A DNA stretch of 37,030 nucleotides. Origin: Sandaracinaceae bacterium. Lineage in GTDB: Bacteria; Myxococcota_A; Polyangia; Polyangiales; Sandaracinaceae. Both the position numbers and the translations under genes were made by a program. Below, one piece after another: positions 1 through 37,030 of the stretch. The number at the start of each line of letters is the position of its first letter. Within the stretch, counting starts at the first letter, position 1. The stretch is from the NCBI GenBank assembly GCA_044220955.1, contig JBGAQA010000066.1, positions 1-37,030 on the forward strand. The letters are read 5' to 3'. The notes under the pieces are model-generated. The model was not told the origin of the DNA and did not search any database. It saw only the letters and a list, made by a program, of their open reading frames with translations.

Positions 1-36
1 CAGCTCGCCGATCACGTCGTCTCGTTCCAGCCGTAG
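1..36 (+). CDS. 3' end of a CDS entering from the left edge (…QLADHVVSFQP*)
   Basis: Frame-1 codons all end in G/C except one and finish at TAG 34-36; too short to assign. Confidence 0.4.
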   Translation, partial: QLADHVVSFQP

Positions 37-190
37 TGCTCACAGGAGTGTCTCGCCGCTGCCGGCTGCTCGGACACCGACGGCCCCGAGGGCGTGACGG
101 CGGCGGGGCCTCCGCGGGCTCGGACGCGGCCACCTCGACGGGCGACGCCGGCAGCACGTCCCGCCATCGCGCTGCGGTATGCTCGGCATC

Positions 191-514
191 GTGAGGACTT
201 GCGCGGCGTGGATCTCGGCCGCCCTCGCGGTCGCCGGGTGCGCGGTCGATTCAGCCCGAGGCGATGTAGGCGTCGATCTCGACGTGTCGGTCAGCGGGAG
301 CTGCGTCGACATGCTGCCCGTGCTCATGGAAGCACGCCGCAGCTGCGCGACCCTGGGCTGCACGACGAGCGTCCCGTGCGGACCGAGCTTCGGGCACTGC
401 GGGGAGTGCTTCTACGCGTACAGCTGCGTCATGGGGGTCGTGGTCGTCCGCGCCAACGGCGTGCAGTGCGATACCGGCGTCGGCCGGTTCGACGCCGGGC
501 TCGATGCGCCGTAG
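191..514 (+). CDS. Small Cys-rich putative lipoprotein
   Basis: Hydrophobic stretch ending LAVAG-C (lipobox-like), several Cys, C-terminal DAGLDAP. GTG 191 chosen because TATGCT (178-183) lies 7 nt upstream; the alternative is ATG 179. Confidence 0.6.
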   Translation: MRTCAAWISAALAVAGCAVDSARGDVGVDLDVSVSGSCVDMLPVLMEARRSCATLGCTTSVPCGPSFGHCGECFYAYSCVMGVVVVRANGVQCDTGVGRFDAGLDAP

Positions 515-622
515 GTCGGACGCTCGCCGCGCGCGCCGCGTCCGTGTGGCCTGCCAGCGCTACCATCGCTGAGCCGGTTGCCGGTCACCGAGCGGGCGGC
601 ACAGCGCGGCGCAGAAAACCGT

Positions 623-638
623 CGGCACGCTCGATGCT
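623..638 (+). promoter_or_regulatory. Putative sigma54 -24/-12 promoter
   Basis: CGGCACGCTCGATGCT: GG(624-625)-N10-GC(636-637) with a GGCACG core; predicted +1 near 649, ATG at 651. Confidence 0.55.
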
Positions 639-650
639 CCCGGCCCCGGC

Positions 651-1646
651 ATGCGTCGCCTCCCGCTCTTCCTCGCTCTCCTCGTCCCACTCGCCGCCGC
701 CGGCTGTGCGGACACCCACGGCCTCGACGTCGACTCCGGCCCGATGGGCGACGGCGGGTGCGGCGGCGGCTCGCCGCTCATCTGCGTGAGCTCGTGCGGC
801 GGCGACGCGGGGCTCTCCCCCATCTGCACGGCGGCGGGTTGGGCCTGTCCGCCGGGGACGCGCGACCTCTCGACGTGTCCGCCGACCTGCCACGGTCCGC
901 CGCCCTCCTCCGCCTGCGTGTGCCGCGGGACCAGCTGGAGCTGCCCGAGCGCCGCGTGCCCGACGGACTTCAACCCGTGGGACCCCCCCGATCCGCGCTC
1001 GGCCTGTGGGCCCGAGGGCTCGACGTGCTCGAGCGGCGGCACCGACCCGTGCAGCTCCGCCATGTCGTGCACGTGCACGAGCGGGCACTGGAACTGCGCC
1101 ATCGCCGAGGCCGACCCGGTGTGCTGGTGCGGCCGGCAGCCGAGCGAGGGTGATCGCTGCGTCGAAGAGGGCGCGAGCTGCGGCGAGTGCTGCCCGACGC
1201 CTGGCGGCACGGGGTGGCCGGCCATGCAGTGCGCCGGCGGTCACTGGACCGCTGCGGCGTGCCCGCCGGTCGTGTGCCCGCCGCTGCCCGCCCCCGAGTG
1301 CCCGGCTCAGGCCCTGACCTTGCTCGGCCTCGCTTGCTCGGTGGAGGGCGCGCAGTGCGGCGATCCGTGCTGCAGCGACTCGACGAGCTGCCACGGCGGC
1401 GTCTGGATCCGTGGACCGGAGGCGGACTGCGCGCTCTGCAGCGAGTACGCGTGCGGGCCAGGCCTGTGCCGCGCCGACCAGACGTGTACGTCCCGCTGCG
1501 GTCCCGCCGACGGCATCGAGTTCGTCTGCGCACCGCGCGATCCCGGCTGCAGCGACTGCAGCTGCGTCCCCGTCGGGCCGAGCCAGCGCTGTGAGATGAT
1601 CGACGGGCACCCGAACGTGGTCGACGTCGGGTTCTGCGCGCTCTGA
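651..1646 (+). CDS. Extremely Cys-rich lipoprotein (331 aa)
   Basis: Signal MRRLPLFLALLVPLAAAG-C; repeated small modules such as CxCxxxxWxC and EGxxCxxxCC; strong GC3 bias. Confidence 0.85.
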   Translation: MRRLPLFLALLVPLAAAGCADTHGLDVDSGPMGDGGCGGGSPLICVSSCGGDAGLSPICTAAGWACPPGTRDLSTCPPTCHGPPPSSACVCRGTSWSCPSAACPTDFNPWDPPDPRSACGPEGSTCSSGGTDPCSSAMSCTCTSGHWNCAIAEADPVCWCGRQPSEGDRCVEEGASCGECCPTPGGTGWPAMQCAGGHWTAAACPPVVCPPLPAPECPAQALTLLGLACSVEGAQCGDPCCSDSTSCHGGVWIRGPEADCALCSEYACGPGLCRADQTCTSRCGPADGIEFVCAPRDPGCSDCSCVPVGPSQRCEMIDGHPNVVDVGFCAL

Positions 1647-1720
1647 CCGGCGCGGGCCGCCCTCCGATCCGGGGGTTTGGCAGACGCCCCGGGCACGGAT
1701 ACGCTTCCGTCCCTAGGCGC

Positions 1721-3214
1721 ATGCCGATCCTCACGCCCGAAGAACGCGTCGGCTCCACGATGGCGGGGAAGTACCGCCTCGACGGGATCCTCGCGACCGG
1801 CGGGATGGCGACGGTCTTCGCCGGCGTGCACGCGTGGACCGAGCGCGAGGTCGCCGTGAAGATCCTCAACTACGAGCACGCGCGTGATCCCGAGATCGTT
1901 CGGCGCTTCCTGCAGGAGGCGCGTGCCGCAGCGCAGCTGAAGCACCCCAACGTCGTCGACGTGCTCGACATGGGACAGGACACGGACGGGACCGTGTACC
2001 TGGTGCTCGAGCGCCTTCACGGCGAGACGCTCAAGGCGCGCATGAAGCGCGGCACGCTCAGCCTGCGCGAGGTGGGCGCCACGCTCTTGCCCGTGATGCG
2101 CGGGGTCGCGAGCGCGCACGCGAAGAAGGTCGTCCACCGCGACCTGAAGCCGGACAACATCTTCCTCGCGAGCGGCGAGGGAGGTGTGGTGACGCCGAAG
2201 CTGCTCGACTTCGGGATCGCGAAGGTCGCGAGCGGCGACTCGGGCTCCACGCGCACCGGGCTCATGGTCGGGACCCCGTCGTACATGTCGCCCGAGCAGG
2301 TCCGCGGAGAGCGCGACGTCGGCCCGCGCGCGGACGTCTGGTCGATGGGCGTCGTGCTGCACGCGGCGCTGACGGGGCGCGTGCCCTTCGAGGGCGAGTC
2401 GAGCGCGGCCGTCCTCGCGCGCGTGATCACCGAGCGCGCGCGTCCGATCCTGACGATCGCGCCTGCGCTGCGGCCGAGCGTGGCGGCGGTCGTCGATCGC
2501 GCGCTCACGTTCGAGCCGGCGGAGCGCTTCGCCGACATGGGCGAGATGGTGCTCGCGCTCGAGACCGCGCTCGATGGTCCCTCCGAGGGCTCGCGGGCGC
2601 CCGGGGAGCGCGCCGCGCCGACGCCGGTCTCTCGCGCGCCGCTGCCGGCGATCGGCGGGTTCACCGACACGCCCACCGTGCAGCTCGACGCGCGCGACCT
2701 CGATCAACCGACCTCGCCAGCGCCCCCGGCCAGCGAGCAGAACGCGGCGATGCTGCCGGCGGCGACGCCGTTCGCGTGGGCCGCTGCCCCGGACGCCCCG
2801 CCGCCTCCGAGCGCGCCTTCGCGCCTCCCCTGGGTGGTCGGCGCGCTGGTCGCGGCGACCCTGGCGCTCGCCGGCGTGGGCTATGGCCTCGTGCGCACGG
2901 AGCCGACCGTCACGCCGCTCGCGGCGCCGGTCCCGGTGGCCTTGCCGCTGCCCAGCGCTGCGGGCGGGGCCGGCGAGGTGACGGGGACGGGAGCGAGCGA
3001 GAGCGAGAGCGAGAGCGGGAGCGAGAGCGCGCGTGGGGTCGACACCGTGAGCGCGACCGTCGCGCCCGACGCCGGCACGGGCGCGGCCGCCGAGACGCCT
3101 GCCGAGACGCCGCGCGTCCGCACGCCGCGCACGACGACGGAAGGCGCGGAGTCGCGCCCGCACGCCCCCCGCACGCCGCGGCGCGGAACCGGCGGCGCGC
3201 TGATCCTGCACTGA
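1721..3214 (+). CDS. Hanks-type Ser/Thr protein kinase with C-terminal TM helix
   Basis: GGMATV, VAVK, HRDLKPDN, DFG, GTPSYMSPEQ, DVWSMG; Pro-rich linker, TM WVVGALVAATLALAGVGYGLV, low-complexity tail. Confidence 0.96.
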   Translation: MPILTPEERVGSTMAGKYRLDGILATGGMATVFAGVHAWTEREVAVKILNYEHARDPEIVRRFLQEARAAAQLKHPNVVDVLDMGQDTDGTVYLVLERLHGETLKARMKRGTLSLREVGATLLPVMRGVASAHAKKVVHRDLKPDNIFLASGEGGVVTPKLLDFGIAKVASGDSGSTRTGLMVGTPSYMSPEQVRGERDVGPRADVWSMGVVLHAALTGRVPFEGESSAAVLARVITERARPILTIAPALRPSVAAVVDRALTFEPAERFADMGEMVLALETALDGPSEGSRAPGERAAPTPVSRAPLPAIGGFTDTPTVQLDARDLDQPTSPAPPASEQNAAMLPAATPFAWAAAPDAPPPPSAPSRLPWVVGALVAATLALAGVGYGLVRTEPTVTPLAAPVPVALPLPSAAGGAGEVTGTGASESESESGSESARGVDTVSATVAPDAGTGAAAETPAETPRVRTPRTTTEGAESRPHAPRTPRRGTGGALILH

Positions 3215-3228
3215 TCTATGATGCGCCG

Positions 3229-4173
3229 ATGGCCCGGTTCTCCTTCTCTCTCGTCCTGCTGCTCGTCCTGGCGTCCAGCGTGGCCGCGCAGGAGCCGACG
3301 GCCGAGCAGCTGATCGAGCACGGTGTCGCGCTGCGCGAGGACGGCCGCGACGAGGAGGCGCTCGCCATCTTCCGGCGCGCGTACGAGACGAGCGCGTCCG
3401 GGCAGGCGATGGCGCAGATCGCCCTCGCCGAGCACGCCCTCGGCCGGCTCGTGGACGCCGAGACGCACCTCGTCGCCGCCCTCGAGAGCACCACGGACCG
3501 CTTCGTCCGCCGCAACCGCGCGCTGCTCGATCAGGCGCTCGCCGAGATCCGCGGACAGCTGACCGATCTGACCCTCGCTGGCGGTGCCGCGGGAGCCGAG
3601 GTGCGCATCGACGACGTCGTCCGCGGCACGCTGCCGCTCGGGGGTACGATCCGCGTGCAGGCGGGCACGGCTCACGTCGAGGTGCGCGCCGAGGGCTACC
3701 TGCCCTTCACGCGCGAAGTGATCGTCAACGCCGGGACTCCGGTCACGCTCGCCGTCGCCCTCGAGCCGATCCCGGTCGCGCCCGCGGAGCCCGAGCCCGA
3801 GCCCGCGCTCGAGCCCGCGCCGCCGCCGGCGCCCGCCGCGACGTCGAGCTCCTGGATGTTGCCCACGGGGATCGCCCTCGCGGCCGCTGGCGTCGTCGGC
3901 GTGGGGATCGCGAGCGGCCTCATGGCCTGGCGCGAGGACAACGCGCGGGCGCGCCTGACGTGTGTGGACACCGACCCGGCGTGCCGCGCGCGCTACGGCA
4001 CGGCCGTCGACGCCGAGACCGCCGGAATCGCGACGTACGTCGTCTCGGGCCTGCTGGCCGCGGGCGGGGCCGTGTTGATCCTGCTCGACGCGCTCGGGCA
4101 CCCGAGCGGCGAGTCGCCCTCGGTCGCGTGTGCGCCGGGGGCACTCTCCTTCTCGTGCGGCGGCCGGTTCTGA
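3229..4173 (+). CDS. Secreted/membrane TPR + PEGA domain protein
   Basis: Signal peptide from ATG 3229; TPR-like helices (GVALREDGRDEEALAIFRRAY); PEGA-like GAEVRIDD…G…HVEVRAEGY; two TM segments; C-terminal GGRF. Confidence 0.85.
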   Translation: MARFSFSLVLLLVLASSVAAQEPTAEQLIEHGVALREDGRDEEALAIFRRAYETSASGQAMAQIALAEHALGRLVDAETHLVAALESTTDRFVRRNRALLDQALAEIRGQLTDLTLAGGAAGAEVRIDDVVRGTLPLGGTIRVQAGTAHVEVRAEGYLPFTREVIVNAGTPVTLAVALEPIPVAPAEPEPEPALEPAPPPAPAATSSSWMLPTGIALAAAGVVGVGIASGLMAWREDNARARLTCVDTDPACRARYGTAVDAETAGIATYVVSGLLAAGGAVLILLDALGHPSGESPSVACAPGALSFSCGGRF

Positions 4174-4191
4174 CCGACCGGCCGCGGCGCG

Positions 4192-5100
4192 TCAGGGCGC
4201 CTCGCACACGTAGGGCAGCGCCTGCGAGCAGAGCTGATCGGCCCAGAAGCCCGTGGTCGTCCGGATGCGGACGCAGGGCCCGTTGTGGTTGGGCTCGCCC
4301 GCCGCGAGGTCCCAGTGCGTGTACGTCGCGGCGCTCCCGTCGGTCCACACGTACGTGAAGAGCGGCGCGGTCCCCATCTCCATCAGGCCGATCCAGATCC
4401 CGGTGCCGAGGCCTCCCCCCGTGCCGAGGCCCATCGACTGTGCCTCTGCCTGGACGAACGCGTCCTCGGCGGCGTCGCCGATGTCGGCGAGGTGGTAGCC
4501 CACCGCGCCGCACGCTGCTGCGGCCGTGTCCCGCGCTGCGGTGGCGCCACAGAACAGGTACGCGTGCCCGGCGAAGCTCCGGGTCGTGCAGCCCATGCCG
4601 CAGGTGCTCCCGCCATCGTCGATGGCCCCGTTGCAGTCGTCGTCGAGCCCGTTGCAGCTCTCCGGGCGTCCGGGATGGACGTCGCGGTTGGTGTCGTCGC
4701 AGTCGCCTCCGCGATCGCGCCACGTGCCCATCGGTGGTGCGGTGCATGACATGATCGCGCCCGCGCTCGCGCCGTAGCTGTCGCGATCCACGTCGGGATA
4801 GTAGACCCTGCAGTTCGCGTCCAGCGCCGCCGCGTCGCTGCCGGCGTCCACCGTGGCGCTCGCGTCCTGTCCCGCGTCGCTCGCCGGGGCGTCGTTCGCC
4901 GCGTCCATCGGCGAGAACGCGTCCGGCATCGTCGCGTCCGGCGTCGTCGCGTCGGCCGTGGCGAACGCGTCGAGGCTCGCGTCGGTCGCCGTGCTCGCCG
5001 CGTCGTGGCGTCCGGCGTCGTCGCTCCCGGGATCGAGCGGGCGGATCGCCGTGCACCCACCGAAGAGGAACAGGAAGCCGCAGACCGCGCGGGAAGGCAT
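4192..5100 (-). CDS. Lipoprotein with MopE-like metal-binding repeat and C-terminal C-type lectin domain
   Basis: FLFLFGG-C signal; Asp/Ala linker; GDCDD…HPGRPESCNGLDDDCNGAIDDG; CTLD motifs IWIGL, WTDGS, YTHW, GEPN, C, WAD, C, YVCE. Confidence 0.85.
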   Translation of the reverse strand: MPSRAVCGFLFLFGGCTAIRPLDPGSDDAGRHDAASTATDASLDAFATADATTPDATMPDAFSPMDAANDAPASDAGQDASATVDAGSDAAALDANCRVYYPDVDRDSYGASAGAIMSCTAPPMGTWRDRGGDCDDTNRDVHPGRPESCNGLDDDCNGAIDDGGSTCGMGCTTRSFAGHAYLFCGATAARDTAAAACGAVGYHLADIGDAAEDAFVQAEAQSMGLGTGGGLGTGIWIGLMEMGTAPLFTYVWTDGSAATYTHWDLAAGEPNHNGPCVRIRTTTGFWADQLCSQALPYVCEAP

Positions 5101-5106
5101 GGCTCG

Positions 5107-5135
5107 ATGCTCGGCGCGACCGGTCGACGCGTCAA
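5107..5135 (-). promoter_or_regulatory. Putative sigma70-type promoter of the lectin gene (leaderless)
   Basis: Minus strand TTGACG (5135-5130)-N17-GAGCAT (5112-5107)-N6-ATG 5100. Confidence 0.5.
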
Positions 5136-5159
5136 GCGCGTGCGCTATCGTCCTGGGCG

Positions 5160-5891
5160 ATGCGCGACCTCGATGACGACCTCTTCGCCGACGTCGGGCC
5201 GCAAGCGTCGCGGCAGGAAGCCGAGACGCTCGTCTGCCCGGGCTGCGGCGCTCCGGTGCCCTTCGAGGCGCGGACCTGCGGCCACTGCCAGGCCGAGCTC
5301 GCGACCGTGCGCTGCTCGGTCTGCTTCGCGCTCGAGCGGACGGGCCGCAAGCACTGCAGCCACTGCGCCGGGCTGCTCGGGCTCGAGGGGGTCGAGGGCC
5401 CCTTCGGAGCGCGGTGCCCGCGCTGCGAGGGGAGCGAGCTCGTCGCCGTGATGGTGGGTCCGCACCGCGTCGGTGAGTGCATGCGCTGCACCGGGCTCTT
5501 CGTCGCGCACGCCGTGCTCGAGCACGTCACCAAGCGCACCGACGAGACGGCGGGGCTGCGGCTGCGCCCCCTCGCCGCGCCGCCGACGCAGCCGGACGTG
5601 ACCACCTACCTGAAGTGCCCGACGTGCTCGACGCACATGACGCGCCGCGGGTTCGCCGACCACTCGGGCGTGATCATCGACTACTGCAACGACCACGGCG
5701 TCTGGTTCGATCGCGACGAGCTCGCGCGCGTCCTGGAGTTCGTCGATGCCGGCGGGCTCGCGCGCAACGAGGAGCGCGCGCGGCGCGCCGCGATCGTGCG
5801 GAGGCGGGCGGGCGACCGCCGGATCGATCCCGACGACCTCGAGTCGTACGACATGGTCGCGTCGTTCCTGCGCTCGCTGCTGCGCCCCTGA
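5160..5891 (+). CDS. Multi zinc-ribbon protein (double zinc ribbon + two zf-TFIIB-like domains)
   Basis: CPGC/CGHC, CSVC/CSHC, CPRC/CMRC, CPTC/CNDH; GVWFDRDEL typical of zf-TFIIB. Confidence 0.88.
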   Translation: MRDLDDDLFADVGPQASRQEAETLVCPGCGAPVPFEARTCGHCQAELATVRCSVCFALERTGRKHCSHCAGLLGLEGVEGPFGARCPRCEGSELVAVMVGPHRVGECMRCTGLFVAHAVLEHVTKRTDETAGLRLRPLAAPPTQPDVTTYLKCPTCSTHMTRRGFADHSGVIIDYCNDHGVWFDRDELARVLEFVDAGGLARNEERARRAAIVRRRAGDRRIDPDDLESYDMVASFLRSLLRP

Positions 5892-5974
5892 GGGCGCTCG
5901 CGCAGAATCTGCGCGCCGCACGCAGGCCATGCGGCCTTGCCCGCCCCGCGCGGCGGTCCCGCGGCGCCTCCAGC

Positions 5975-5991
5975 TTGGCCGGCTACGTGCT
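5975..5991 (+). promoter_or_regulatory. Putative sigma54 -24/-12 promoter
   Basis: TTGGCCGGCTACGTGCT: GG(5977-5978)-N10-GC(5989-5990); predicted +1 near 6002, then GGAGG 6004-6008 and ATG 6015. Confidence 0.5.
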
Positions 5992-6014
5992 ACGGGGCGC
6001 ATCGGAGGCTCTCG

Positions 6015-6413
6015 ATGACGACTCGCCACGCTGCGCTCTGGATCGACCACAACGAGGCTCGCGCGCTCGCGCTCGAGCCCGATGGGACCGGCTTCCAAGA
6101 GCTCGCGCACGTGCACGCGCACGACACGCACACGCACCCCAAGAAGCTCGACGGCCACCGGCACCCCGTCGACGCGCGCTTCCTCGCCGACGTCGAGCGC
6201 GTCATCGCCGGCTGCGACGAGGTCGCCGTCTTCGGTCCCGGTCACGCCAAGGAAGAGCTCGTCCACCACCTCGAGCGGAGCGGTCCCGCGCTGCGCGCGC
6301 GCGTCGTGTCCGTCGCGCCCATCGATCGGATCACCGACGGCGAGCTGGCCGTGGCGGCGCGCGCATCGTTCGTCGCCGTCGATCGCATGCGTGGCGTTCA
6401 CGTGGCGCGCTGA
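6015..6413 (+). CDS. eRF1-domain-like 'translational machinery'/host-attachment family protein
   Basis: GGAGG RBS; WIDHxEAR, His-rich loop, FGPGHAKEEL, ITDGEL..AR..F, which are motifs of the small bacterial eRF1-2-like family. Confidence 0.75.
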   Translation: MTTRHAALWIDHNEARALALEPDGTGFQELAHVHAHDTHTHPKKLDGHRHPVDARFLADVERVIAGCDEVAVFGPGHAKEELVHHLERSGPALRARVVSVAPIDRITDGELAVAARASFVAVDRMRGVHVAR

Positions 6414-6440
6414 CCGGCCGAGCGGAAGAGGGAGGGCGTC

Positions 6441-7538
6441 ATGGAGATCCAAGTCCGTCAGCCGATCGTCGTGGGCGTGCCGCTCGACGACACCACGCCC
6501 GAGGTCGTCGCGGTCGCCGCGGCGCTCGGCCGCAAGCTCGGCACGGCCGTCGTGCCGGGGCACGCCATCGCGCCCTATCTCTTCCCCACCGCGCGGCACA
6601 CGAAGGCGGACGCCGACGCCGCCCGCGACGCGGTGAGCGCGGCGTTCGCGCCCTTCCTCGAGGAGCCCGGTCTCGAGGTGGCCGAGCCGGTCGTCGCCGA
6701 GTCGTCGCCCACGCCCTTCCTGCTCGATCTGGCCGACCGAACCCACGCGCAGATGCTCGTCGTCGGTGCGGGCCACGGCGCCACGATCGGCGGATGGTTG
6801 CTCGGCACCGTCGCCGACCGGGCGGTGCGCACGGCGCGCTGCCCGGTGTTCGTGGCGCGCGGTGCGATGCCGGGCCCGGACCGGCCGATCCTGTGCCCGA
6901 TCGACCTCACGCCGCACTCGAACCTCGGGCTCGAGGCCGCGCTGCGCATGGCCCGGCGCTTCGGGGCGCCGCTGCGCGTGCTGACCGTCCTGCCGCGGGC
7001 GCGCGGCGCGTCGATCGATGCGCTCGACGCCGAGGCGGAGAAGCTCGACCGCGCGACGCACGAGGAGGTCGAGCAGCTGATCCGGGCGCACGACGTGCGC
7101 GACGTGCCGCTCGAAGTGAAGGTCGTCGGCGGAAGTCCCGCCTCGGAGATCCTCGAGGCCTCCCGCCTCTGCTCGCTGGTGGTGCTCGCGAGCCGCGCGT
7201 TCGACCTGCTGGTGCCCGCGAGCGTCGGCGACGTCGCGAGCCGAGTCCTGCGGGAGTCCACCTGCGGCGTGCTCGCGATCCGCGATCGCGACCCGCACAT
7301 CGAGCTGCGCGAGAAGCAGCTGCGTCGCGTGGTCGAGCTGCGGGACGACGCGCGCCGGGCGCTGGAGGGGGGCGATCTCGAGCGCGCCGAGGGGGCGCTC
7401 CGCGTCGCGCAGACCATCCTGCCTGGACACGCAGCGCTGGAAGACGACCTCGCGGTGGTGCTCGACCGGGCCGGTCGTCCGGACGAGGCCAGCCGGCACC
7501 GCACGGTCGCGCGCATCCTGCGCGAGTTCCACTCCTGA
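6441..7538 (+). CDS. Tandem universal stress protein with C-terminal TPR-like extension
   Basis: GGAGG RBS; LLGTVADRAVRTARCPVFV, ILCPIDLTPHS, VGDVASRVLRESTCGVLAI; helical tail of about 75 aa. Confidence 0.9.
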   Translation: MEIQVRQPIVVGVPLDDTTPEVVAVAAALGRKLGTAVVPGHAIAPYLFPTARHTKADADAARDAVSAAFAPFLEEPGLEVAEPVVAESSPTPFLLDLADRTHAQMLVVGAGHGATIGGWLLGTVADRAVRTARCPVFVARGAMPGPDRPILCPIDLTPHSNLGLEAALRMARRFGAPLRVLTVLPRARGASIDALDAEAEKLDRATHEEVEQLIRAHDVRDVPLEVKVVGGSPASEILEASRLCSLVVLASRAFDLLVPASVGDVASRVLRESTCGVLAIRDRDPHIELREKQLRRVVELRDDARRALEGGDLERAEGALRVAQTILPGHAALEDDLAVVLDRAGRPDEASRHRTVARILREFHS

Positions 7539-7558
7539 ACGTCGCGCTACACTGGGGC

Positions 7559-8566
7559 ATGCGCGCCACGGTCGCTCTCGTGCTCCTGCTCGCCGGCTGC
7601 GGCGCTCCCGCCGGGGCTCCCGACGCCGGGCCGTCCGACGCGGGAACGGACGCGCGACGAGCCGACGTGGGTCCGCCCGATGCGGGCCCGCCGATCCTCG
7701 ATCCGGGGCTCTTCGACTGCACCAGCGCGGAGGTCACGACGGGGACGCCGTCCCCGCGCGTGAGCACGATCCCGGTCGCGTGCCTGCTCGACCCCGCGTG
7801 CCAGACGCCGATGGTCTCCGGCCACCGGGGGGCGGGTGGCCAGCTCGGGAGGATCGCGCCCGAGGACACGCTCGCCGCGTACCGCGCGGGCATCGCCCTG
7901 GGGATCGAATTCCTCGAGACGGATCCGCGCCCCACGCTCGACGGCGTGCTGGTCAACGTCCACGACACGACCGTCGATCGAACGACGGATGGCACCGGCA
8001 CCGTCGACCAGATGACCTTCGACGCGGTGCGCGCGCTCCACATCCGGACCACGCTGCCCGGGGACTACGGCTGCGAGCGCGTCCCGACGCTGCGCGAGAT
8101 CCTGGAGGTGGCGCGCGGGCGCGCGGTCGTGCTCGTCGACGCGAACAAGACGGATCGCGTCGACCTGCTCGTGCAGGCGATCCACGACGCGGACGCGCTC
8201 GAGTGGGCGATCTTCGACACCAGCAGCGTGGACAAGATCGACCGCGCGCTCGCCCTCGAGCCCGGCCTCCACTTCATGATCCGGCCTGCGACGGCGGACA
8301 TCACGACGCAGCTCGATCACTTCGCGCCGCGCGTGCCCTCGATCGTGGAGCTCGATCCCGGCGATGTGGGGACGGGCGCGCCCATGGTGCACGCGCGCGG
8401 GACGCGCGTGCTCACCGATCAGTTCCAGTTCGACGTGCTCGCGGACGTCTCGAACGGCGCGAACGTGGCCGGCTACGGGACCTCTCTCGACATGGGCGTG
8501 GACATCCTGCAGACCGACCGGCCCGACCTCGCGCTCCGCGTCTTGCGCATGCGTGGCGCGCGCTGA
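7559..8566 (+). CDS. Glycerophosphodiester phosphodiesterase family lipoprotein
   Basis: LVLLLAG-C lipobox; SGHRG, PEDTLAAY, ETDPRPTLDGVLVNVHD, VPTLREIL, LQTDRP. Confidence 0.9.
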   Translation: MRATVALVLLLAGCGAPAGAPDAGPSDAGTDARRADVGPPDAGPPILDPGLFDCTSAEVTTGTPSPRVSTIPVACLLDPACQTPMVSGHRGAGGQLGRIAPEDTLAAYRAGIALGIEFLETDPRPTLDGVLVNVHDTTVDRTTDGTGTVDQMTFDAVRALHIRTTLPGDYGCERVPTLREILEVARGRAVVLVDANKTDRVDLLVQAIHDADALEWAIFDTSSVDKIDRALALEPGLHFMIRPATADITTQLDHFAPRVPSIVELDPGDVGTGAPMVHARGTRVLTDQFQFDVLADVSNGANVAGYGTSLDMGVDILQTDRPDLALRVLRMRGAR

Positions 8567-8619
8567 TCACGCCCGAGGTCGTGCTCGGTCGCCGTGCGCG
8601 TCCGGACCGAGCGCCCGGC

Positions 8620-9639
8620 TCAGGGAGGGCCGAGCTCGGGGTCCGTGAGGAAGTGATCGTCCGTGAGCGTCTCGAGGAAGGCGACGAGATCCTGCCGCTC
8701 GCTCCGCGTCAGGCCGTTGCCGGGCGTGTGGAGCAGCGAGTCGAGGCTCGTCGAGAGCACGACGCCGTCCGCGTAGTGGTCGACGACCGCAGCGAGGCTC
8801 GCGAAGCGATCGTCGTGCATGTAGGGCCCGGTCCGGGCGACGTTGCGCAGGGTGGGAGTCTTCCACGCTCCGTCGTCGAGCGCGCGGCCCGTGACGTGCG
8901 CGCGCCCCGTGCCCTCGACCGCCTCGTCGAGGCCGACGTTGTGGAAGAGGTTGTCGGTGAAGAGCGCCGTGGCGTGACAATGGAAGCACTCGGTGCGCTC
9001 GGAGAAGAAGAGCTCGAGCCCGCGCAGCTCTGCGTCGTCGAGCGCTCCCGGCTCGCCCGCGAGGTATCGGTCGTACCGCGAGCTCCCCGAGACCAGCGTC
9101 CGTTGGTACTGGGCGAGCGCGAGCGCGGCGCGCTCGGTGGTCGGCTCGGGTGAGCCGAACGCCGCGAGGAACATCGCCTCGAGGTCGGGCTCGCGCAGGC
9201 GATCGACGTCGGTGTCGAAGAACTCCTCGACCTCCATGCGCATCGCGTCCTCGAGCGTGCCCGCGGTCGAGCCGTCCCACAGGAAGTTGCGCGACCACGC
9301 GAGGTTCACGTGCGGCAGGACGCCGACGGCGCGGTCGCTCGAGAAGGCCTGGGCCTGCAGGTGGCAGTCGGCGCACGCGCGGCTTCCGTCCCGCGAGAGG
9401 CGCGCGTCGTGGTAGAGGCGCCGGCCGAGCGCGATGCCCTCGACCGACGTCGGGTTCTCGGCGGGGATCACCATCGGGGGGAAGCCGCGCGGGACCCAGA
9501 GCTCGACGGGGGTGGGCCCTGCGGGCGGCTCGGCCACGCAGCCCGCGAACGCGGAGCTCATCCCCGCGACGACGCCTGCGATGGCGAGCGTGCGCCGCGC
9601 GCGCCCGGGCTGGTGGGCAGCGCGCGCCCTGCTCGTCAC
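8620..9639 (-). CDS. Di-heme cytochrome c peroxidase family protein (MauG/MbnH-like)
   Basis: LGRRLYHDARLS, CADCH, FLWDG, CFHCH, FHNVGL, WKTPTLRNVARTGPYMHD, LVAFLETLTD; GTG 9639 overlaps the upstream stop (GTGA). Confidence 0.92.
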   Translation of the reverse strand: MTSRARAAHQPGRARRTLAIAGVVAGMSSAFAGCVAEPPAGPTPVELWVPRGFPPMVIPAENPTSVEGIALGRRLYHDARLSRDGSRACADCHLQAQAFSSDRAVGVLPHVNLAWSRNFLWDGSTAGTLEDAMRMEVEEFFDTDVDRLREPDLEAMFLAAFGSPEPTTERAALALAQYQRTLVSGSSRYDRYLAGEPGALDDAELRGLELFFSERTECFHCHATALFTDNLFHNVGLDEAVEGTGRAHVTGRALDDGAWKTPTLRNVARTGPYMHDDRFASLAAVVDHYADGVVLSTSLDSLLHTPGNGLTRSERQDLVAFLETLTDDHFLTDPELGPP

Positions 9640-10532
9640 GGCGCCTCCAGCGTGAAGACCCCCTCGCCGTTGCGCTGGAGCGATGCCTGCGCGGCCGCGT
9701 TGCCCATGATGCCGGGCATGGCCGCGGTGAAGTAGTCGTTCAGGTCCCAGGTGTCGGGGCTCGTGAACCAGTCCTCGAGGTTCATCGCGATCGTGAGCGT
9801 CACGTCGCCCTCGCCGATGGTCACGCCGCTCGCGCCGAGCCTGACGGGGAACGAGTAGTCGGTCCCGCGTAGGGCCCCGCTGTGCGCGCGGAACGCGAAG
9901 GGCTCGCCAGCGGCGTTCACGTAGCGCCCCTCGAACTTCATGTAGTGGTAGCCCCCTCCCATCATCGCGGGCCACTCCATGAGCGACTCCGGGGGCTCGG
10001 CGAACGCACCGGTGACGTTGAGCTCCGGCGGCAGCCCCATGTGGAAGGAGATCGACGCGAGCTCGCCGGACTCGGTGCCGAGCGGGATCGCGATGCGCTG
10101 CGTGTCGGCCGTGTCGGCATCGACGTAGTGAGCGCCCCTCGCCTCGAACGTGCGACCGTCCGTCGTGGTGAGCACGACGTCGCTGAGGAACCAGCTGACG
10201 CGGGTCACTCCGAAGTGGTTGCCGGCGGCGTTCACGTAGGGCGTGTCGGAGCTGATCGTCACCGGCGCTCCGGCGACGTGATGCACGAGCGCGATGGTGA
10301 CCGTCGTGTCGACCCGCGGCGCCCAGGCGTCGGCGCCGACCGCGGCGTCGTCTCGAGGGGCGCTCGCCGCGTCGTCTGCGGGTCCTGCATCCGAGCCGGG
10401 CAGGGAGCTGGCGTCCGCGCCGAGCCAGGCGTCGGGGGGCGTGCTGCCGGCGTCGCCGGAGCCGGCGGTGCCCCCGCAGCCGACGAGGGCGAGGACCAGA
10501 CCGAGGAGCGAGAAAGAGAGCGTACCGCGCAT
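9636..10532 (-). CDS. MbnP-like lipoprotein
   Basis: GGAGGTG RBS; LVLALVG-C lipobox; DAG linker; WFLSDVVL, ISFHMGL, MEWPAMMGGGYHYMKFEG, FRAHSG; adjacent to the di-heme enzyme. Confidence 0.75.
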   Translation of the reverse strand: MRGTLSFSLLGLVLALVGCGGTAGSGDAGSTPPDAWLGADASSLPGSDAGPADDAASAPRDDAAVGADAWAPRVDTTVTIALVHHVAGAPVTISSDTPYVNAAGNHFGVTRVSWFLSDVVLTTTDGRTFEARGAHYVDADTADTQRIAIPLGTESGELASISFHMGLPPELNVTGAFAEPPESLMEWPAMMGGGYHYMKFEGRYVNAAGEPFAFRAHSGALRGTDYSFPVRLGASGVTIGEGDVTLTIAMNLEDWFTSPDTWDLNDYFTAAMPGIMGNAAAQASLQRNGEGVFTLEAP

Positions 10533-10682
10533 GAGCACCTCCAGCTGCGCGGAGACGTACGCGCGGCGCGGTGCTCGCAGCATGCGGCAAGTGGTCGCGG
10601 TCCGACGGAGCGCAGCGAGTGGCGTCGAGCGCTCGCGTGCCCGAGAGGCGGAGCCTCGCCAGGTCGCCGTCGTCGTCCAGGA

Positions 10683-12203
10683 TCAGATGCTGACTTGCAG
10701 CTGCAGGCGGATGCGGGTCTCCCCGTGCTGGAACGCGGCGCCGTCGGAGCCGTCCACGTCGTCCCAGAGCCGGAACGCGTCGAGCTGGAGCTTGTACGCG
10801 TGGCGGTGGAAGTAGTAGTTGAGGCCGATGCCGACCTCGCTCCGCTCCGCCGTGCCGCTTCCCGTGCCGAAGCCGCTGGACTGGATGGGCACGGTGAAGC
10901 CGTAGCGCGCCGCGATCTCGAAGTCCGTGTCGGGCACGAGGAAGCCGGCCTGCGCATACCAGCCCACGCCGCGGCGCACGGTGTTGCCGGCCATCCCCAT
11001 GCCCGTGCCGGCGACGTGCCAGCCGTCGCGCCACATGAACTCGGACATGAAGGAGAAGCCCGAGTAGGTGAACAGCATGTCCACCTCGGCGCTGTGATAG
11101 CTGAACGTGCCGCCGTCTCCGACCTGCGAGCCGAGCGTGATGCGGTCGAGGTGCGCACGATCGGAGAACGCGTAGCTGGCGCCGATCGAGAGGTGCGGGC
11201 TGGAGGAGCGCGCGAGGTCGCCCTCGGTGTAGTCGTCGAAGAGTCCGAGGGGCAGGATCTCGAGACGCGCGAGGTAGAGCAGGCCGAGATCCGCCGAGAA
11301 GAGGCTGTCGCGGCCCTCGTTCGTGTACACGCCCGCGTAGTACCGGAGCCAGCCGAGGCCGGCGAAGTCGAGCGAGCGGATGTCGATGCCCACGTCGCGG
11401 TCGAGGTTGAACTCGGCGTTGGCGAGGGAGCGGTCGACGAGCTGCATCGAGCTCGAGCTGACGACGCGTGAGCGGTTGAAGGGCAACACGAACTGACCGA
11501 CGCGCACGAACATCTCGCGCAGGAACTGGAAGTCGAGGATCGCGTCGAGGAGCGGCGATCGAGTGAGACCGACCAGGTTCTCCTGCAGGTCGGCGGGCGC
11601 CACCGCGAGCTGCACCTTGTAGCGGATGTGTGGATCGAAGACGCGGCCCTGCAGCGTCACGCGCGCCCGCCGCACGGTGAAGTCGATCGTGGGATCGACC
11701 GAGCGGTAGGTGCCATCCATCTGCAGCGCGTCCTCGGGCACCTCGAAGGCCGCGAGCAACATCATGCGAGCCCGGATGACCATCTCGAAGCGGTGATCCT
11801 CCGTGCCGATGAGCAGGCCCTCGCCGGGCTCGAACGCGATCTGGAACGAGGGCTCCTCGGGCCCTTCGTCGACCTCTTCGGCGGCCACCTCCGCGGCCGA
11901 CGGCACGAGCGCCGCCGGTGGCGCGCCCTCCTCGGGCGCCGCCACGTCGGGTGCGGGCGCCGGGTCCGAGCCCTGCGCGGGCATCGCGGGCGGCTCGGGG
12001 CTCCCGTCGGGGGGGAGCGCGTCGTCCGGGCCGGCAGCCGGTGCGTCGGCGGGCGGCGGCTCGGCCGGCGGCGTCATGGCCGGCGGGGTCGGCGGCTCGG
12101 GCGGGGGCTGCGCCAGCGCCGTCCGCGGCGCGGCGCCTGCACCGATCGAGACCACGAGTGACGCGATGGCGAGCAGCGTGTGACAGGACTCTGCGTTCTT
12201 CAT
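10683..12203 (-). CDS. Outer-membrane porin (OprO/OprP phosphate-selective porin-like)
   Basis: Signal plus Pro-rich linker; VRRARVTLQG, LLDA..D, VRVGQFVLPF, DRDVG, WYAQAGFLV, GLNYYF, C-terminal RLQLQVSI beta strand. Confidence 0.82.
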   Translation of the reverse strand: MKNAESCHTLLAIASLVVSIGAGAAPRTALAQPPPEPPTPPAMTPPAEPPPADAPAAGPDDALPPDGSPEPPAMPAQGSDPAPAPDVAAPEEGAPPAALVPSAAEVAAEEVDEGPEEPSFQIAFEPGEGLLIGTEDHRFEMVIRARMMLLAAFEVPEDALQMDGTYRSVDPTIDFTVRRARVTLQGRVFDPHIRYKVQLAVAPADLQENLVGLTRSPLLDAILDFQFLREMFVRVGQFVLPFNRSRVVSSSSMQLVDRSLANAEFNLDRDVGIDIRSLDFAGLGWLRYYAGVYTNEGRDSLFSADLGLLYLARLEILPLGLFDDYTEGDLARSSSPHLSIGASYAFSDRAHLDRITLGSQVGDGGTFSYHSAEVDMLFTYSGFSFMSEFMWRDGWHVAGTGMGMAGNTVRRGVGWYAQAGFLVPDTDFEIAARYGFTVPIQSSGFGTGSGTAERSEVGIGLNYYFHRHAYKLQLDAFRLWDDVDGSDGAAFQHGETRIRLQLQVSI

Positions 12204-12345
12204 GACCTGGGCTCCACTCGGGTGGCGCTCTAGCAACACCGGGTGCCGCTGCGTGCGACGAGTCGGTGACGCGTGACACACGCGGCACCGCGCGTCGCAT
12301 CCGCATCGATTCGGGGCGTTCAGCGCGCGCCGCGCCTCGTCGGCG

Positions 12346-12428
12346 GTGACGAACGTGACGAACGTGTGACGCCTGGCGAGAGTCCGGGGGAGCCTGACGG
12401 TCTCGCGACGGGCGTCGTCGTGACGAAC
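12346..12428. repeat. GTGACGAAC direct repeats in the porin upstream region
   Basis: GTGACGAAC at 12346, 12355 and 12420, plus GTGAC at 12366. Confidence 0.6.
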
Positions 12429-12467
12429 GCTGCCGTGGCGTCGGCCGCGGCGCGCGCGTGGGTGACG

Positions 12468-13160
12468 TCACCTCCGCGGCGCGGCGCTGCGCCGCTCGCG
12501 TGTCGAGGGGCCCGCGTCGGCGTGATCGCGGACGCGCTGCACCATCGTCCGCATCAGCTTGGTCAGCTCGGCCTCGACCGCCGGATCCTCGCCGAGCGCG
12601 GTCAGCGCCGCGCCCGTCGCCTCGAGGGTGCTCACGTGCTCGCGCCGCGGCTCGCGCCGCATCTTGCCGTAGATCGACGGCTGGAGCGGGCGCAGCGCGA
12701 TCCGTCCGAGCTTGAGCAGCCAGGGGTTGCGCCACCAGAGCGTCTTGGCCTGCGACCACGTTCCATCGAGCAGGACGATCCCGTCGGGGCGCGCGTCCGT
12801 GAGCGCGCCGTGGCGGTCCATCCGGATCGCGCCCGTCCGGCCGAGGACGTCGTCCGGGAGCTTGTGCGAGTACACGCTCGCCCAGCGGCTGCGGTCGATC
12901 TCTTCCTCGAGCGCCGCTTCGAGCGAGGGCCACGAGAGGCCGACGAGGACCCGCGCGGCCGGGAGCGTGCTCGCCACGAGGCGCGCGGTCCCGAGCACCA
13001 CGTCGTCCTCCTGCGGGTGCTGCAGGATGATGACGCGCGTCTTGGTCTCGAGCGGCCGCACGCGATCGCAGACACACGCCCACACGGGCTTGCGGCACGT
13101 CTCGCAGCGCTCGTTGGCGTCGGTCGTGGTCGTCGTGCTCACGGGTGGGGTCGTGCTCAC
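12468..13160 (-). CDS. DTW-domain tRNA-uridine aminocarboxypropyltransferase (TapT/YfiP-like)
   Basis: RCETC…CVC, IILQHPQE, LLDGTWSQAK, RREP, STLEA; GTG 13160 overlaps the upstream stop (GTGA). Confidence 0.9.
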   Translation of the reverse strand: MSTTPPVSTTTTTDANERCETCRKPVWACVCDRVRPLETKTRVIILQHPQEDDVVLGTARLVASTLPAARVLVGLSWPSLEAALEEEIDRSRWASVYSHKLPDDVLGRTGAIRMDRHGALTDARPDGIVLLDGTWSQAKTLWWRNPWLLKLGRIALRPLQPSIYGKMRREPRREHVSTLEATGAALTALGEDPAVEAELTKLMRTMVQRVRDHADAGPSTRERRSAAPRR

Positions 13161-14437
13161 GGCAGCGGCAGCGGTGGCGGCGGCGTGTCCGAGCCGTAGC
13201 CGTTGAGCCAGCCCCAGACGATGGGGAGGAAGAGGACGAGCGAGACGCCCCCCAGGATGATCAGCGGGACGATGACCGAGAACGCGAGGTCGATCATCTT
13301 CGCGTTGCGCGATGCGGCCGCGGGTGGCTCCTCGAGGCCGCGTGTCTCGGTGTCGGTCGCGACGTACGGGTTCGCCGCGTACGCCGGGGCCGCCTCGGCC
13401 TGCTCGAGCTCGAGGCGCTTGGCCGAGGGGCCGCGGAAGAGCGCCCACCAGGGCCGTGGCCGCTCGTTCTGCTTCTTCAGCGAGAGCAGCGTGCGAGCGG
13501 GGATGCGGCAGGCCGTCTTGCAGAACGGGCAGGTCGCGGCGCGCTCGCCGACCTGGACGTCGATCGCGCCGCCGCAGCTCGGGCAGTGCAGCGCGACGAC
13601 CATTCCCGCGCTCGTCGCGTTCACCCGTGCCTCGGGGCGATCGACCCGCTCGTCGTCGCACAGGACGCAGACCAGCGGCGAGTGAAGCGACGTCAGCGCG
13701 CGCGGCATCTCGTACGCGGCGCGGTCCCCGCACGTCGGACAGCGCGTGCTGACGCGGGTGCCGCCCTCGACCTGCGCGTCGACGGGCGTGTGGCACACGG
13801 CGCAGAGCGGGTGCCCCGGCGAGGCCGCCACGCTCAGGTTCCGCGTCCGCATCACGCCGCCCGAGATGCTCATGCCCGTCAGCTCGAGGGTGCTCGTGGT
13901 GTTGGTGATCCCGATCGACACGTACGGGTTCTTCGCCGCGACGGTCCGGCTCCCGCCGCGGCCCTCGATCGCGGGCCCGGCGAGGTCGGCGACGGCGTGC
14001 GCGTGGTCGAGCGCCTCCGTCCAAACGCCGACGTCGAAGGCCTGCACGGTGTGGCACGCGGCGCACGTGACGGTCCCCTCCACCTCGGGCTCGTCCACCG
14101 GCGACTTGCTGCCGCACTGCCTGCACGTGAGCTCGGTCCGGAGCTGCGCCCAGTACGTGCCGTCGGGCCGCTCGGGCGCGCGCTCCTCGAGCCGCGAGAA
14201 CGCCTGACCGCAGAGCGAGCAGGACTGGCGCTCGAGCGGCGCGATCGCGCCGCAGCCGTGGCAGATGCGCATGCCGTCGCGCGAGTACCCCGGCCGCGCG
14301 CCCTGGCCGACGCTCGGAGCCTGCGGCTGGCGGTACCCGCCCGCGAGCGACGTCCCGCACGACATGCAGAACGTCGCGTGGTCCGGCAGGACCTGCGAGC
14401 AACGCGGACAGCTGATCACGACAGCAGAGCTCGCCAC
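13157..14437 (-). CDS. Membrane-anchored multi zinc-ribbon protein
   Basis: Eleven CxxC motifs (five ribbons plus one extra); C-terminal TM AFSVIVPLIILGGVSLVLFLPIVW. Confidence 0.85.
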   Translation of the reverse strand: MASSAVVISCPRCSQVLPDHATFCMSCGTSLAGGYRQPQAPSVGQGARPGYSRDGMRICHGCGAIAPLERQSCSLCGQAFSRLEERAPERPDGTYWAQLRTELTCRQCGSKSPVDEPEVEGTVTCAACHTVQAFDVGVWTEALDHAHAVADLAGPAIEGRGGSRTVAAKNPYVSIGITNTTSTLELTGMSISGGVMRTRNLSVAASPGHPLCAVCHTPVDAQVEGGTRVSTRCPTCGDRAAYEMPRALTSLHSPLVCVLCDDERVDRPEARVNATSAGMVVALHCPSCGGAIDVQVGERAATCPFCKTACRIPARTLLSLKKQNERPRPWWALFRGPSAKRLELEQAEAAPAYAANPYVATDTETRGLEEPPAAASRNAKMIDLAFSVIVPLIILGGVSLVLFLPIVWGWLNGYGSDTPPPPLPLP

Positions 14438-14548
14438 GGAGGGCCCGGACGCGAGCGGGCGCAGCCCGCGGACGGGAGGGGCCGGAGCGGCAAGCCGCCA
14501 CGATTGCTGATCACGGGCCGAGCCTAGCAGGCCGGGCGAGCCGCTGGA

Positions 14549-14857
14549 TCACACGATGGGCGTACAGACCGCGCCGGGGATCCGCTCCGCGTAGGGCCAC
14601 GGGCGCGCGGGCTGCGCGGCGGCCTCGAGCACGGCGCGCGACTCGGCCGGGAGCGACGCGAGCCAGTCCACGTCACCGAACGCGATCCGCTTGCGGAGCA
14701 CCACCGGGAGCGGAGGCGGGATCGGCGTCGCGCGACGCGCGGGCGGCGGCGGCGGGACCTTCAGCGCGGGGCGTCCCACGAGGGCGGCCAGGATCTCGGC
14801 GCGGTCGAAGGTCGTGGTCGCGCAGTCTTCGTCGAGCTCGATGTCGTGGGGGGTCAC
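14549..14857 (-). CDS. Small Pro-rich hypothetical protein
   Basis: 102-aa ORF with GC3 bias filling the gap; sigma54-like motif directly upstream. Confidence 0.6.
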   Translation of the reverse strand: MTPHDIELDEDCATTTFDRAEILAALVGRPALKVPPPPPARRATPIPPPLPVVLRKRIAFGDVDWLASLPAESRAVLEAAAQPARPWPYAERIPGAVCTPIV

Positions 14858-14867
14858 GCGCGGGCCG

Positions 14868-14884
14868 TTGCACCTCGCGTGCCG
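14868..14884 (-). promoter_or_regulatory. Putative sigma54 -24/-12 promoter
   Basis: Minus strand CGGCACGCGAGGTGCAA: GG(14883-14882)-N10-GC(14871-14870); predicted +1 near GTG 14857. Confidence 0.55.
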
Positions 14885-14992
14885 ACCAGAACCCTGGCGA
14901 AAATGGCCTCCGGGCCCTGGCGAGTCGAGTCGCCGATCGGCCAGCGCTGGCTACGCGAGCGACCACCGGCCCCCGCATGTCACGCTGCCCGC

Positions 14993-15478
14993 ATGCGCCT
15001 GCTCTCGCTCCCTGCCTTCGTCCTCGCCATGACGTGGCTGCCGGCCTTCGCCGCTGCCCAGGCGCCCTCGAGCGGGGCGCTCGGCGACTGCACCGTCACG
15101 ATCACGGGCGCGCAGTACTGGCGGAGCGCCGACATGATGGCGCACCCGGGTCGCGCCTCGGACGGGTTCGGCGCGATGATCGTGAGCGTCAGCGCGCGGA
15201 TCGAGTGTACCCGGGACGCCCGCATTCGCGTCGGGGGCGGCTCGGTCGTGGTCGCGGACGCGCGCACGCTGCTGCACCGGCCGGAGCTCGAGATCGCCGG
15301 CCACGACGCGTGGGACGGACGCGTCGCCGCGGGCACGCCGGTCGAGGTGAGCATCACCTGGCGGGACGGGCCGCTCGCCTCCCGCGGCAGCGAGGCGCGG
15401 GCGATCGTTCGCCTGCGCGCCGGGTCTGCGGTGCTGGAGCTGTCGGCGCCGGGTCGGGCGGTCGCGTTCCCGAGCTGA
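14993..15478 (+). CDS. Secreted hypothetical protein
   Basis: Signal peptide MRLLSLPAFVLAMTWLPAFAAA-Q; beta-rich mature region. Confidence 0.65.
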   Translation: MRLLSLPAFVLAMTWLPAFAAAQAPSSGALGDCTVTITGAQYWRSADMMAHPGRASDGFGAMIVSVSARIECTRDARIRVGGGSVVVADARTLLHRPELEIAGHDAWDGRVAAGTPVEVSITWRDGPLASRGSEARAIVRLRAGSAVLELSAPGRAVAFPS

Positions 15479-15518
15479 GCCGAGGCGGAGACGGGCCGGG
15501 ATGCTAACGTCCGGCCCG

Positions 15519-16646
15519 ATGCAGACGCTGCCCCCCGACGATCCGACGCTCGGCCTCTTCCAGGTGCTCCGCGAGGACGGCACCGCCGATCCGGGGCGCG
15601 ATCCCTTCCTCGACGGCAAGACGCTGCTGGCGATGTACGAGGCGATGCTGCGCATCCGCCGGATCGACGAGCGCATGCTCGGCAAGCAGCGCCAGGGCAA
15701 GGTCGGCTTCTTCGGCACGATCACGGGCCAGGAGGCGACCCCGACCGCGACCGCGTTCGCGACCGAGAAGCGCGACTGGGTCTTCCCCGCGCTGCGCGAG
15801 AGCTCGATCATGCTCTGCCGCGGCTTCCCGCTCTCCGTCTGGCTCGCGCAGGCGTACGGCAACAGCGCCGACATCCAGAAGGGCCGGCAGATGCCGAGCC
15901 ACCAGGCCGGGCGCAGCGTGAACCAGGTCGGCTGGTCGTCGTGCATCGGCCCGCAGGTCCCGCAGGCGGTCGGCGCCGCGTGGGCCGCCAAGAAGAAGAA
16001 GGACGACGTCGTGTGCGTCGGGTTCATGGGCGACGGCGCGACGAGCGAGGCCGACTTCCACACGGCGATGACGTTCGCCGCGATCTGGAAGGTGCCTGCG
16101 GTGCTGATCTGCCAGAACAACCACTGGTCGATCAGCGTGCCGACCCACAAGCAGAGCGCGAGCCGCACGATCGCGGTGAAGGCGCACGCCTACGGGATGC
16201 CGGGCGCGCGCGTGGATGGAAACGACGTGCTCGCCGTCTACCTGACGGTGAAGGCGGCGGTCGAGCGGGCGCGCCGCGGCGAGGGCCCCACCTTCGTCGA
16301 GAGCGTCACGTACCGCATGGGCCCACACTCCAGCAGCGACGATCCGACGCGCTACCGCTCGCAGGACGAGGTCGACGCCTGGGCGAAGAAGGACCCGCTC
16401 GCGCGCTTCGAGAAGTACCTGCTCGGTGCGTCGATCCTCGACGAGGCGATCAAGGCGAGCCTCGAGGAGAAGCTGCACGCGGAGTTCGAGGCGGCCATCG
16501 CGGCGATCGAGGAGCTTCCGCCGCCCGCCCGCAGCACGATGTTCGAGGACGTCTACGGGGGTGAGCTGCCCTGGCACCTGAAGGAGCAGCAGGCCGAGTA
16601 CCTCGCGATGCCAGGCGCGGCGACCGGGCACGGCGGGGGCCACTGA
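15519..16646 (+). CDS. pdhA/bkdA: 2-oxoacid dehydrogenase E1 alpha subunit (PDH or branched-chain type)
   Basis: RQGKVGFF, GQEA, KGRQMPSH, TPP motif GDGATSE…QNN, VDGND, YRMGPHSSSDD; alternative start ATG 15501. Confidence 0.95.
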   Translation: MQTLPPDDPTLGLFQVLREDGTADPGRDPFLDGKTLLAMYEAMLRIRRIDERMLGKQRQGKVGFFGTITGQEATPTATAFATEKRDWVFPALRESSIMLCRGFPLSVWLAQAYGNSADIQKGRQMPSHQAGRSVNQVGWSSCIGPQVPQAVGAAWAAKKKKDDVVCVGFMGDGATSEADFHTAMTFAAIWKVPAVLICQNNHWSISVPTHKQSASRTIAVKAHAYGMPGARVDGNDVLAVYLTVKAAVERARRGEGPTFVESVTYRMGPHSSSDDPTRYRSQDEVDAWAKKDPLARFEKYLLGASILDEAIKASLEEKLHAEFEAAIAAIEELPPPARSTMFEDVYGGELPWHLKEQQAEYLAMPGAATGHGGGH

Positions 16647-17434
16647 TGCGGCGGCTGCGGATCGTGATCTGGCTCGGGCTGCTGGTGAGCTGCACGACGC
16701 GGCGGTCGGGCGCCTTCCCGGACACCGGCCCCGGGGCGGACGCGGGCACGGACGCGGCGAGCGTCGCGTCGGACGCGGGCGCCGACGCGGCCGTGCTGCC
16801 GGTGGACGCGGGCTCCGATGCCGGGCACGACGCGGCGATCGCGGCCGACGCCGGGCGGGACGGCGGGAGCGATGCAGGTCGCGACGCGGGCCACGACGCC
16901 GGGCGCGACGCCGCGGTGGTCCGCTCGACCGCGCCGCTCCTGTTCTCGGAGTACGTCGAGGGCAGCGGCAACAACAAGGCCGTCGAGATCGCCAACGTCG
17001 GCACGAGCAGCTTCACCCTCACGGGCTGCACCATCCGGCTCTACGCGAACGGCGCCACGACGATGACGGCGAGCTACGATCTGACGGGCTCGCTCGCGTC
17101 CGGCGCCGTCTTCACCCTGTGCAACTCCGGCGCCGCCGGGTTCACGCCCTCGAGCTGCACGGCCGCCATCGCGGGCGGCGTCATGGGCTTCAACGGCAAC
17201 GACGCCCTCGCGATCGACTGCCCCGACGGTGTCGTCGACGTGATCGGGCAGGTCGGCAGCGACCCGGGCTCGGCCTGGGGCACGACGGTCACCACGACCA
17301 ACGAGACGCTGCGCCGGCAGTGCAGCGTGACGACGGGCGACGCGAACGGCGGCGACGCCTTCGATCCGGCGACGGAGTGGACGAGCGCGGGGGCCGACGT
17401 GTTCGACGGCCTCGGCACGCGCGGCTGCCCCTGA
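16646..17434 (+). CDS. Lipoprotein with lamin-tail-like (ExeM N-terminal type) domain
   Basis: WLGLLVS-C; DAG repeats; FSEYVEGSGNNKAVEIAN, FNGNDAL, VDVIG, TLRR; ATG overlaps the E1-alpha stop (TGATG). Confidence 0.82.
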   Translation: MRRLRIVIWLGLLVSCTTRRSGAFPDTGPGADAGTDAASVASDAGADAAVLPVDAGSDAGHDAAIAADAGRDGGSDAGRDAGHDAGRDAAVVRSTAPLLFSEYVEGSGNNKAVEIANVGTSSFTLTGCTIRLYANGATTMTASYDLTGSLASGAVFTLCNSGAAGFTPSSCTAAIAGGVMGFNGNDALAIDCPDGVVDVIGQVGSDPGSAWGTTVTTTNETLRRQCSVTTGDANGGDAFDPATEWTSAGADVFDGLGTRGCP

Positions 17435-17470
17435 GGGCGACGCCGCCGGTGCGCGTGCTACCTTCGGCGC

Positions 17471-17980
17471 ATGTCGAGCGCTCTGCACCTCCGCGTCGTC
17501 CTGGCCCTCGTCCTGCTCGCCGGCTGCGGCGGCGGCACCGCGAGCGGTGACGGCGGCGCGAGCGGCTCGGCGCTGGTCGGGACGTGGGGAAACACCACCT
17601 GCTACGCGTTCTGCACCGCGCCCGACTGCGGCACCTGCGACAACGCGATCACCTTCTCCGCCGACGGCAGGTACGCGGGGACGAGCAGCTTCGTGAACAG
17701 CACGTCCAACACGAGCTATCCCGGCTGCACGATCACCACCGCCTACACCGGCTACACGTGGTCGGCCACGGCGAGCACCTTCGACGTCGTGGTCGGGGCC
17801 AGCGCGGGCGAGACCGTCGCGCGCGCTGGCTGCATGAACGCGTCCGACGAGCAGCCCGCGACGCCCGAGCCCACGTTCGACCCCGCGAACCTCGCGTTCT
17901 CGGGCGCGCCCTACGCGATCACCGGCGCGACGCTGACGCTCGGGACCGGCGCGAGCGCCGTGACGTACACCCGCCGCTGA
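17471..17980 (+). CDS. Hypothetical lipoprotein (possible beta-barrel/lipocalin-like)
   Basis: LVLLAG-C lipobox; LVGTW; ITFSADGRY; ends YTRR. Confidence 0.75.
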   Translation: MSSALHLRVVLALVLLAGCGGGTASGDGGASGSALVGTWGNTTCYAFCTAPDCGTCDNAITFSADGRYAGTSSFVNSTSNTSYPGCTITTAYTGYTWSATASTFDVVVGASAGETVARAGCMNASDEQPATPEPTFDPANLAFSGAPYAITGATLTLGTGASAVTYTRR

Positions 17981-18011
17981 CGCGCGTCGGGGCTTGCGCC
18001 CCGGATCGCCG

Positions 18012-18045
18012 TGGTAAGGTCCGCCCGCGTTTCGGCAGGCAGGAG
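18012..18045 (+). promoter_or_regulatory. Extended -10 and RBS of lpdA
   Basis: TGG-TAAGGT (-10 at 18015-18020); AGGAG at 18041-18045 before ATG 18056. Confidence 0.4.
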
Positions 18046-18055
18046 CGGACCAGAC

Positions 18056-19471
18056 ATGGCGAACAAGACGTACGACGCGATCGTGATCGGTGGTGGCCCG
18101 GGCGGATACGTCGCCGCGATCCGGCTCGGACAGCTGGGCGTCAAGACGCTCGTCGTCGAGAAGGAGTACATGGGCGGCGTCTGCCTCAACTGGGGCTGCA
18201 TCCCGAGCAAGGCGCTCATCGCCGCGTCCAACTTCTACGAGAAGGCCACGCACGGCGCGGCCACGATGGGCGTGGTGATCCAGGGCGCGAGCGTCGACGT
18301 GCCGAAGATGCAGGAGTGGAAGGCCGGCATCGTCAAGAAGCTCACCGGTGGCGTCAGCACCCTGGTGAAGGGCGCGGGCGGCGAGATCCTGATGGGCACG
18401 GCGCGCTTCACCGGGCCGAGGACGCTCGAGGTCACGAAGGCCGACGGGTCCAAGGAGACCGTCGAGGCCAAGAAGGGAATCGTCGTCGCCACCGGCGCGA
18501 CGCCGATCGCGATCCCCTCGCTGCCGATCGACGGCAAGGTCGTCATCACCGCGCGGGAGGCCGTCTCGCTCCAGGCGGCCAAGGGCACGATGGTGCTCGT
18601 CGGCGGCGGCGTGATCGGGATGGAGCTCGGGATGGTCTACCAGAAGCTCGGCATGAAGGTGATCGTCGTCGAGCTCCTCGAGCAGCTGCTCGGCGCGACC
18701 GATCTCGATCTGGTGAAGGTCGTCGAGAAGGCGTTCACGAAGGCCGGCGGCGAGGTGCTCTACAAGACCAAGGCGCAAGGGGTGAAGGTCGCGGGCGAGA
18801 AGGCGACCGTCACGGTCGAGCTGCCGGACGGCAAGACGCGCGAGCTCGAGGCAGACCGCGTGCTCGTGGCGGTCGGCTTCAAGCCCAACGGCAAGGGCCT
18901 CGGGCTCGAGGAGCTGGGCGTGAAGCTCGACGCGCGAGGCCACGTGCTCACGGACGAGCGGTGCGAGACGAACGTGAAGGGCATCTACGCCATCGGCGAC
19001 GTCACGGGCATGCCGTACCTCGCGCACCGCGCCAGCAAGGACGGCGAGATCTGCGCCGAGGTGATCGCGGGCCACAAGGCGGCCAAGGACTACCGTGCGA
19101 TGCCCGCGGCCATCTTCACCGAGCCCGAGATCGCCACCGTCGGCATGAGCGAGAAGGAGTGCGCCGCCGCGGGCCGCAAGGTCAAGATCGGCAAGTTCCC
19201 GTTCTCGGCGAGCGGCCGCGCGATGGCCGTGATGCACACCGAGGGCTTCATCAAGAGCATCGTCGACGCCGAGACGCACGAGGTGCTCGGCGTCGGCATC
19301 GTCGGCCCCGAGGCGAGCGACCTCATCAGCGAGGCCGCGCTCGCCCTCGAGATGTGCGCGTACGCCGAGGACGTGCACCTGACCGTGCACCCGCACCCGA
19401 CGCTCGGTGAGGCGATGATGGAGAGCTTCAAGCACGCGCTGAAGGAAGCGATCCACATCCCGAACCGCTGA
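18056..19471 (+). CDS. lpdA: Dihydrolipoyl dehydrogenase (E3)
   Basis: GGGPGGYVAAIR, GGVCLNWGCIPSK redox disulfide, GGGVIGME, YAIGD, HPHPTLGE. Confidence 0.98.
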   Translation: MANKTYDAIVIGGGPGGYVAAIRLGQLGVKTLVVEKEYMGGVCLNWGCIPSKALIAASNFYEKATHGAATMGVVIQGASVDVPKMQEWKAGIVKKLTGGVSTLVKGAGGEILMGTARFTGPRTLEVTKADGSKETVEAKKGIVVATGATPIAIPSLPIDGKVVITAREAVSLQAAKGTMVLVGGGVIGMELGMVYQKLGMKVIVVELLEQLLGATDLDLVKVVEKAFTKAGGEVLYKTKAQGVKVAGEKATVTVELPDGKTRELEADRVLVAVGFKPNGKGLGLEELGVKLDARGHVLTDERCETNVKGIYAIGDVTGMPYLAHRASKDGEICAEVIAGHKAAKDYRAMPAAIFTEPEIATVGMSEKECAAAGRKVKIGKFPFSASGRAMAVMHTEGFIKSIVDAETHEVLGVGIVGPEASDLISEAALALEMCAYAEDVHLTVHPHPTLGEAMMESFKHALKEAIHIPNR

Positions 19472-19518
19472 GCGGTGCGGCGAGCGGCGGGCTCGGCGCC
19501 GGCCAACGGATACGCAAG

Positions 19519-19890
19519 ATGCCCACGCCCAGCGCACGCGAGCGGTTCACGGCGCTCGACTGGATCGCGGTGGTGCTCGCCGCCGGTGGGGCGCTCGTTC
19601 TGATCGCGCTCGCGCCGGTCGGCGGGAGCTTCGCCGCGATGTACGCCGACTTCGGCGCGGACCTCGAGCTGCCGCTGCTCACGCGCTGCGTGACGTCCGC
19701 GGCGGGACCCCTCGTGCTCGCCGCCCCGCCGATCGCGGCCCTGGCCACCGGGCTCCGGGCGCGTGATCTCGGCGCGCGGCGCGTCGGGATCGTCGTCGCA
19801 TTCGTGCTCGCGCTCGCCGGGATCGCGCTCTGCTTCGTCGGGTACTACCTGCCGCTCTGGGAGGTCGCGGGGGCGATCCGCGCGGAGTGA
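19519..19890 (+). CDS. Small three-TM membrane protein
   Basis: Three hydrophobic segments; loop FAAMYADFGADLELPLLTR. Confidence 0.7.
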   Translation: MPTPSARERFTALDWIAVVLAAGGALVLIALAPVGGSFAAMYADFGADLELPLLTRCVTSAAGPLVLAAPPIAALATGLRARDLGARRVGIVVAFVLALAGIALCFVGYYLPLWEVAGAIRAE

Positions 19891-19923
19891 GCGAGGGTGG
19901 GGGCGAGAGGCGAGGGCGAGAGG

Positions 19924-20019
19924 CGAGGGCGAAAGCGAGGTCGAGGTCGAGGGCGAGGTCGAGAGCGAGAGCGAGAGCGAGGGCGAGAGCGAGAGCGAGA
20001 GCGAGAGCGAGGGCGAGAG
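19924..20019 (+). repeat. Intergenic hexamer microsatellite, 16 x CGA(G/A)(A/G)(G/T)
   Basis: Sixteen in-register hexamers (CGAGAG, CGAGGG, CGAGGT, one CGAAAG) counted directly. Confidence 0.9.
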
Positions 20020-20067
20020 CGTCTCAGCCTGTTGCTCGCCCCCGCCGTGTATTGGCACCCTCCGGGC

Positions 20068-20559
20068 ATGCCTCGCCCGAGCCCGCGACCGACCTTCACG
20101 CTCACGAGCGCGCTCCCGCCTCCCGAGATCCGCAAGCGCGTGAACGAGCTGGTGAAGACCTCGACGCGCCTGCGCGGGATCGCGTTCGACGACCGCATCG
20201 AGCTCGCCATCGGCGGGAGCGAGCACCACTTCTGGTCGCCGCAGGTCGTTGTCCGGATGCGGCCCGAGGGGCAGGGCGCGGTTCTCGAGGCGCGCTTCGG
20301 GCCCGACGCGTACGTCTGGGCGCTCTACCGCTTCCTCTACGGCACGATGATCCTCGTGACGTCGTGGGCGGTGATGTTCGGGCTCGTGCAGTGGTCGCTC
20401 GGTCAGCGCCCGCTCGCGCTGCTCGTCGCGCCGGCGCTCGGCGTCGTCGCCGGGCTCGTCTACGGCGCGTCCTTCGTCGGGCAGGGGCTCGGCTCCGAGC
20501 AGATGTACCTGCTGCGCGCGACGCTCGCGCAGCTCGCCGAGTGCGACGACGCGTCGTAG
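20068..20559 (+). CDS. Two-TM membrane hypothetical protein
   Basis: ATG 20068 (MPRPSPRP); HHFWSPQ, RFGP, two TM helices, GQGLGSEQMYLL. Confidence 0.75.
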   Translation: MPRPSPRPTFTLTSALPPPEIRKRVNELVKTSTRLRGIAFDDRIELAIGGSEHHFWSPQVVVRMRPEGQGAVLEARFGPDAYVWALYRFLYGTMILVTSWAVMFGLVQWSLGQRPLALLVAPALGVVAGLVYGASFVGQGLGSEQMYLLRATLAQLAECDDAS

Positions 20560-20588
20560 CCGGAGCCAGGCGGCAGGCGAGCGCGGGC

Positions 20589-21446
20589 TCAGCGCATCGC
20601 GGGGGCCACGGGGCGCGGCGCACGCCCGACGGTCGCGCCGAGCACGTCGTCCCGGTAGCTCGCGAGCCACACCACGTCTCCCGCGGGACGGGCGCCCACG
20701 CGCACGAGGCGGATCATGAACGCGCTCTCGCCCATCAGGGTCTCGATCACCTCGACGGCGCCGTCGCCGTCCACGTCGACCACGCCGCGCCACGAGAACG
20801 ACGCATCCATCAGCTCCTCGTGCGTCCAGAGCCAGTGCGCCGGGCGCGCGAGCACGACCTCGGCCGTCCCGCCGCCCTCCACACGCGCGAGCGCGGCGAC
20901 GGTCGGCGAGCACCCCATCTCGTCTTCCCCGCACGCAGGGCCCGACACCAGCGCGTAGAGCGAGGTCCCCAGCTCGTAGACGCGCGGTGTCTCCCAGTCG
21001 ATCTCGCCGCGGAGGTGTCCGGCAGTCGCCGCCGCCGCCCGGGCCGCCTCGATCGCGCCCGCGGCGCGCGGGTCCGTCGCAGGGCGGGCCGCCGGCCACG
21101 TGCTCGTCGGTGCCGGCCGCAAGATCGCGAAGAGCGATCCACCCCCACCCGCGCAGCTCCCGCGCACCGGCGCGGCGAGCGCCATCGACGTCTCGCCTTC
21201 GACGTTCTGCACCGCGGTCTGCGCGTACGCCCCGAGCGTGCCGTCGCAGGCCGCGCCGTCGTACGACACGAGGCGGACCGGGACCCCGGCCCCGCCGCCT
21301 GCGTGGTCCGTCGGGCGCGCGAAGACGCCGCCGCCCGCGAGGATGCGGAGGTCGATGCGCGCCGTGGGCTGGGCCCGCGCCCCGACGCCGACCAGCGCGA
21401 GCCCGAGACATCCGAGGACCGCGGACACACTCGCTCTGCTGCGCAC
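20589..21446 (-). CDS. Secreted hypothetical protein with one FG-GAP/DxDxDG-like motif
   Basis: Signal VSAVLGCLGLALVGVGARA-Q; VDVDGDGAVEVI; GTG 21446 follows GGGGGA (start uncertain). Confidence 0.65.
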   Translation of the reverse strand: MRSRASVSAVLGCLGLALVGVGARAQPTARIDLRILAGGGVFARPTDHAGGGAGVPVRLVSYDGAACDGTLGAYAQTAVQNVEGETSMALAAPVRGSCAGGGGSLFAILRPAPTSTWPAARPATDPRAAGAIEAARAAAATAGHLRGEIDWETPRVYELGTSLYALVSGPACGEDEMGCSPTVAALARVEGGGTAEVVLARPAHWLWTHEELMDASFSWRGVVDVDGDGAVEVIETLMGESAFMIRLVRVGARPAGDVVWLASYRDDVLGATVGRAPRPVAPAMR

Positions 21447-21599
21447 GATTCCCCCAGATCGCGTCGACGGCCCGCAGATCACGCGGCGCACGCGAGCGAC
21501 ACGACGAGCGTGCCACGGCGGCACCGGGCGGCGGTAGCGCGGCGGGGCCAGACCATGCACGGGGCGGGCGGGTCAGCGTTCGTGTTAGAAACCCTGCCC

Positions 21600-22319
21600 A
21601 TGGCCGAACGCAGCGAGGGGCTCACGCGCCCGATCATCGCCTCGATCATCACCAGCGCGATCGTCTCGGCGGCGGTGACGCTCGCGATGGCCGAGGGCTG
21701 GCACCTGGTCCCCAACGAGGTGGTCCCGCTGCTCACCAACCTCTCGCTCGACAACGCCTCCGGGCTCTGTGAGAGCAACGGTCTTCGCCTCGTCCATCGC
21801 GGCGAGCGCCACGACCCGAACGTCGCGGCCGGCGCGATCGTCGAGCAGCGCCCGGGCGCCGGCTCCACCGTCCCTCGCGACTCGGAGGTCGCCGTCATCG
21901 TCTCGCTCGGGCCCGATCAGGTCGACGTGCCCGACGTGATCGGGCAGCCCCTCGCCGCGGCGCGCTCGCGCATCACGAGCGCCGGCCTCGTCGTCGGCGC
22001 GGTCGAAGAGGCGGAGGGTGCCGGCACGCCCGGCCTCGTGAACGCCACGTCGCCCGGACCCGGCGAGCACGCCGAGCGAGGCAGCACCGTGCGCATCTCC
22101 GTCGTCGCGGCGTCGCGGCAGATCGCCGTGCCCGACGTGACGGGTCAGCGCCAGAGCCTGGCGCGCGAGGCGCTCACCGCCGCGGGGCTGGTCCCGGGCG
22201 AGCTGCACCACACGTTCAACCCGGATCGTCCGGCGTTCATCATCGTGAGCACCGACCCGCCTGCGGGCACGATGGTCGACCCGGGCGCGACGGTCGCGAT
22301 GACGGTCAACGACGAGTAG
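21600..22319 (+). CDS. Membrane-anchored triple PASTA domain protein
   Basis: N-terminal TM; VVPLLTNLS…EQRPGAG…VSLG, VPDVIGQ…, VPDVTGQ…TDPPAGT repeats. Confidence 0.9.
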   Translation: MAERSEGLTRPIIASIITSAIVSAAVTLAMAEGWHLVPNEVVPLLTNLSLDNASGLCESNGLRLVHRGERHDPNVAAGAIVEQRPGAGSTVPRDSEVAVIVSLGPDQVDVPDVIGQPLAAARSRITSAGLVVGAVEEAEGAGTPGLVNATSPGPGEHAERGSTVRISVVAASRQIAVPDVTGQRQSLAREALTAAGLVPGELHHTFNPDRPAFIIVSTDPPAGTMVDPGATVAMTVNDE

Positions 22320-23679
22320 CGCGGCGCCGACGACGGAGCGCGGCGAGCGCGAGCAGCCCCAGCCCGACCTCGCCGCCGCCACGCTGGGCCGGTCCCCCGA
22401 CGAGCGCGCAGCGGCAGCCGCCCCCGCCGCCGAAGCCGAGCCCGGCCATCGCCTGGGGCGTCGTGCTCGCGTCCATGGCGACGCTCCCCGCGTCGATCGG
22501 CGGGGTGGCCGCGTCCATCGGCCGGGTCGCGTCCGGCGCGCTCGCGGCGTCCGTCGTGCTGCTGGCATCCGGCGCGCTCGCGGCGTCTTCGGGCACGAGC
22601 GCGGCGTCCTCCGGGGTGACCGTCCCGACATCCGCGCCCACGCCGCCGTCGGTCCGCACGTTCGCGTCGGGCGTCGACACGCTCGCGTCGGGCGTCGTCG
22701 TTCCCGCGTCCACGGCGCAGACGTGGTTGAACACGCAGGGCGGGTCACCCGCCGCCGCGCAGGGGTTCGGGTCGCAGGCGTTCTGTGCGCCGTCCCCGTC
22801 GCAGTCACCCTGTGCGCTCGCCCAGTCGAGCGGATCGAAGGCGCAAGTGCTCGCGCAGGCGGCGAGGGCCGTCGCGCGGCACATCGCGACCGGCGCGCCG
22901 AGGGTGGAGCAGGTGCCGAGGCCGCGGCAGTCCGTGTCGCCCGAGCACTGGAGCGTCGCATCGCAGCTCGGGTGGCAGAACGTGAAGGCCGTGGCCGGTG
23001 GGATCGGCGAGCACTCCCAGGGGCCGCGCGCCGAGATCCGCGAGGCGACCGCGCTGCAGGCGGAGCCACCGCCCGAGCAGCGGAGCAGGGGCGCGCACGT
23101 CGAGCTCGTGCCCTCGCAGATGCGCCCCGCCAGACAGAAGGGCGAGGGGCCGCTCGCGACCATCCCCGAGGCGCTCGACGAGCACGGGTCGGCGTCGACG
23201 CCGTTGAGGACCGTGTCGCCGTCGCAGTCGCCCGTCGCCCAGCTCGCGCCGTCGAAGCAGGCACGCACCTGCGCGAGGCTGACCGCTCCGGTCGCGGTCC
23301 CGCAGAGGGTCACCAAGGATCGGCTCGCCCCGTCGTGGTACGTGCAGAGCCCCGTCGCGCCGGGGACCGCCGTCGGCTGGCAGGCGGGGGAGAGGCCGTC
23401 GAAGGTGGGGCAGTCGCTCGGCACGGTGCAGACGAAGAGCGCGCTGCAGTCGGCCGAGCACACTCCGCCACCGCCCGAGCCCGCGCGAAGGCACCGCCCG
23501 AGCCCCATGCCGTAGCACTCCGCGTCGTCGTTGCAGGACGTGGGCGGCGGGCAGGTGACCCCTCCGAGGCCGATGCCGCCGCAGGGCGTGACCTCGGCGG
23601 CGGCCATGGACGGGCCCGTCGCGGCGACGAGCAGGATCGAAGCTGCGAGCGTGCGACGCCACGGCCACCCGAACGGCAT
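22306..23679 (-). CDS. Cys-rich surface protein with MYXO-CTERM-like sorting tail
   Basis: GGAGG RBS before ATG 23679; signal peptide; two GDCDGD..N..D..PC motifs; DA-rich stalk; GGGGCRC…LGLLALAALRRRRR. Confidence 0.85.
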   Translation of the reverse strand: MPFGWPWRRTLAASILLVAATGPSMAAAEVTPCGGIGLGGVTCPPPTSCNDDAECYGMGLGRCLRAGSGGGGVCSADCSALFVCTVPSDCPTFDGLSPACQPTAVPGATGLCTYHDGASRSLVTLCGTATGAVSLAQVRACFDGASWATGDCDGDTVLNGVDADPCSSSASGMVASGPSPFCLAGRICEGTSSTCAPLLRCSGGGSACSAVASRISARGPWECSPIPPATAFTFCHPSCDATLQCSGDTDCRGLGTCSTLGAPVAMCRATALAACASTCAFDPLDWASAQGDCDGDGAQNACDPNPCAAAGDPPCVFNHVCAVDAGTTTPDASVSTPDANVRTDGGVGADVGTVTPEDAALVPEDAASAPDASSTTDAASAPDATRPMDAATPPIDAGSVAMDASTTPQAMAGLGFGGGGGCRCALVGGPAQRGGGEVGLGLLALAALRRRRRATRR

Positions 23680-23721
23680 GCTGGCCTCCGTACGCATCAT
23701 CGTGACAGCAGTCGACGGCGA

Positions 23722-23750
23722 TTGACAGGGCGCAGCGCCGGACGCATGAA
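23722..23750 (+). promoter_or_regulatory. Putative sigma70 promoter of prfB
   Basis: TTGACA (23722-23727)-N17-CATGAA (23745-23750)-N7-ATG 23758. Confidence 0.6.
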
Positions 23751-23757
23751 CGCGCCC

Positions 23758-24898
23758 ATGTCGATGCCCGTCAGCGAGGCCAAGGACCGCCTCTCGGAGC
23801 TCGCTCAGCGCCTCGAGGCGCTGGGGAGGTATCTTTGACGTCGACGGTCTGCGCCACGAGATCGATCGGCTGAACGACCGCACGCTCGCCCCGGGATTCT
23901 GGGACGACGCCGAGGCGGCGCAGAAGCTCGTGCAGGAGAAGGCCGGGCTCGAGGGGACGGTCCACCGCTACGAGAAGGGCAAGAAGGACGCGAAGGATCT
24001 TCGCGAGCTGCTCGACATGGCCGAGGGGGACGAGTCGATCATCGACGAGGTCGTCCAGCAGATCCCCGGGCTCGAGGCGAGCGTCCGGCAGATGGAGGTC
24101 GAGCGCATGCTCGCCGGCAAGGAGGATCGCTCGGATGCGATCCTCGCGATCCACGCCGGCACGGGAGGCCTCGACGCCGAGGACTGGACCACGATCTTGC
24201 AGCGGATGTACCTGCGCTGGGCCGAGAAGAAGGGGTTCAAGACCGAGATCGTCGACCAGACCGACGGCGACGGCGGCGTGAAGGGCACCACCATCGTCGT
24301 GAAGGGCCCCTACGCGTACGGCTACCTTCGCGCCGAGAACGGCGTGCACCGCCTCATCCGGATCTCGCCCTTCGACGCGAACGCGCGCCGGCAGACGGCC
24401 TTCGCGTCGGTCGAGGTCGTGCCGGATCTCGACGACGACGTCGGGGACATCGTCATCAAGCCCGAGGACCTCCAGGTCGACACGTTCCGCGCGGGCGGCA
24501 AGGGCGGCCAGCACGTCAACAAGACGGAGTCGGCGATCCGCATCACGCACATCCCGTCGGGGACCATCGTCGCGTGCCAGGCGGAGCGCAGCCAGCACAA
24601 GAACCGCGCGACCGCGATGAAGATGCTGCGCGGAAAGCTCTACGAGCTCGAGCGCCAGAAGCGGGAGAAGGACTTCGAGGAGGCCTACGGCGTCGACAAG
24701 ATGCAGATCGGGTTCGGCTCGCAGATCCGCACGTACACGATGCAGCCCTATCAGCTCGTGAAGGACGAGCGCACGGAGCACAAGGTCAGCGCGATCCAGA
24801 CGGTGCTCGACGGCGACATCGACGAGTTCATCGAGCGCTACCTGCTGATGTGGGCCGACAAGCGGAAGAAGCAGGAAGAGGCGAAGGCCAAGAACTGA
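23758..24898 (+). CDS. prfB: Peptide chain release factor 2, +1 programmed ribosomal frameshift
   Basis: Short ORF MSMPV…LGRYL, then CTT TGA C (23833-23839) after GGGAGG; +1 frame continues DVDGLR…FWDD…; SPF and GGQ motifs. Confidence 0.98.
23824..23839 (+). other. prfB frameshift cassette (internal SD + CTT TGA C)
   Basis: GGGAGG-TAT-CTT-TGA-C seen directly. Confidence 0.95.
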
Positions 24899-24916
24899 CG
24901 CGGAGCGCGCCGGACC

Positions 24917-25573
24917 TCACGCGAGTCGCGTGATCCGGCTCCACGCCTCGTCGACGACCGGCCCGTACTCGGGGGAGTCCGGGACCGCGTAGCGCGCGTA
25001 GGCGTAGATCTTCCCGAGCACCTTCGTGTCGTTCGAGCGGGCGATCGCCGCGCGCAGGCTGGCCGGATCCGGCTCGGTGCCGGCGGCCCGGAGCGCCGGC
25101 TCGAGCATCGCGCAGAACCCCTTGCGACCGAGCATTCCGTCGCGCCTCGGATCGAGGTACGCGCCCGTCGCCTCGCCGATGCAGACGAGCTTCTTCTTCT
25201 CGGTGGCGCTCACCCGACCCGGAAGGAACGTCAGCGCCCACAGCGCGGCGCAAGCGTAGGTGGCCAGGCACTCCCAGCGCGTCCAGCTCGAGAAGTCGAC
25301 CTGCTGTCCCCACATGAGCACGAAGGGCATCGCGAAGGTCGCGAGCGCCAGCCAGACGCGCGCATAGCCCAGCAGCACGCTCGAGCCGACCAGCGGCAGG
25401 TCACGCCCCTTGTACTGGACGCGCGTGCCGCCGGGGACGCGGCTGATCTGCATCGAGTGGACGTACATCGAGCGGATCGGGACGAGCGGCACGCCGAGGC
25501 CGAGGAACACCGTGGCCACGAAGTGGCCCTCCACCTCGTCGACCGTTCCCAGCACCGACTCCGTCGACGACAT
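24917..25573 (-). CDS. Membrane hypothetical protein
   Basis: 218-aa ORF, ATVFLGLGVPLVPIRS plus two TM segments; upstream TG-x-TATCCT and GGAG. Confidence 0.75.
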   Translation of the reverse strand: MSSTESVLGTVDEVEGHFVATVFLGLGVPLVPIRSMYVHSMQISRVPGGTRVQYKGRDLPLVGSSVLLGYARVWLALATFAMPFVLMWGQQVDFSSWTRWECLATYACAALWALTFLPGRVSATEKKKLVCIGEATGAYLDPRRDGMLGRKGFCAMLEPALRAAGTEPDPASLRAAIARSNDTKVLGKIYAYARYAVPDSPEYGPVVDEAWSRITRLA

Positions 25574-25625
25574 GTTCTCGAGGTGCTCCGGCGGCAGGAT
25601 ACACGGTCGGCCCGCGGGCCGACGC

Positions 25626-26303
25626 TCACGGGCGCCAGTGCTCGACGCGTCGCTCGAGGGCCAGCAGCGCGCGGGCCGGGACCAGACCGAGCAGGCCGGT
25701 GACGATCAGCACCGCCCAGAGACCCGGCGTGTCGTACGCGATCTGCGCGGCGACGGCGCGAGCCCCGAGCCCCGCGTCGGCGCCGATGACCATGTCGGTG
25801 ACGACCGAGACGACGAGGCCCAGCGCCAGGGCCTGGCGCAGACCGACGAGCAAGGGCGGCACGAGCTCGCGGCTGCGCACGAACCGGAACAGCTGCAGGC
25901 GCGAGGCGCCCATCGCGGCGAGCGCCCGCTCTCGCTCGCCGGCGGGCCGCGCGAGGGCCGCGCTCACGTGGAGCGAGACGGTGAGCGCCGCCGCCCACGC
26001 GACCGCGAGCACCCGGGCGAGCTCGCCGTAGCCGAACGCGAAGCAGAGCAAGGGCACCACGAGCAGCGGCGGGATGGCGCGGAAGAAGTCGAGCGGCGCC
26101 TCGACCGCGTCGCGCGAGCGGGAGGCGGGCACGGCGAGCGCGATGCCCAGCAGAGCGCCGCCGGCGAGGCCGAGCGCCGTGCGGCGGATGGTGGCGGCCA
26201 GGTCCGCGCCGAGCGTGCCGTCGCCGATGGCCGTGGCGAGCGCGCGCAGGATCGCGAGCGGCCCGGCGAGCGCGCGGTGCTGCACGAGGCCTTGGTCGAG
26301 CAC
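25626..26303 (-). CDS. ABC transporter permease, NitT/TauT (SsuC/TauC-like)
   Basis: DFFRAIPP, EAA-like loop ALAAMGASRLQLFRFV, DMVIGADAGLG; the N-terminal TM appears to be missing. Confidence 0.88.
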   Translation of the reverse strand: MLDQGLVQHRALAGPLAILRALATAIGDGTLGADLAATIRRTALGLAGGALLGIALAVPASRSRDAVEAPLDFFRAIPPLLVVPLLCFAFGYGELARVLAVAWAAALTVSLHVSAALARPAGERERALAAMGASRLQLFRFVRSRELVPPLLVGLRQALALGLVVSVVTDMVIGADAGLGARAVAAQIAYDTPGLWAVLIVTGLLGLVPARALLALERRVEHWRP

Positions 26304-26343
26304 CAGCGGCGCGCGGGGCCGCCCCCGGGCCGGCGAGCCGCCG

Positions 26344-27129
26344 TCACGTGCCGACCGCCCGGAGGATCGGGGCCGCGCCGAGCGCCCCGCGCCGCGAGAG
26401 ATCGCCGGCGTCGCGCGCGACGTCCTCGAGCGCGCGCAGGACCTCGCTCGCGTCTCCGTGCTCGATCGCGACGTCGGCGCGGACCGTCCCCGGCCGACCG
26501 CCGAGCACGATCGCGCGGGTCGCGAGGGCGGCGGCGTCGGCGAGATCGTGGGTGACGAAGAGCAGCGTCGTCTCCGGCGCGCGCGCGCAGCCCCGCGCGA
26601 TGGCCTCGCGCGTCCGGAGCCGCGCGACGGGGTCGATCGCCGACAGAGGCTCGTCCAGCACGATCAGCCGTGGCGCTCCGACCCACGCGCGCATCAGCCC
26701 GACGAGCTGGCGCTCGCCGCCCGAGAGCGCGCGGGGCGCGCGGGTCGGGTCGATCCGAGCGCCTGGATCGAGCCAGGCCCGCACGTCGTCGAACGCGCGC
26801 GCGCGCGCCGCCGCCGGCACACCGCGCAGGCGCAGCGGGAGCTCGACGTTGTCGCGCACCGAGAGCCACGGCAGGAGGCTGGCGTCGGGGTCCTGGCCCA
26901 CGAAGCCGATCGAGCTCGCGGGAGGAGCGGCGCCGAGGACGCGGACCGACCCTTCCGCGGAGAGCAAGCCGAGCACGACGTCGAGGAGCGTGGACTTCCC
27001 GGCCCCGTTTCCGCCGAGCAGCGCGACGCGCTCTCCGGTCGCGATCCGCAGCGTGATCCCGTCGAGCACGAGGCGGCCGTCGCGCCACGCACGGACCGAC
27101 TCGAGCGCGATGGCAGGGACGGCGCTCAT
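26344..27129 (-). CDS. ABC transporter ATP-binding protein, NitT/TauT type
   Basis: GGNGAGKST, LLPWLSVRDNV, LSGGERQ, LIVLDEP, FVTHD; ATG 27129 overlaps the SBP stop (ATGA). Confidence 0.93.
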   Translation of the reverse strand: MSAVPAIALESVRAWRDGRLVLDGITLRIATGERVALLGGNGAGKSTLLDVVLGLLSAEGSVRVLGAAPPASSIGFVGQDPDASLLPWLSVRDNVELPLRLRGVPAAARARAFDDVRAWLDPGARIDPTRAPRALSGGERQLVGLMRAWVGAPRLIVLDEPLSAIDPVARLRTREAIARGCARAPETTLLFVTHDLADAAALATRAIVLGGRPGTVRADVAIEHGDASEVLRALEDVARDAGDLSRRGALGAAPILRAVGT

Positions 27130-28118
27130 GGCGTCGCGCCCGCGAGCGACCAGCCCGAGACGTCGGGGACGGAGGCCGCGAGGCCGAGCTCGCCGATGCG
27201 ACGCGTCTCGGCCGAGAGTCGCTCCGAGGTGAGCTCCGAGCTCGTCAGGTACGAGGCGGGTGGGTAGAGGCGCACCTGGGGACGCTCGGGCTCGCGCACG
27301 AACGGGAGCATCGCGTCCGCCGCCGTGGACGGGTCCCGGGCGATCTCGGCGATCGCCTCGTCGAGCGAAGCCAGGAGCGCCGCCACGTCCGCCGGACGCG
27401 CGCGCGCGACGTCCTCGGTCACCAGGAAGGTACCGAAGACCTGTGGGCCCCCGAGCGCGTCCGGGACCGGGGCGAGCGGACCGAGGCGCTCGCCGGCGCC
27501 GCTCGCGACGGCGGCCGTGGCCATGGGGTCGCCCGTGAAGAGCGCGTCGACGTTGCCCTCGGCGAGGCTCGACACCTGCTGCGGTGGCGCGATCGGCACC
27601 ACCGTGACCTCCCCGGGGTCCACGCCCGCGTGCCGGAGCACGAGGTCCAGCCAGGCGGTGTACGCGAGCGTCGGGAGCACGCCGACGCGATGGCCCCGGA
27701 GATCGGCGACGGACTCGATCGGCGGACCGCCCGCGCGGCGGAGCAGCGCGCTGACGGGGTGGGCCTGATCCTCGACCATGCCCGTCGCGATGCGCACGCC
27801 CTGGTGCGCCTGGCCCGCGACGGTCATCACGATGGGCAGCGCGGCGTAGCCGCCCGCGTCGATCCGGCCGTCGACCAGCTCCTCGACGAGGGGCTGTGCG
27901 GTGTCGTAGCGGCGCAGGTCCACCCGCAGGCCGTGGCGCGCGAAGATGCCGCGCTGGTCCGCGACGAAGATCGGCAGGCTGATGCGCAGCGCGCTGTACC
28001 CGACGACGAGCGTGGCGGGCGGGGCCGTGCTCGCGGGCGCCGGCGGCTCCTCGCACGCGGCCAGGGACCACGACGTGATGACGAGGGCGATCGGGAGCGC
28101 GAGCCGGGTGCGGTTCAT
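27126..28118 (-). CDS. ABC substrate-binding lipoprotein (SsuA/NMT1/THI5-like)
   Basis: WSLAA-C lipobox; LPIFVADQRGIFARHGL, LVDGRIDAG, IESVADLRGHRVGV, GNVDA; ATG 28118 overlaps the upstream stop (ATGA). Confidence 0.9.
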   Translation of the reverse strand: MNRTRLALPIALVITSWSLAACEEPPAPASTAPPATLVVGYSALRISLPIFVADQRGIFARHGLRVDLRRYDTAQPLVEELVDGRIDAGGYAALPIVMTVAGQAHQGVRIATGMVEDQAHPVSALLRRAGGPPIESVADLRGHRVGVLPTLAYTAWLDLVLRHAGVDPGEVTVVPIAPPQQVSSLAEGNVDALFTGDPMATAAVASGAGERLGPLAPVPDALGGPQVFGTFLVTEDVARARPADVAALLASLDEAIAEIARDPSTAADAMLPFVREPERPQVRLYPPASYLTSSELTSERLSAETRRIGELGLAASVPDVSGWSLAGATP

Positions 28119-29473
28119 GAGTGACCTCGTCGTTCGAGCCGAGCGACCTCGCACGCGAGCGTGCAGGCGTAGGGGCGGGCGCCCGTCTCGTGGGTGCCCG
28201 CGAGCGGGTCGATCGGGGGCAGTGGCATGGGGCGCGACGCGCGCGCGGCCTCCAGCTCTCGGTGGGCCTCGCGCAGCGCACCCGCGACGCGCATCATCAG
28301 CCGGCTCTCTCTGGCCGCCGCGCCGTCGTGGCTGACCTCGAGGGCCAGGAAAGGCATCGCGTCGGCGCCCTGCGCGAGCGCCACGGGCACGATCGCGTCG
28401 GCGAGCCCGCTGGACGGGATGCAGCCGAACGACTTGACGGAGATCACCGCGTGCGCGCGGCGCTCGGCGCGCGCACGGAGCGCCAGCGCGACCTCGACGT
28501 GACCGTAGCCGCCGCGCACGTCGCTGGGTAGCCACGGGCGCGCGAGCGCCGCGAGCGCGTCGAGGTCGGGGAGCTCGAGGCCCCCGAGCCCGGCGGCCGT
28601 GCAGGCCCGCGCGAGCGAATCGCGGATCTGCGCGTCGAGGGCGACCCACGCGTGGAGATCCGAGGTCGGCGCCCCTCCGCCCCACGTGGGCTGGCGCGCC
28701 TCCCAGGCGCGCAGCGCGACCCAGAGCGAGAGCGGCGGTACCTCGATCTCGACGCCGGCGCGCGCGAGCACCCGCGGCAGGTGAAGCTGGGGCGCGCCGT
28801 CGACGTGGAGCGACCACGGCTCGCCGATCAGCACGACGCGCCCGAGCGGGGAGGGCGTCTGGCGCGGGAGCGCGGCGTGGAACGCGCGCACGGAGGCGAG
28901 CGCCTCGATCGGGGCCTCGCCCGTCTCGATGCGCCGGAGCATCGAGTCGAGCGCCTGCGCGGCCGCGCTCTCGAGGGCGTCCACGTCCTCGACGTGGGGT
29001 GCCAGCCGGCGCACGACCTCCGCGAGCGCGTCACCGGCGGCGATCGCGTCGAGCAGCGCGCGCGTACCCTCGGCGCCGACGAGGCCGTGGAGCGCGGTCG
29101 GGTCCTGGCCGACGACGAGCGTCCGGACGCGCGAGCAGCCCTCGGCGTCGAGCGCGCGACGCCAGGCGGGGGCGAAGAGCGCGAAGCGACAGGGTCCGCA
29201 GGTCGTCACGCCCAGCGCGGTCGCCGCCGTCCGAGGCTCGAGGGCGCTGGCGGTCCGCAGGAGCGCGCCCGTGGTGTAGAGCAGCGGCGCGCAGGGGTTG
29301 CGCGCGAGACGCGCGCGGCCTCGCTCGTACGCGTCCCGGTCCATCGGCCCCAGCGTGCGGGCGTCGAGCCCGCGCGCGCGCAGGGTCGCTGCGAGCAGCG
29401 CGTCGTAGGGCGCGCCGAGGCCGCCGACGAGGAAGAGGCCGCGGCCCGACGCCGCTCCGAGCAGCGCGCTCAC
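28115..29473 (-). CDS. PlsR-like 2-hydroxyacyl-CoA dehydratase-type partner subunit
   Basis: NPCAPLLYTTG, CGPCRF, VVLIGE, VKSFGCIPS, FLALEV; GTG 29473 overlaps the upstream stop (GTGA). Confidence 0.75.
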   Translation of the reverse strand: MSALLGAASGRGLFLVGGLGAPYDALLAATLRARGLDARTLGPMDRDAYERGRARLARNPCAPLLYTTGALLRTASALEPRTAATALGVTTCGPCRFALFAPAWRRALDAEGCSRVRTLVVGQDPTALHGLVGAEGTRALLDAIAAGDALAEVVRRLAPHVEDVDALESAAAQALDSMLRRIETGEAPIEALASVRAFHAALPRQTPSPLGRVVLIGEPWSLHVDGAPQLHLPRVLARAGVEIEVPPLSLWVALRAWEARQPTWGGGAPTSDLHAWVALDAQIRDSLARACTAAGLGGLELPDLDALAALARPWLPSDVRGGYGHVEVALALRARAERRAHAVISVKSFGCIPSSGLADAIVPVALAQGADAMPFLALEVSHDGAAARESRLMMRVAGALREAHRELEAARASRPMPLPPIDPLAGTHETGARPYACTLACEVARLERRGHS

Positions 29474-32400
29474 GCGTGCACCTCGAGCCCACGCGCCGGC
29501 CGCGCGAGCGTGCCCTCGTGCCGTCTGACGGCGTCGGCGAACGTCGCGATCCGCAGCCCGAGCGTGATGCCGGGGCTGTGCTCGTCCACGTCGTGCAAGC
29601 GCAGGACGGGCTTGTCGTCGCCGAGCACGTCGTCGACGATCCCCTGCACCGACGCGTCCTGGCCGCAGCGGAAGCTCGAGAGGTCGACGGCGACGAGGTG
29701 CGGGTCGCGCGCGATGCGGCGAGCCGCCCACACGCGCTCGGCGCAGCCCGAGTTGGTGGCGCCGGGCATCGTCGCCGACAGATCGAGGAGCGCGGGCTCG
29801 CCGAGGGGGAGCGAGGCGATGCCGAGCACCGGGATACCGCGCGCCGCGAGCTCGGTGGAGACGCCGTGCTGCACGCCCGGGTCGGCGTGATAGGGCCGGG
29901 CGAGGATCACCGCGACGGCGCGCCCGGCGGCGCGGGCGCGCGCGAGCACCCACTCGCCACGCGCGCGCAGGCGCGCCGCGTGCGTCGCCTGCGCGCGGAG
30001 CCCGTGCTCCACGGCCACACGGTTCGCGGCGGCGTCGAGCTCCAGCAGCTCGCCGAGCCCCGCGAGCAGCTGCGCTTCGAGCGTGGCGCGGTCGGTCATG
30101 CAGAGCGACGGCGTCAGGGCGCGGACGCCGCGCGCGGCGAGCTCGTCCCCGTCGCGTCGCAGCGAGGCGAGCGCCGCGTGCCCGCAGCCGGCCACGATGG
30201 GGCACGAGGCGGTGTCGGTGACGCCCCGCACGGGGATCGCCGCGTGCGTGAAGGCCGGCAGGAGCAACACCTCGATCGGCCTCGGGCTCAGCCGGAGCAG
30301 CCAGTCGACGTGGGCCGGGACGAGCTTGGCCGGGAAGCAGGGATCGTTGGCCGCGCGCGCGCCCTGCTGGAACAGCCGCGGCGAGGTCGTGGGCGAGAGC
30401 ACCAGGTGGGACTCGGGCACCCCCGCGGCGCGCAGGTAGTGCAGCAGGAACGGCGCGCATCGATAGAGCGCCATGACGCGCGGGATGCCGATGACCCTCG
30501 GGCGCGCGAGGCGGCGGGCGGGCGAAGGGAGCATCGGGACGAAGAGGCGCCGGGCCTCCTCGGCGAGCAGGTCGACTGCATGCGAGCGCGAGCGCGCGCC
30601 CGTGTGCCCCACGTCGGCGCCGCGCTCGCATGCGTTGCCCGCGACGAGCGTGCGTCTCGTCCCGCGCTCGGACTCGATGTGCACCAGCGCCCGCGCGCAG
30701 CCCACCTCGCACCGATCGCAGCGGGTCCCGTCACCGCTCTCGACGCGCACCCTCTGCGCGCGCATCGCCACGAGATCGCGCGAGCTCGCCGCCCGGCGGC
30801 CCGGTCGATCACGCGCCTCGAGCGCCGCACCGATCGCGCCGCAGAGCTCGGGGCGCGGGTGCACGGCCACCCGGGCGCCGGGCACGTGGTCCTCGAGGTA
30901 GCGGAGGTGGGCGAGCGCCGCCGCCGCGTTGCGATGGACCCCTCCGGTGAGCAGGAACGAGCGACCGAGCCGGGCAGGCGCCTCGCCCACGACCATCTCC
31001 CACACGTTGCGCGGGAGCGCGCGCGCGAGCCCTGCGAGGATCTCGGCGGCGTCGAACCCGTCGCGCTGGAACGTGATGCGGTCGGTGTCGAGGAAGATGG
31101 CGCAGCCGACCGAGAACTCGGGGGAGCGGCTCGCCGAGAGCGCGCGCTCGGCGTAGTCGGCCATCGGCACGCCGAGCTCGGCCGCCGCCGTCGCGAGGAA
31201 CGCCCCATGCCCCGCCGAGCACTGCGAGGAGAGGTGGAAGCCGATCGTCCGCCCGTGGCGCAGACGCAGCACCTTCACGTCGGTGCCTCCCACGTCGACG
31301 ACGACCTCGACCCCCGGGAAGGCCTCCGCGGCGCCCCGCGCGTGAGCGAGCGTCTCGAGCACCTTCACGTCGGCCGAGAGCACCTCCGCGACGATCTCGG
31401 CGCCGTACCCCGTCACGCCCAGGCCGGCGATCGGCCTCTCGCTGTCGCCCAGGACCTCGGCGAGGCGCGCGCGCGCATCCGCGATCGGGTCGCCGCTCGA
31501 GATCCCGTACGACGCGGCGAGGGGCTCGCTGCCCCCGCTCCCCAAGAGGACCGCCTTGGTGCTCGTCGAGCCGGTGTCGAGGCCGACCCAGAGCCCATCG
31601 GCCATCCCGCGGATGCCGGGGGTCCACGGCGCCGTGAGCCGTGGACGCTCGTCGTCACGCGGCACGAGCCCCGGACCGACCCGTGTCGGGCCGAGCACGC
31701 CGTGCACCCTCGGCTGCGCGCGCCGCCCGGCGGCCGCGTGCATCGCCGCGCCGAGCGCCGCGAGCGTGTCGGCATGATCGGGCCGCACGACCTCGCCCGG
31801 AGCGATCCCGTGCTGCGCCCAGTGCCGCTCGAGCGCCTCCCGCCATGCCTGGACGAGGACGGGCAGGTGCTCGTGCGGCCCGCCGAGCAGCACGACCGGT
31901 GCGCGCAGCGCTCGCCCACGCGCGAGCACCGCGAGGTTCTGCACCACGATCGCGCGTGCGAGCGCCGCGATCGCGAGTCCCGGCGCGACCCCGCGCTGCA
32001 CGAGGTTCACCACGTCGGTCTCGGCGAAGACCCCGCACTTGGCCGCCACGCGCGCGTCGCCCTCGAGCCGGAGCCCACGGAGCGCCTCGGGCGTCATCCC
32101 GAGCCGCCGCGCGATGCGATCGATGGTGGCGCCGGTGCCCGCCGCGCAGCGATCGTTCATCTCCGCGTCGCCGCCCGTCGCGTCGAGCCAGACGATCTTG
32201 GCGTCCTGCCCGCCGAGCTCGACGACGGTCCGCGCACCCGGGACGAGCGCGCGCACCGCGTCCGTGAACGCGCCGATCTCGTGGACGGGGATGGCGCCGA
32301 GCGCGCTCGCGAGCGCGACACCAGCCGAGCCGGTGATGGCGACCGGTGCTCCCGGCAGGAGCTCGCGCGCGTGCTCGAGCAGCCCGCGCGCAGCGGCGGC

Positions 32401-32511
32401 CGGAGCGCCCCGATGCCGCTCGCAGAGCCGGAGCACCACGCTCGCGTCCGGGCCGAGCGCGACCACCTTGGCGGTCGTCGAGCCGAGGTCCAGACCGATG
32501 CCCGGCGACAC
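29470..32511 (-). CDS. PlsA-like fused double BadF/BadG/BcrA/BcrD activase + DUF2229-like domain protein
   Basis: GLDLGSTT/ELGGQDAK/MNDRCAAGTG/KCGVFAETD and GLDTGSTS/DVGGTDVK/SQCSAGHG/GCAIFLDTD; CDRCEVGC, GNACERG, IGIPR, CFPAKL, CPIV, RPYHADP, SFRCGQDA; GAGG before GTG 32511. Confidence 0.88.
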   Translation of the reverse strand: MSPGIGLDLGSTTAKVVALGPDASVVLRLCERHRGAPAAAARGLLEHARELLPGAPVAITGSAGVALASALGAIPVHEIGAFTDAVRALVPGARTVVELGGQDAKIVWLDATGGDAEMNDRCAAGTGATIDRIARRLGMTPEALRGLRLEGDARVAAKCGVFAETDVVNLVQRGVAPGLAIAALARAIVVQNLAVLARGRALRAPVVLLGGPHEHLPVLVQAWREALERHWAQHGIAPGEVVRPDHADTLAALGAAMHAAAGRRAQPRVHGVLGPTRVGPGLVPRDDERPRLTAPWTPGIRGMADGLWVGLDTGSTSTKAVLLGSGGSEPLAASYGISSGDPIADARARLAEVLGDSERPIAGLGVTGYGAEIVAEVLSADVKVLETLAHARGAAEAFPGVEVVVDVGGTDVKVLRLRHGRTIGFHLSSQCSAGHGAFLATAAAELGVPMADYAERALSASRSPEFSVGCAIFLDTDRITFQRDGFDAAEILAGLARALPRNVWEMVVGEAPARLGRSFLLTGGVHRNAAAALAHLRYLEDHVPGARVAVHPRPELCGAIGAALEARDRPGRRAASSRDLVAMRAQRVRVESGDGTRCDRCEVGCARALVHIESERGTRRTLVAGNACERGADVGHTGARSRSHAVDLLAEEARRLFVPMLPSPARRLARPRVIGIPRVMALYRCAPFLLHYLRAAGVPESHLVLSPTTSPRLFQQGARAANDPCFPAKLVPAHVDWLLRLSPRPIEVLLLPAFTHAAIPVRGVTDTASCPIVAGCGHAALASLRRDGDELAARGVRALTPSLCMTDRATLEAQLLAGLGELLELDAAANRVAVEHGLRAQATHAARLRARGEWVLARARAAGRAVAVILARPYHADPGVQHGVSTELAARGIPVLGIASLPLGEPALLDLSATMPGATNSGCAERVWAARRIARDPHLVAVDLSSFRCGQDASVQGIVDDVLGDDKPVLRLHDVDEHSPGITLGLRIATFADAVRRHEGTLARPARGLEVHA

Positions 32512-32590
32512 GGCCGCCTCAATCCTCACGACGGGATGAGAGCGGGCGCACGCGCATGCATGGGCTTGGGCGCGCCGCGGCCGGATCGGG

Positions 32591-32604
32591 TTGATCGCGC
32601 GCAA
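32591..32604. promoter_or_regulatory. FNR/CRP-family-like box (proximal, imperfect)
   Basis: TTGAT-CGCG-CGCAA versus the FNR consensus TTGAT-N4-ATCAA. Confidence 0.5.
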
Positions 32605-32635
32605 CTGCGGCCAGGGCCGAGCGGCCGCCGGCGCC

Positions 32636-32649
32636 TTGACGCGGGTCAA
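32636..32649. promoter_or_regulatory. FNR/CRP-family-like box (distal, symmetric half-sites)
   Basis: TTGAC-GCGG-GTCAA. Confidence 0.6.
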
Positions 32650-32686
32650 CGGGTCCCGGGGATGACGGGCGAAGCTGTGGACGCGT

Positions 32687-35584
32687 ATGCGCAAGCTCAC
32701 CCTGCGTGCCCTGGCCTGCGCCCTCGTCCTCGGCGCGTGCGCGCTCTCCGAGACGCGCGAGGAGTCCCCTGCGCCCCGCAGCGCTCTCTTGCTCGAGCTC
32801 GAGCAGACCTTCCCCGCGACGCAGCGCTGGTTCGGCATGGTCGCCGACCTCGAGCTCGATACGAGCGCTGGCGAGATCGTGCCCCGCTACGACACGCTCC
32901 ACTCGCCGCTGGTCCTCGCGCGCGACGGCGGCGGGCAGTCGATCGAGGCGCGCCTGCCCGACCACGCGCGCGGTCCGCACACCGTGGCGGTCCACGGGGC
33001 TCCTGGGCTCTGGGTACGTACCCGCGAGCAGGGGATCGCGGACGTCGAGGCCAGGATCGAGTCCGGCGTCGTCGTGTACGCCGGCGCGATCGCTGGTGGC
33101 GGTGACCTGCTCTACAAGCTGACGCCCACGCACGTCGACGAGTACGTCTACCTACGCACCCCGCCCGAGACGCTCACCCGCACCTTCGTCGTCGAGACTG
33201 GCCCTGCGGTCGCGGCTCTTCGCCCGGGGGGCGCTCACCTCGAGGTGCTCGACGGCGAGGGCACCGCGCGGCTGCGCCTCGGGGCCCCGCTCGCACGCGC
33301 GGCTGACGGGACGCGCCGGCGGGGCACGCTGCGAGTCGACGGCGATCGACTGGTGCTCGAGATCGATCTGCGCGGGCTCGCGGCGCCGATCCTGATCGAT
33401 CCGGACTGGTCGACCACGGGCACCATGACGGTCGGCCACTGGGCCGACACCGCGTGGCGCATGAGCGACGGCCGCGTGATGGCCGTCGCCGGCTGTGCCC
33501 TCTCCGGGTGTCCGTCGACCTTCGCGCGCTCTGCCTGCGGACAGGTGCTGGCCGACACGGAGGTCTGGACGGAGGCGAGCGGCCTCTGGTCGGCGGGCCC
33601 GCCGCTCGCGACCGCGCGGTTCTCGTTCGGCGGCGTGTCCATCGGCAGCGGCGACTACCTGGTCGCGGGCGGCTGCACCACGACGGGCTGTGACGCGACG
33701 ACCGCCTCCGCCGAGGTGTATCGAGCGGCGGCAGGCGGGTGGCAGACGGTGGGCGCCTTGCCGCACCCGGTCGCGAACGTGATGGCCGCGGCCCTGCCCG
33801 GCGGGGACGCCCTGGTCGCTGGAGGGTGCGACGAGTCCGGGTGCGTCGCGGACGCGCAGCGCTTCGGGGCGGCGTCCGGCGTCTGGGCGTCCGTCGGGCC
33901 GCTCGCGGCGCCTCGCGGCTTCGCCTCCGCGACGGCACTACCCGATGGGCGCGTGCTCGTGGTCGGCGGCTGTGCCGACCCGGGGTGTGCGAGCGTCCTG
34001 TCGACCGCCGAGCTCTACGATCCGAGCACCGGCCTCTGGTCGCCCGCGGGCACGATGGCGGAGCCCCGGGCGGGTCACACGGCGAGCGCGCTCGGCGACG
34101 GATCGGTGCTCGTGCTCGGCGGGTGCGCCGACGCGGCGTGCATGTTCATCCTGCCGACGGTGGAGATCTGGAGCGACGCCGGCGGCGGCTCCTTCTCGCC
34201 CGGACCGACGATGCTCGGCGCGCGCCACAACCACACGGCGACGACGCTCGACGGCGGCGAGCTCCTGGTCGCCGGCGGCGGTAACGGTGCCGCCGCTTCC
34301 CTGCCGAGCGCGATGGTCTACCTGCCGGGGGAGGCGCGCTGGGTGGAGCTCGACGCGATGAACATGGACCGCGCGTACCACGTCGCCGTCACGCTGAGCT
34401 CTGGACGCGTGCTGCTCGGCGGTGGCTGCAACCCCACGACCTGCATGCCCTGGGCCGAGGTCTACGACCCGGCGACGCTGCCCTTCCACGTCGTCGATGG
34501 CGGTGTGCCGCCGATCGACGCCGGGCTGGACGCGAGCTCCGACTCGGACGCGGGAGACGCGGCGGTGTTCCGGGCCGAGGCGTCCCACCCCGCCGCGTAT
34601 CGCACGGGCGCATCGCGCTGCGCGACGAACACGGCGCAGCAGCTGCCCTGCCCCGTGGAGGGCTATCCGCGCCAGGACGCCGACTACGTCCCCGACGCGA
34701 GATCGCTGACGCTCTCGACGGAGGGCGACGTCACCGACGCCAACACGGGCCTGAGCTGGCAGGCGGGCGACGACGGTCGCACGTACGATCTGGGCGAGGC
34801 CAGGGCGCACTGCGCGACCCTCGCGCCCGCCGGGACCTGGCGCCTTCCGAGCGTCGTCGAGCTCGCGTCGATCGTCGACTACGGCGTGCACGTTCCCTCG
34901 CTCGACCCCCTGTTCGGGCCCGCGCCGTCGACGAACTACTGGAGCGCGACGCCCGTGACCTCGGGCGCGGAGCAGAACTGGACGGTCCGCTTCGACTTCG
35001 GCGAGGTGATCCCGATGGGCGCTTCGCACGCGCTCCCCGTGCGCTGCGTCCGCGGCGAGCCGATCTCGGGCACCGTCCCGGGCCACGTGCGCCGCGCGGG
35101 CGCGCTCGTGGCGACGGGGCCCACCGTGCGCGACGAGGCGACCGGTCTCGAGTGGCAGCGCACCGACGACGGCGTGCGGCGCGACTGGCGCGGCGCGCTC
35201 GAGCACTGCGCGCGCCTCGATCTCGCCGGGCACGCCGACTGGCACCTGCCGAACGTGGCGGAGCTGACCGGCATCGTGGAGTACGGTGGCGCACCGGCCG
35301 GCGCGGCCACGATCGACCGGGTGTTCACCGACGCACGGCCCGATCTCTACTGGACCTCGACCCCCAACGACGGGGCGCCGACGCTCTCGTGGAGCGTGAG
35401 CTTCAACCTCGGGGTCGTCGACGGTGTCACGACCTCGGGCATCACGTACGCCCGATGCGTCCGGCACATCGCACCGCCTCGCCCCGCGCCGAGCGGGTGC
35501 GGGTGCCGCGCCGGCGAACGCCGCGGCGGCGCGATCGCCGTCATCGCGCTCTCGCTCGTGCTCGCGGCCCTACGCCGGCGCTAA
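32687..35584 (+). CDS. Kelch beta-propeller + two DUF1566 (Lcl-like) domains + MYXO-CTERM-like tail
   Basis: LVLGA-C signal; seven kelch-like repeats (DGRVLVVGG…AELYDP..G.W); 2x TGL.WQ…HC..L…W.LP.V.EL…YW…RCVR; tail SGCGCR…LSLVLAALRRR. Confidence 0.9.
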   Translation: MRKLTLRALACALVLGACALSETREESPAPRSALLLELEQTFPATQRWFGMVADLELDTSAGEIVPRYDTLHSPLVLARDGGGQSIEARLPDHARGPHTVAVHGAPGLWVRTREQGIADVEARIESGVVVYAGAIAGGGDLLYKLTPTHVDEYVYLRTPPETLTRTFVVETGPAVAALRPGGAHLEVLDGEGTARLRLGAPLARAADGTRRRGTLRVDGDRLVLEIDLRGLAAPILIDPDWSTTGTMTVGHWADTAWRMSDGRVMAVAGCALSGCPSTFARSACGQVLADTEVWTEASGLWSAGPPLATARFSFGGVSIGSGDYLVAGGCTTTGCDATTASAEVYRAAAGGWQTVGALPHPVANVMAAALPGGDALVAGGCDESGCVADAQRFGAASGVWASVGPLAAPRGFASATALPDGRVLVVGGCADPGCASVLSTAELYDPSTGLWSPAGTMAEPRAGHTASALGDGSVLVLGGCADAACMFILPTVEIWSDAGGGSFSPGPTMLGARHNHTATTLDGGELLVAGGGNGAAASLPSAMVYLPGEARWVELDAMNMDRAYHVAVTLSSGRVLLGGGCNPTTCMPWAEVYDPATLPFHVVDGGVPPIDAGLDASSDSDAGDAAVFRAEASHPAAYRTGASRCATNTAQQLPCPVEGYPRQDADYVPDARSLTLSTEGDVTDANTGLSWQAGDDGRTYDLGEARAHCATLAPAGTWRLPSVVELASIVDYGVHVPSLDPLFGPAPSTNYWSATPVTSGAEQNWTVRFDFGEVIPMGASHALPVRCVRGEPISGTVPGHVRRAGALVATGPTVRDEATGLEWQRTDDGVRRDWRGALEHCARLDLAGHADWHLPNVAELTGIVEYGGAPAGAATIDRVFTDARPDLYWTSTPNDGAPTLSWSVSFNLGVVDGVTTSGITYARCVRHIAPPRPAPSGCGCRAGERRGGAIAVIALSLVLAALRRR

Positions 35585-35596
35585 CCAGGCGCCGCG

Positions 35597-36259
35597 TCAC
35601 GCCGGCGGCGCACCGGGCGCATTCTCGGGCCGCGCACGCTCGGCGTGCGGCGTCGCCATCGCGGCCTCGAAGACGGCGCGCACCCTGGGCATCGGCGAGA
35701 GGTCCGAGCCGAAGCGCCGCGCGCTCCACACCTGGGTCACGAGCAGGATGTCGGCGGCCGTGAGCTCCTCGCCGACGCAGAAGCGGCTCGGGCCGAGCTC
35801 GCTGCCGATCTGCTCGAGCATCTTCTCGAACGCGAGCAGGCCACGCTCGTTGAAGTAGCGCGACCACTCGGTGCGATCTTCGGGCTTCTCCCGTGCGCGG
35901 TTCACGCACGCGGGGCACTGCATGGGCTGGATGCCGGAGTTGACGTACTCCACCAGCTGCCGCGTCCGCGCTCGCCGCCAGGGGTCCGTGGGATACAGGC
36001 GCGGCTCGGGGTGGGTCTCCTCGAGGTACTCGAGAATGGCGACGGACTCGGCCAGGCAGGCGCCGCGCTCGGGCAGGAAGAGCGCCGGGACGCGACCGAG
36101 AGGGTTGCGCGCGAGGTGCTCCGCCGCGAGCTGCTCTCCAGCGCCGAGGTCGACCGTCACGGAGTCGAAGGCGATCCCCTTGTGCATCAGCGCCCAGCGC
36201 ACGCGCCACGAGGAGGATGAGCGCCAGAACTGATAGAGGATCGGCTTCGTGCTGGACAT
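35597..36259 (-). CDS. maiA: Maleylacetoacetate isomerase / zeta-class GST
   Basis: LYQFWRSSSSWRVRWAL, NPLGRVPAL, ESVAILEYLEE, SGIQP, TAADILL, ARPENAP. Confidence 0.88.
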   Translation of the reverse strand: MSSTKPILYQFWRSSSSWRVRWALMHKGIAFDSVTVDLGAGEQLAAEHLARNPLGRVPALFLPERGACLAESVAILEYLEETHPEPRLYPTDPWRRARTRQLVEYVNSGIQPMQCPACVNRAREKPEDRTEWSRYFNERGLLAFEKMLEQIGSELGPSRFCVGEELTAADILLVTQVWSARRFGSDLSPMPRVRAVFEAAMATPHAERARPENAPGAPPA

Positions 36260-36334
36260 CGCCCGAGCAGCGTGTGGCGCACGACGAGCCGCTGGTTGAT
36301 CGCTGACAAGCACGGCCCGTCGCGCGCGACGCGA

Positions 36335-36820
36335 TCAGCGTGTCAGCGGGCAGTCGCGGCCGCACACCTGGACGCCGTCCCCGCAGTCGGTCGGCAGGCC
36401 CGTCGCGCAGATCAGCTGGCACCCACCGCCCGTCGGGCAGCGCAGCACGCAGCCCGCGAGATCGTCGCACGTCGCGCGGCACCCGCCGCCCTCGCACGTC
36501 GTGTCGCAGCCGCCCGTGCCCGTGCACGCGATCTCGGACGCCATCCCGACGTGGAAGGAGCAGAGGTGCGTGCTCGTGCACGTCGCGGTGCAGTCGAGGC
36601 CGCAGGCGGCCGTGCAGCCGCCCGTTCCGGTGCACGCCGCAGCGCAGTGGTCGCCGCAGATCATGGAGCAAGCGGCGAGCCCCGTGCACGTGCAGGCGCC
36701 GCTGACGCAGATGCAGCCGAGGCCGCCGGCGCTGCAGCGCGGCGAACCTCCGGGGTTCGGCGACGCGCTGCACGCGCCGATCGCGGCGCTCACGGCGAAG
36801 AGGGCGAGGGCTCGGACCAT
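36335..36820 (-). CDS. Cys-repeat lipoprotein (about 18-aa period)
   Basis: AAIGA-C lipobox from ATG 36820; repeats of C-x5-C-x3-C-x3-C-x3. Confidence 0.8.
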   Translation of the reverse strand: MVRALALFAVSAAIGACSASPNPGGSPRCSAGGLGCICVSGACTCTGLAACSMICGDHCAAACTGTGGCTAACGLDCTATCTSTHLCSFHVGMASEIACTGTGGCDTTCEGGGCRATCDDLAGCVLRCPTGGGCQLICATGLPTDCGDGVQVCGRDCPLTR

Positions 36821-36953
36821 CGACCTCGAGGGTACGCCAAGTCCGAGGGCGGAGGGTTGGGTGGGCCCACTGCGCGCGCGTCGGCGGAACAACGTCCGGA
36901 GCGCGCGCGGTCTTGCCAGCGTGGGGACCTCGGCTCGATCGCGCGCACCGTGG

Positions 36954-37030
36954 ATGATCCTGGTGCTCGGGATCTTGCTCTTCGGGGCCGGGCGTGTGGC
37001 CGACAGCGAGGTCGAGAGCGAGAGCGAGAG
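36954..37030 (+). CDS. 5' part of a CDS running off the window (MILVLGILLFGAG…SEVESESE)
   Basis: Hydrophobic signal-like stretch then an SE repeat; in-frame GTG 36921 is an alternative start; no stop before the edge. Confidence 0.45.
   Translation, partial: MILVLGILLFGAGRVADSEVESESE

What the first reader, a model, noticed from the sequence alone, without database searches (positions are those of the whole stretch)
25626..32649. PlsA/PlsR-like radical reductase pair coupled to a NitT/TauT ABC importer, with FNR-like boxes upstream
Seen: five minus-strand genes; the first four overlap by 4 nt (29470-73, 28115-18, 27126-29) and the permease follows 40 nt later. Gene 1 has two fused ASKHA activase domains, each with both Fe-S Cys motifs, then a CxxCxxxC and a DUF2229-like region. 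Gene 2 is a dehydratase-like subunit. Known: this two-gene architecture matches Clostridium perfringens PlsA/PlsR (anaerobic plasmalogen synthesis) and the related Ger glycerol ester reductase. Myxobacteria are known to make plasmalogens by the O2-dependent CarF/TMEM189 route. Inference: either an anoxia-induced second route to ether lipids in a myxobacterium, or, given the sulfonate/pyrimidine-type importer, a PlsAR-family enzyme acting on an imported small molecule. I do not know this gene combination from the literature.
Basis: partly seen in the sequence, partly recalled or inferred. Interest (0 to 1): 0.85.

Follow-up and report, generated by a model that had tools for sequence, protein, structure and literature searches.

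The report
PlsA-like reductase with its own importer
In a scattered set of myxobacteria, a distant relative of the enzyme that makes ether lipids without oxygen travels together with a small-molecule import pump, a surface propeller protein and a conserved control sequence of the low-oxygen type, so it likely reduces an imported compound rather than membrane lipid; that compound is still unidentified.

Summary
The permease gap is probably a 19-base drop in this assembly, so all five genes likely overlap by 4 nt.

The linkage is real. Among 401 genomes of the order, this reductase clade and this binding-protein family each occur in 21, and 19 are the same genomes. Gene order varies, kelch and binding protein are fused in some genomes, and a perfect TTGAY-N4-RTCAA box precedes 9 of 23 module reductases against 0 of 31 sister-clade copies. 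All Fe-S cysteines are intact here.

The reductase is PlsA/Ger-family by architecture but not a PlsA orthologue: it is a fast-evolving sister of a common, importer-free clade (AU test p about 1e-8, proxy sequences). Ger homologues in Myxococcota are already in print, and carF was not found in this family, so 'second route to plasmalogens' is weak.

Best reading (0.45): an anoxia-induced import-and-reduce unit for a soluble substrate. Ether-lipid synthesis remains the main rival (0.3). The ligand is unresolved.

The parts
32687..35584 (+). Kelch beta-propeller lipoprotein (965 aa): signal with an LGAC lipobox-like motif (by eye), a conserved ~200-aa N-terminal beta domain with invariant YKxTPTHxDEY, the propeller, two Lcl_C (DUF1566) domains and a MYXO-CTERM-like tail. 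Sixth member of the module.
   Evidence: Pfam; alignment; model pLDDT 91.9; fold searches; co-occurrence; linkage; fusion to the SBP in P0386 and P0389
32636..32649 (.). Perfect TTGAC-N4-GTCAA palindrome, likely a CRP/FNR-family (FNR/DNR-type) operator, 38-51 bases before the kelch ATG
   Evidence: 9 sites genome-wide; conserved in relatives
32591..32604 (.). Second, two-mismatch box (TTGCG-N4-ATCAA on the minus strand), nearer to g1. The same TTGCG variant precedes kelch genes in G025, G032 and G083.
29470..32529 (-). g1: PlsA-like protein, activase-activase-CxxCxxxC-DUF2229 (BBD); start may be 32511
   Evidence: trees
28115..29473 (-). g2: PlsR-like second reductase/dehydratase subunit with the three cluster Cys
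   Evidence: no Pfam or NCBIfam hit
27126..28118 (-). g3: NMT1/SsuA-fold solute-binding lipoprotein (LAAC lipobox-like motif, by eye) of a discrete, unnamed family (LRISLP, TAQP, LPTxAY, TxDP motifs)
26344..27129 (-). g4: ABC ATPase, NitT/TauT type
25626..26347 (-). g5: ABC permease. The open frame in this assembly is 25626-26303; it likely starts at GTG 26347.
26307..26322 (.). Place where an independent contig has 19 more bases and the contigs of the possible source run break; likely an assembly drop
   Evidence: tables 4 and 8

Best explanation
The six genes form one conserved unit that is likely switched on by low oxygen and likely imports a small polar molecule and reduces it with a PlsA-family iron-sulfur enzyme, rather than acting on membrane lipid. 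SHOWN: the six genes co-occur and stay linked under rearrangement; kelch and SBP are fused in some genomes; the box is conserved; Cys ligands are intact; the genes are under purifying selection. FROM FAMILY KNOWLEDGE (BCR/HAD/PlsA; partly PMC8788747 and PMC12838417, partly recalled): the two ASKHA domains hydrolyse ATP to push single low-potential electrons through [4Fe-4S] clusters to the DUF2229 and PlsR-like domains, which form a ketyl-type radical anion and reduce or eliminate. INFERRED: an FNR/DNR-type activator binds the two boxes and drives both divergent transcripts in anoxia; the kelch lipoprotein captures or releases the solute at the cell surface and passes it to the SBP; the ABC pump delivers it to g1/g2. 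The module holds no CoA ligase or transferase, so the substrate would be reducible as it comes, for example a soluble oxo-ester (the bond type PlsA attacks) or a sulfonated/sulfated anion. Its identity is not determined.
For: Same 401 genomes, G000 included: SBP in 21; module-clade g1 in 20, plus G090 where it is split over two contigs; 19 shared. Kelch N-domain in 22 at E<1e-25, 20 shared with the SBP set. The g1 set spans 11 families but is rare in most (2 of 32 in the own family). In 16 of 23 other module genomes g1 or g2 lies on one stretch with the SBP, and in 18 of 23 with a kelch gene, in at least six gene orders; 0 of 22 sister-clade loci hold SBP, kelch or permease. In G083/L066 the importer comes from another branch of the same SBP family yet sits in the module, which suggests re-recruitment. 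Kelch-SBP fusions P0386 and P0389 come from two clusters of 3 and 6 members, and the accession after P0389 is a g1 homologue. Box: perfect in 9 of 23 module g1 upstream regions, 0 of 31 sister-clade regions. The genome has an FNR-like regulator with N-terminal Cys and two others with ExxSR-like helices (motif recalled), nirK, a nitric-oxide reductase, nnrS and a full benzoyl-CoA reductase pathway, and occurs in activated sludge. dN/dS 0.15-0.37 across module and importer gene pairs. Nine of 12 module genomes with full match lists also keep the sister-clade copy, leaving room for a new function. None of the PlsA-type or sister-clade loci I read had this importer.
Against: The only tested activity of this domain plan is ester-to-ether conversion on glycerolipids (PMC13159169, PMC12838417). 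No biochemical or expression data exist; no RNA run is listed. Kelch+SBP+ABC occur without a module-clade g1 in G287 (100% complete) and G320, and SBP-family members occur in unrelated settings, so the importer does not need the reductase. In G043 and G418 reductase and importer lie in separate, unrelated neighbourhoods. Lipid-type genes flank the module in several genomes. G000, G035 and G055 show no sister-clade copy. The fall in aromatic residues is as strong in the activase part as in the reductase parts, so it does not show loss of membrane binding. Kin are not independent, so the counts overstate significance.
Confidence: 0.45

Rival explanations
1. g1/g2 is an anoxia-induced ether-lipid synthase (PlsA- or Ger-like, ester to vinyl or alkyl ether), and the importer and kelch protein supply a head group, precursor or cofactor for an anoxic membrane-remodelling programme.
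For: Same domain plan and Cys set as PlsA/PlsR. The BBD core is shared by Ger homologues of alkyl-ether producers (PMC13159169 section 10). A FAAL / SDR / acyl-CoA dehydrogenase / B12-radical-SAM cluster lies near the module in G032, G114, G118 and G130, and a kelch gene follows its radical-SAM gene in G149. A B12-radical-SAM plus acyltransferase group lies near it in G083. G000 has that cluster with boxes on C234. carF was not found in the family, so a PlsA-type enzyme would be the only evident route to vinyl ethers.
Against: Not a PlsA-type orthologue (AU p 1e-8). Nine of 12 module genomes keep the sister-clade copy. None of the PlsA-type loci I read has such an importer. g2 has lost two or three cluster Cys in 5 of 5 family-f17 sequences aligned, yet the linkage persists. 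The radical-SAM gene of the FAAL cluster is also in G002, which lacks the module.
Confidence: 0.3
2. Reductase and importer are functionally separate and only cluster because both belong to an FNR/DNR regulon carried in anaerobic islands.
For: Module neighbours include nosZ (G032), a type-II DMSO-reductase-family enzyme (G114, G118, G130) and benzoyl-CoA reductase genes (L054, L067). Importer without reductase in G287 and G320. Separate loci in G043 and G418.
Against: None of those neighbours recurs in more than a few genomes, whereas the six genes recur in about 20. 4-nt overlaps join g2 to the SBP. Linkage survives at least six gene orders and an importer exchange.
Confidence: 0.15
3. The module takes up a metal chelate (for example copper for NirK/NosZ) and releases the metal or destroys the chelator by ATP-driven reduction.
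For: The propeller is closest in fold to copper radical oxidases (Z 35.3, rmsd 2.8, 336 aligned) and keeps Tyr-His in the last blade (H 100%, Y 74%). A His-rich lipoprotein lies beside the module in 7 genomes. A plastocyanin-like gene follows the second kelch gene of G000. nosZ is adjacent in G032.
Against: RxxH is the ordinary kelch repeat (recalled). There is no Cys at the cross-link position in blade 1. The SBP fold class is mainly one of organic and oxyanion binders. No precedent known to me.
Confidence: 0.07

Closest known systems
PlsA/PlsR anaerobic plasmalogen synthase (Clostridium perfringens; fused PlsA of Enterococcus faecalis, Listeria)
   Same: Two-gene plan activase-activase-reductase plus second reductase; all Cys motifs conserved; 27-29% identity to PlsA-type proxies.
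   Different: Separate clade; linked importer and kelch lipoprotein; FNR-type boxes instead of the TetR gene described for E. faecalis (PMC9702350); an extra Cys in g2 (CGPC versus GGGC in 4 of 5 proxies).
Ger, glycerol ester reductase (Thermotoga maritima, Desulfatibacillum alkenivorans)
   Same: BBD core; anaerobic; homologues already counted in Myxococcota (PMC11868695).
   Different: Tested Gers are single long chains (BBDHDDH, BBDHDHDH; PMC13159169). No importer is described in the passages read.
2-hydroxyacyl-CoA dehydratase / class I benzoyl-CoA reductase (HgdC-HgdAB, BcrABCD)
   Same: ASKHA activase with two Cys per domain (PDB 1hux, 4eht, 9gai; E 1e-27 to 3e-13); same inferred radical chemistry.
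   Different: No PF06050 hit in g1/g2; Bcr equivalog scores far below cut-off; this genome has a true bcrCBAD elsewhere; no CoA-activating gene in the module.
SsuABC / TauABC importers with their desulfonases (ssuEADCB, tauABCD)
   Same: Same SBP fold class and ABC type; the same logic of importer plus enzyme in one operon.
   Different: About 20% identity, tied with ThiY, NrtA and PqqT; below SsuA and TauA cut-offs; the partner is an oxygen-sensitive Fe-S reductase, not an oxygenase.

Membership tests
PlsA/PlsR plasmalogen synthase | Act1-Act2-Red1 plus Red2 architecture | tested here: met
PlsA/PlsR plasmalogen synthase | Conserved [4Fe-4S] Cys in all four domains | tested here: met
   (window); not met in g2 of the f17 sub-branch
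PlsA/PlsR plasmalogen synthase | Groups with PlsA orthologues to the exclusion of other BBD clades | tested here: not met
   AU p 1.3e-8. Proxies from Listeria, Collinsella, Acetoanaerobium, Fusobacterium and Haliovirga, not the tested enzymes.
PlsA/PlsR plasmalogen synthase | Converts sn-1 acyl ester to vinyl ether | not testable with these tools
   needs expression and lipid analysis
Ger glycerol ester reductase | BBD core | tested here: met
   criterion from PMC13159169 section 10
Ger glycerol ester reductase | Groups with T. maritima / D. alkenivorans Ger | not testable with these tools
   no tool gave these sequences
Ger glycerol ester reductase | Makes sn-1 alkyl ether | not testable with these tools
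   needs expression
Class I benzoyl-CoA reductase / 2-hydroxyacyl-CoA dehydratase | Subunits reach TIGR02259-02263 or PF06050 cut-offs | tested here: not met
   the genuine bcr genes on C99 do reach them
SsuA/TauA sulfonate-binding proteins | NCBIfam cut-off | tested here: not met
   83.8 of 163.5 bits (SsuA_fam), 58.6 of 304 (TauA)
SsuA/TauA sulfonate-binding proteins | Sulfonate site (TauA Gln30, Gly61, Gly79, Thr132; PMC6906117) | tested here: inconclusive
   In the profile alignment Gly61 and Gly79 face Ala (my numbering). These contacts are main-chain, so this does not exclude binding.
Copper radical oxidase (AA5, GlxA) | Galactose-oxidase-like propeller | tested here: met
   Z 32-35
Copper radical oxidase (AA5, GlxA) | Cys-Tyr cofactor and third-domain His | tested here: inconclusive
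   No Cys at the blade-1 position and no Tyr fixed in blade 2. Positions are from recalled motifs, not a superposition. GlxA model 39 of 800 bits.
FNR/DNR regulon | TTGAY-N4-RTCAA box conserved upstream in orthologues | tested here: met
FNR/DNR regulon | Binding by the regulator and induction in anoxia | not testable with these tools
   no RNA run listed

The most novel reading that the evidence does not exclude
A PlsA-family radical enzyme has been recruited as the oxygen-free counterpart of SsuD/TauD: under FNR control the cell imports a sulfonate or sulfate ester through a kelch-assisted SsuABC-type pump and cleaves it reductively with ATP-driven single electrons. That would be the first non-lipid reaction of this family and a new anoxic route to organosulfur breakdown in sludge. 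Slim support: the SBP fold class, and one member of the SBP family sitting between a luciferase-like monooxygenase and an arylsulfotransferase (G287, L115).
Probability: 0.1. Interest if true: 0.9.

Novelty: new variant of a known kind. Interest (0 to 1): 0.62.

Why it matters
Every tested member of the PlsA/Ger family makes ether lipids, and genome surveys count any BBD homologue as ether-lipid potential (PMC13159169; PMC11868695 notes that alkyl and alkenyl products cannot be told apart). These myxobacteria hold at least three BBD clades, one bound to an importer. If that clade acts on a soluble substrate, the family has a second chemistry and the surveys overcount lipid producers. If it does make ether lipids, the importer points to an unknown input of that pathway. 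Either way the SBP gives a direct handle: its ligand can be screened. The locus also adds a conserved operator and a first partner for an unstudied myxobacterial kelch lipoprotein family.

Tried and rejected
Substrate from SBP structure: Foldseek and VIA-align leave SsuA, TauA, ThiY, NrtA, PqqT and an S. aureus protein nearly level (Z 24-26); the Atlas gave only NMT1 clusters. Kelch N-terminal domain: not folded alone; Atlas hits have no family; its fold is untested. Expression: no RNA holder listed. Placing against tested PlsA and Ger: sequences not obtainable; plasmid-collection proxies used. Loss of membrane-binding surface: the aromatic drop (reductase 11 to 5%, activase 7 to 4%) is general, so rejected as evidence. 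Decay of the module: rejected, dN/dS 0.15-0.37 (simple NG86 on best local matches, GC-biased). Gene 24917-25573 downstream: no hit in any related locus, not part of the unit. C144 fused BBD gene as the 'true' PlsA: it falls in yet another clade. ElbD: an elb-like group (HAD, two NAD_binding_4, AMP-binding cut by the contig end) lies on C30 but was not verified against M. xanthus. Print searches for the combination found nothing on it. Supplement search of PMC13159169 for myxobacterial names found no Ger row; its tree files (data S1/S2) may not be among the three files held and could list such homologues. bioRxiv supplements were closed. Earlier scan notes: none by sequence; those by words concern Asgard loci. 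Rows left out of trees: fragments and near-duplicates (10 of 54); subsets of 35 and 17 rows.


Full report
OBSERVATION. g1 has two PF01869 stretches and PF09989 with every Cys motif intact. g2 has no library hit but aligns with PlsR and with the C-terminal half of fused PlsA-type proteins, three cluster Cys included. The permease as assembled lacks its first helix. An independent 11-kb contig has 19 more bases at 26307-26322, and the contigs of the possible source run break there. That would put the GTG at 26347 in frame, so the whole five-gene run is likely translationally coupled. This rests on one contig. The same contig also covers the promoter stretch in one piece.

ORGANISM. Close homologues come from Sandaracinaceae and Polyangiales MAGs, one of them in the window's own family (same contig as G025). 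The DNA is held by activated-sludge and bioreactor runs. The genome encodes nirK, a nitric-oxide reductase, nnrS, bcrCBAD with dch/had/oah, and five CRP/FNR-family genes above cut-off. One has N-terminal Cys and an ExxSR-like helix (motif recalled). A facultative anaerobe is inferred.

A SIX-GENE MODULE. The divergent gene 32687-35584 encodes a lipoprotein with a conserved N-terminal domain, a kelch propeller and two Lcl_C domains. The same 401 genomes of the order were searched with each part; counts include G000. The SBP is in 21. This clade of g1 is in 20 (a stricter first look, so a floor), plus G090 where it is split over contigs. The kelch N-domain is in 26 at E<=1e-15, 22 of them above a clear gap at 1e-25. 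SBP and g1 share 19 genomes; SBP and kelch share 20. Misses: G287 and G320 have kelch, SBP and ABC but only the sister-clade g1; G228 and G306 (about 600 contigs each) have g1 but no SBP found; G170 lacks a kelch hit and G149 an SBP hit. Of 23 other module genomes, three of them from other orders of the class, 16 have g1 or g2 on one stretch with the SBP and 18 with a kelch gene. There are at least six gene orders. In G043 and G418 the parts are truly apart. None of 22 sister-clade loci holds SBP, permease or kelch. Kelch and SBP are one polypeptide in P0386 and P0389, and the accession next to P0389 is a g1 homologue. The SBP tree repeats the two-branch split of g1, except in G083/L066, where the importer comes from a third branch that also holds non-myxobacterial members. 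All pairs tested are under purifying selection. Related genomes are not independent, so no p-value is given.

THE BOX. A perfect TTGAY-N4-RTCAA lies within 250 bases upstream of 9 of 23 module g1 genes (11 with one mismatch allowed), 0 of 31 sister-clade genes (2), and 6 of 28 kelch genes (10). In divergent loci one box can count for both genes. The genome has 9 perfect sites; one precedes its second, unlinked kelch gene on C44 and one lies among nnrS-like and FNR-like genes on C234, while others precede genes with no evident anaerobic role. A conserved CRP/FNR-family operator is well supported; oxygen or NO sensing is inferred.

PHYLOGENY. g2 homologues occur in 196 of 401 genomes (two are unpublished), mostly a 'long' clade of about 1210 aa that also holds Brevibacillus, Rhodovulum, Sulfuritalea and spirochaete proteins and has no conserved neighbours. 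The module clade (99 support) is its longer-branched sister. PlsA-type proxies from Listeria, Collinsella, Acetoanaerobium, Fusobacterium and Haliovirga form a separate clade, and fused myxobacterial proteins, including one on C144, form another. A tree joining the module with the PlsA-type proxies is rejected (AU p 1.3e-8, LG+G4, 17 rows); compositional bias is flagged in all trees. Nine of 12 module genomes with full lists keep the long copy; G000, G035 and G055 show none. In 5 of 5 aligned f17 sequences g2 has lost two or three cluster Cys. The tested PlsA and Ger sequences could not be fetched.

LIGAND. The SBP model (pLDDT 93.5) matches SsuA, TauA, ThiY, NrtA and PqqT about equally. Invariant R45, S47, T73, Q75, E116, T150, Y153, W156 and D197 suggest a polar, probably anionic ligand (inference). 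One family member lies with an arylsulfotransferase and a luciferase-like monooxygenase; others lie in uninformative settings. The propeller is closest to copper radical oxidases in fold but lacks the blade-1 Cys.

MECHANISM. I favour import-and-reduce (0.45). The reductase is tied to a small-solute importer that no PlsA-type or long-clade locus read here has, the tie survives rearrangement and importer exchange, and a conserved paralogue usually remains. The lipid rival (0.3) has real support: it is the family's only tested chemistry, and a FAAL / acyl-CoA dehydrogenase / B12-radical-SAM cluster or similar lipid-type genes lie near the module in five genomes. But that cluster's radical-SAM gene also occurs without the module, and other neighbours (nosZ, bcr, a DMSO-reductase-family enzyme) point to general anaerobic islands. 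Mere co-regulation (0.15) and metal-chelate uptake (0.07) are weaker.

LITERATURE. PMC13159169 (passages, section 10, two supplement searches): Ger activity and BBD core. PMC11868695 (passages): Ger homologues in 61 of 347 Myxococcota MAGs. PMC9702350 (first third of the text): plsA/plsR, Listeria orthologues, TetR gene. PMC12838417 (passages, section 16), PMC8788747 (passages), bioRxiv 10.64898/2026.06.23.733905 (passages), PMC6906117 (passages), PMC11821767 (passages, nothing relevant). Jackson et al. 2021 was not read. Searches gave no paper on this gene combination; subscription journals are mostly outside the library.

VERDICT. A real, conserved and apparently undescribed six-gene variant of the PlsA/Ger family; it works like a PlsA-type radical reductase but is not a PlsA orthologue. 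PlsA-like genes in myxobacteria are not news; the importer, the kelch partner and the operator are. Interest 0.62.

Noticed in passing
G000 C234, L160 and L194 (about 10200-34000 of the contig): Cluster with two FNR-type boxes, an FNR-like regulator, CtaA, FAAL, HpnA-like SDR, acyl-CoA dehydrogenase, three B12-radical-SAM genes, a further radical-SAM gene and an acyltransferase; may be an anoxic lipid-modifying pathway. Parts recur near the module in four or five genomes.
   Followed up: partly
G000 C144, L163:6549-11222: Fused 1450-aa BBD protein of a further clade, directly after NnrS, a radical-SAM gene and a molybdoenzyme; orthologues in G035, G043, G055.
   Followed up: partly
G000 C99, L162:4955-14438: Complete class I benzoyl-CoA reductase pathway (bcrCBAD, dch, had, oah above cut-offs) next to a nirK-like gene in a myxobacterium. 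In L054 and L067 the module's g1 directly follows bcrD.
   Followed up: partly
loci L035-L050, L057-L062, L116: The 'long' PlsA-like clade is in about half of the order and in aerobes such as Brevibacillus; it has no box and no conserved neighbours, and appears untested.
   Followed up: partly
G000 C44, L164:7230-9356: Second, shorter kelch paralogue with its own perfect box, followed by a plastocyanin-like and a GlpB-like gene.
   Followed up: partly
L107:3860-4702: His-rich lipoprotein of no known family beside the module in 7 genomes; not found in G000.
   Followed up: partly
L102, L107, L108, L110, L111 (g2): PlsR-like subunit without its cluster cysteines, still under purifying selection in the f17 pairs tested (dN/dS about 0.3).
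   Followed up: partly
window 36296-36309: A third TTG-N8-CAA site (TTGATCGCTGACAA) at the start of the glutathione S-transferase gene 35597-36313 (-).
   Followed up: no
G000 C30, L161:4863-10548: elb-like group (HAD, two fatty-acyl-reductase domains, AMP-binding gene cut by the contig end).
   Followed up: partly
window 24917-25573 (-): 218-aa membrane-type protein with no family hit, downstream of the permease, not conserved with the module.
   Followed up: partly
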